Positions 1-64,000 of a stretch of DNA of 64,000 nucleotides are shown piece by piece. The notes below the pieces were generated by a model, which made no database searches, was not told the DNA's origin, and saw only the letters and a program-made list of their open reading frames with translations. Where the stretch lies: assembly GCA_030264375.1 (NCBI GenBank), contig JASCQW010000112.1, forward strand, positions 35,053,178 to 35,117,177. Reading direction: 5' to 3'. The stretch comes from Carcharhinus longimanus (lineage: Eukaryota). Position numbers and translations under genes: made by a program. Each line of letters opens with the position of its first letter. The stretch's first letter is position 1.

Positions 1-149
1 TAGTCTTAGTGAGGTATTCTGGCAACATTAGTCATATGAATGCTACCATAATTCTTCAATAGTCAATGAAGCTGTTCTTGATTCATACAGTGGAAGAGGT
101 TACAGCCACAAACTCCTATCCCTGACAAATTACTGATCTCAGTAGGGGT

Positions 150-281
150 GGCAGACACACCAGCATAATTAAGGACCCCACACATCCTGGACATTCTCTC
201 TTCCACCTTCTTCCGTCGGGAAGTAGATACAAAAGTCTGAGGTCATCTACCAACCAACTCAAGACAAGCTTCTTCCCTGCT
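150..281 (+). mobile_element. Rex1/Babar-like LINE 3' ORF fragment
   Basis: ACCAACCAACTCAAGACAAGCTTCTTCCCTGC motif; homologous to 19480-19610. Confidence 0.6.
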
Positions 282-307
282 TCAAAAGGATGGTAGTATA
301 GCAAATG

Positions 308-508
308 ATGTGGAGGTGCCAGTGTTGGACTGGGCTGGGCACAGTAAGAAGTCTCACGACACCAGGTTAAAATCCAACAGGTTTATTTGGTATCATGAGC
401 TTTCGGAGCGCTGCTCCTTCATCGGGTGAATGGACAAGGAGCTTTGCTCCAAAAGCTCATGATATCAAATAAACCTGTTGGACTTTAACCTGGTGTTGCG
501 AGACCTCT
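308..508 (-). mobile_element. Short palindromic Penelope-derived (inverted pLTR) element with degenerate hammerhead core
   Basis: ~65-bp inverted arms (345-409 / 446-510). Homologous to the PLE terminus at 48460-48568. Flanked by tagtatagca[a/g]atg direct repeats (294-307, 509-522). Confidence 0.8.
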
Positions 509-1224
509 TAGTATAGCAGATGTCAGCAGAAAATTCATTACCTTTCAAAAACAAAACTTCCCAATCTTTGTTTCTCAGATTCAAACTGTTGACCGATTCT
601 GAATGGTGTACAGTTCAGTGTTGTGGATTAATTAATTTCCACCAGGAAATACACTTATCACTGGCCAAACTCAATTAAGCTCACCCAACAATCCAAATAA
701 GGAGGCTTGCCAATTAAGTTCCTAGGCAGCACTGCTGAACACCATTGCAGAAAATTTGAAAGTTGGGTCCCTCAATCCTAAGCTGTTAAAAGGGGCTGAA
801 GGTCGTCAGATTTCTGCATCATTGATTTACTAGCAGACTGTTCCTACTGCTGCCCTTTGAAATAATTGTACTATTTCCTCTGGTATTTGATACAGTTTTT
901 CACAAGTTAGGACAGTTAGTCCTTGGGAATGTGTCAGCTGCCCCCTCACACATTGAGAAATGTTTGTATGCACTGTGTGCAATGCATCAACCATCATACA
1001 ATCCTTGTATATTAACATTAAAATTAACCGTGTTTTAGAAATAAAAGATGTGCCAGCACTTATTTTCCCAAATACCTGAGTTCTGGGAGACACTGAACCT
1101 GATATTTATAGGGAAGGGAAAGGACACCTAAAACACAGAAACAAGGAGTTCCTGTCACTACTAATGGCAGGACCTCATTATTGTTTTCTCCTGCCATTCC
1201 CCACTCAGCAGTCAACCAGTTTGA

Positions 1225-1750
1225 TCATAGAATCATAGAACGATCACAACACAAAAGGAAGTCATTCAGCTGATTGTATTTGTGGAGTTTTTTCCACCGA
1301 TTTGAGTTAATAAGCAAAAGAAGTAATGGAGACATGAGGAAAACCATTATCACATAGTGGATGGTTGGAATTCGAATACATTGCCAGAGAATATGACAGA
1401 GGCTTGTTCAATCGAGGCATTCATGAGGAGATTCGATTGTTACCTGAAAAGGAGGAATGTCCATGGCCCCAGGGAGAAGGTTGGGGAGTAGCACAGGGAA
1501 ATTGCTTCTTTGTAGAGCCAGTGTGGATAAATCAAGAATGACCTCCTTCCCTGTTGTAGCCATTTGGTGATTCTCAAGTCACCACTGCTTCCTTTGTCGA
1601 TGACCTTAAATCTTTGCCTCTGGTTCTTGATCCTTTTACGAATGGGAACAATTCTCCCATTTGTGCACATCCCTCATGATTTTGAATACTTCTATCAAAT
1701 CTCCTCTCAATTTTTTCTGCTCCAAGGAAAACAGTCCCAACTTCTCCAAA
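1225..1750. mobile_element. CR1/HER1 LINE 3' fragments (mixed orientation)
   Basis: catagaatcatagaa tail and typical CR1 3' ORF remnants. Confidence 0.55.
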
Positions 1751-1752
1751 AG

Positions 1753-2030
1753 TTAAAGTTTATTTATTAGTGTCACAATTAGGCTTCCATTAACACTGCA
1801 ATGAAGTTACTGTGAAAATCCCCTAGTCGCCACACTTGCCACCTGTTTGGGTGCACTGAGGGAGAATCTAGCATGGCCAATGCACCTAACCACCATGTCT
1901 TTCGGACTGTGGGAGGAAACCAGAGCACCCAGAGGAAACCCACACAGATACAGACAGAACGTGCAGACTTCACACAGACAGTGAACCAAGCCGAGAATGG
2001 AAGCCAGGTCCCTGTTAAACACTGTGCCGC
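1753..2030 (-). mobile_element. tRNA-derived SINE, HE1-like head and V-domain with alternative tail (type B)
   Basis: HE1-like head plus tail ending ...gtgacactaataaataaacttt; five near-full copies in the window. Confidence 0.8.
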
Positions 2031-2297
2031 CCTATCTATATAACTGAAGTTCTTCATTCTTCGAACCATTTTCAAAAATCTTTTCTGTACCCTCTCTAAT
2101 GCCTTCACTTCCTTCCTGAAGTGTGGTACACAGAACATAAGTACTAGGAGCAGGAGTAGGCAATTCTGCCCCTTGAGCCTGCTCCACCATTCAGTACGAT
2201 CATTTGTCATCTTATTTACTTCATTCGGAACTGGAAGCAATACTTCAGCTGAGACATGTTTAACTTAAGTTCCTCTACAACTCTACGGTCCTATTGA

Positions 2298-2787
2298 TCA
2301 TAGAACCCATAGAGCCCTACAGTGCAGAAAGAGGCCCTTCGGCCCATTGAGTCTGCACCGAACACAATCCACCAATCCTACCCCTGTATCCCTACATATT
2401 ATACCCACTAATCCCTCTAACTTACGCATCCCTGGACACTAAGGGGCAATTTCTTAGCATGGCCAATCAACCTAANNNNNNNNNNNNNNNNNNNNNNNNN
2501 NNNNNNNNNNNNNNNNNNNNNNNNNNNNNNNNNNNNNNNNNNNNNNNNNNNNNNNNNNNNNNNNNNNNNNNNNNNCCCTGGACACTAAGGGGCAATTTCT
2601 TAGCATGGCCAATCAACCTAACCTGCACATCTTTGGACTATGGGAGGAAACCGGAGTACCTGGAGGAAATCCACGCAGACACGAGGAGAACGTGCAAACT
2701 CCATACAGACAGTGATCCGAGCCGAGAATGGAACCCAGGACCCTGGAGCTGTGAAGCAGCAGTGCTAAGCACTGTGCTACCGTGCCG
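2298..2787 (-). mobile_element. HE1-type V-SINE (spans N gap)
   Basis: tRNA head ggcacggtagcacagtg, V-domain ggccatgctaa..ttgccccttagtg, HER1-type tail ..tctatgatc. Confidence 0.85.
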
Positions 2788-2789
2788 CT

Positions 2790-3500
2790 ATTGATAAAGT
2801 CTAGGACACCATTTGTTTTATTAACTGCTCTCTTAACCTGTCCTGCCAACTTCAATGATTTAAGCACATGTACACCCAGGTCCCTCTGCTCCTGCATACT
2901 CTTTTACAAATGTACCTTTTATTTTATGTTGTCTCTCTGTGTTCTTTCTACCAAAATGAAACACTTTACACTTTTCATTAAATTTCATTTGCCACTTGTC
3001 CAACCATTCCACCAAATGTTTATATCTTTTTGAAGTTCTACACTATCTTCCTCACAGTTTAAAATACTTCCAAGTTTTGTATCAGCCACACATTTTGAAA
3101 TTATGTCCTATAAACCAAGGTCTATATCAATAATAAATATCAGGAAGGGCAGGGGTTTCACTTCTGATACTGTGGAACTCCAATATAAACCTTACTCCAA
3201 TCTCCAAAACAATCTTTAACACTACTCTCTGTTCCCTGTTATGCAGTCAATTTCATATCCATGTTGCTGCTGTATCTTTTATTCCGTGCGCTCTAACTTT
3301 CCTCACAAGTCTATTATCAAATGTCTTGTGGAAGTCCATGTACATTAGATCCACAGTATTACCCTCATCAACCTTCTCTGTTACCTCATCAAAATAAGCA
3401 AGTTAATCAAACTTGATTTGCCCTTAACAAATCCATGCTGGCTTTCCTTAATTAACCCACATTCCCTTAATTAACCCACATTTGCCCAAGTGATATGAAC
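2790..3500 (-). mobile_element. Degenerate CR1 LINE RT fragment
   Basis: Reverse-strand remnants of the CR1 RT (VxYMDFxKxFD-like motif near 3320-3350). Confidence 0.6.
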
Positions 3501-3599
3501 TCCTCAGAAATTATTCCCCCACTGAAGGGAATAGAACTCTGGTTTGTGAAGTAATTGATACAGAAGATCAAATGAGACAATTTAACTTTTAAGCAAACA

Positions 3600-4500
3600 T
3601 ATACATTTAATGCTATGAAAAAACATGAAATTTGGTGGTTCTACAAAGAGTATAAATCGCAACATTTACAAAATATTCTATTTATAAAATATTCTGAAAA
3701 AAGATAACTACATCTTATTTCTATGAGAGAATCTAAACAATACTAGAATTTGAAAGAGAACTTGATATCCATCAAACATTAAAGTAATATTAACTTGATC
3801 CCTGAGAGTGAAAGATTTGTTAGGTTCAGGATGGGTCTCAGGTGATCACTATTGCGTTCTCCCCTAACAAAGCTTGATTATTCAAATTACGTGGAGTTTT
3901 TAAATCAATTTTTTTCTGTTGCACAATTAAAAAGGTGCTATAGAAGATGGTCATTTGCTTAATAACAGACCACCCCCTCATCATTATCCCATATTGGGTG
4001 AGAAGATTCTCCTATGATAGTTGCCCGTTCAATTTATGAGAAATGTTTTTCTGAATTTATTCTTGAAAAACTACGGTCATGTTAGTCAATCTAACTGGCT
4101 AATGTATTGCGTCCAGTAACATAATAATACTTAGGGTCCAGTGTTCCTTTATCAGATTGTGGTTTTACTTATCTAAATGAGCATTCAGTGTCAGTGTTGA
4201 TTGTCATTGTAAGGACCCTTGGGATAGTTGCTTCTAGGTGTGTGTAATCTTTATCAGCAATGTCACATTGATGTGAAGGGAGTTGACCGTGTATATGCTT
4301 CGTCAGTTTGGCTCTTACAAAATGCAGCTTGCTGCAGGTTTTATTGAAAAGTAATTTGAAATTAATTTCTTGCATCTATACCATACCTCTTATTTTTTAC
4401 ATGATGGCATTGTCAGATGAGTATTCACCCTCCAATCTCAACGATTGGCCCTCTTTCTATATTGAAACCTTTGATTTCTTGCTGGATTACGGATAATGGG
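3600..4500 (-). mobile_element. Possible very old L1/Tx1 LINE 3' remnant
   Basis: ORF 4169-4375 (QEINFKLLFNK...QCDIADKDYTHLEATIPRV) resembles the C-terminal zinc-knuckle region of Tx1/L1 ORF2; weak. Confidence 0.3.
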
Positions 4501-4992
4501 GTACTGGTTGGTCCCCAGTGGCTCATCTAAAGGAACATCATAACTTGAGCCCAATTCTATCCTCACATGAGGTCACGTGCTCCCACCACTCAGTGATCAG
4601 GAGTAACGTTGTTGCTTACTGCTCATCAAGCTCTGTAATACCCTACTTTCATCTCAACTGAGCCCAGTTAATTCAACAAGTATAGATCAAACTCAGGATC
4701 TTCCGGTCTGTACACTTCAGATATTTATAGCAAATTGACCGAACAAATAAGCCATCTATTTTTAAAAAACTCTAAATATATATGTATACCAAAAAAACTA
4801 AACATTTCAGTAGTTGCAAGATATTTTCTTCCATTCTGCAACATATGTGGGTAAGATGGGTAGAGAGGGATATGGACCAAATGTGGTTAATTGGGACTAA
4901 CGTAGTGGTTAAAAAAAGGAGCGGCATGGACAAGTTGGGCCGAACGGCCTGTTTCCATGCTGTAAACTTAAGTGATTATATGATATTCTTAC

Positions 4993-5035
4993 CTTCAGCT
5001 TCATATTCTTCACCTTCTGTGGAAGTCTTCCACTT
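4993..5035 (-). CDS. NIN: Ninein coding exon 4 (small exon)
   Basis: ttcttttaatag|AAG TGG..., KWKTSTEGEEYEAE+G|gtaaga. Matches ninein HWKTQRSEEYEAEG. 43 nt, phase 0 to 1. Confidence 0.92.
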
Positions 5036-5257
5036 CTATTAAAAGAAATAGAACAAGGTCAAATAATTTGAAGTTTCATTTATATTTTGACTTCATCAAA
5101 AACACAATTTTAAAATGTGTGAACATCACAAAAGTGACAAGTGACAAGAAATGGAAGAAGACAAAAGCTTGCTTTTATAGGAATGACTAGAGAAAACTAG
5201 AAAGCTCTAGCCTCATATATATTTTTGAAAGACAAACTAAATTTATGCAGTGTTTTT

Positions 5258-5610
5258 CACATCCTCAGTACTTCTCTTAGCACTTTAGAGCCAATGGCTT
5301 ATGTTTTTTTGATGAAATATGGCAGGCACTTTGTGCAGTTCAAATCCCCACATACAGTAATGAGATAATGATCAGTTAATCTGTTTTAGTGATGTTGGGT
5401 GAAGGATAAATGTTGATCAAGATGCTGGCAGAACTCCCCACTCTTCCATCAATATAACCACCCGAGAGAGCTAACAAGGCCTTGGTTAATGTCTCATTTG
5501 ATTAAAGGTACATCTGAATGTGCAGCATTCCCTCAATATAGTGAAGTGTCAGCTTTTGGAGTGGAGCTTGAATCCACGACCCTCTGATACAAAATGCTCC
5601 CACTGAGCAA
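5258..5610 (-). mobile_element. Deu-domain SINE (SacSINE1/AmnSINE1-like)
   Basis: ggccttggttaatgtctcatttga...gtgcagcattccctca...tggagtggagcttgaatccacgacc resembles the reverse strand of the DeuSINE head and Deu domain. Confidence 0.7.
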
Positions 5611-5762
5611 CTTAAATAAAAAGTAAAGCATGAGTTATAACTGTGTATTTCATTTTTTAAAAAAATTAATGAGCACGACTATTTGCACTGCTTTCCCGGA
5701 AGTGTTTGGAGTGGCACCCAGGGCACCCTTCCATTAGCAATTCTTGCTGAGGTAAGGCCATA

Positions 5763-6945
5763 CATAATATGTAGGAGCAGAAGGCGGCCATTTGGTCCCT
5801 CAAGTCTGCTTTGCCATTCAATAAGATCATGGCTGATCAGATATAATCCTCAGCTCCACTTTCCCGCCTTATCCCCATATTCCCTTGTTTATTAAAATTC
5901 TGTCTATCACAGATTTGAACATACTTAATGACCCAGCCTCAATACTCTCTACAGTAAAGGATTCCAGATTCACTTTCCTCGAAGAAGAAATTCCTCCTCA
6001 TATCTGTCCTTATTCTGAGATTATGCCCTCTGTTCCTAGACTCTCCCACAAGAGGAAACATCCTCTCACCATCTATCCTGTCAAGCCTTCTGAGAATTCT
6101 GTATGTCTCAATAAAGTAGCCTCTCATTCTTATAAACTCCAATGAATACAGGCCTAACCTATTTAACCTCCCATCATAAGAAAATATCTGAGATCAACCT
6201 AGTGAACCTTCTCTGGACTGCCTCCAATGCCAGTATACCTTTCCTTAGAGAAGGGGACCAAAACTGATCACAGAATTCCAGGTGTGGTCTAACTAGTGCC
6301 TCATATAGTTTTAGCAAGACTTTTCTGTATTTATACTCTATTTCTTTTGAAATAAAGGCCACCATTCCTTTTGCCTTCCCTATTACCTGCTGAATTTGCA
6401 TGCTAGCTTTTTGTGATTTATGCATGAGGACCCCCAAATCCCTTTGTGCTGCAGTTTTCTGCAGTCTTTCTCCATTTAAATAATTTTCAGATTTTTTTTC
6501 CTACCGAAGTGCATAACTTCACATTTTCCTACATGGGTCGGAATTCTCCAATGCCGTACACCCTGTCACTGCTGCTAGCAAGAACGGAGAATTTGGTGCT
6601 CAGCCAAATCTCCATTCATGACAGAGAGACTGGAGAATTCTAGCCACAGGCGAGGTTGGAGAATTCTGGCTATTATTTTCCAAGTTTTTGCCCACTCACC
6701 TAATCTGTCTATATTCCTCTGTAGACTCTGTGTCATCCTCATCATTTACCTTCCCACTTATTCTTATGTCATCCGCAAATAGTACATTCACTTCCCTCGT
6801 CCAAATCATGACCAAATGTTGTAAATAAATGTGGCCCCAGCACAGATCTGTGTGGTACTGCACAAGTTTCAGGTTGCCATCCTGAAAATGGACCTTTCAT
6901 CCCAATTCTGTCTACTATCAATTAGCCAATCCTCTGTCCATGATT
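5763..6945 (-). mobile_element. CR1/HER1 LINE 3' ~1 kb, interrupted by a MITE
   Basis: Minus ORFs with LYEALVRPHLEFCDQFWSP and RMFPLVGESRNRGHNLRI (CR1 ORF2 C-terminus). Confidence 0.9.
6534..6671. mobile_element. ~140-bp MITE (Harbinger-like TIR ggxxggaattctcc)
   Basis: Terminal inverted gaattctcca/tggagaattc; homologous copy at 9285-9420. Confidence 0.65.
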
Positions 6946-8489
6946 CAAATCCTAAATGCACGATAGATACTTTACTACCAGGAGGCAGAAGACAAATCTC
7001 CCTCAGTAGCTGATTGTGAATCTCAGTTTAGTAGGAAACTGTGGCCGAATGTGCAAAAAAAAAACCATGGTTAAAAAGCAAAAATTCAACAGGGAGTGGG
7101 CAGTTGCCTAAGATTTACTCGCTAAACATAAATAACAATATTACCGAACAGAACGGGACTCTTAAATAGTTGTGCAATGGCAGAATGTTGATGTGATTAA
7201 CTGCGTTTAATTCTCTCCGCAGTCCAGGTAACTACCCACCTAATGCTGGCACACATCAGTTCAGGTTTGTTACGATTAGATTTGATTTCAGATTCAAGCA
7301 CAATGATAATCCATGCATAATACTGGACAGTTTGCTGTTTTTTCTATCCATTCACATTATTTCACCTAAAACCAGCATATTGGGAAACAGTGTGCAAAAG
7401 TGTGATGGGTACTTTTGCATGGACCCCTCAGAGCCATACTGTAAAAACATTATACATTTTTTTGACATAGCAAGTGTTAATAGTTATAACCTTTCCTTAC
7501 TCCTCTGAAAGCACTCATTAAAAATGATATGGATTATGAATTGTCCCTTGCAAGGCCAATTATTTGCAAATTGATTCTATTCATAAAACACTGGTATTTT
7601 CGAGATTATTTTCATTTTACGGTGTTTCAAAAAAAAACCTTTAAATGGATCCAGTTAGGAAATAAATTACCGAATAAATCAGTGAAATGTAATTATATGG
7701 GGCCTGCGCAGACATTATTCAAATGCAGAATTCTAAGAACTTATTGGCATTCACTGCATTTCAAAGTCAGAACATCAAAGCCTTTCTTATTGATGATGTT
7801 CTAAAGACATATCTAAAGACAAAGCAGGGACTCTGGCTGATTCTGATTGCAAAGAAGTGGCTTCTCGGCCAAGCTACTTCATTATGGTTGCTGCGTGCAT
7901 TACAGTGGAGTCACCTGATCAACTGGAATATATTCAGCTTTGATCAGAACATACACAAGTCCTAGAGTTAAATTTAATATGCCCTTCATCTAGGCAGTCT
8001 GACAAAAATCAGTATCATCCGCCAAAAGCCAGATAGTAAACTAGATGGATTGCATCCATAACGGCAGCCAGTACGATATGCAGCCTATGAAAGTGTGGCT
8101 ATAAATACAGGGTACTGCAGATGGGCACCCATCTAATTGAAAATAGAGGCTACATTCATTCTGCATGGTTTCCATAGAAACAGGATTAAATATAGTGGCT
8201 TTAAAAATTGCAGCAGCTGGTGGAATATTTCAATTATCCTGTTACTGAGCATTACTCTGGTCGGCAGCGTAAAAGTTGTAAAATAATCTGAGCGCTATCA
8301 GACCTTCCTTCATTGATATACACAGTGTTTAATGGAACCCAGACTGAGATCATGATCATTTGCTTTAGGAAAATAAAAACCCCATCTAAATCCAATGAAG
8401 AAACTCATTTTGTCAACAATGTTTTCTCTATTAGTCGGTGCACTAGCCAAAAGATGCACTCTCCATACATTGGGGCACAACTAAATTAA

Positions 8490-8605
8490 CAGCAAAATAA
8501 TGCAGTTGCTGGAAATCTAACTGAAAATGCAGGTCTGGTAGCATCTGTGGAGGCAGAAACAGAGTTAACATTCTGAGTTCATATGACTCATCTTTCGAGT
8601 TTCTA
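8490..8605 (-). mobile_element. Penelope-like pLTR fragment (family 2)
   Basis: tgcagttgctggaaatct...agcatctgtggaggcagaaacagagttaac, shared with 24820, 42335, 49760 and 58088. Confidence 0.6.
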
Positions 8606-9153
8606 AGAATCATATAGAGCAGCAGTGATAGGCACAAGTAACAGGGTTCCTTCTCCTTCAGTGAATCAGTTGGTATTTTGTGACAAACTAGCAGCTTTCA
8701 AGGGAAAATATGTTCTGGCACTAATCAAATATATTAAACCCAATTCCAGAACTTGCCAATGTTTGGGGTGTGAACTTATGATCTTGTGTTACAAAGCCAT
8801 CTTAACTACCACATTACCATTGCTTTTCATTCATTATATATCCTGTTTCATATTAATACACCATTTGCTTGTATTCAGTTTAATCTGCCATTTCTCTCAC
8901 AGGATGTGCAAGTGATTGAGGATTTTTTTGCAAATTGTAACTTCATACCTCCCTTCCTGTTTCAGCACCTTCTGTAAATTTGACAACCCTGCATTACATT
9001 TGGTGCACAGCTCATTTATATGGTTAGAAACAGTAGGGATACAAGGACTGAGATCATGCAGCGTTCCACACAATACTTCCAATCAATGTGATATCAAATC
9101 TCTCAACTAGATACTTACCGGATCCAAATTCCAAATTTTAATTTAAAAATAAA

Positions 9154-9420
9154 GGGCAGGATTTTCCAGCTGCGCTCACCCCAAGACCGGAAAATCCCGC
9201 CCGAGGTCAATGCACCTTGGCATGGTCCGTGTCCTGCCTGCTACAATTCCCATGGCAGGCGGAATGGGAAATTCAAACACTTTATCCAGAATTCTCTGAT
9301 CTCATTCGTCTTACCATTGCTGCCAGTGAGAACAGAGAATTTGGTGCTCAGCCAAAACTCCCTTCACTGAAGTGGGACTGGAGAATCCCAGCCACGGACA
9401 AGGTTGGAGAATTCCAGCTG
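9154..9420. mobile_element. Two adjacent short MITEs
   Basis: 9154-9275 is homologous to 58186-58603; 9285-9420 is homologous to 6534-6671. Confidence 0.6.
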
Positions 9421-9865
9421 ATATTTGCTTCCTTGGGCATAGCTAGTTTGCAGATAAGTGCAGAGAGAGGAGATGTAAAGAGTAGCGGATCAGACAGTTT
9501 GGAGGCTTAGTCTAGCAGGATCGTACATTTTTTTGGGGAAAAAGAGGGAAAGAGAGAAGAGGGAAAACGAGGCCAAAAGCAGGATGTGCACTTTTAGTTT
9601 ATACTGCTGAAAGTGGAGTGTATGAAGAAAACAGAATTGGAGATTATTGCAGAGGAAACCAGAGCCGTAACTTTGATAGATACAGGAGTGATTTGGTTTG
9701 TGGTTATTTATTTCCCCTCCTGCATTTTCCTGCACCAAATGGTAAAAGGAGGAGAAACAATGGAGTTTTCCCATAGGGGAGAGGAAAAGAAATCACACCA
9801 ACCTTCTATATTTCCTTTGCCAATAAACTTAACAATAAGTCTTAATGGTGGGATTGTTTTAAGTT

Positions 9866-10160
9866 GAAATTTATTTATTAGTGTCACAAATAGGCTTACA
9901 TTAACACTGCAATTAAGTTACTGATAAAATCCCCTCGTCGGCACACTCTGGCACCTTTTTGGGTACACTGAGGGAGAATTTAGCATGGCCAATGTACCTA
10001 ACCAGCATGTCTTTCGGGCTGTGGGAGGAAACCAGAGCACCCGGAGGAAACCCACGCAGGCACGGGGAGAACATGCCGACTCTGCACAGACAGTGACCCA
10101 GGCTGGGAATCGAACCTGGGTCCCCTGATGCTGCGAGGCACTGTGCGACCGTGCCACCCT
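9866..10160 (-). mobile_element. Type B SINE (HE1 head, alternative tail)
   Basis: Homologous to 1753-2030. Confidence 0.85.
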
Positions 10161-11109
10161 TGTTTCTCTTAAAAGGCTTGCTGGCAAAGTTTTTCCAAAA
10201 AACACAGTTAAAACTCACAATTTACCTAAATCGATTTATTATCATCATTCAAAAATGTCTGTTCAATATACACCATTATTGATAAATGCACGATGATTGA
10301 ACTAGAATCCTGGATTTGCCGAAATTCAAATAACTCATCAGTGCCTTTCAGCATCATTATTGTTCTTGGGTATTTGGCACAGAAGCATTCAGGCATCTGT
10401 ACTTTGATTAACACACAGATCAATTCACAACTAATTAATTATATAAAGGTGGATTAAAAATTTCACAAAGCCAGGAACAAAATGGCTCTGGCTTTCGAAC
10501 GTCAGGAATGAACTCTTACTGGCAGGGGAACTATGTATTTTAATGTCATGCAGGGGCATTTTGTGCATGATCAAGAGGACAGCTTGGTTTGATACAAGTC
10601 AGTATTTATTGAAACCCGTGTGGAAGGCAGAGCACTGCAAATACATTATTCAGATGGACGCATGCACAGCTGAACCAAAGAACAGATGGTATAGTTTAGT
10701 ATTCTAGGCCATATCTTTTGGACTGAAAAAAGCTCATGCTACACTTGCTATTGTTTACTTGTCATAGCCTCTTTCACCCTTTATGCATAAACCGACCAAC
10801 CTTTTGCACTTCACCATCTGTTTCATAGAAGCAGACCCTTATTCATAAATTAAGGACACCCAAATAACTGTTACAAAAAGTCCAGCCTTTGTCAGTATCT
10901 CATTAACATAACACTAAAGACACAAAGATCAATGCATGCGGTATAATCACATCAATGTTTGGAGATAAGGAAAGAAGCTAAATATCTGGAACCTTTAACA
11001 TCGTATTTACTGTTGTTTGGGAATACCTTGTGAATACAGACTTGCACTTCTTGAATCCATAACGTATTTAGAATTGTAGCATGAATACTCTATCTGGATT
11101 CCTGTGCAA

Positions 11110-11310
11110 GGGAATGCACTGCCTGAGAGTGTGGTGGAGGCAGGTTTGATTGAAGCATTCAAAAGGGAATTAAATTGTTAACCGAAAAGTAAGAATGTGC
11201 GGGGCTACAGGGAAAAGGAAGAGAAATGGCACTAAGTGAACTACCCATTTGAAGAACTGGTGCAAACACGATGGGCCAAATGGCATCCCTCTGCGCTTTA
11301 ACAATTTGTG
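11110..11310 (+). mobile_element. CR1 LINE 3' end
   Basis: ggaatgcactgcctgagagtgtggtggaggcagg...gatgggccaaatggc. Confidence 0.7.
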
Positions 11311-13191
11311 AATACCATATTTGTTGTACAGTTTTGCAGTTGCTTATTTGGACCAGCACTGAGGTTACTCATGAACTAGCAAGTTGCAACATCAATCTCA
11401 GATCAACCCTTGTGCAAACTGTAAATATCTAAGTACTTAGTTAATAAGAAATCATCTTAAAGATCAGAAAGACTCTTGCCAAATGTATAGCACTCAAGCA
11501 TTTCTCTATTTAATGCAAGTATAAATATTAAATCACTGTTAGGCACACCAGAAATACATGAATTTAGAGAAATTTGTATTAGAGAGAAAACTTGTTGCAT
11601 TGAAAACAATGCGACTTGATAATATTTGAGTTTTGCAGGATGACAGTGTATGGATCCAGCATAGAAATTAACTGTTGCTATTCTAAACCATCCTGAAATA
11701 AGGAATTGAAGTGGCCACCTGAATAATTTGATGCACAATTTGTGACATGCTTGAAGTACTGTTGGGCCATGGCTTCACAAGTAATTTTCAGGGGCAGATT
11801 TTCACTCTTGCTATTAAGGATAATATTTATAATTTTCTTAGTCGTAAGGGACATGATTATTTTTTGGCATCTGTTTGAAACAGCTTCCTAATATGCTCTG
11901 CATCTTGGACATAGTCTAACCTGCTCATCTCCTCCACTATACCCAGCAAGAACATGGAAAATGGAACTTATATTCAATCACAAGACTTTTTTAATGAATT
12001 TGGCTGCAATACACTAGCTTGATTTATTTAATCGAAATGGAACCACATTATACCACTGTTGCTATGCCACCCATTCAATAATTTTACAAATACTTTTGGA
12101 CCCAGTAAAGGCGACACTGAAATCTTTTAATTTGAATTATAAAAGTTAACAATAATCTTTTTCCCATATTAATGTTGTTTGGAAAACTGTTTTTGTTGAC
12201 ATATCTGCCAACCTCAGCCAAAGCAGGAAAAACAGTAATAACAATGTTGCTTAGTTGACTGGTATACCCTAGCTGCCAGCTTAACACCAAATATATTCAT
12301 AACTAGGAAGTTAGCCCTCCCAAAGCAGATTCCCTCCCATCCCCCCTCCCTTTAATTTAGAAGTAGAAATGCAGCTTCTGACCATCAATTTAAGGTATAT
12401 CCTCTATTCACCTTTGTGAAAACATTCTCAAACTCACATTAATTTGGATTAATGGAAAAGGGTTCACGTGACAGACAACAAGATCTTCACAAGCATTCAC
12501 TTTCACAGAAATGTAGTTGTACTCTTGGAACTGGGACGTCATCTTTATGTGAAGGCACTGAAGTAACATGTCTTTCTACTACAAAGAGTTGTATTTTGAG
12601 GAAAATACCATTCAAGAGAAAGGTATGAATGCTATATGCTAATTTTCTGGAAAGCGGTATCAGTAACATGTTCCTTTTTTAATTTACTTTTACTATGCAT
12701 GTTAGCAAGTAAAGACAAATTATAGTATAATGGTTCTGTTGTGAATTCATTCGCTTCTATATTCAACCTGGGATCCATTTTCATATTAGCCATTTTGGTT
12801 AAAAATATCTACTGGAGTATAGAAGTTCTTCACAATCAGGAGTTCCCTTCCTCTTACATTAAGAGAAAGAAAATGGGACAGGCTCAATTACTGTTGTGTG
12901 ATTCTCTGCCTGACATCCTTCTTTGTGATTCTCCCAGGGAAAACACTACACTTGGATGGTAAATCCTATCCTTAGGTATATACCCGAGTCTCTTAACAAA
13001 AAATCAAAATAGTTCTAATTAGTACCTTGGGGAACTCTGAGGAGTTCCATTTTCTTTCCTGTTATACAATTGGATTACTCTCACTGTAATTTATTGTTCT
13101 TATGTCAAGAACGAGGTTAGATCTATTAAAGTGTCTGTTTTGACCATTCATCTACAATTCTGTTCTGAAAAAGCAGAATTGGTAACTGCAC

Positions 13192-14050
13192 AGGATGTGG
13201 GTGTCACTGTCTCAGTCAGCATTTATTTCCCATCCCTAATTGCCCTTGAGAAGATGGTGGTGAACACCCTTCTTGAACTGCTGCAGTCTGGGTGGTGTAG
13301 AAACACTCTTAGTGTTGTTAGGAAGGGAGTTCCAGGATTTTGACCCAGCAACAGTGAAGGAATGACAATATAATCCCAAATCAGGATGGTATGTGGCTTG
13401 GAGGGGTCATTGAGGTGGTAGCGTTTCCATGCATCTGCTATCCTTGCCCTTCTAGTTAACATAGAAACATAGAAACTAGAGACAGGAAAAGGCCATTCAG
13501 CCCTTTGAGCCTACTCCACCATTCATTTTGATCATGGCTGATCATCGAATTCAATNNNNNNNNNNNNNNNNNNNNNNNNNNNNNNNNNNNNNNNNNNNNN
13601 NNNNNNNNNNNNNNNNNNNNNNNNNNNNNNNNNNNNNNNNNNNNNNNNNNNNNNNCTGAGAGCTATATCTAATTTCTTCTTGAAATCACACAATGCTTTG
13701 GCCTCAACTACTTTCTGTGGGAGTGAATTCCAGCCTCTGGGTGAAGAAATTCCTCCTCACCTCAGTTCTAAAAGATTTACCCCTTTTCCTCAAACTATGA
13801 CCCCTAGTTCTGGGTTCCTCATCATGGGTCATGGATTTGAAAGGTGTTCTGGTGAGTTGCTGCAGTGCATCTTTGGGATGATAAGCACTGTTGTCACTAT
13901 ACGATGGTGGTGGAGCAAGTGAATATGGAGGGATGGGTGCCAATCAAGCTGTCTGCTTTGTCCTGAATGATGTTGAGTTTCTTGAGTGTTGTTGAAACTT
14001 CATTCATCCAGGCAAGTAGACAGTATTCCATCACATTCATGACTTGTGCA
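13192..14050 (-). mobile_element. LINE 3' fragment (CR1/L2-group family with 'gggcaataaatgctggcc' tail), with a nested CR1 fragment at ~13460-13825
   Basis: Homologous to 22500-22982; the insertion begins with catagaaacatagaaa. Confidence 0.7.
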
Positions 14051-14745
14051 CAGATTTAACAGACTGTGTATTTCTAGAATGATCAAATCATGCACTGTAT
14101 AAAAATTTGGAAACCAAAAAGTTAAAACAAAATTATGTATGAAGCCACAAGTTCTTCTGATGTGCAGTTTCACTGATGAGTTTATCATTATGGCAGAAAT
14201 TCATCCAGTACAATAGTTTTATTCTTAAAGCAAATCATAATTGCAGGCATTGCTGCAGAAAGATCAGGCAACAATATTAACTACTTTCAACAGCAAAACC
14301 ATCACCTTAGCAATGTCATATAAAATGGTGGCAAACTGAATAACATTAGATCCCAAAACTGGACTTGGTGAGCTTAAGCTAATACCTAGAGACCTTCTTT
14401 GAACTTATTTCATAAACACTTCCAAAAAAAATGCAATCCTACCAAAACCTACTCCAGAGTTAGAGTAGACTGTGTATGTGTGTGCCACCTGTGGAATGGC
14501 AGTGATAAAGCATGACTGCTTTTAACAACTTATTTAGTGGATTGTTGTCCAGTGGGAGTCCATCAATTTGATTTGCGGAAATTAGGATTAGGTTGCACAT
14601 CAGTGTATCATGTTCACACAGATATGGAGCATCATTTTGTGGCATTGTCAATATACAGAACTGTTCATTTTGTTGTGTTAAAGCATTAGATTCTGAACAA
14701 AACTTGCAAAAAATTCTTAATTTGAATGTTACAGTGTAGACAAAG

Positions 14746-15066
14746 GGTGGCATGGTGGCACAATGGTTAGCACTGCTGCCCCACAGTGCCAGGGACCGGG
14801 GTTCGATTCTGGCTTTGGGTCACTGTCCTTGTGGAATTTGCATGTTTTCTCTGTGTCTGCATGGGTTTCCTCTGAGTGCTCCAGTTTTGTCCAAAGATGT
14901 ACGGGTTAGGTGGGCTGGCCATGCTTAATTGCCCCTTAGCGTCAGAGGGACTAGCTAGGGTAAGTGCATGGAGTTATGGGGATAGAGCCTGGGTAACATT
15001 GCGGTCAGTGCAGACTTGATGGGCTGAATGGCCTCCTGCTGCACTGTACAATTCTATGATTCTATA
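14746..15066 (+). mobile_element. HE1-type V-SINE
   Basis: Full head, V-domain and attctatgattcta tail. Confidence 0.9.
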
Positions 15067-15317
15067 AAGGTACTGATGGAAACCCCAGCTCTGCATTTAT
15101 AAAGCATTGCATCAGGTCTTTTCTCTGACCGTTTCCCTTATGATTTTCTTCCTCCCTTGAATGCACTTTTGGTTTAAAATACTTCCACATCCCTGCACCA
15201 CCCTCCTGCACTTCTCTCAAGTTACTATTATTCATGTGAGTCTTGAAAGTACATGTGGGCTGACGATTCAGTTACAGGACCCGTAACTGTTGAATTGGAT
15301 TCACCCCCACACTTAAT

Positions 15318-16116
15318 AGGCTGAATTTAAATGCTGGAAGAGTTAACTGCCCACTGTTCCGGTATCCAGGTCTTGGCTGGACTTTGTGGCTCCCTCTGGA
15401 GTGGGATGACGGGCACGAGGGTTGTAAAACTGGGTGCCATGGCAGTGGCACATGCCTGCCGCCAATCTGTTTTGGCAGTGATTTTATTTGTAACAGGGGA
15501 GGTTCTGAGTATTCTGCTTGCCTGTGGGAAATTGAGGCCCTTAAAAGGCCAATTAATTGTCACTTAANNNNNNNNNNNNNNNNNNNNNNCCCCCCCCCCC
15601 CGCTCAGCTGAGGTGGTCTTGCTGCGACTTTTATTCTGAAGCATGGGGACCCCAGGTAAAGATCTCACCTGCAGACCAGAGGACTGGTAGCTCTTTAGAC
15701 TCAGCAGTGTCACAGGGAATGATGGCCATTGCTAGGACTGTTTTCAGCAGCCACAGCAATAATGGAGGTCCTTGAACACCAGTCAGTAGGGGACCATGGG
15801 GGGCTCATTCAGGCTGGCTTTGGTGAAAGTGGATGGTATGACGGGAAAGGAGGTCTTTCACTGGCAAGAATATCTGTGGGGCAGAGGCTGCTCAATTAAG
15901 AGGGTATCCCTTGAATCTGCAGGCAGATTGTGTAGCCTTTAAGTAGCCATTTTTGGGCCTTGATCAGCCTTGGGGTGGATCTTCCCCCATCCCTGACTTA
16001 ATTGGAGGGACTCAGGGAAGCAATAGGTTCTCCACCCTGCAGCTTCTCACCTGATTATATGGCCTCCTTACCTCCCAGCCCACTCCTGGGCAGGGCTAAG
16101 GGCTTTAAATTCCACC
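15318..16116. mobile_element. Degenerate non-autonomous Harbinger-like DNA element
   Basis: GC-rich island bounded by ggctgaatttaa...ttaaattccacc inverted ends. Confidence 0.4.
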
Positions 16117-16399
16117 TGGCTTTTGCTGATTTAATACATGGTCAGAAACAGGAAATCCAACCAATTTTGAACAGAAATTTGCTGTTACTCGTGACCTACT
16201 CAGACCAATTAATCTTACTGTAATCCTTGTGATAACAAATTAAACCACACTGGATTCATAAATTGCTTGTTGCATTATCAAATCTAGTTCAAATTCTGCA
16301 CAAACCCCTTCTCCAAAACAGGGTAAAATCAATTAAACTGCATATTGTTTGTTCTATATTAATATGTGGATGCCAAATAAAACCAGCATGAATTTGGAT

Positions 16400-16840
16400 T
16401 CCAGAGGTGAGGGGTTTGTCTTACAAAGGGCAGTATAGGCCAATACTCCCTGGAGTTTAGAAGAACGAGAGGAAATTTAATTGAGGTGTACAAGATGATA
16501 AGGGAGTTGACAGGATAGACATAGAGAGGGTGTTTTCTCTTGTGGGGCAATCCAGAATAAGAGGTCATAGTTTTAGGATAAGGAGTAGCAGATTTAAAAC
16601 AGAGATGAGACAAATTACTTCTCCCAAAGGGTCATGTGTTTGTGGAATTCACTACCCTAGAGTGTGGTGGATGCTGCGACATTGAGTAAATTTAAGGAAG
16701 AGGTGGACAGATTTTTAATTACTAAGAGTTTTAAGGGGTTATGGTGAACAGGCAGGAAAGCGGCTGAGATGAGATCAGCCATATTTTGAATGTCTGTGCA
16801 GGCTCGAGGGACCTACTCCTGCACCTAGTTCTTATGGTTT
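16400..16840 (+). mobile_element. CR1/HER1 LINE 3' end
   Basis: LYSLEFRR.RG.LIEVYK-type coding remnant and tail ...cctagttcttatg. Confidence 0.85.
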
Positions 16841-17486
16841 TAAGCCCTGAAATCAGAGGACTCCATGGCTATTATTAGTGCAGAAAGTTAGTGTCAAATA
16901 AAACTCATGTTTAAAGACCTTGATTAGCAAACATGCTACAATTATGTTGGTGCACTCAAGCAATACCAAAAAAGAAATGGAATTTAAGTCCCACCCGAAT
17001 TGGAAACATTACTTGTGTGGGACTGTAGAAGAAAAAATAAAAACAAAAACAAGAAAAACCATCAGATAAAGTATATATTTTGGTTTAGAAAAGATATTGA
17101 AAGTGAAATACTGATTCCCGAAGATTTGATTCAAAGCTTACAACCATAATGTGCAGACTCAACGATGCTCAGAATTAAAACTGAGCTACGCCACAGAAGT
17201 GGTATAATGGTCTCAGCAAGTTGGACAATGATAGAAAGTGTTAGAGACAGGTGATACAGACACAGCTGTATAGAAGGAAACAAGCAGCATCAGATAGGAC
17301 GCGTATCTGTGAAAAAGCATTCAATGCAAGTTTTCAAGCTCCGTACCTCTGAAGTTTAAAACCAAGAAAAAGGAAAACACATAAAGAAAGTACTTTAAAT
17401 AAAAATGTTCGTTTCCAGCAGTCTAAACACATTTTACTGATTAATCAAACTAGCTGTTTAAAAACGTGCTACTGTTACTGATGTAT

Positions 17487-17790
17487 GGGCCAGCATGGTA
17501 GCACAATGGTTAACACTGCTGCCTCATAGCGCCAGGGACCCAGGTTCTATTCCTGGGTGGGTTGCTGTCTGTGCGGAGTCTGCATGTTCTCTCTGTGTCT
17601 GCATGGGTTTCCTCCAGTTGCTCCGGTTTCCTCCCAGTCCAAAAGATGTGCTGGCTAGGTGCATTGGCTATGCTAAATTCTCCCTCAGTGTACCCAAACA
17701 GGTGCCAGAGTGTGGTGACTTGGAGATTTTTGCAGTAACTTCATTACAGTGTGAAGGTAAGCCTACTTGTGACACTAATAAATGAACTTT
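17487..17790 (+). mobile_element. Type B SINE
   Basis: Homologous to 1753-2030. Confidence 0.85.
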
Positions 17791-18851
17791 ACATTTTTTC
17801 TAAAAGGAACGGGGGCGGGGGGGTTAAAAATTGACCAGTTTTAAGCTGTGTGTTCAACATTAGTTTATTTCATTTTCATTAAATCACCAAGAACCTCATT
17901 TCCAACCCTTGTCCAAAACTGAATCAAATTATAATAATTCAAAACAAGTATAGTTCTACATAGTGCAGTCACAAAATAAGTTTTGTTATCATTGAGGAAG
18001 CTGGAATTCCAGGTTCGAGCAACTCTGCTCCTTCCAGAGCTGTGATAATTACATATCGTACAAACACTACAGATTTAAAAAGTTTCCCTCTGAGTTATCT
18101 TAAATAATTCTGGACCGTATGTAACATGATCCCAGTCTGAATGAGCTCATCAGCCAGAAATAATTTTGTGTACACTTGGCAGTTTGTGCTTATACACTAT
18201 TTATGGCTGAATAATCAGAGATTTGTTCCCATCTTTGTTTTTGCTCAGTTGAATATCTTTGATGAAAAAGAAACTCCAATTAGTTTACAGTTGCTTCCAA
18301 CTGTTCAATAAAATTAAAAAGCAGGGAGATGGTCAAAGAATCAAAGCAGCTTTATATCTTCCAAGTCATTGAGCAAATATTCAGGTCTTTCCCAGCAGTG
18401 AATATCAATATTTCATTTAACAAATCTCCAGGGGTTTTCACGAGCTTAGCATTGCAACACACAACTCACGTTGGTGATAGATTCCTCTCTCAGCTCTGCT
18501 CTTGCCAGAATATCCTCATTCCCTGTAAGGCTTTAGGGAGTGTTGTGGTAGCTTAACTACTAGTGCCTTCAATATAGTATAGAATACTACAAATCATATA
18601 GGGCATTTCTTATATGATCAGCAGTGGGCCAGAACATATATGAACAGAAACAATTATTTTGGTCAGTTTGTATAAATTAGTGGAGCAAATTGTCTACAGC
18701 GCTTCCTACATTGCAAAAGTATTTTAATTGGCTGTAAAGCATCTTGGGAAATCCGAAGTTTGTGAATGGCACCACTTTTTTCTTTCTTTATGCTTCATCT
18801 CAGTCAGAAGCTGTGAGAACTCTGCAGCTCTCAAAGTCTTAAAATTGCATT

Positions 18852-18879
18852 CACACACGCACACACACACACACACACA
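18852..18879. repeat. (CA)n microsatellite
   Basis: Seen directly. Confidence 0.9.
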
Positions 18880-19399
18880 GAATTAATTTGAAGCATTAGT
18901 GTTACATGGACAAATATAGCAGTCATTTTGTGCATAACCCTAACCCTAACCCCAAAAACAACAGTGCGGTGAGTGACAAATTAACCCATGTATTTTTCTT
19001 GGTGTTTTTTGGCTGAAGGAAGGAAATGGTTACAGCGCAGGAGATGATTGTTTACCCTGCTAATCCTGCTGACACTAAGGGGCAATTTAGCATTGCCAAT
19101 CAACCTAACCTGCACATCTTTGGACTATCTATACAGTTAAAGAATGTTACAGTTTTCAATTCTGAGAAACATTAAGACCATGGAGCAGCTTTGTAGGATG
19201 GAAGAGAAGGTTGGGGTGGGGGGGAGGGGGAGAGAAAATGAAGTAGAGGAAAGGAAGATACTTTAACCGCACAGAGTAAATGAGTTGATTGAATAAATGT
19301 AAAACTCCTAACTGAACAACAGTAAGGAGTAATGAATCAACTGAAGCTATTAATAGCAATCACAAGAACAAAAGTGTCATTAGCTAAAATGCTTAAAAG

Positions 19400-20071
19400 C
19401 ACTGTGAAAGTCATGAACATAGCCCAGTCCATCACGCAAACCAGCCTCCCATCCATTGACTCTGTCTACACTTCCCAGAAAAACAGCCAGTATAATCAAG
19501 AACCCCGCAGTCCAGACATTCTCTCTTCCACTTTCTTCCATAAGGATAAGATACAATAGTCTGAGGACACATACCAACCAACTCAAGAACAGCTTCTTCC
19601 CTGCTGTCATCAGACTTTTGAATGGACCTATCTTGTATTAAGTTGATCTTTCTCTGTACCCTGGCTATGACTGTAACATTATATTCTTCACTCTCTCCTT
19701 TCCTTCTTTATGGACAGTATGCTTTGTCTGTATAGCACTTAAGAAACAATACTTTTCATGGTATACTAATACATGTGACAATAATAAATCAAATCAAATA
19801 CCGAATTATCATTTTATAAAGAATATTGGAGGATATAGAAATGATAGAGGTGCCTTGTTTAAGGTATCAAACTTTTGAATGATCCTATCATGTTAAGCTG
19901 ATCTTTCTCTTCATCCAATCGTTAACTGCAACATTATATTCTACACCCTATCCTTTCCTTCTCTTCTATATACGTTATGAACGGTATGTTCTGTCTGTAT
20001 AGCGCAAGAAACAATACTTTTCGCTGTATTCCAATACATGTGACAATAACAAGTCAACTCAATTCAATTCA
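19400..20071 (+). mobile_element. Rex1/Babar-like LINE 3' end (19400-19799) plus a second copy of its 3'UTR (19880-20071)
   Basis: TNQLKNSFFPAVIRLLN C-terminus; tail tacatgtgacaataataaatcaaatc is present twice. Confidence 0.7.
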
Positions 20072-21249
20072 AAGAGAAAGGCAACAAATATGGAAGGTGA
20101 GAGAAACAGCATTTGAAGATCCAAAATAAATGGATGAAATACACAGCAAGTCCGCCAGTCCGAAAAATTGGTAAAATGAAACAGACCAACTTTAGGGGGA
20201 AAAGGCCCAATCTTTAAATGTGAAAAGGCGTCTCAAAAATAACAGATTACCTTAAAAGATGTGATTCCATACTCTAAAAATAAAGAATGAGCAATAGATG
20301 AAGGAAGCGGTTGGAAAATTGCCCAAGATTAGCATAATTCTCATTTTTAATGCCAAAGAATAAAGATCTCCCATTTACTCACCAGCCTGCATTATCCCCA
20401 TGAAAGAAGAATGAGGTAGGATCAGGCATCAGGGCTGTTTTCACATTGTGAGAAAGGAAAATTTATAGGTGACCTGACAGGCCATGATCAAGCCAAAAGA
20501 GAAATTGGTAACCTGTCAGGAAAAGAAAACTGCCACAGCCCTGTGGATTAGAATATTGTCAAATTGATTCAATTGGCAGCTCCATCACTTCACAGTCAGG
20601 ATATTGTTGTTATGAGACTCACACCAGAACCTGAGATGCTGTTGTTTGGATGAATGTTAAACTAACATTCAATCTGTGCATTCAGCGGCATTGAGAGTTC
20701 GGGCCGATTTATTCTCTGTTCACCGAATACCACCATAACAAACATTCGCTTTCAAGGAATGCTGCTGTAATGAACTGACAGCCCCTTTTATATCTCACAT
20801 CATTTTCTTTTCCATGAACTTCACTAACAATTTTCTATCACTATTTTATGTTAATGCCCTAAAAGATGTTAGATTCCAGTCAAACTTTAGATTATTTAGC
20901 TTGACGTATTTACATCTTAAGAATAGCACCCCGCCTATTTACTTTGGTCAGGCATAATCAGCCCTTTAATTTACTTTCTGGGACTAAGGGCTACCTGCGG
21001 GGCATCTAGGATGGGATACCCCCCCGCAGAATTCTGACCCTCTCCCCATCTGGGCATGTTTTCCAGTGGCTCACCAGTGGAGGGGGAAGAGAGGGGGTGG
21101 GTTTGGAGTGGGGATAGTTGCCTTTGATGGGACTGGAAGGTCCTGTTGGCGGCAGGGGTCAGAGACAAGGGCACTGTGCATTTTAGAGCCAACCCAGGAG
21201 AATTGGATGAGGCTAAAACAAATCAGTGTATACTCCTATACAGCCACCG

Positions 21250-21510
21250 AGTTCCTACAGTGCAGAAAGAAGCCATTTGGCCCACTGAGTCCAAAAGGGC
21301 ACCCCACCCAGCCCCAAAATCCCACATATTCACCATGGCTAATTCACCTAACCTGCACATCTTTGTTCTGTGGGAGAATACGGGAGAACCCAGAGAAAAT
21401 TCACACAGACATGGGGAGAACATGCAAACTCCACACAGACAGTGACAAAAGGCAGGAATTGAACACGGCTCCCTGGCATGGTGAGGTAACAATGCTAACC
21501 ATTGTGCTGC
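21250..21510 (-). mobile_element. HE1-type SINE (degenerate)
   Basis: Head and tail homology to other copies. Confidence 0.8.
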
Positions 21511-22499
21511 ATCAATGTAGTGTGTGGCAGTCCATTTGGCTACAGAATGCATGTCATATCCAGCATGACTGTGAAAGCAGGTTTCCTGCCAGCTGCTCAT
21601 GCAGCTTATACACACATTGAGAGATACACAGCTCCTGGGAAAGAGTAGCTAAACTAATGGGACCAGTGGTAGAACATAATGAGGCTGCATGACACAAATA
21701 ACCTTAATGCAGATAGTGTACACAAGTTTCAATACAGTTTGCAGACAGCAATGTCACTGAACATCATAGCAACTAATTGCTTAAATAGCTCCTGTTGCTA
21801 ATTGTTTAAATAACTTGTTTTGCAACAGTAAAACACTCATCAAATTTCACCCAACTAAGTAGAGCTTCCAGCTGTTATTCATCTTTATTTTAGACAAAAT
21901 GTGATAGTGCAACCCTACAGGCATAATGTCTCTCCCTGATCTCTGTAAAAACAAAAATTAGCTAAAGCACACACTTGGACAAAACAATTTTGGTTTCATG
22001 CCCAATTTTCAATGTAAAACATCCCATATATCTATCTATATTTTATCTGAACCTTTATGTACTTTTTATGTCATATTTTGAAACAATTTTCCCTTCCCCC
22101 ATTATATCCCTACGTACGCCTTTATACTGGATTTTGCCTATGTAAACTTGTCACAATTATTGTACAATCAGGCAGCTCTGGTTTCTCAGCTGTCTTCCAG
22201 CATTATCAGCTGGTAACTTTAGCCCTTTTATTTCTCCCCCCACCCCCAACAATCTTTTCCCAAAATTAAATCTTACTCTTATTTTCTCCCCGAGGCTCTT
22301 ACTGCCATTCAACCTCCAAATCTCACCAGTTTACAAATTAAACATAAAAACTGTTTCCTCAGCTCTCTTCATAACATCTTCACCCACTCTTGATCTCTTT
22401 GAAATTAAATATACATTTCCTCCAGCCTCCCCTATCAGCTGTCTCACAGTTCAACCAAGATTTCAAGGCCCAACTCATGCAACTGCTTCTAGTGTGTTT

Positions 22500-22982
22500 T
22501 TTATTCATTCACAGAATATGGATACCACTGGCTAGGCCAACATTTATTGCCCATCCCTAACTGCCCATGAGAAAGTGGTGGTGAATCCCTTCTTGAACTG
22601 TGGTATAGACTCGGCCACAGCGCTGTTAGGGAGGAAGTTCCAGGATTTTGATCCAACACCAGTGAATAAATGAAGATATAGTTCCAGTTAGGATGATGTG
22701 TGACTTGGAAGGGAAATTGCAAGTCGTGGTGTGCTATGCATTTGCCACCCTTATCCTTCTAGATAGTGGAGGTTGTGGAATTGGAAGGTGCTGTTGAAGG
22801 AGTCTTGGTGAGTTGATACAGACCATCTGGTAGATGTTATATATCTTGTAGATATTATACACTGCTACTACTGTGCATCAGTGGTGGAGGGAGTAAATGT
22901 TTAAGGTGAGTTCCAATCAAATGGACTACTTTGTCCTGGATGATGTCAAGACTCTTGGGTGTTTTTGAGGTACACTCATCCA
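22500..22982 (-). mobile_element. LINE 3' fragment with 'gggcaataaatg..ggcctagccag' tail
   Basis: Homologous to 13192-14050; tail shared with the SINE at 51938-52275. Confidence 0.7.
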
Positions 22983-23785
22983 TAATCATAACTGTTCCCA
23001 AAGCAGCCATTACAGAGATTTCTTTAATAAATTAATAAGTTGCTTTAATTCAATGCAAATCGCTTCCATCAAAATATATTCAAGTTGCCTTGTTTTCCTA
23101 CTTTGCTCTAACCTGCTCTGCCCAGCAGTTATTTGTGGCCTGATTAAAGGTATATTTCTGAATTAGTTCTGAATTAGGTGAAGTCTGCTTGCTTTGGTTT
23201 AAAAAAATTCTTAAGTCTTCAAAGAAGTTGTTGTCACTTAGTATCAGTACCCATAAACCATTGGAGGGGAGGGTAGAGAGAGAGAGAGAGAACAAATAAG
23301 AAGGAAATTTGAAGTGAATGAAAGGTTAAAACTAAGATTTTAAAGTGAGTTTTAAAGTTTGAGTTTGATATTGCCACACACTGGTTGTCCTCCCCAGCTG
23401 AGGCACATTTCCAACCTTGCGCAAAGTGTTGAGACAGGTTTTGCTTCTGCCTCCTGCCATCATAAATAAGTAACATAATATATGTTTTTGCAGTAAATGA
23501 AATGTAAAAGCTTGGTCCAATCATCTCTCCTCTAACTCACTTTGCTTGAAGACCACATTTAGTCTGGACTCCTCAGGGAATTCCTAGGGGACTTTCACAG
23601 TAACATCATTACTGTAATGTTAGTGTAAGCCTGTTTATGACACTAATAAATAAACTCATGTATAATAAACATCATGGACAAAAATCAATGCCTAGAAATT
23701 TATCTCACCCAAAATCAAATTTTAAATTAATTGGAATTTTCCCTCAAAAACACCATAATTAACAAGACAAACCATTTCAGCCCAC

Positions 23786-23940
23786 CTCAATATTATCCCC
23801 AGAAGGAGCATCCTCAGGTTGTGTTCCATCAGCTAAAGGTTCTGTGACTTTGACTTCCATTGAACCCTGAAATTCTGGTGCCGTTCTTCGTCCATATCGT
23901 TTCCCATCTTTGACATATTTTGGCTGTACTTCCGTGGAAT
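23786..23940 (-). CDS. NIN: Ninein coding exon 3
   Basis: ttcctgcag|AT..., (D)STEVQPKYVKDGKRYGRRTAPEFQGSMEVKVTEPLADGTQPEDAPSGDNIE|gtgggc. Matches ninein QPKYVRGGKRYGRRSLPEFQ. 155 nt, phase 1 to 0. Confidence 0.93.
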
Positions 23941-24391
23941 CTGCAGGAATAGAATGCATTTTCGTCAGCCTAATCGTTTCAAATTACATTAGCATAAGCT
24001 TTAGAGGCTTTCAACTAGCTCACCAACTTTATGCAGTAAATTTCACAGAAGCCCTGCCCAGACTGACATCATGGCAATCAGTGCTGCAATAAGAATGATA
24101 CAATTGACCAGGGTTATCATTCCCGATCACTATGGCATGTCCTCTACTGGAAATGCATGAATAGTCTTTGGGCAAGAGCAGATTGCAATTTAGAATAAGG
24201 AAAGAAGCCAACTATCGTTCTGACATCATTTAATAATTGTAGAATGATGAATATGGAATTATTGCTAATAGAGTCATCCATTATTCATGTTTTCTTTCCA
24301 CATTTAAGAGAGCTTCAATCTCTATTCAGGTGCTCTACTCACCGTACTTAGTTCAGCTGGATACAGTGTACTTTTTTTTGGTATACCAACA

Positions 24392-24810
24392 AGAGTTTGT
24401 ATCTGTATAGTGCCTTCAATGTAGTAAACAATCTCAAGGTGCTTTGCAAAAGCACTATCAAACAAAATTTGATACTAAGTCACATTAGGAATTAGGAGAG
24501 CAAATGACTAAAAGCTTGGTTAAAGTGGTAGGTTTTAAGTAACGTCTTAAAGGAGAGTGAGAGGCTGAAAGGTTTAGGGATTGAATTCCAGTGCTAAGGC
24601 CTGACAGCTGAACGCGCGGCTGGTAATGGCGGAGTGATTAAAACCAGAGTTGCTCACAGTTGCCCAGAATTGGAGGAGAACGTATGTCTCGGAGAAGTGT
24701 AGGATAGAGAGAGGGAAGGATGGAGAGATTTCGAAACAAGTATAACAATTTTAAAATATGAGTCAAGTATGAGTCAATATCAGCCAGCGAGCACAGAGGT
24801 GACAGGCGGT
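24392..24810 (-). mobile_element. L2-like LINE 3' fragment
   Basis: tatagtgccttcaatgtagtaaa...gattgaattccag, typical L2 3' end on the reverse strand. Confidence 0.55.
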
Positions 24811-26244
24811 GGCAAAGGCCAAATACTGTTGATGCTGGAACCTTAAACAAAAACAGAAAGTGCTGGAGAAACTCAGCAGGTCTGACAGCATCTATGGAGG
24901 GGGAGTAGAGCCAACATTTTAGTCAGGATGACCCTGACTCACCAGTGTGAGGGGGCATGATGGTTATCCCCCTGTATCAAGGGATTTCAATTTCAGTATT
25001 TGAAGGGGCATTTCAGACATGTGACGTGGCTGATTGTGGAGTTGGAGGCACAGCAGTAGAGATTGGCAGAGTGGAATTGAGATGTTCAAAGTCTGTGCCT
25101 TGTTTTAGTGATAGCTCTGTGGATGTGCTGCTGGAGGGGCTTTAAGGGCCTTCAGGTCTGCAGCTGATCCCTGGAGTGATCCAGATGCATATGGGAGGTG
25201 TGTAGGTTGCCAGTTCCCAGCCTCCATCATGAAAATGGCTTCACATTCTGGAGGTGTCAGAAATGAAGCCTTCCAAGATTGTCAACTTCGGCACACGCCT
25301 ACACCTAGCACTGGCCCCACCAGCAACTGAAAAACCAGCCCTGGTATCTAGGGATTAATTCCCAACGTAAAACTAAGTTGGCAGGCAAGCTGTGTGGAAA
25401 CAGGAAGGGAACTACACTGTGCCACTGCACAATGGGTAGGTACAACGATGAACTGTCTCATAACAATACACCATCATCTTCATTATCGGAGCCTTGGTCC
25501 TTCATGTAGAAGGAAATACATTGTATGTACCTTCTACTTCATTAGTTCCTATTTGCAGCAAAGATTTGTCATGAAACACAAATACAATTTCCTCAAAAAA
25601 AGAGGAAGCCTTTTAAAAGTAACACCCACTCTCTGGTTGTAAATATGAAAGGAAGTGGCAGAAACAGGCTACTTGTAAATGTAATCCAGTTATTTATCAC
25701 AATGACTCAATAGCCATTGTACTTTACTCACAAGTCAACAGTAATTCCTGTGACGCTGTTAGCAAATGTAATAAAACAACACTGTCGAACTAAATGACGT
25801 ATTTCAATTTTATAAATAGTTATGAAATTTAACATGGAAGATATTGATTCCATTTATGAAGCAATTAGTTCACCAGTAATATTCCCATCTCAGATAATTA
25901 ACAATGTTCAGCAAGCAAAATTATAACCTCAATTCTCTATTGCTTCCTTGTATCTGTGGAATTGGGAAATACACACCCATTAGTGGGGTTTTGCCTGCCC
26001 AATTTGGAGCACACTTTCATCACCCTAGGACACATCGTTCTCACACAATTCTGAACGTTTAGGTGCATCTACCATTGTTAAAGAGGAATTATTTGCGCTT
26101 AATCAATTAAGACTGTACAGCTTAGTGACACAAAACATTGATAAGCTTCTCCATTGCTTGCCCAAGCCCTCATGACATTTGTTCACAGCTTCACCTGGAG
26201 CCCAGAGGGAAGACTCCCAGTCCTGAGTGATATCTCAGAGTCAG

Positions 26245-27181
26245 AGGCCCGATTCTACAATTCGGGCGCGAAACCTTGGTAAAGTCGGACATGAGGTGAT
26301 TAGCGCGATCCGCGCCTGCGTCCGTGCAGATGCCTGCTTTACCAAGGCCCGAAAATGGCTGCGTCCAAACTGCACCCGAATTGGGTGCAATGGTGATTTA
26401 AATGCATTGAATTAATGGGGTGCCCACCCAACTTTACCTGCATTTCCCCCTTTACCATCACGTTCGCATGTTCAGATTCGGTGTAAAACAAACATGTTCA
26501 GCAAAGGTCTGCTTTGGGCCCTCCAGCTTCTGCAGTGGTGAGCTCCGAGCTTCCAACAGCTCTCTGACTCAGATCGGTGCTGGGAGGGGGAGGGAGGTGG
26601 GTCAGATCATTCTCTGGCGATGGGGAGAAGGGAGGCCCGATCATTNNNNNNNNNNNNNNNNNNNNNNNNNNNNNNNNNNNNNNNNNNNNNNNNNNNNNNN
26701 NNNNNNNNNNNNNNNNNNNNNNNNNNNNNNNNNNNNNNNNNNNNNNNNNNNNNNNNNNNNNNNNNNNNNNNNNNNNNNNNNNNNNNNNNNNNNNNNNNNN
26801 NNNNNNNNNNNNNNNNNNNNNNNNNNNNNNNNNNNNNNNNNNNNNNNNNNNNNNNNGGATGGTGGATAAGGGGTACAGTTATGCTGTGGGGGTGGGGCAA
26901 TGTCTGTGGGGGCCAACGCTCCTGGGCTGCTTTATCCACTTTTTGCAGCTTGGAAGCGATGTGACAGGGGCGGATTTTTCCATTTTTTTTCTAAGCGCAT
27001 GCGTAGTTCAAAAATCCGATCGGAGCTGCAGCATTTCAGGCGTGCTAAGCCCCGCCCACCGCACGATTCAAATCCTCAATATTTTTTTCAGGCTAAGTGT
27101 GTATGGGGGCACCTGAGAGCAGTTTTCCAAGTCTCTGCACCCAGATTCAGCACTTAGAATCAAAATGGTAAAATCGGGCCT
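26245..27181. mobile_element. ~0.9-kb non-autonomous TIR element (PIF/Harbinger-like)
   Basis: TIRs AGGCCCGATT(C/T)TAC...GTAAAATCGGGCCT; second copy in opposite orientation at 39479-40578. Confidence 0.8.
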
Positions 27182-29249
27182 ATAGCAAAGGAAGAGGCCC
27201 TTTGGCCCATTGTGTCTGTGCTGGCCATCATACACCTGCATATTCTAATCCCATTTTCCCGCATTTGGTCCATAACCTTGTATGCTATGGCATTTCAAGT
27301 GCTCACCTAAATGTTTCTTCAATGTTGTGGGGGTTCCTGCCCTCTACCACCCTTTCAGGCAGAGAGTTCCAGATTCGACAACCGAGTCAGGCATTCCTTA
27401 TAGCTTCCACTCGATAATCCTGAGTCATGCCAGGTTATAATCTGCTACTTTGGGGCACTGACCATCATATTCCATTGTTCAAGAAGTTGCACAGAACACA
27501 CTAGATCCTTAGTTGATTTTGTCAACTGCACATATCACCGAAAAGAAACATTGCTAAATTTTCAGAACTGCATCGAAGACCATCCCAAAAAATGGATGAA
27601 GTCAGCAAATAAATATTTTTAACCTTTTCCTTCTAGCAATAATGCTAAGTTTATGCCCCTTTGACAGCTAATATAGCCATTATTCTTGCAACTCTCTTCT
27701 GAATTTCAGATACTTTCATTTGATGTTCCACTAAATTCTTCTGCTCCAATGATAACACTCCTAGTTTCCTACATCTCTACAATCTACACAATACCTTAAC
27801 CACGACACCAATATCATTTCTATATCGTCCAATGTTCTTTATAAAATGTTAATTAGGTATCTATCAATAGAGTGGATTCTGTATAAATGCAGGATCAAAG
27901 AGCTTGCTCTAAGCTGCCATTTTCACTCTCTCCTTTCATATGCATATTCAGATACGATTAAATGAGTGAGACACGTTAGAGGGATTCAGCTTTATCTGTA
28001 GTGAAACATCCTCCCTTGGGGCTGATGTTATGGTCGAAAGCAGGTTCAAGCTTAGCTATCAAAGTATTCCTGTGATTGCCCGAGAGGTGCTTCAGAAAGC
28101 AACCAAAACACTGGCTGTTTGCATCAAAAGACTATTCTGAGACAGTGGAGAAACCCTCCTATACAGTTTGGAGAAAAGCAGACAAAGGTGTGACTTTACA
28201 GAAAGGTATGGGTGATAATATACAGTACAGGAATGATGAATGTGAATTTAAGATAATCCATGGCTGCATAACGAAGGGAACAGATTCAAACTGGATAAAG
28301 ACAAATTTTGGGCTATTATGAACACTTCCTCACACAAAAAGTGTCATCAACACATAAAACAGATTCCTGTCCAGGTTAAAGCAGCAATATTATGGAACAA
28401 TTTAAGAAACAGTTAGGACTTGTGAATAAATGGATGTGACCTAAAGGGTCTTTCCGGGTGAATAATTTAAGATTGATCAAATGATTTTTCTTATCCATAC
28501 GGACATTATAAAGTAAAACAATGCTGTTTAAGACCATTCATTCTAAATTCTGAGATTAAAATACAGATGTATTTGTCGGGCTTATACGGATTTTAACTTT
28601 AGTAAAAAATTATCTTTGTTCAGCAGAATCACATTGTTGTATCTTTGGCATTAGAACTAAGATAGGCGGTGGACAATGGAACATAGGGTAATTGAGGCTG
28701 ATAAATATGGTCAGATGTGGTGGGCAGAGGTGGAAGGGTCCATGTGCAGAAGTGGGGGGGACCCATACGCAGAAGTGGGTGGTCTTTTGACTTCTGCCTC
28801 CAGCATCCAAGAACACTGTATAAAACAACAATAATGCAAATTCAGGCTGGAGGGCGGGTTGAATGGCCCTGAGGCCTAAAGGGAGTGAGCATTCCACCCA
28901 ATCAGTGCAGTTTTGGGTTGTCTTGCAAATGTGTACATTTTACACAGAACTGTAGCATTATTTAACAGGATCTAGTATCAGGCTTGGTATAAGGCAAGTG
29001 TGAATGTTTTAACTTTTTTTTTCAGACATGTCCATAGTCTATCTTGTTTCTTGACATTGATCATAGGTGGCATTCAATTTGAACATGAATACGCTTTCAA
29101 GATCTTAACAAAGAGGAGTTGGTTAGATACAAGATGTTTCCCTCCACAGATGGATGATTGAGGTTAGTGAGTGAGGGGAAAAGGATCAAACAGCCCTGTG
29201 ATTCAACGACTATTCTCTCTGGGCCCTCCTCTATGCTGTGTCCACCTGA

Positions 29250-29707
29250 TATAAGAACATAAGATCTAGGAGCAGGGGTTGGCCATCTGGCGCCTCAAGC
29301 CATTCAATAAGATCATGGCTTTTTGTGGCCTCAGCTCTACTTACCCATCTGCTCACCATAACCCTTAATTCCTTTACTGTTCAAAAATGTATCTATCCTT
29401 TCCATAAAAACATGCAATGAGGTGGCCTCAATTGCTTTACTACACAGGGAATTCTATAGATTCATAATCCTCTGGGTGAAGAAGCTCCTCCTCAACTCAG
29501 TGATAAATCTGCTCCCCCTTATTTTGTGGCCATGCCTCCTTGTTCTAATTTCACCTTCCAGTGGAAACAACCTCGCTGCTCTATCTTATCTATTCCCTTC
29601 ATAATCTTTTTTGTTTCTATAAGATCTCCCCTCAATCTTCTGAATTCTAATGAGTATAGTCCCTGTCTAGTCAATCTCTCCTCTTGCCAATTCTCTCAAC
29701 ACCCGAA
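29250..29707 (-). mobile_element. CR1/HER1 LINE 3' end
   Basis: ataagaacataaga tail; CR1 ORF2 remnants. Confidence 0.85.
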
Positions 29708-32700
29708 TCAGCAGCTAAAACCAGATAATGGGAAGTGGATCAGATGTGCAGCCTGGGTGGAGTTAGCAGCAGAGGTCAGCAGTGTAGGATTAGTTCATTG
29801 CACCTGGACACAATGACCTTCTGAGGTCAGCCAGGGTGAGTAAGTCCTCAGTATGCGTATTCCTGCACTCAGAAGCTGCAGGGTAACTTCAAAACACTGC
29901 GGGCTTCTGAGGTGATCGAAGGTCCAAATGCAGAAATATGCAGTTAAGGAGCCTGTACAGATGAGAAAGGCGTCAGCGTCTTGGCTACCAGGCATTGTCC
30001 TGATCATACATAGGGGAGGATGACCTCAACTAACCTAACAGTGTTTGTCACCTTCTTTTACACCTACTTTCAGGGAGAGAGCTCAGACTGGAGGTGGAAT
30101 GCCTGATCTTGAGATCCTAATGCTGCACAAGGAGGATATTCTCTTCACCTGGAACCTCTAAGGTGATAATGTGGAAGCGAGTTTGGAGGAAGATGTGGGT
30201 TTGGTGAGATAGTAAATTGCTGAAATGGGAGCAAAGGGGAAATTGAGCAAGTGGGAAGTGGATTCAATGAATGTCAGAATTCTTGCCCTGGTGTTAAAAG
30301 CCATGGCAGCTTCCTAGTGGAAAATGTCTGGTGTTGCTGCAAGTGAATAATGTTTGCCTTATGTCAGATCTCAAGAGCTGTTGAAATGTTTTTCCAGGCT
30401 AAAGCCCCTTTTCTTCTCTCTTGTGCAGGTGAAACCTCTTCCATGGAGCAACATGTCGATACTAGCTTGTCACTTCCTTCCGAGGATGAAGAAAAACTTT
30501 CAGGGGAAACACTGTCACATCCTCTCTCTGCCCCAAGCAGCAGAAAAAGGTACTGGCATCACTCTTGGGATTAGCATGTTGGGAGAGGGACAGGCACAAT
30601 CTGGTGAGTACACTTCACATTCACCATGCAGCTGCTGGAGAATGTGGTGGAGCAGGTCACGGGCAGTCAGAGGAGGCCTGTCAGAAGTGAATCCAGAGAC
30701 TGATTCTGAGTCAGATGATGGGCCCTGTCTGTAGGGCAGCAGATGTTAAATGTCCAGCGCGATGTGTGTGGAGATTTGGTAGACATGCCAGAAGGGCTGT
30801 CTGCTCTCTGCAGATGTCCACCTTGGTGATGTGTACTACAATCATTCACTCTTCCAAGTGCCAAGCTTCCTCCATGGACTGACTGGCGACTATCCTGGAG
30901 GAACAAACTGAACATAATGCAGATGTACTCATGGGTAAGCACCCTGACCTGTACATCACTTCCCTGGCTGTCAGCTCAGGGGCCCAATGCCAGGGCAACA
31001 GGGAGCAAGGACACTAAGCCAGCAGCTGGGACCTTGCTGGAAGGCAGGGAGGACCAAGTGGGCCTAGAGGCAGAGACTAAGCAGCTGCTGAAGCCATCTA
31101 GAAGTACCTCTCAGGCCGATGGAGTAACCTCTCCTCCATCCATCCATCATTAACATTCTCCTCATCTAGTGCTGATTCTAGCAACTGAAACTCCTGCTGC
31201 CAATCAGCAGGTCTTGTAATGTGCTGGAGTCCTCAAGGCCTCAACCACACAAAAGACGCTCAAAATCATCCAGGGCAAGTCATAGCAGCTCCACTGCGGC
31301 AGCAAATGAGGCAGAAGCACTGGATTGGAGCACTAGGAAACACTTCAAGAAAACTTCACAACGATCACCAAGCAGGTCACATGGGTGTGTGAAATCTGCT
31401 CATTAATAAGACGTCTCATAAATAAATGAACAGAACTTCACAGTGCATCAAGTGGAGATTATTTCAATATGTCATAGCTATTGAACTTCCTCTCAACCTC
31501 CAACATGAGCTTTATAATTGAGGGTGAGCAGGATGCTCTTATGTCAAGGACTGGACATGCTGAGTGTGTTGACAGGATGGTGACATGAATCAAACATTCC
31601 ATATGGAATGATGCTTGGACACATTCAGTGCATGCATTTTTGAAGCAGGGATTTCACAACCCATTGAAACCCCTCTCTTATCAAGGCATCACTTGTGTCA
31701 CAGTCACTATGTGATGACATCTAGGGTCTTGTATCCGAATGCCGGGGTGTTCCCTCACCTCGTCTTCACCCTCATCCTTAGATGAATGGCTGCCGTCTGC
31801 CCTTCTTCCTCAAGGGAACCTGCTCTCTGAATAGCGAGGTAATGGAGGGTGCAGCATAGAACATAAGAACATAAGAAATAGGAGCAGGAGTAGGCCATCT
31901 GGCCCTTCGAGCCTGCCCCGCCATTCAATANNNNNNNNNNNNNNNNNNNNNNNNNNNNNNNNNNNNNNNNNNNNNNNNNNNNNNNNNNNNNNNNNNNNNN
32001 NNNNNNNNNNNNNNNNNNNNNNNNNNNNNNNNNNNNNNNNNNNNNNNNNNNNNNNNNNNNNNNNNNNNNNNNNNNNNNNNNNNNNNNNNNNNNNNNNNNN
32101 NNNNNNNNNNNNNNNNNNNNNNNNNNNNNNNNNNNNNNNNNNNNNNNNNNNNNNNNNNNNNNNNNNNNNNNNNNNNNNNNNNNNNNNNNNNNNNNNNNNN
32201 NNNNNNNNNNNNNNNNNNNNNNNNNNNNNNNNNNNNNNNNNNNNNNNNNNNNNNNNNNNNNNNNNNNNNNNNNNNNNNNNNNNNNNNNNNNNNNNNNNNN
32301 NNNNNNNNNNNNNNNNNNNNNNNNNNNNNNNNNNNNNNNNNNNNNNNNNNNNNNNNNNNNNNNNNNNNNNNNNNNNNNNNNNNNNNNNNNNNNNNNNNNN
32401 NNNNNNNNNNNNNNNNNNNNNNNNNNNNNNNNNNNNNNNNNNNNNNNGGCATTGGTTGATAATCAATGCAATTGGACAAGATCTCCTCTGCCAGCATGTC
32501 ACAAAAAGATGTGACTGTATCTCTTGACTGCCTGAGACTCTTCTGACATCGTGTCTCGGACAACTGAAGATGTTTATATACTCGAGAGGCTGCTTCCACG
32601 CCTCCATTGCTGATTCATGATGGGCTTCATCATGTTTTTGGTTTGCCAGGCTCTGTCGCCCTCATGCACCACCACAGCATCCTGGGCCACTCGATGTTTC

Positions 32701-33219
32701 CTTCTTCCGCTCACTCTCCTCCTTTTCACCTCACTGGAGGATGTGTCTCCCACAGAGACAACTATTCCCACGTATGGCCTAGTTAGAAGGCTGTAGGACA
32801 ATTAAGGCCTCTAAATAAGCGAAGTTTGAAATGGAAACTTTTGTTTCTTGTATGAAGCATTATCAGCAGTCGCAGCATCCTGAACTGCTAAACTGAAACT
32901 CAGGGCTCAGCTCAATAAATTAAATCTGCCCTAACAAGCTGCTGATACAGAAAAACCGAGAAACCCACCTGGCACGAAACACAAGAGATATTTTGTTCAC
33001 ACCGTGTATTACTGCTGTTAATGGGGAGATTATTCAGCCTAATAATACTATTTAATAAAGTTTGAATAACAGACAACCTCCTGATTTCTAGCCCCACCTA
33101 TCTAACAAATTATCTGGACCAGACGTGTTGACATCAGAACATGACCCAATGTCATCGCACCTGGTGATACATTGGTGCAGGCATGTAATACTCTATTTTC
33201 ACAGAGTTTTATTCAGCCC
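29708..33219. mobile_element. Decayed autonomous-type PIF/Harbinger transposon (Myb/SANT gene on +, DDE nuclease gene on -), with a CR1 insertion at ~31857 running into the gap
   Basis: + strand AAWVELAAEVSSVGLVHCTWTQ (Myb/SANT trihelix-like). - strand RVYKHLQLSETRCQKSLRQSRDTVTSFCDMLAEEI (HARBI1-like N-terminus) and an ..MLH.. C-terminal remnant near 31850. attcagccc TIR-like end at 33211-33219. Confidence 0.65.
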
Positions 33220-33493
33220 AATGTCTGGGCAGCTGACTGAACCATGCTTAGATACAGATATATCTTCGGTCAAGTGCGTTAATTCACTACCTTTGTTAGT
33301 TACAGCTTGTGTGGAACGGCGGAGCTCAGAGTGTTTTACAAACTCTGCATATAAAAGTGTAAATACTAGTCCTGGTTTATTAATACTGGTAGATTTAGCA
33401 AGTGTTGTATTGCTTGTTTTTGTACCAAAGAGGGAGCATGGAGAATAGTCTGTAAAATTAAAAGATTAAAATTAGAAGATTACAAATGGGCTC

Positions 33494-33575
33494 ATATCCA
33501 ATGAGTTAGATGCTGTATCGAATATCCAGTGAGCTAGGTGCTGTATCGAATATCCAGTGAGCTAGGTGCTGTATC
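33494..33575. repeat. 28-bp minisatellite, ~2.9 copies
   Basis: atatccagtgagctaggtgctgtatcga units at 33494, 33522 and 33550. Confidence 0.9.
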
Positions 33576-34362
33576 AAGAGCTTTGGGTCAACTTTTTCAC
33601 AATATCATTATATCAGATAACGTGGTGCAAGGTCACACTTCAGCAAATGGGAAGTGCTCCTTCCTCAACAACAGAAATATCTGATGGAAGTCAAAAAATT
33701 AAGTGTTCAGTTTAATCAACAGTATTATAGCCAGGAACTAAGTGGCTTGTCAACAAATTACAAGCATTGTGTTAAGACTCACTGTGACTGATGTTTGGCA
33801 TAATATAATGAATAAAACATGTTTTGGGTTCGTACTCATTTATGTGTGGGGCAATTTCTTGTTTCCGTAGCTGTTTCTCAGGAAGTAAAAGCCAGTTTAT
33901 GAAAGTGCACTAATAGGATCATAAGCGCGACCGGTACGGGATTTTCTGCTCCTATTTTGGGGAGGATGAGGGTCTGGCAGAGGAGGGAGGAGAATCAAGC
34001 ACAAGTCCCAAAACTTGTACACCAGCAGGATTTCCCATTTAAATAAAGGTTTTCAAAGCTATAATTATGTGGGATAAACCTGCAGGTGCTTGCGGAATGT
34101 AACTTGCGGGAAATGGAAGAAGTGCAAAACAAACTCACCAAAGTCTCCATATTCAGAACAGCAGCTTCCAAACAGAAAGGCATCAGGATTCCCCCCTTTC
34201 AATTTTTCTGGCAATGTGTTTAAAAATACAGCGGGAAAACCCAGCAGTGCAGTTGGTGGGCTACCCTTCGTCTTTCCCGCCTGAGTTTACACTTTGCTAA
34301 ATGCCAAAAAATGGCACAAGTTTGCCCTTTATTTCTCACTATACTTGAGTGCTGTGGTAACT

Positions 34363-34538
34363 GGTCCAAAGATGTGTAGGTTAGGTTGATTGGCCATGCT
34401 AAATTGATCCTTTGTGCCAAGGGGATTAGCAGGGTAAATACGTGGGATTACAGAGATGGAGCCTGGGTGAGATTGTGTCGGTGCAGACTCAATGGGCCAA
34501 ATGGCCTTTTTCTGCACTGTAATGAATCTATGAATCTA
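34363..34538 (+). mobile_element. 5'-truncated HE1-type SINE
   Basis: V-domain plus tail. Confidence 0.85.
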
Positions 34539-34669
34539 AAACGTCAATTCTGATCTATCCACCTCAAACTGCATTCAATTGTCAAACAATGACTATAAAC
34601 TAATTACTAAATAAATATGATTTTTGCTGCACTATGCGCTGGGTTTTCATTTGGAAGCAAAAGTGAATT

Positions 34670-35193
34670 TTCATAGAATCATAGAATCCCTGCAGTGCAG
34701 AAGGAGACCATTTGGCCCATCAAGTCTGCACCAACCAGGATTCCACCCAGGCCTTATTCCTGTAACCCCGCATATTTACCTTGCTAATTCCCTGATACTA
34801 AGGGACAATTTAGCATGGCCAATCAACCTAACCCACTTACCTTTGGACTATGTGAGGAAACCGGAGCACCTGGAGNNNNNNNNNNNNNNNNNNNNNNNNN
34901 NNNNNNNNNNNNNNNNNNNNNNNNNNNNNNNNNNNNNNNNNNNNNNNNNNNNNNNNNNNNNNNNNNNNNNNNNNNCCCTCAAACCTATGCATCTCAGGCA
35001 ATTTTTAGCATGACCAATCAACCTCACTCACACATCTTTGGACTGTGGGAGGATACTAGAGCACCCGGAGGAAACCCACGCAAGACATGAGGAGAATGTG
35101 CAAACTCCACACAGATGGCGGCCCAAGCTGGGAATCGAACCTGGGTCCCTGGAGCTGTGAAGCAGCAGTGCTAACCGCTGTGCCACCGTGCCA
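34670..35193 (-). mobile_element. HE1-type SINE(s) spanning N gap
   Basis: V-domain present on both sides of the gap. Confidence 0.85.
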
Positions 35194-35789
35194 CTCACAG
35201 CCAAGATAACGTGGGAAGGTCGGAAGGTTGACCAAAGGCTTGGTTAACGAGATTGAATTTGCCCAACAGAGATAACATTTCGTTTTGAAAAACACTAAAA
35301 TTCTCCAGTAGAAAAATGGTGGTGAGGCCTAATCGAAAAAGGCTTTGAAAAGGGAAAGGTTGCATTCTTAGAACCCGTGACAAAAGTGGTGATTTTCTGT
35401 ACTAACACATCCGGAGAATAGTTATGCGAGCAAGCTGCTATGTCTATTTATATTTCAACAAATTCCACCAGTTTCACACATAAAACCTTTCTCCTTTAGC
35501 AGGGCGGTTAAACCACTAACGCAACACGTTCTCTCAACTTTCAGCACCAAATGAAGGACTTGTAATTAATTCATCAGATTGCCTCAAACCAGACACGCAG
35601 TCTGTTCCAACGGAAAATGTGACCTGCAATAAGTGAACCGCTTCTGAGAAATTTACAAGCATCCATCTGAGGGCGAGTTAGTCCACTTTAAAAATAACCT
35701 TAAACCCAGCATTTGTTTGGCAGGACAAGCCTGGCAATGGTTACCATGGCAAGAGTGTGACCAAAGCTGTTGATTAATGGGCAACATTA

Positions 35790-36115
35790 ATCATAGAATC
35801 ATCACAGTGCGGTGAAGGAGGAGGCCGTTCGGCCCATCGAGCCTGCACCCACAACAATCCCACCCCAGCCCTATCTCCGTTAATCAACACATTTACCCCT
35901 GCCAACTCCCCCTGACACTAAGGGGCAATTTAGCATGGCCAGTCAACCTAACCTGCACATTTTTGGACTGTGGGAGGGAATCGGAGCACCTGGAGGAAAC
36001 CCATGCAGACATGTGGAGAACATGCAAACTCCACACAGAGTGACCCAAGCTGGGAATTGAACTTGGGTCCCTAGAGCTGTGATGCAGCAATGCTAACCAC
36101 TGTGCCATCATGCTG
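35790..36115 (-). mobile_element. HE1-type V-SINE
   Basis: Full-length homology to other copies. Confidence 0.9.
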
Positions 36116-36577
36116 CACAAGTGGCCACATTTGGGTTTTTTTTGGCTGGAATCCAATTTCCTCCACAGTCTCAACACCACACCATTGTCCTCTGTCCTTT
36201 TTACAGGTTGGGAATGCCAATTGTGCAAAACACGCACACCCCTGCGGAAGTCTAGTTTCCCCTTTTAAATGGGGGTAAAAATCAGACTTCCTCCTGCATA
36301 CCATTCTCCTCTGGAGGTGAGAGTTTTGAAAGCCCATTAAAAGCACGCCAGTATTGAGAATCCATGAAGAAATGGAAAGCCCTGCTGAGCATTCTGGAAC
36401 ATTTTGAAAGGTAAGTGTAAAGTGTTTCCATACCTTCAAATGTCACTGTTAGGTACTACATTGTAATGTGGGTGTATTTTTAATACAGAGATTCATTATA
36501 GGGATCTGTAAAGGTAAGTTGACCTTTACATTGACTAGCCTTTTGTATTTGCTCACATGCATTTCAGTGCTGTTGCA

Positions 36578-36972
36578 CAGAATCATAGAATCCTACAGGG
36601 CAGAAGGAGGCCATTTGGCCCATCCAGTGTGCACTGACCACAATCTCATCCAGGCCCTATCCCCATAAAGTTTATTTTTAGTGTTACAAGTAGGCTTACA
36701 TTAACACTGCAATGAAGTTACTATGAAAATCCCCTCATCGCCACACTCCAGCATCTGCTCGGATACAATGAGGGAGAATTTAGCACAGCCAATGCACCTA
36801 ACCAGCATGTCTTTCAGACGGTGGGAGGAAACTGGGGCACCCGGATGAAACCCACACAGACCCAGGGAGAATGTGCAGACTCTGCACAGACAGTCACCCA
36901 AGCTGGGAATCGAACCTGGGTCTCTGGTGCTGTATGGCAGCAGTGCTAAACACTCTGACACCGTGTTACCCA
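36578..36972 (-). mobile_element. Type B SINE (36668-36972) joined to an HE1 tail fragment (36578-36667)
   Basis: Junction ccctatccccat|aaagtttattttta. Confidence 0.8.
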
Positions 36973-38359
36973 ACCACTGCGCGCAGGTTGTGTTTTCACC
37001 ACTCCCCCTCCCCCAAGCCCAAAGGATGATTCAGCTCCCCCCCCACCATCTTTATGTAAAAAACAGAGGGTGGGATTTCAGAGTATGCCATAATGTGAAA
37101 TATAGCCTGTGTAACATTATTTAGTGTGTCTCAGTTGGAGACTATACCAATGGATTTGGTATAACAATCACATAATTATTGGGAACTGAAGTCAATTATC
37201 TGGCTTGAAATATTTCAATGTAGATTAAATATATAGGTTAAAGGCAACAAAACCTAGAACTGGTTAATACAAATACATGACATGTTTTAATGACTATTCC
37301 CAATAGTTATTGTTTAGTTACCAGGCAGCTCCTAGCAACACACCTGAGTCAAGCTGTTCCTGCACAGAGGGACTGCACTGTCAAGTTGCAACTAGTAGGA
37401 GGTTAAAATTGATGATTTGATTTCATATAGTGTCATGCTGGCAGAGCAAAATGTTAAAAAGATCAAATGGAGTAACATCATGGTGCTTAGTAGAACCAAG
37501 ATGCCATGCCCCAAGATTATGAGGTACTGATCTTGGGGCATTTTCACAGGAGAAAGTGCTGAGTTGAAGCTGTTGGAAAGGTGGGAGGAGAAAAGGCAAG
37601 AGAAAGCGAGACACCTGGGGAACACTCATGTATCTTCTATCAGGAACTAAAGGAGCAGAACATCTTCTTACCTCATTTGGTAAATTGTTCAGAGAGCCCA
37701 GAGTAGGAGAGATACAAACACAGCACACAGCCAAACATACAAACATACCCACGCATCAGATGCATAGAACAAAGCAAATTTCGATTTAGAACTTTCCAGC
37801 CCCACCCTTACCATCATCTTAAATAGTATGGAACTTGCAATCAAAACATTTTTGGTGTGTCACATTAGAATTTGTTAGAAGCCAGAATTTATCTTGCTAA
37901 CTAATGAATATAATTTCTGAGTACGTAAGTCTTCAGACTATCCCCAAACCCTAAGCGATTGAACAATGAATGAATCAGCAATACAGGAATATTCAAATAG
38001 GAAATCAATATATTACATTCTGACTAGTGGCAATAATAGCTGTCAAATGCTGAGGTTTTATTCATCAGAAAAAAGGGATTGATGAAAATAAAAGAAGTTT
38101 TTGATAAACATAGTGGGGAAATAAAGGAGAAAAATGTGCAAAGTACATATAGAAGATACAAAGTGAAGGCAAAAGATTGGAAGGCCTGGAGGAAGCATAA
38201 AAAAGATATTAATTATTAGATCACGAGTCAAACAATAGTCAGAGGGCCAGAGACATTTGAAATAATCTAAGGACATCATGTACTTGAAAGTACAGGATTG
38301 ATGGAATGGTGCACATGTTTTTGTCCTTAGGTTTGGAAGGGAAGATAAAAGTAAATATT

Positions 38360-39372
38360 ACAAAGGAAACCTGTTAGTTTAACATCTTTTGCTGGAAACT
38401 GTTGAAATCTATTATTATGGAAGTGGTAACAGGACACTTGGAAAGTCAAAACACAATCCACCAGAGCCGGCATGGTTTTGTGAAGGGTATGTCGCGTTTG
38501 ATTAATTTGCTGGAGTTCTTCGAAGATGTAACAAACAAAATGGATAAGGGGGGTCCTGTAGATGTGATATATCTGGACTTCCAGAAGGCATTCAATATTG
38601 CCACACAATAGGTTAATACAGAAGGTAAGATCCCATGGGATTAGGATAAGTTATTCGCTTGGACAGAGGATTGGCTAACCAACAGAAAGCAGGGAGTGGA
38701 GATAAATGGGTCTTTTCTGGTTGGCAAGCTGCAACCAGTGATGTGCCATGGGGATCTATCCTTGGCTGCTAACTATTTATAGTCTATATTAATGATCTGG
38801 ACGTAGAGATAGAATGCACTACAGCCAAATTCGCAGACAACACTAAAATAGGTGGGAAAGCAAATTGCAATGAGGAAGTAAGAAATTTACAAATAGATAT
38901 GGAAAGGTCAGGTGAATGGGCCTAAATTTGACAGATGGAATTTAACATGGGTAAGTGTGAGGTTATCCATTTTGGTTGCAGGACTGAAAAGCTAATTTAT
39001 TATCTAAATAGAGAGGGACTTCAAAATGCTTTAGTGCAGAGGAAGTAGGTGTGTCCTCTTGTTGGACATTGTAGAACAAGAGGCCATAGTTTTTGACTAG
39101 TGGATGGCAAATTTAAAACAGGAATAAGGACCAATTCCTTCACTCGAAGGGATGTGAATCTGTGGAATTCTTTACCCCAGAGTGCAGTGGATGTCGAAAC
39201 ACTAAACTAATTTAAGGAGGAGATAGATAGGTTTTTAAATAGTAGAGGGATGAAAGATTATGGGGAGCTGACAGGAAGTTGGACAAGAGGCCAAGATGAG
39301 ATCAGCCATGATTGTATTGAATGGCGGAATGGGATGAAGAGTTGAATTGCCTATTCCTGGTTCTTATGTTCT
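38360..39372 (+). mobile_element. CR1/HER1 LINE RT fragment with internal deletion and 3' end
   Basis: HGFVKGMSRLINLLEFFEDVT..MDKGGPVDVIYLDFQKAF and KFADNT motifs; jumps to the 3' end near 39050. Confidence 0.92.
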
Positions 39373-39478
39373 ATGAAACTATTAAAAGTGAATGGGACTG
39401 AAAATAAAAGGGCCCCCAGACCTATCAATCATACATCTTGAGGCAAGTTAGGAAGGAGATTGTGGGGACATGAAACAT

Positions 39479-40578
39479 AGGACCCAATTTTACCATTTTC
39501 ATTTTAGGTGCTGAATCTGAGCGCAATTCAGATCCGACTTGGAAATCTGCTCTCAGGCGCCCCCATACACACTCAGCCTGAAAAAAAAAATCGCTGGTCT
39601 GAATCGCGCTGTGGGAGGGGCTTATTGTGCCCAAAAAGCTGCAGGTCTGATCAGAGCTCTGAACTGCGCATACACAGTGAGAAAATANNNNNNNNNNNNN
39701 NNNNNNNNNNNNNNNNNNNNNNNNNNNNNNNNNNNNNNNNNNNNNNNNNNNNNNNNNNNNNNNNNNNNNNNNNNNNNNNNNNNNNNNNNNNNNNNNNNNN
39801 NNNNNNNNNNNNNNNNNNNNNNNNNNNNNNNNNNNNNNNNNNNNNNNNNNNNNNNNNNNNNNNNNNNNNNNNNNNNNNNNNNNNNNNNNNNNNNNNNNNN
39901 NNNNNNNNNNNNNNNNNNNNNNNNNNNNNNNNNNNNNNNNNNNNNNNNNNNNNNNNNNNNNNNNNNNNNNNNNNNNNNNNNNNNNNNNNNNNNNNNNNNN
40001 NNNNNNNNNNNNNNNNNNNNNNNNNNNNNNNNNNNNNNNNNNNNNNNNNNNNNNNNNNNNNNNNNNNNNNNNNNNNNNNNNNNNNNNNNNNNNNNNNNNN
40101 NNNNNNNNNNNNNNNNNNNNNNNNNNNNNNNNNNNNNNNNNNNNNNNNNNNNNNNNNNNNNNNNNNNNNNNNNNNNNNNNNNNNNNNNNNNNNNNNNNNN
40201 NNNNNNNNNNNNNNNNNNNNNNNNNNNNNNNNNNNNNNNNNNNNNNNNNNNNNNNNNNNNNNNNNNNNNNNNNNNNNNNNNNNNNNNNNNNNNNNACCTT
40301 TGCCGAGCAAGACTGTTTCGTGCCAAATCTGAACACATGAACATGATGGTAAAGGGGGAAATGATGGTAAAGTTGGGCAGCAGCCCATTAATTCAATTTA
40401 AATTCATGCAAAAGCACTTAAATCGCCGTTGCGCCTGTTTTGGGCACAAATCAGATCGTGGCCTTTTTCGGGCCTTGGTAAAGTGAGGATTTGCGCGGGC
40501 TCGGGCGCAGATTGTGTTAATGGCCTACACCTGACTTTACCAAGTTTTCATGCCTGTTATGCAATGTAAAATCGGGCT
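39479..40578. mobile_element. Second copy of the Harbinger-like TIR element (opposite orientation to 26245-27181)
   Basis: ggacccaattttacc...gtaaaatcgggc; internal homology. Confidence 0.8.
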
Positions 40579-40599
40579 TGTAGTCTTCCAAATGGTTTG

Positions 40600-41530
40600 G
40601 AAACATGAATACTGCCAAAGGATTGGAGAGTGGGAAAGACCACACTTATGCTAAAGAAAAGGGAAAGGGTTTAGCCAAAGGATGGAGGCCAACAGCCTTA
40701 TTTTGGCTTTCAGTACACTTCAAGAGTCCATAACAAATGAAGACTGAGGGGCTCATTGGGACAGTTAATTTTGAGAGAGTACTGTTTGATGGATTGAATT
40801 GAACCTCTTGAAGAACTCAGAGTTTATGGATGAAGAAAATACAGTGGGGGTTGTACACATAGACTCCAAGAAAGTATGTTATGAACTGTCACATCAAAGA
40901 CTCATTAAGAAAATTATGATGCATGATATCAAAGTGAATGCGGCCAAATGGATAGAAATCTAGTTGGGAACAGAAAGTAACAATTTGGACCTAAGCACAA
41001 GATGAATTATATCACAGTGACATGAATTATATCACAGTTTGCTGATGATAACAAATTGTGGGCATTGTAAACTGTAAGGAACAATGTAGAAGTATGTAGC
41101 CAAGTTAACAAATTGAGCAGATAGATTGAGTAGGCCACATTTGGAGTACTGCATGCAGTTCTGGACACCCCGTTACAAGAAGAATTTATCTTAGAACTAT
41201 GGAATGGTCACGGACAAGTTTGTTAGTTTGACAGACAGATAGATAAAGAGTTCATAGTTACGAGGAAAGAGTTGAAAAATTGCAGCTGTGCTCCTTGTAA
41301 CAGATTAGTTTAAGGTTGGACATTTTCACAATTTTGAAGAATAAATGAAAGAGGTTGTTTCCATTGGTTGCAAAATGGTCAACAACGAATGAAAATAATC
41401 ATTAGAAGAGAATATGTTTCATACAGTGGAGAATTAGGGCATGGAATTCTTGGCTATTCAAAATGAGGTAATAACAAGTTAAAACAGAATTGGATAAATA
41501 CTGAAAAGGAAAAAGTAAAAGTGCAAGAAC
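40600..41530 (+). mobile_element. Old degenerate CR1 LINE
   Basis: tttgctgatgataac (FADD) and aggccacatttggagtactgcatgcagttctgg (RPHLEYC.QFW). Confidence 0.75.
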
Positions 41531-42142
41531 AAAATGAGTTCCCTCTATGCGGAAAATTTAATGATTCTGTTTATATGCAAGCCTGGCAGAACCTACATCT
41601 TCAATTACAAGCAGGACTAAACTATAGAGCTGTAGCACTGCTGTCCACTCCTACAGCTTAAGCACACACAAAAGCACCAATTCCCTCGATTACTCTTATG
41701 TACAATTGCCTAGTCATGGCGAAGGAATCAGAGACCCACCTGCTGTTAGAATGTGATTATAAATTATGCAAGTAATGTGGTGCAGGCTGAGTGTCCCTTT
41801 ATACAAACACAGTATAGACCCTGTAGTACCTATTTCAGAAAAATTGTCACACTTTGTTAAATTATGTCCTCGGGGTAAAAAGCAGTTGCTTGCACAGGGT
41901 TTAGGAGTCACATTCTACTGCTGAAGTTTACAACTGAAGGGTAATGGTTATACTTATGCAACTGAAATTGTTCTGCTGCTGAGTTTTTCAATATTTTGCA
42001 CGTGCACAGACTTTGATAATTGCACTTAAATCAATCACATGGAAGATTTTGTTTCATAATTTCACGGCATTAGAAACATTGTGTGCATTTTATTAAGGTG
42101 TATCACACAACTTTAAAATTGCAATCTCTTTCTTCCACCTAC

Positions 42143-42236
42143 CTAGTGCTTGATAACTGTCATCTCCTGAGAAATTCCCTTCAATGGTGGTTGACAGGAT
42201 AAAGATTAATGCCTCTTTAAATTGTTCAAAATGTAC
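42143..42236 (-). CDS. NIN: Ninein coding exon 2
   Basis: Read manually; not in the ORF track. ttttttccag|GTACAT..., VHFEQFKEALIFILSTTIEGNFSGDDSYQAL+G|gtaggt. Matches ninein VHFDQFKEALILILS. 94 nt, phase 0 to 1. Confidence 0.95.
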
Positions 42237-42334
42237 CTGGAAAAAATTATAGAAATGAAAAAAGTGTCAAATTGATAAATTAAAAGATGAAGCCAATTAC
42301 AAGTACTTAAAGTACAGTGGCACCTTAATATCAC

Positions 42335-42445
42335 TTTCTATGCCTTTTAGCTTTGACAAAGGGTCATCTAGACTTGAAACATCAGCTCTTTTCTCTTCCT
42401 ACAGATGCTGCCAGTTCTGCTGGGATTTTCCAGCATTTTTTCGAC
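42335..42445 (+). mobile_element. Penelope-like pLTR fragment (family 2) with decayed hammerhead-like motif
   Basis: ttgacaaagggtcatctagacttgaaacatcagc...acagatgctgccag. Confidence 0.6.
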
Positions 42446-42980
42446 TGATTATTACTTAAAGTATAGGTTTGAGAATGCCACAAAGTGGTGGGGTGCAGAA
42501 CCGATAACTCCATACCTTTCCCCACTCCTCTGACATCCAAAGTTTACCATATGATGTTGTCTTCAAAGTCAAATGTGCCGTGGGTTACATTTGGTGTTAG
42601 GGGTGGCAACAAGAGAAAATTGGTGCCATGAAGTTTTCCTGTGGAGAGAAGATATCTAATGGTTGCATATTTTTAAACAAAAGTTAAAAGGAGGAATAAT
42701 GATTGCAACATCCACTCCTGTTTTGCAAATGTTCTCAAAATGTTTGGTTTCTTCACCTTAGCACCTTCTGTTGTTCACTTTTATGGGTAGATGTCTTAAA
42801 AGCCAACAAATATCACCAGTTACAATAGGAGACCAATGTTTATTTAATAAAAAAACTACTTGTACATTTCAGCCATTTTATTACTACCACACGTAAAACA
42901 ACATCATTTCCAGTTTCTTAGGTATTTGCTAGAAACATGTCAAATGCACAATCAATAGAGTTTCTTTTTAATTCTTGATA

Positions 42981-43210
42981 AGAGGTTTCACAACACCAGG
43001 TTAAAATCCAACATGTTTATTTGGTAGCACGAGCTTTTGGAGCAGTGCTCCTTCATCAGGTGAATGATGACCTGATGAAAGAGCAGCACTCAGCTGCTGA
43101 AGGACAGCACTCCAAACGCCCGTGATACCAAATAAACCTGTTGGACTTTAACCTAGTGTTGAGACTTTTTACTGTGCCCACCCCAGTCCAATGCTGGCAT
43201 CTCCACATCA
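42981..43210. mobile_element. Short palindromic Penelope-derived element (copy 2)
   Basis: Inverted arms homologous to 308-508. Flanking direct repeats tttttaattcttgata (42965-42980) and tttttaaatcttaata (43211-43226). Confidence 0.8.
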
Positions 43211-43994
43211 TTTTTAAATCTTAATACCGCTTGTGTTATCATCAAAACTTTGGTTTTGGAAAACAGATTTATCAGAGGTATACTTCACATTATTTGTTTA
43301 TAATAGCTATATGTGATCTAACATTTGTTGCAGTACAAACTTAGCACCTGAAATGACCAATAACATCATGCTGACCTGATAGAAACCTGAACACAAGTAA
43401 CCAAGGAGGGTCAGGGTGGCATCTCTTGATCATCTCTTTTTGGACAGAGAGTGTTTTAAACAGTCAGTCTCAAGTTAGAAAATAGTGCTAATTTCTTAAA
43501 GCTGCACGCAAAAGAGCTGGTGGAATAATCTAATGTGTTTTTGATTGCAAGAACATGTTACGCTGAAAACGGCCCATTTATTTATCCAAGTTAATTGACC
43601 ACCTTAAAGGCGTTTCAGTGATATAAATATTTTCTTTGGCAATTTAATGAAATATGGGACAAATTACTATTTAGTTCCCAGTGAATAAACACGACAATTA
43701 GCAGGTGTTTGACTTTTTCAATTTCATTTACAACTGTATACAAACAAGCAAAGACACAATAAAAAGTGGTTGTGATTAAGGTGCCACTTGACAATGCACT
43801 GCTACACTGCTAAGGAAATTACCTTTGATCCTTCTCAGAGCAGTAACCCTCCATCAGACAATGGGGATGAAGCTCTGAGAGAACCATCCCAGAAATTGCT
43901 GCTGATTACAGTGCAAAGTTACTGCTCAATAAAATGAAAATGTCATATTGTGTTGAAGGCAAAATGAATGTAACACATGTACACTTGGAACTCG

Positions 43995-44303
43995 CAATGG
44001 CACAGTGGTCTCACATCGTCAGGAATGCAGGTTCAATTCCTGCCTCGGGTAGCTCTCTGTGTGGAGTGTGCACACGCACTCTCAGTGTCTACGTGGGTTT
44101 TTTCCGGATGCTCTGGTCTCCTCCCATACTCCAAAGATGTGCAGGTTAAGTTGATTGGCTGTGTTAAATTGCCCCTTAGTGTCAGAGCGATTAGCAGGAT
44201 AGATTTGTAGGGTTACAGGTATAGGGCCTGGGTGAGATTGTTGTCAGTGCAGACTTAATGGGCTGAATGGCCGCTTTCTGCACTGCAGAGATTCTATGAT
44301 TCT
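43995..44303 (+). mobile_element. HE1-type V-SINE
   Basis: Head, V-domain and tail. Confidence 0.88.
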
Positions 44304-44323
44304 AGTTTTCAAATCTTCTCTCA

Positions 44324-44409
44324 GAACGCTTCACGAATTTGCACGTCATCCTTGCGCAGGGGCCATGTGTTCACTGTATTGCTCCAATTTTAGTATATGT
44401 GCTGTCGAA
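44324..44409 (-). pseudogene. RNU6: U6 snRNA pseudogene
   Basis: Reverse complement TTCGACAGCACATATACTAAAATTGGAGCAATACAGTGAACACATGGCCCCTGCGCAAGGATGACGTGCAAATTCGTGAAGCGTTC aligns to U6. ACAGAGA box mutated, internal deletion, both ends truncated. Confidence 0.93.
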
Positions 44410-47400
44410 ATTATTTCTGGTCTTTTATGAAATTGTTTGATACATCTAGTATCAAACAGTTACACAAAAGAATAGAAATAGATACAAATAATGGAACCAG
44501 ATGCAATAAATTTGCTAGATTACCACGTCAAAGACAAGTTGATTTTCATTTACCGGCATTTAAACTCTGTTAAAGTGCAAAATGTACAGTGCCTTTAGAG
44601 AGATAAGGGGAACCTGACAAAATAATAAATAAGATGGAGTATATTTGCAATCATGTCAATTGTGAACTATGTGAGATACCAGAAAGTTGCATCATTTTAT
44701 GGTGGTTAAAGGTATTGTAATTGTTACAATAATCACCTGAATATTTTGGTCAGTGTGTAATCATCTGGCTTAGCTCCATGAGCAATATCTTGACATTAAG
44801 GAATTTCATTGGATCCTCGTCATTAGACAAGGCTAGTATATTTTTAGATCTGCAAATTGTTTTTCATTGGAGAGCCAATATTTTACATCTTCTTATTGTG
44901 CAATGAATACAGCATTTTAGCTCCGGTGTGTTCGATAATAGAGTACAAGGACTTCTTTAAACCATTTTAACAGTTCAGTAAAGCGTAGCCTCCACTTTTA
45001 ATCTAGGTTACAGACCAGTAACAAGGTCAACCAACAGGACATCAAATCACTGATCCAATCTTCTTCAGAGGTGACAACAGATGTTGCATGACGGTGAAAA
45101 GAAAATACTTCAGCAGAATGCCCTGCCTTCAAAAAAAGGGGTAAACACTCCTACTGTGTATTTTTGTTATATTGAAAAGGAATACCCATTGTTGGGCAAA
45201 ATCAGAGCATCTCCTGGGCTTTGCAGTGTGTAATTCCGTGCATTCACTGTGTAATGTATTCACTGAGTGGCTATATCACCAAGACATGGGTCTGAAAGTG
45301 AGCAGCTGCACAGTAACAGATGGCTCCTTTCTCAACTGGAAACAATTCCACTAGCAACATTTTAAATAAACTCAAGTACATTACTGCATGGACCAGAAAA
45401 GAACTGCCCAAAGAGAGTCAAATAGAATTTAACAAAATGGGATTTTTCACTCATATTTGAGAACAGCCATAAAGCAATTTTCTGCAGAGTAAATTTTACT
45501 CTTAGAGAAATGGCAACGAAACATGTCACTTTGCAAATTGCTCCACAAGTAAATGTATTACAATCGTCAATCACTGATGAAAGGACTGTGGGATGTTACC
45601 TTGGTCTCAGCACCCAAGATGAGGGAGGGGAAAGACATGACAGGCTCCTGACTGCTAGCTAGTGACTCAGACTGCAAAAATGCATCCATACAAGTACACA
45701 ATGTAATACACAGTCCCATAGTCAAAATAAATCTAGAAGAACTGACAGTTTATTGAAATTGCCAGAAGACAGAACTGTATATCAGTATGTGTATTAACTG
45801 TATGTTATTCTCTTCAGAAGAGAATAATAAGAAATGGAACAAAATTGGGATTTTATATCAAGAAGACCGTACTGAAACAAAACAGAAAATGCTTAGTTTA
45901 GATTAAACAAATTTAAGCTGAATAGTTTTGGCTTTCTTAACCTCATTCTATAAGGAATCAGAATAGTCAAATGTAAACTTTTAAGAGGAGGTTGTTTAAA
46001 GGTAAATTGTAGCACAGTATTCCTATATCTGTTGTGCTATCCCGAAGAAAAGAGTAAAAAGGCACTTTCACTAGGGATATGATTTGATCTGTATGAATAA
46101 AAGAACAGATTTAAGGAACAGCAAAGCCTTTTTCAAATAAAACATTTTCCACCTGGCTTCTTATTCCCTTTTTGTTATTCTCATTTCCAGCGAGCCAGCT
46201 GTTAATGGGGGTTGGGATTGTGGTTTTTTTAAATGTCTGTGGGAGCAGCTGTCCCCTATGTTATACAACAATTGTGCCAACGATAGTGGAGCACCTTGTA
46301 ATCTGCAAAAAGATTCAAACAGAATCTATCAGGCTCCAACCGAAGCAGGTCCTTCAGAAAAATCAAACAGTAATCTGCACTATTTAACTGAGTGGCAAAA
46401 TTTGCTCTGCATTTATTCTGTGCTTTTTTTCAGAAAAAAATATAAACTTCTGTGCCGAATTTGTTGGAACAACCACTCAGTACTACATTCTCCAAACAAA
46501 ATGAGCGAATTTAGTTCTGGGTAAATTTTAGAAACTTCGGGCTGGCTAACAGTTGAGAGGTCTGTACACACAGAGCAATCTAACGTACACAGCATTGACA
46601 GGGACATGAACAATATTCAAAATAAATAATATTGGGGACAAGGGAGCTCAAAACTATTCCACTCAGTTTGTAAATGGGAAAATTAAATCCACAGAAAGTG
46701 GTGATTTGCAGGTGTAGAAATCCATTTACACCACGGATTTGCAGCAGACTCAATAGGAAATAAGTGACAAATGCAACACAGTCAGATGAGCCAAGTGGAT
46801 ATCAGTGATTTACTACAAAATCCATCTTTTAATTTTGCTATCCTCCCTCCTTCCACACAGATTATTATGCACAGATAGAGAGAGGAGAGAGAGAAATATA
46901 TAGGGATAGCAATATATGTTTATTTTCTAAGCATTAACTGGGCAAACAGCACTACTATCAACTAAGCAGTCACTGCAATTCTAGTTTATGACTGCCCTCA
47001 ATTTGTATACAACACTGAAATGTCATTCACATTTATCACAGCTAATATCCAATTCCATTCACACCAACATTCTGCAATTACAGAAGAGACAGCACAATCA
47101 ATCATGTTCTTCACTTAAAACAAGTGGATTCATACAGTTACACTTTAATAGAAGCATGTTGCATAGCAACGATTAATATATTGGTACAAGATCTCTATAT
47201 ATCGTAATACTATTTTCATATCACTGTACATTAAGTGAGTTTTCCATGAAGCAAGTAACAGAGGTAAAGTGGAAGCAAGGGGAGAAGGAAGATGCCATTA
47301 TACTGAACACAATTCCAACAAAAGTAAATTGAACATTTAATTTTTACAATTGATAGAGTTCTGTAAAGCGAGTTTACTGTTAAACAAATCAGACTCATTA

Positions 47401-48459
47401 TAAAGAGAGAAGGGTTCACTTCAAAGTCCAGCTATTTGTACCTCCATTATATTCTAGGTTTGTTACATTTGCCAAGACTTGCGAGCAGAAGTGATGATCA
47501 CGCTGAGATTAATTATCATGCGGCCTGTTTTTCCTTGTTTCTTTTACACAGTTCTCTGCGCCATTCAACTATATGATTCTCAATGCTGCAAGTGAGAAAA
47601 CCTTATTTCATGCTTTACTTTTCAGTAAGTAAGTGCAATTTTCAAACCCCAGTAAAATATTTACACTTGCAGCTGATGGCAGGCAAGCCATATGTTTGCT
47701 AACATAGTTACACTTTCATTAACAAAAACTGAAAAGCGCATTTAGATGCCAGTGTGAAACAAGCATGTTGGGTCCGAGTAAATGGGACACATTTGATAGC
47801 AAGTCAGGCTCCAGGTGCTGAAGCACATAACAGTCCAACCAATCACCCTCCATCAATTGTACACAAACAGGCCTGGATCCTTTACTGTGGTGCCATTATA
47901 AACTGCGCGGAATGGGTATCAGACAGCCAGCTGAGACCCAGCAGTAACCTTGCAGTTGCAGAAGGACTGACGGCCAAGAGGACATGGTGAACATGGCTCT
48001 ACGCAACTGATTTGCTAGGATTCCCTGTTAGTTGAGCAAAATCCACGCAGAGAGTTGTGAGGCTGTGGAATTCACTGCCAGAGTTGGTGGCTAAGGAAGA
48101 AACGACAGCTACATTCACAATCAGATTGAATAAGCTGATGAAAGAAAGGGTGTTAAAGGGTTGTGCTAGAATGAGTGGCTGTATAGTGAGTAAATGTGAA
48201 TAAAATTATTTGCTTGTGTGGGTGGTAAATGCTGCCACAGTTTCTGTTTTGGGTTAAATGATCTGTTTTTGTGTTGTTGCTTCTATGTATTCCTACAAGC
48301 CAGTGCTACTAATGTAGATCCTAGTGCCATACAAAAACAGCTGGAGAATTGGAGAGCACAGTATAAGAGACGGTTCTTTAAATTTTGGGATAAGTGTCCA
48401 AAACCAAAGGCAAAGATCTCAAGGTAAAAGCCTTCTGAACATAATGGCATTGTATGAAA

Positions 48460-49610
48460 TGAGGTTGGCACAGTAAGAAGTCTCACAACACCAGATTAAA
48501 GTCCAACAGGTTTATTTGTTAGCAAACGCCACTAGCTTTCGGGGTGCTGCTCCTTCGTCAGGTGAGTGNNNNNNNNNNNNNNNNNNNNNNNNNNNNNNNN
48601 NNNNNNNNNNNNNNNNNNNNNNNNNNNNNNNNNNNNNNNNNNNNNNNNNNNNNNNNNNNNNNNNNNNNNNNNNNNNNNNNNNNNNNNNNNNNNNNNNNNN
48701 NNNNNNNNNNNNNNNNNNNNNNNNNNNNNNNNNNNNNNNNNNNNNNNNNNNNNNNNNNNNNNNNNNNNNNNNNNNNNNNNNNNNNNNNNNNNNNNNNNNN
48801 NNNNNNNNNNNNNNNNNNNNNNNNNNNNNNNNNNNNNNNNNNNNNNNNNNNNNNNNNNNNNNNNNNNNNNNNNNNNNNNNNNNNNNNNNNNNNNNNNNNN
48901 NNNNNNNNNNNNNNNNNNNNNNNNNNNNNNNNNNNNNNNNNNNNNNNNNNNNNNNNNNNNNNNNNNNNNNNNNNNNNNNNNNNNNNNNNNNNNNNNNNNN
49001 NNNNNNNNNNNNNNNNNNNNNNNNNNNNNNNNNNNNNNNNNNNNNNNNNNNNNNNNNNNNNNNNNNNNNNNNNNNNNNNNNNNNNNNNNNNNNNNNNNNN
49101 NNNNNNNNNNNNNNNNNNNNNNNNNNNNNNNNNNNNNNNNNNNNNNNNNNNNNNNNNNNCAGCACGTCTTGCAAAGGTTGCTGTGGCAGGTTTGTGTGGT
49201 GTCGTGGTCACTGTCCTCCATATACACAGGATCTGCTCCGTATACACAAGATGAGGAGGATTGCAACAGACATTTCCAGATGCTGAAAGATGCTCTCAGA
49301 AGAACAGGATATGGCGCTCGACTCATCGATTGACAGTTTTGACTCGCCACAGCGACAGACCGCACCAACCTCCTCAGAAGACAAACACGGGACACGGTGG
49401 ACAGAGTACCCTTCATCATCCGGTACTTCCCCGGAGCGGAGAAGCTATGACATCTCCTCTGATACCTTCAACACGTCATTGATGAAGACGAACATCTTGC
49501 CAGGGTCATCCCCACACCCCCACTTCTTGCCTTCAAACAACCGCACAACCTCAAACAGACCATTATCCGCAGCAAACAACGCAGCCTTTAGGAGAACAGT
49601 GACCACAACA
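48460..49610 (-). mobile_element. Penelope-like retroelement, 5'-truncated, with inverted 5' segment
   Basis: pLTR at left. Minus-strand DSDHDTTQTCHSNLCKTC (Cys-rich linker preceding GIY-YIG). Plus-strand segment 49215-49610 encodes the frameshifted RT C-terminus (..MLKDALRRTGYGARLID..). Confidence 0.85.
48530..48564 (-). ncRNA. Minimal type I hammerhead ribozyme motif (PLE pLTR)
   Basis: CAC-CUGACGA-A-GGAGCAGCACCCC-GAAA-GC-UA-GUG: intact core boxes, short helix I, palindromic AGCU in place of helix III; helix II has mismatches. Confidence 0.6.
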
Positions 49611-49911
49611 GGTGGTCAACAGAGGAATGAAGGGATCCCAAGAAGGGATTGTGTTGTGGAGGGCTGGCAAAAGGTTATTTTTGCTCTAGCAGAAACGGAA
49701 AGATATGCTCAAATTTTCTGGTAGTGTCTGTGCAAGGATAAATCAAGGTTAAACTTGGTTCAGATTATGGGCCTGAAATGTTGATTCTGTTTCTCTCTCC
49801 GCAGAAAGTGCCTGGCTTGTGTAGTATTTATATTTCAGATTTCCAACATCCGGCACTTTGTTCTCCTATAATATGCTGCATGCTTGGCATTTGAAAATGT
49901 GGCTACCTTCA

Positions 49912-50219
49912 CGGCAGTATGGTGGCACAGTGGTTAGCACTACTGCCTCACAGTGCCAGAGACCCAGGTTTGATTCCAGCCTCGGGTCACTGTCTCCCTG
50001 TGTCTGCATGGGTCTCCTCAGGTGCTCCGGTTTCCTCCCACACTCCAAAGATGTGCAGGTTAGGCTAGCTGGCCATACTAAACTGCTCCTTAGTGTCAGG
50101 GGGATTAGCAGGGTAAATACATGGAGTTAAGGGAATAGGGACTGTGTGTGAGATTGCAGTCAGTGTAGGTTTGATGGGCTGAATGGCCTCTTCCTGCACT
50201 GTAGGAATTCTATGATTCT
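49912..50219 (+). mobile_element. HE1-type V-SINE
   Basis: Head, V-domain and tail. Confidence 0.9.
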
Positions 50220-50559
50220 TCCATTTAAACTGAGAAAATATTTATCACTCAATACAAAGGATAAATTTTCTCTTAATAAAACCTACTTATGTGGATAAAA
50301 ATAGCACATGATTGCAGGTAAATTGGTTGGTGCTAGAATGTTTTGCCATTTTTGAACTTGGAAATGAAGCCAGGAGTCACACACCAATTGAAAATGCTGC
50401 TGTTTGTTGGAGATATTCTCATTTGTACATGGGATTGTTGTATGCAGTTCTTGTGAGCTTCAAGCCTTTGTGGTATTATTATCCAGAAATTGGAAAAGGC
50501 CAGGTTCAGAAAAGCAGACATAGTTTTGTGTAGTTGTCTGACAAAGCTCTGGTTGTAAA

Positions 50560-51160
50560 GTGAATCATTCTGAAAGCTGCACTTTGGATGAAGCTTTATA
50601 GAGTCATACAGTACAAAGGCTGAACTTACATAAAATAGTTCAACCCCACTGTGACAATGGCTCCCAATTATGAACATCTGAAGGATGTGAGGGATTTGTA
50701 AAAGGTTCAGGAGAGATTTATGAGTGAGATTCCAGGAATGAGGAATTACAGAGAAGCCAGGGCTGTACTTCACATACAGCCAAAAAACTGAAGGGGATTT
50801 GATGGCATTGTATAAATTTATAAATAATTAGAAATTTCACTGTTTCCAATGGCTGCAGGTTCGATAGTCAGATTGCACCGATTAAATTTTATTTAAAGTT
50901 GACTGGCCAAAAACAGAGGGAACACAAGGAAAAACATTTTACAGGAATAGTGTTTAGGATATGCAGTGCATTCTCTCCCTGACATTGTGGAGGATTCAAT
51001 ACAAATTAAGGTTCAAAAGGAAACTGGATAAATATGTAGAGAAGAAAAGTGTATGGAAAGAGCATGTGGAAGGGTTTAATAGGACTGACTGGTTTTCTGC
51101 TCTGTAGAACTGTCACAGACTCAATGGGCTGAATAATCTCCTTCTGTGCTAAATGCTGTA
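50560..51160 (+). mobile_element. Old CR1 LINE 3' fragment
   Basis: aaggttcaggagagattta...atgggctgaataatctccttctgtgct. Confidence 0.65.
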
Positions 51161-51166
51161 CTACTT

Positions 51167-51193
51167 TGTGTGTGTGTGTGTGTGTGTGTGTGT
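51167..51193. repeat. (TG)n microsatellite
   Basis: Seen directly. Confidence 0.95.
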
Positions 51194-51289
51194 ACATAAA
51201 ATAGCAGAAGCACCAGGGCCTACTATTTCTCTCCCTGGTTCTGGTTTAGAGTATGGTGTCGGCATGAGTAACAACACTCCAAGTGTAAG

Positions 51290-51472
51290 TAAGGGATTCT
51301 CCTCTCTCCCTGTGGCATCTTTCTAATTGTGGGAGGCAGTGTGCCATTCGCCAGAGGCAAGATCTTCTAGTCCTGCTGACGTCAATGTGATTTCCCACTG
51401 ATTCCACCCCATGCTGCGCTGTCAGTGGGGCCAGAAGATTCCACCGGTGTGAACAGCTGGAAAGTTCCGGCT
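51290..51472. mobile_element. Short MITE with internal inverted repeats
   Basis: gatcttctagtcc/gccagaagatt; related copy at 53399-53593. Confidence 0.5.
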
Positions 51473-51937
51473 CTTTCATCCACAAAGTAAAAAACAAATC
51501 AGACAGTAATCGATTGAAGTGCCAATCGTGTGCTAGAAAAACACCAGTTCATGGAATAAAAATGTGTAATTTCCTCAGAAAATTGCACCTCAGAGTTTTT
51601 ATGGTGGTTACCCTGAAGCAAGATTACACAGCAAACAAGCAGGCTGAAGAAAGAAAATGTAAACAGGACATATTAATATATCAGAAACAGGATGGAGTGA
51701 TCAGGGACAATCACACGTCACAACCTGGTTTTGTGCCACGTTGCACTTTTCTCAAGCACCAGGACAACTGCAATTTAAATCGTTCTCAGTACTAAAAACC
51801 AAACAGAAGCTCATACAAAAAGTGTGGGAGGAGGAATGCTGCTGATCCACTTCCTGGCCAGAGCAGCTGCCGGCAAGAAGAAATGGGCCATCACCTGACT
51901 ACCTGCAGTCTACAGATAAGTTTTTTTAAAAAAAATC

Positions 51938-52275
51938 ATGTGTGGGCTATGGGCATCGCTGGCTGGCCAGCATTTATTGCCCATCCCTGGTTGTCTGAAG
52001 GCAGTTGAGAATCAACCATATTGCTGTGGATCTGGAGTCACACGTAGGCCAGACCAGGTAAGGATGGCAGATTTCCTTCCCTAAACAACATTAGTTTTTT
52101 TCCGACAATCGTCTATGGTTCCATGGTCATCGGTAGATTTTTAATTTCCGATATTTTTTATTGATTTCAAATTCCACCATCTGCCGTGGCAGGATTTGAA
52201 CCTGTGCCCCCAGAACATGAGCTGAATTTCTGGATTAATAATCTAGCGATAATACCACTAGGCTATTGCCTCCTC
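51938..52275 (-). mobile_element. tRNA-derived SINE (family C) with a LINE-derived 'gggcaataaatgctggcc' tail
   Basis: A-box tagcctagtgg and B-box ggttcaaatcc on the minus strand; 3' end matches the LINE at 13192 and 22500. Confidence 0.8.
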
Positions 52276-52982
52276 TATAATAGAAAGTAATAGAAAGGGT
52301 GTTTTGGGAAGGCCTTGTGTCGGATTGGGGAGATCATGACTTTCCTTGTGGGGCCTGGACGAGAACTCTTGCTTTATATTCAGCATGAAAGGGCCTCTTT
52401 CTTCATTCTTTCCCTCCTTCCTATTTGTAGCGGCCTGGCAAGAATGTCAAAAGTGCCTTCCTTCCTCAGTGCTAGTTCACAAGCAAATGGGCTCTTCCAT
52501 GCACAAATCCATATGGTCCCAGGCTGCACGAGGCAGGAATTTTTGCAGAATCTTACAGGCTCCAATTGGAAGGATTGAATTCAGAATAGTAACCTGCTCA
52601 ATTTTAACTCCAACTAATCAGTTTCTACCAGGCAAATAGGGTTAAACTTGATCCCAGAGAGCCCAGTGGTGAGGTTATGTGACATAGCACAATATTCCTG
52701 CTGGGTGACATCTATAATCCCGTTAGTAGCTTTGACTTACGTACATTGCCGCTTCGACTCAATGCCTTTGGGACAGTATTAACCTACATTGAGGTTTGCA
52801 TTGCATTATTGATTCTTTACAACATCAATAAAGAGCACAGATACAAAGTACATTTATTTAAAATGTCACCACTGCCACTTTCCTTCAGTGTGACTGTAAA
52901 TGAATCCTGCTGGAAGTTGAGTAATCTCAGCTCGAGCTGTCATTGGAAAAACACGTGCTGCCAAGTTGTTACCATGACAAGA

Positions 52983-53122
52983 TAGCAGTACTCTGAGTCA
53001 GAAAGTTGTTGGTTCAAGCCCCACTCCAGACTTTGGACACATAACCTAGGCTGAAATTTCCATACTTATATTGCTATATTGTTTAAAGTGTTGTCCTTCA
53101 GATAAAACATTAAACCAAGGTA
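52983..53122 (+). mobile_element. DeuSINE 5' fragment
   Basis: ctctgagtcagaaagttgttggttcaagccccactccagac. Confidence 0.6.
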
Positions 53123-53398
53123 TCTACTTGAATCTAGTTTGCTGTTTACTATTCTGGTACTCGAATTACACCAAAATAATGGGGTTATTGACTAATCGTG
53201 GAAACAATCACAATTGGTTAATTTACAAAAGACCCAGGCATGAAGTAAGAAACCCCTCTCAAATGGTGGAAGGTTTGGAAACAAAAAGGACAGAAGTTAC
53301 CCATTCCTTCCTAACTCTTTAGGCTGATATATGAAAAATAGCTACTTGGATGAAACACAGGAGAATTGCTGGTATGTGTTGGCATGAATCAATACATA

Positions 53399-53593
53399 GG
53401 GCTTGAAAATCCTGCCCTTCACACCAGAGAGATCTTCTGATTCCACCTAAGGTGAGCCGCCCTCATCCATGGCAGGTTTCCTGGTTGCAGGACTGGCAAG
53501 CCATGTAAAAAACCGCAGAAGTCAGCAGGACCAGAAGATCCCGCTGGTGGCCAATGGCAATCTGTCTTTGCTGCCAGAAAACAGAACCTGCCC
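53399..53593. mobile_element. Short MITE (family of 51290-51472)
   Basis: gggc...tgccc ends; internal gatcttctg/cagaagatc. Confidence 0.5.
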
Positions 53594-53676
53594 AGAGAGT
53601 CATTCAAGCAGGAAGGAGATATAAACTAACTAATAACTTGACCAAACAGAAAGCAAATAAATAATAAATAAATAAT

Positions 53677-53983
53677 GGACGGCACGGTGGCACAATGATT
53701 AGCACTGCTGTCTCACAGAGCCAGGGACCTCCGGTCACAGTCTGTGTGGAATCTGCATGTTATCCCTGTGTCTGCATGGGTTTCCTCTGGGTGCTCTAGT
53801 TTTCTCCCACAGTCCAAAATTGCATGGGTTTGGTAGATTTGGTTGATACTAAATTGCCCCTTACCGTCAGGGTGATTAGCGGGGTAAATACATGGGGTTA
53901 CGGGATAGAGCCTGGGTGGGATTGTTGTTGGTGCAGGCTTGATGGGCCAAATGGCCTCCTCCTGCACTGTAGGGATCCCATGA
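53677..53983 (+). mobile_element. HE1-type V-SINE
   Basis: Head, V-domain and tail. Confidence 0.88.
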
Positions 53984-56502
53984 ACTCGCACCAGCTTCAA
54001 TCTCTTGTTGTATATTTAAACTATGCAAACTGTGAAAACAATAAAAAGGATTCCTGGTTCACAAAGTGTTAACTCGACTGAATCCCGGTGTTGGTACTGT
54101 TAGAGCATCCGTGGCTGTGCATAAGCACTGAGTCAATACATAATACATAACTTAGCATTAATGTATGATTCCTATCTGTTATCAGTCAGTAAACACAAAG
54201 AGGTTCTGTTTTATGGAAATAGCTGAACAATGATAGTCCTTTGCCGCTGTAGGATAAGTATTCCTTCACCTAATAACAACACCAACTGCTAAATGACTAG
54301 AGGTGCGGCAAGTGAAAGCAACCTTTATGCCAAAGCTACATTTGGTGAAGGTAACCATTTGTTTATTGTGGTATCTGAGATCTCCATAGTGACGAGTGGC
54401 TTGGTAAAACTGACCCTTGTATTGAATGCTGGATTCAAGCCTTTGGAGTCTCAACTGTGTATTGAGTGTGGAAGATCAGAACTTTAATCCTGTCATTTCA
54501 CATTTGCCCAATTTGTGCTTTGATTTTAAGTGCACATTTTGCTGCTAAAACAAATGAACCGTAAAAGACAGATAAGACTGAAAAGTAGTATGATATTAAG
54601 TTCCAGTGTTTCTGGATGTTGGAATTGTTAACAAGGAGAGCACTGACTTGGCAGATCATTTATATATAGTAGCAAATAAATATGTACAAACATGGGGAAA
54701 AGGGATTAAGCTTCGTTAAAGGCCTCTCAAAGAACAGTATCTGCGTGTGGCTCAAGTCATGACAGGAACAATATTGGTTAGAATCTTCTGGCGTTGTTTT
54801 TTTGGTTCCCATTTTTATTGAGCCAGATTTTCAGGTCAGTGGCCGTACTGAGGAATGTCGCTGTGTAGAACTACCTGTCTGGTCACCAAAAGTTTAAAGT
54901 TCATGGAGAACCACTGCATACGCATTCGTCAGGACTTCCTCTGAGTCCCATCGCCCAACAGCCACTGACTGGAAGATTCTTGTGCTACTCCCTTAGTTTC
55001 TATTAGTTAGCTCCACTGTTTCCACACATTTTCTGCCCCATTTGCAAGTAGTTCCACTGCCAAATCAATGTCGTTTTCACTCAACTTTCCAGGAAAGCTA
55101 AGTAAATAACTTGAAATTGGATTCCCCTCTCCTCTCCCACATTTCACCTTCCTCTGAAAGATCCAAAATACAATCAATAATTGTTCTCCCATGTGGCAAT
55201 TGTGCCTTCAGTTGTCGTTGGTCTCAGCTTGGAATTCTCTCCCCAAACCCCTTCACCACTCTCACTCCGTTCCTTAATGATGCTGTGTAAAATATACCGT
55301 TTTGACCAAGCCTTTGGTCATCTGTCCTAATGTATCCTCGATTTTTGTTCAATCCTGTTTGTGCTCCAGTGAAGCACTTTNNNNNNNNNNAATGAGATTG
55401 AGATTTGGTTTCCTACACCGGGTAACTCTCAGCCCAACGTACTAGCTTTACTCTCGGGAAATCCACAAGAATTAGTGCCTTCAGAAGGGAGCAGACTAAA
55501 GCACGTGACCTGAAAAGACTATTTGCCTGATCAAAGAATTCCTTCTACAGACCACCTAAAGCCACTCAATCAGGAACTCCATACAGAACATTTTACTCTC
55601 CAAGGAAAGATTGTGAAGTTTCTGTCTTCATCCCAACACACATGAAGCAAAACTCCAGCGCACCTCTCATACCTTGCATTTCTATATTGCATATTCTAAA
55701 CAAAGGTGATTTCTTTTTCTGAAACATCAATCTTAAGCTCTCATAAAAATGGTATAAAATATTCAGAAACAGTAACAAAAATACAGATTTTTTTAACACT
55801 GTCATTTCAAGCATTCATATGTATAAATTCATATGCTAAATCTGACAATTGGAATATTCTGCTTGTTCAGTACATGATATTAAATATAATTGTTTAGTAC
55901 ACTGAGTTAAGTGCTATTTGAGTTTCTTTGAGAAATCTGTTGTGGTCCACAAATTAGACAGCTATAAATTCTTCAACAGAAGTGAATCAAACAATTCTAA
56001 ACACGCATTACAAGAAAACATTCTGCCCCATCAATTCTGGTTTGATTCTTCAAAAATTCATTACTAGCAATCTGCTGGCTGCTGGGTAAAGCCTGCTCAA
56101 CAACGAGCCATACAGATCAGAAGATTGCAAGCTCGATTTTGGATCTTTCCGAATCTGCTGACCTCAGAACAGGCTGACAACCCATGTCTTTTAATTAACT
56201 TCACAGTTCACTGACTAACCCCTTCAAGAACAGCATGCATGAAGGTCAGATGAGGAACGGATTGGTTTCATCAGTGATGTCAATGGTCAAACATCCAGTC
56301 ATCGTTACATATAGACTGAGGTATTGGAAAACCATAGAGTGCTCATCTAACTCTACCCCAACTTGGCTCATCTAACTCTATCCCAACAGGACTCAATAAT
56401 CTCATGACAGTAGAGAAAAAGAGGATAAATAAAACAAGGGAGGAAAGAAAAGCAAGGGAGGAAAGGAAAGAAAAGATTTGTTATTGAATAAACACAAATG
56501 GT

Positions 56503-56800
56503 AAAGTTTATTTATTAGTCACAAGTAGGCTATATTAACATTGCAATGAAGTTACTGTGAAAATCCTTCAGTTGCCACACTCTGGCACCTGTTCAGGTAC
56601 ACTGAAGGAGAATTTAGCATGGCCAATGCACCTAACCAGCATGTCTTTTGGACTGTGGGAGGCAGAGCACCTGGAGGAAACCCACGCAGACACGGGGAGA
56701 ATGTGCAAACTATACACAGACAGTGACCGAAGCCGAGAATTGAACCCGAGCCCAGACGTTGTGAGGCAGCAGTGCTAACCTCTGTGCCACTGTGCCACCC
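56503..56800 (-). mobile_element. Type B SINE
   Basis: Homologous to 1753-2030. Confidence 0.87.
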
Positions 56801-58087
56801 ACAACTTTGCCACAGACAAACGTTAATAGCAAGACTGCAGTTTTCACTACAAATCAAATTCAAAGAACATTTCTCAATAGAGTATTTCTCTCACCATTTG
56901 TTGCATCAAATTCCCTGGAAATGTTTATATGCTGTAAAAATAATTGCAGTGCCAAAACTGCAAATCTGCAGCTCAAATCATAAACTAAACTGGGAGCAAA
57001 ATTTTAACTGAATTACTTTTAAATGGGGTTGGGACAGGGGAGAGTAATCGTGTCTAGAACATTGTGGGTCTTGAAAGAAAGGAGCATGACTCCAAATTAT
57101 GCTCTTCAATTTTGGTGAAATTTTGCACAATAGAGTCATTGTACAGCAACTGCTCACACAGTTTATAGTCGCAACTATTTTTATCTGTAGCAGCCACATT
57201 TTGAAGACCTGCAGAGTTCTTTCTCTCTTTGGCAGATCTGTCACTCATTGATGACATTTTTACCCAGTCAAGTTGCTACAGGTCTGATTCTCCGCCTCCC
57301 AGTGATGCACTCATTAACCACACAATGGATTCTGCCTTGTCTCAAATCAGCAAACAGGTAATGGAGCTTACATCAGCTCATGGGAGTATTCCTTGCACTA
57401 CCTATTCCAGTAAAGCTTCTTGCAGTTAACCACCCCCCCCACTTCCTTGTATATTTTGAACAGCAATAAATTCTACCTAACATCCAGTGAAAAGCACACA
57501 TTTCTTTCTGCAGAATAAGTAGTAAACTCAAAAAAGCACGACAAACTGCAATTCAGCCAAAGTAAATTGTACACAACACTACAGATTCTGTGCAACACAA
57601 AATGTTCATCAAGCTCTACTAAGGAAACAATTTGCTTGTAAACGATCCTCAGAAATGAGTTCAGAATTAGAAATTAGGAATACAAGGACAGTTTAAGAGA
57701 AGAACATTGCTGGAAAGAGGAACACAAAGGTCCTCCTTTTAATAATTTCTGGTAAAATTATCATTTTCTTTGACAATATATATGATCTCTATTCAGATCA
57801 AGGCCTCGCTCTATTATTGTTTTTATTTATCATGAAATGCAACTAGTTCTACACCATCTTAAACTGCATGTGTGTAGAACACAACTTTTTCTAGACATCC
57901 TGTCCAAGTTCAAATGACATTACTGACTAAGTGACCTTAGGCTGCCTGTAACTGGATGAATCAATCATATTCTCTGTATTGGATTACAGAGGATCAGATT
58001 AACAATGGGCTAATGTATATATTTGACACCTCATTTATATTGATAAAATCAATGCCATTGCAAATCCAACATCTCAATTACCAGAAG

Positions 58088-60300
58088 AAAACCACTGCAG
58101 AGACTGGAGAACAGAAATAAAAACTGAAAGTACTGGAAGAATTCAGCAAGACAAGCAGCATCTGTGGAGAGTGTATCAAAGTTAATGGGCAGGTTTTTAT
58201 GGCCTCACTTGTCCTGAAACTGTAAAATCCTGCCTGAGGTTAATAGACCTTCGCATGGGTGGCACAGTGGTTAACACTGCTGCCTCATAGAACCAGGGAC
58301 CAGGTTCAATTCCAGCCTCGGGTGACTGTGTGGAGTCTGCATGTTCTCCCCATGCCTGCATGGGTTTCTTCCGGGTGCTCCGGTTTCCTCCCATAGCCCA
58401 AAGTTGTGTGGGTTAGGTTGATTGGCCATAGTAAATAGCCACTTAGTGGGACTAACATGGTAAATGGGTGGGGTTATGAAGATAGGGCTTGGGTGGGATT
58501 ATGGTTGGGGGAAGACTCAATGGGCCGAATGGCTTCCTTCTGCACTAGAGGGATTCTATGATTTCTATGATTCCTGTAGCAGGCGGGGCTGTAAAATTCC
58601 AGCCAATGTTTCAGTTTGATGACATTTTGGCAGAGCTGGAAAAATGTGAGAGATGGAACAGGTTTAAAGGAATTATAAAACCAGGCAAGGGTAATGGAGA
58701 GGAAACAACAAAAGGAAAGGTTTGTAACAGGCTGGAAGACAGGGCAGATTAAGTGATAAAGGGGGTAAGGGAGTGATAATGGACAAGCGAAGAAACAAAA
58801 GGGTTAAGAGGACGTGTAAGTGAAATTGCCATAAAAAATGGAAGCCAAGGCTGTGATTTGAAATGTTGAACATAATGATCAATCTGGAAGGTCGTAAATG
58901 ACTAACTGAAAGATGGGGTGCTGTTCCTTGAACTTCTCTTGTGTTACGTTGGAACAGTGTAGGAGGTTAAGGACAGAGAGGTCGGAATGAGTGTGTGATT
59001 GAGAATTAAAGACAATTGTGCAGAAGCTTAGGGTCATCCCTGCCGACTGAAAGGTGTTCCATAAAGCGGAATCTGTGTTTTGTCTCTCCCGTGTAGAGCA
59101 GCCCAGTGGCTACAGTGAATATTGTATACTAAATCAAAAGAGATCCATGTACATTGTGGTTTCACGTGGAAGGAGTATTTGGTCAGTGAGTAGTGAGGAG
59201 GTGAAAGAGTGGGTGTTGCACTTGCATAGAAAGGTACCACGGAAAGAGAAGGAATGTTGAGATTAATAGAGAAGTGGACCAAGGAACAGTTTCTTTGGAA
59301 CGCTGAAAGGAGAGAGGAGAGGAAGATGCAAATGGTGGAGGTATCACATTTGTGGTGGTTGAAATGTCAAAGGATGAACTTTGAGAACAAGGTTTCTGGA
59401 AAGGACAGAAAGAGTGAGAGCAGAAGTGCAGGAACTGGAATAGACACAACTGAGGGCTCCATTAACCACAGAGGAAGGGAATCCTTAATTAAAGAATAAA
59501 GGAGATATATCCAAAGTACTGGTATACAAGGTGGCATTGTCAGAACAGGTGGAATGGTGATGGAGAAACTAGGAGAATGAACTAGCATCCTTACAGGGAG
59601 TAAGGTGGAAAGAAATATAACCAAAGTAGCTGTAAGAGTCAGCGGGTTTATAGCTGATATTTGTGAACAACATATTCACAGAAATGTATAGAGAAAAGTT
59701 GAGGAAGGAACTAGAAGAGTCAGTCATGTGAAGGTGAGGGAAGGATGGAAATTAATAACAAAGTTTTTGAAATTTTCCAATTTAGGGTGAGAGCAGGAAA
59801 AGACACACATACAAGAAGAGAAAAAAAGAGGTGAGGGAGAGGAACCAAGTAGGACCGGGCAATAACATTCCAAATAGCCCACAAAAAGGCAGGCATTGCT
59901 AGAAATGTGGTGATTGTCCCTTTAATGGCAATACAGCAGGACGTTCGACTGGTTTGAGGAACCAATCGGGACTGAGAATGGGTAATTATTCCAGGGGATG
60001 AAGTCCTCACTCAAGCCGAAGACATCTAGAAGACATGTAGTAGATATGCCGGGACTGGGACAGCTAGTGTGCTTCTCCAGGGCAGCCAGTGCATGTGCTG
60101 CTGGCCCCTGTACAGTTTCTCCTTATTAACACCCTTTGTGTTCCTGATGAAATCTATGAGCGAACATCATTACAAGGACCTATCAGGGTTTCTATAGTAA
60201 CATCTTTTACTGAGAGGAAGTGAGAGGGGTCAAAGGGAAGTTAGTTCAACATGAGAACAAATACAGCCAGAGGGAGGTTATGGTGGAGAGGATGATTTGG
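58088..60300 (-). mobile_element. Old Penelope-like element (family 2), with a MITE (58186-58603) inserted in its pLTR; the MITE contains an HE1 SINE (58255-58575)
   Basis: The pLTR sequence ..agcatctgtggagag..aagttaat|..|aatgtttcag resumes after the insert. The purine-rich body is consistent with an antisense decayed PLE ORF. Confidence 0.55.
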
Positions 60301-60589
60301 GCCTCTGGTTGTGTAAGCTGTTGGGTTAACCTTGCTGCCTTCTTTATCTAATCTCACCATCATTCTATTCCTTTCTTCCTTGTGCATTACTCTGGTTTTC
60401 CCTTAAATGCTTTGTTGCTAAAGATTTTAGCTACTCCTTTGTGGTAGGAGTTCCACATTCTAACCATTTTTGAGTAAAGTGAGCCTCAGTGCTTTTCTAA
60501 TGGTGAAATTAATTTGCCAATTGTACACCCATTCTGGAAGTTTATTGATTTCTTCCTTTATTCTGTCACAATTCTCCTCTGTATTAAAT

Positions 60590-60921
60590 GCACTACATCA
60601 CCTGGTGCACCGAGAATAAACATTCCTCCTTCACCTGGCCCACAAGCAGTGCTGTAGAGGAAACAGTGCTCCCTTTACTTATTGGGTTTCCTGAGGCACG
60701 AGAAACCTGGCTGACCAGGCTTAGACCTGGAAGACAGGTTAAATGTGAGGCAGAGAGTTTCATTATAATGTTTAAAAGGTCAGTCCATCTTTGGAAGCAA
60801 ACTGTCTCCATCCATCCTGCTACTGCTAAAATTGGAGGTGGGTGAATTAGGGTTGGGTTTGAAATTTTAACATTCCATCCAAACACAACCCACCCATTTT
60901 TTGAGGTTAAAATTACACCCA
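60590..60921. mobile_element. Harbinger-like MITE fragment
   Basis: Ends gttaaaattacaccc, resembling the aaaatt..gccc TIR class. Confidence 0.4.
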
Positions 60922-60971
60922 TTGTTAGTTTCACTTTACAATATTTCAAATAGGTTATTATCAAATAAGAT

Positions 60972-61150
60972 GAGGAGTTAGCTAGCTCAGTTGGCTGGAC
61001 TGCTGGTTTGTGATGCAGAGAGATGCCAACTGCATGGGGTCAATTCCTGTACCAGCTGAGGTTATTCATAAAGGCCTGTCTTCTCAACCTTGCCCCTTGC
61101 TTGAGGTAATTTAACTTGATGGTCACCTATGGTCATCTGAGACTTTATCT
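60972..61150 (+). mobile_element. tRNA-derived SINE (family D)
   Basis: A-box tagctcagttgg and B-box ggtcaattcc, followed by a non-tRNA body. Confidence 0.6.
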
Positions 61151-61275
61151 TTTATCAAATAAGAAACGGTAATTAAGTAAATGATGACTTTGTACAAACG
61201 AATTAAGATCATGCTTTAATAAACACAATTAAGGTAATTATTTAAAATGATTCCCGAAAACAAAGATGTTCTTAC

Positions 61276-61458
61276 CCTGCCAGAGAGGTTTCCCTGAAGA
61301 ACGGTCTGCAGCAACACCGGAGCCACCTCTTGTAACTGTAGCATATGACAGAGATCCGTCAATTCTTCTCGGCCCAGTGACCCAGTGCCTATGGTGTCAA
61401 AGCTGTCAAACACCTCTTTCAGCCGTGCCTCATACTTATCTTGCTCTGCTTCATCCAT
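61276..61458 (-). CDS. NIN: Ninein, first coding exon (EF-hand N-terminus); exon includes 5'UTR up to 61482
   Basis: Translates MDEAEQDKYEARLKEVFDSFDTIGTGSLGREELTDLCHMLQLQEVAPVLLQTVLQGNLSGR, closely matching the recalled vertebrate ninein N-terminus (MDEVEQDQHEARLKELFDSFDTTGTGSLGQEELTDLCHML...). Acceptor ttttcaacag at 61483+, donor AGG|gtaaga, 183 nt, phase 0. Confidence 0.96.
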
Positions 61459-61539
61459 CCCATAGCACACCACGATGACAACCTGTTGAAAAACGAAATA
61501 AAGCCTTCAACAACTTTCTGCCTAACCTCCTCGTCACAA

Positions 61540-62825
61540 AATCCTGGAAAAGGCTTTTGAAAAGACATTGTGTTGATTCAATGAATAAGTAGTGGTCAAG
61601 TAGTAAAATGAATGGCGAGTTGGTTATAAAACAAAAAAGAAAATAGGGATTGAAAGTAGTTACTCAGACTGGCAAAAAGTGAGAAGTGGTGTTCCATAAA
61701 TCAAGTGTGGGATCTCTGGTGCTCAGCACTTACATCAATCATTTAGACTTTGGAATAAGAAGTATGGCTTCAAAATTTGCAGTCAATACCAGATAGAGTG
61801 TGCAGGTAATACAGAAGAGAACGAGGACAAAATAGAGGAAAACATTAATAAATTTTCAGAATGGGCATAGAAATGACAAATTAACTTTAGTATAGATTAC
61901 ATGCTCCCACTCCTAGTGGTTATACATTTTGGTAGGTGAGACTAAGGAGGCCAAAATCTCTCAGGAAAATAACTGTCTAAATGGGATAGAGGAGAAGAGG
62001 GTTCGGGGGTACAGAAACACAAGTTGCTATAAGTAGCAATGTAGCTTAACAAGGTCCTAAGAAAGGCAAACAAAGCAAAGGATTCATTTCAAGAAGGATA
62101 GAACTGAAAAGCAGAACACTTATGGTAAGCCTTACGTAGAACCTTGATTATTCCTCACTTGTGTGAAGGGTTCTAGTCTCCAGATTATAAAGGCATTGGA
62201 GAAGATGCAAAATCATTTACCAGGATGATACGAGAACTGAGGAGTTATAGCTATTGGAAGTACAAAGATGTGCTGGAAGTGCAGGTTGATTGGCCATGCT
62301 AAGTTGTCCTTTAGTGTTCCAAGATGGATAGGTTAGGGGAATAAGTGGGGTAAACATATGCAGTTACAGGGATAGGGTCTGGGTAAGATGCTCCGTCAGA
62401 GAGTTGGTGCAGACTCGATGGGCCGGATGGAATCCTTCTGCACTGGGGGATTCTATGATTTTATGAAAGATTGAACAGGCTGGAGCACCTTTCTCTAGAA
62501 CAGAGAAAAATGAGAAATGGCGTGATATGTTTATTATAGTCATAGAGAAGATATTTTCATTTTGGGGATGCCAGAATTAAGGGCCACATACGATAGTCAT
62601 TAATAAATCCAACTGAAGAGAAATTTATTCAGCCAGAGAGGGGTTAGAATGCAAAACGTGTTACTGCAAGGCAAATAGTGTAGATGAAGGTGAATCTTGA
62701 TAAAAGAAATAAATGATATGTTGGTGGGGCAAGGTGAATTAAGCTGGGAGGAAGTTCATCTGGAGCGTAAACATTAACATGTACCTGTGGGCCGAATGGC
62801 CCATTTCTGTGCTCTCAGTATTAAT
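61540..62825 (+). mobile_element. Old CR1 LINE with a truncated HE1 insertion (~62262-62465)
   Basis: Decayed RT motifs and 3' end tgggccgaatggcc. Confidence 0.7.
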
Positions 62826-63432
62826 GTAAGAAGTCATATGATTTGCATTCAGCAGTAGCAAGGTTGAAGGACTGTTGTACTCTGTACATGTCCCAAAAGA
62901 CAAATCAGTACAACATTACAATTCCACTGCATCCCTGATAAAATCAATATTTCAGATCTTTGTATCAGCCAGCTGACAACAAATAGTAGTGATAATGATC
63001 TTACAGTGCGTCTAGGATGTAACAAGTGAAGTCAAAACTTTGACAAAATAAATATATATTTTAAATAAAGCAGATAGGTAAAAATTAGGCTTAGACAAAC
63101 TGAAGAATGGGAAATAAAAACTTGGAACGGTCATCCTCCTGTCCCGGTTCACACATCAACCCTCCTCAAAATCAGAATCTAAACAAAACACAGCTTCTAA
63201 AGCAGCCCATCTCGGTGAGATATCACAATCCCGCAACACAAAAACTGGGTGGGGGGGGAATCATTAGCTGTGACTCTGTAAACTTACTACTGACATACTT
63301 AAAGGTCTGCTGTCCAAGTGGCTCAGAACCATGGAACATAATAAAAAGAAGCACTGCAACAACCCGGTGAGCAAGCTCCAATGGGATGTGCCAGGCGCTT
63401 TCAATTAAAAGTTACAGAATTTTACATTTCAA

Positions 63433-63592
63433 ACAAAAAGTCTACGGATAGAAAGTCACTATTAAGAAATTGCAAGTTTAATAACTGCAGAATTACATAC
63501 ATGTCTATGAAGTATATGAAAGATGTATATAATTCTGCAGTTACTAAACTTGCAATTTCCTAAATGTGACTTTTCATCGGTAGGCTTTTTGT
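63433..63592. repeat. 160-bp imperfect palindrome (~70-bp arms)
   Basis: Left arm acaaaaagtctacggatagaaagtcac..gaaattgcaagtttaataactgcagaattacatacat; right arm is its reverse complement with few mismatches. Confidence 0.92.
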
Positions 63593-64000
63593 ACTGCTGC
63601 TGCATAAAAGGCATGGCTTTTCTGGAAACACTTCTACTTTGAATTCTCACTCAGCATGATACTTGCTCAGTGGCAGGTAACAGTGTCGCTAATCGCAATA
63701 CAAAAAGCTTGTTGGCATCAGCTGGATGCAAACTCACTCCCCACTAGCTGTGATGATAGGAGAACACACTTAACAGTAATGACTGCATTTATTAATGTCA
63801 CTAAGGTTTGTTGAGGTTTCCAAATGACACCAGCTGCAACATAATATGGAGCTGGAGACAACACAAAAGGGTCTGAATACTCTTTGACTATTACTTCAGG
63901 AGGCTACGTGACTTAAAGTAAGCTCCTTTGCTTTCAACAGACAAGGATAACAAGCTTTCATGCACAATATCACCCCGTTACTAATTCCCAAGCACAGACG

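Follow-up and report, generated by a model that had tools for sequence, protein, structure and literature searches.

The window analysed here is a stretch of 64,000 nucleotides of Carcharhinus longimanus DNA, and near its left end lies a 205-base unit (positions 306–510) built from three parts: a Penelope tail of 39 bp, a pLTR arm of 90 bp and an inverted arm of 75 bp. This is the known end layout of a Penelope-like retrotransposon (PLE), without the ORF. The element sense is the minus strand. The tail (306–344, minus strand) has outer start site A at its end, and in uncut copies the ORF start codon comes directly after it. The long arm, which is the pLTR at arm positions 1–90, occupies 345–434 on the minus strand; it carries AATAAA, a candidate poly(A) signal present in 103 of 127 arms, at 382–387 (minus strand) and a minimal type I hammerhead motif, with the layout given in the available text of PMC4209133, at 394–428 (minus strand). 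At the inner junction (429–435, minus strand) the long arm ends with position 90 (434), and one base (435) lies outside either arm. The inverted arm (436–510, plus strand) runs from position 75 to position 1, lacks both the tail and the 5′ half of the hammerhead core, and has outer start site B as its outer end. Arms are numbered throughout so that position 1 is window 345 and position p is window 344 + p; on this scale AATAAA is at 38–43, the predicted cut is between 53 and 52, the hammerhead core is at 75–81 and the tail extends from −38 to 0.

The unit is bounded by direct repeats of at most 14 bp, at 294–307 and 509–522 (both plus strand), which are identical at 13 of 14 positions, as the preliminary description of this DNA had reported. 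Because the two bases at each inner edge (306–307 on the left, 509–510 on the right) double as the ends of the element, only 10 bp of the target-site duplication (296–305 and 511–520) are unambiguous. The inverted arms, earlier put at about 65 bp, prove slightly longer, with 345–419 and 436–510 identical at 66 of 75 positions, and the unit is asymmetric in that the 39 bp of 306–344 fall outside the inverted repeat. The folding z-score of the hairpin is −17.5, none of 200 shuffles being equally stable. This copy differs from the majority sequence of the family by about 7% and 11%. Contigs from two further organisms span its right flank and enter the arm (from 483 and 485), so that it is likely to be old and shared.

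A second hairpin in the window (42979–43210) lies in the opposite orientation, on the plus strand, and is flanked by a 16-bp duplication with two mismatches. Its centre is different; the arms reach positions 88 and 92 and are separated by a 16-bp insert.

The window has several other repeats and hairpins. A different high-copy repeat at 160–281, 83% identical to 19487–19605, ends 12 bp to the left of the duplication; contigs of other organisms cover it deeply, and we take it to resemble a LINE 3′ end. A 485-bp fold-back of a SINE-like repeat (34364–34848) lies beside an N gap, an AT-rich hairpin of 160 bp (63433–63592) gives weak matches to miRNA families, and a U6 snRNA copy at 44315–44414 (minus strand; 55 bits, degenerate 5′ stem), which adjoins a SINE-like repeat, is likely a pseudogene.

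The hammerhead motif

The hammerhead was originally read on the minus strand with a perfect helix II and a U-to-C change, and both features are borne out: the motif lies at 428–394, helix II has 5 bp, and the change is U4C, at 424. Helix I is formed by 428–426 and 396–394, the core occupies 425–419 and is followed by an extra A at 418, helix II spans 417–405 and the GAAA lies at 404–401, with the predicted cut between 397 and 396. A second lesion, beyond that described earlier, affects helix I, whose first pair (426/396) is a C-A mismatch. An Rfam scan of the window did not report the hammerhead at E ≤ 1, and for the hairpins gave just weak miRNA-like matches.

The metazoan PLE pLTR hammerheads described in the available text of PMC4209133 have a type I core with an extra base between 9 and 10.1, a two-base palindromic helix III and a long helix II, and are mostly single and variable; in Schistosoma, pairs occur 100–700 bp apart on opposite strands. 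The motif at 394–428 shares this layout and differs from it by the U4C change and the helix I mismatch. Cartilaginous fish are not named in the available part of that source.

The U4C change is not private to 306–510, since C stands at that site in 7 of 73 arms. According to the accessible portion of PMC3088659, it considerably reduces activity in vitro and still allows viroid infectivity. The family majority has the full hammerhead core, and core, GAAA and U16.1 are all intact in 21 of the 73 arms that span the motif. When the structure of the whole hairpin RNA is predicted, helix II has a pairing probability of 1.6e-8, and the hammerhead is predicted to be locked and unable to fold within it. 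Given this value together with the U4C change and the helix I mismatch, the transcript of 306–510 is predicted not to cleave itself. No selection on the ribozyme after insertion was apparent in the right arms, where core columns are kept no better than other arm columns (0.934 vs 0.934).

In the majority sequence of the family, the antisense of the hammerhead 5′ half (423–431 on the plus strand of the window, considered across all copies) matches the splice-donor consensus. Judged from this sequence, intronic copies could serve as cryptic splice donors.

The parent element

Unit 306–510 had been matched to the terminus of a coding Penelope element at 48460. The terminal match stands, at 81% over 102 columns to 48467–48568, but the link to coding sequence crosses a 591-base N gap. 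The segment at 48467–48568 (minus strand) is a pLTR end, lacking the tail, that belongs to a longer but broken copy of the PLE; it runs into this gap (48569–49159), beyond which broken coding pieces lie in an inverted arrangement at 49160–49609 (49160–49224 on the minus strand, 49220–49609 on the plus strand). Across 34 aa these pieces are 76% identical to the L065 ORF, and the spacing from pLTR to coding sequence, ∼640 bp in the window, agrees with the 611–636 bp of the ungapped copies L062 and L065. As the coding pieces contain stops, the PLE at 48467–49609 cannot be the donor as it stands. This copy also has an internal inversion, both pieces meeting at one coding position as in L1 twin priming.

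A search with the coding pieces of the window gave 20 loci, most of which have the same pLTR ∼600 bp downstream, ∼200 bp beyond the end of the ORF; several have it inverted upstream as well, and the tail is found on one end only. The parent element thus follows the order RT ORF, about 200 bp of 3′ UTR, hammerhead pLTR, tail and ORF start, and copies that continue beyond the tail enter the ORF start directly. Since the pLTR lies after the ORF and also directly before its start, pLTR and tail together constitute the 3′ end of the element and also its 5′ leader. An RT domain (PF00078, E 2.6e-8) is present in L077, which has the same pLTR downstream. The C-terminal region is nearest to a GIY-YIG cluster (Atlas score 0.96; PF01541 on 33% of its members); a Pfam search of five ORF pieces did not find GIY-YIG at E ≤ 1, and a PDB sequence search with the RT piece gave no match. 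The proposed derivation of the unit from a PLE pLTR with a minimal hammerhead is upheld.

The closest parallel in geometry is the Poseidon element PAc of Anolis carolinensis, for which the available text of PMC11167929 gives a cut at +26 from the AUG and a start of reverse transcription at +111–118. It describes two RT start sites that flank the tail, cutting and extension of both strands, and a predicted dimer. Counted from the AUG inside the hammerhead core, the predicted cut of the shark family lies at +26 and its tail end at +117, so that the two are alike in their geometry, and it is this match of end geometry that suggests placement in the Poseidon clade. They differ in that the long ORF of the shark family appears to begin right after the tail, whereas that of PAc begins in the hammerhead (PMC11167929). 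Inverted arms and inner ends are not treated in the available part of that paper.

Outer starts, inner ends and centre junctions

In the 2.68-Gb assembly, unit 306–510 gave 5,498 first-look candidates. A 45-base probe gave 606 exact matches, and 90 loci were taken from the 100 matches listed. As a random sample, sixty evenly chosen 10-kb stretches from large scaffolds (529 kb without N) contained 34 insertions, comprising 12 hairpins, 21 single arms and one other; five of the single arms adjoin gaps, and a few have short inverted remnants missed by the script. The density of 64 insertions per Mb extrapolates, from these large scaffolds, to ∼150,000 insertions and ∼50,000 hairpins genome-wide. 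The 90 probe-picked loci comprise 37 gap-free hairpins, 23 that stopped with no inverted arm called nearby, 22 that enter N gaps and 8 that continue beyond 200 nt; the 22 in gaps mean that long palindromes may be under-counted. A minority of hairpins (L053, L054 and L263) have the tail on both arms.

Duplications scoring at least 8 flank 40 of 58 hairpins, compared with 1.75% of 400 shuffled flank pairs. The earlier view is upheld both on the long duplications and on retroposition, rather than cut-and-paste, as the origin of the insertions. The duplications measure 8–17 bp, 26 of the 40 being 11–14 bp. A cut preference for ATT/AAT like that of PAc is not clear among the 40, and no empty site was present among the joints listed from three other DNA-like runs. 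A class II origin, as a MITE, was considered and rejected on the 39-bp tail outside the repeat, a right end that varies by 0–7 nt and the range of duplication lengths. Nor did a literature search support a link to the crocodilian Chompy repeats.

The overall arrangement resembles Penelope/Poseidon-type EN+ PLE units, which have a pLTR, an adjacent inverted 5′-truncated pLTR and a tail at one end; such units have a tail of 30–40 bp and duplications of 8–10 bp (PMC3846280, PMC8557442 and PMC8969392, each available in part). In the described units the ORF is present, whereas here, in about a third of insertions, it is absent and the pLTR arms meet directly; the hairpin duplications, mostly 11–14 bp, are also longer. 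The available text of these three accounts contains no ORF-less hairpin class of this abundance.

The outer ends fall at two sites, 33–40 nt apart. In the random 529 kb, 22 of 47 ungapped outer starts lie at −38 to −31 and 20 of 47 at −4 to +2, and both sites recur as loose ends in contigs from two further organisms. The inner ends, by contrast, fall mainly at one. Among arms at risk, 26 of 56 stop at 80–89 and 9 of 29 at 90–99, with 0–4 per bin thereafter, hairpins and solo arms alike; in the independent random sample 21 of 28 inner ends are at 80–95 and 1 of 7 is farther on. The mode is position 87 (window 431), with 36 ends at 86–91 and 0–2 per position beyond, and opposite-strand joints in contigs of other organisms are found at positions 85–89. 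The preliminary description had looked to heterogeneous lengths and ends as the mark of merely random truncated or inverted PLE insertions. Lengths and centre junctions are indeed heterogeneous, but the outer ends cluster at two sites and the inner ends favour one.

Of 91 long copies drawn from all fetched loci, 56 have a TATA that starts 29–33 nt upstream of position 87, and 22 have no TATA; because the copies belong to one family, they count as a single observation rather than as 56. Pol II starts lie at such a distance, ∼30 nt, from their TATA. The sharp inner stop and this spacing together suggest that the arms are cDNAs that ran off the 5′ end of the RNA, and we lean slightly towards the RNA start as the cause of the stop. 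In A. vaga Pen2a, a TATA and an initiator-like motif are found at the head of the pLTR (available text of PMC3846280).

Random 5′ truncation after priming in the 3′ pLTR would account for the arms differently: long inverted arms would have been trimmed, lost or left unassembled, and the peak at ∼87 would be an effect of survival or assembly. Truncation is the standard description for PLEs (PMC8557442, available in part), N gaps lie inside the arm at 22 of the 90 probe-picked loci, and longer arms do occur (120/116 and 163/173). The peak is nevertheless sharp and agrees with the TATA spacing, and palindrome-free solo arms share the same stop, with the duplication close by in four of them (L038, L040, L101 and L105). 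We therefore consider this explanation unlikely. The ribozyme itself might also set the arms, either because hammerhead-cleaved RNA is the template or because the RT stalls at the folded hammerhead. The peak adjoins the 5′ strand of helix I, and in the probe-picked hairpins 4 of 74 arm ends are at 50–54, around the cut, but 45 of 74 are at 75–97, upstream of it. An RT travelling 3′ to 5′ would reach the helices at 50–61 and would be expected to stall there, not later, and PAc inserts uncleaved RNA in vitro (available text of PMC11167929), all of which makes a role for the ribozyme in setting the arms very improbable.

The centre of the hairpin bears on whether the family descends from a master copy. 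We compared 68 hairpins: the best 30 genome matches including 306–510, the second hairpin of the window, and the 37 probe-picked hairpins, which were chosen without regard to the centre. There are 65 distinct centre junctions among the 68, and in the probe-picked set all 37 are distinct and the hairpins range from 128 to 383 bp in length. Bases are inserted at the centre in 39 of 68 hairpins, up to 77 of them. The extra DNA between the arms amounts to 77 nt in L056, 67 nt in L092 and 61 nt in L123; that of L056 is unlike element sequence and that of L123 resembles the element 3′ UTR. C is found in 4 of 8 one-base inserts, too few to be used as an indication of a cap-templated extra C. In 24 of 68 hairpins the tail-less arm exceeds the tailed one by more than 3 nt, so that fold-back copying of one arm from the other cannot explain the pair.

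If RNA transcribed from one or a few master hairpins had been processed by the hammerhead and then inserted intact, in trans, by the PLE protein, the centres would need to have eroded later to give this diversity. Three observations could be taken to favour such a history. The best 30 genome matches form a narrow size class (195–218 bp), which we set aside as a test of size because a full-length query selects for it. The arms of a copy agree in subfamily type, both being of one type in 37 of 41 hairpins (shuffle mean 15.9, maximum 28); the types, at least three, are each present among long copies too. There are, finally, three pairs with equal junctions where 0.8 were expected (P 0.037), but the private changes these pairs have in common number 0, 1 and 0. 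Microhomology of 2–3 nt, present in two of the three, may explain part of the slight excess.

Other features of the hairpins speak against a master copy. Arms within a copy are barely closer to each other than arms of different copies (identity 0.869 vs 0.859 in the top-hit set), copies with equal junctions have no more than one private change in common, and nothing consistently separates left arms from right arms except three variable positions, which are likely CpG sites, and one sparse three-letter column. Solo arms stop at the inner site of the hairpins, and the inverted arm is found on long coding copies as well. The A-to-G strand skew that editing of a whole-hairpin RNA would leave is absent over the 68 hairpins (71 vs 75; 2 vs 2 in 306–510 itself), and the hammerhead is predicted to be locked. 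No constant monomer descending from a master copy was found. The table of junctions largely refutes a master-hairpin family, which we regard as distinctly unlikely. The retrozyme-like, non-autonomous family moving as a unit that had been proposed for 306–510 does not hold: lengths vary, nearly all junctions are distinct, the hammerhead is predicted to be locked and there is no head-to-tail array of ribozymes.

Probable assembly of the hairpins at insertion

Each hairpin was very probably formed de novo during its own insertion, and it is likely that it was assembled there from two short cDNAs, not copied from a hairpin master. Taking the explanation as a whole, we think it probable that unit 306–510 goes back to one insertion, dead and lacking the ORF, of a PLE that is very abundant. 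A dimer of the PLE protein would nick both target strands ∼12–14 nt apart, and each target 3′ end would then prime reverse transcription inside the RNA, one at the end of the tail and the other at the pLTR boundary, in the manner of PAc in vitro. Both cDNAs would extend to the RNA 5′ end near position 87, predicted to lie ∼30 nt downstream of the TATA-like motif and a short way 5′ of the hammerhead. After trimming, end joining would link the two cDNA ends, in many cases with the addition or capture of a few bases. Because it sits between the priming sites and the inferred RNA start, the hammerhead would be a passenger.

A wider reading, which we offer more tentatively and hold somewhat less likely than its opposite, is that the hairpins represent strong-stop intermediates that became trapped and reveal how Penelope replicates, with the pLTR acting like the R-U5 of an LTR. 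The order in the pLTR would then be the RNA start at 87, the hammerhead and the poly(A) signal, followed by the tail and the start codon. Both target strands would serve as primers at internal sites of the 5′ leader, and synthesis would run to the RNA 5′ end; joining of the two run-off cDNAs would give a hairpin, and a jump of one cDNA to the 3′ repeat copy would give a long element with an inverted pLTR.

Two better-known processes offer partial parallels. In L1 twin priming, two target 3′ ends prime cDNA and an inversion results within one duplication, while retroviral minus-strand strong-stop DNA is a short cDNA that runs off the RNA 5′ end. The hairpins differ from both in that the two arms copy one stretch of template. 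Priming here would be internal and by target DNA, rather than at a poly(A) tail as in L1 or by tRNA as in retroviruses.

The non-LTR retrozymes are similar in being non-coding, in originating from a PLE pLTR, and in their type I hammerhead and long duplications (PMC7229834 and bioRxiv 10.64898/2026.07.22.740005, both available in part). The same sources describe retrozymes as head-to-tail repeats with a working ribozyme and circular RNA. Unit 306–510, in contrast, is a head-to-head pair in which the one complete motif is damaged, and there is no constant unit. The hairpin contains no head-to-tail series in which two or more hammerheads point the same way; its second arm lacks the 5′ half of the core. 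The members of the family nearest to a retrozyme are instead short head-to-tail pairs from a hotspot in the ORF, and their junctions are variable. This third break hotspot, at +86 to +118 from the ORF start, is seen in 30 loci (L201–L230) chosen with the first 86 nt of the ORF, 22 of which exit the ORF, as judged by eye, within the next 32 nt. Sixteen of these exits join pLTR, tail or 3′ UTR and six join flank DNA; further cases are L142, L160, L165, L166 and L169. Among direct tandems that contain the first 90 nt of the ORF, the joins to pLTR or 3′ UTR are widely spread and do not fall mainly at 87, which tells against the run-off explanation.

Both the layout and the ribozyme motif are already known for PLEs, and the value of the present observations is in the population pattern. 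A search of mainly open-access literature found no account of ORF-less PLE hairpins in cartilaginous fish and no strong-stop or run-off model for PLEs. For annotation, the hairpins, roughly 50,000 by extrapolation, carry the risk of being mistaken for MITEs or miRNA precursors.

The origin of the inverted pLTRs and tails of PLEs is named as an open question in the available text of PMC8557442, and self-priming on an antisense template has been proposed (PMC3846280, in the part available). What is added here is a counted pattern, with two outer starts, one inner stop at the predicted RNA start, and arms that one fold-back cannot give, which makes the question of PLE integration directly testable in the PAc in vitro system. 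If the strong-stop model is true, tens of thousands of hairpins would map the two priming sites, the 12–14-nt stagger and the RNA start at base resolution, and a single model would account for both the inverted pLTRs and the tails of such elements in general.
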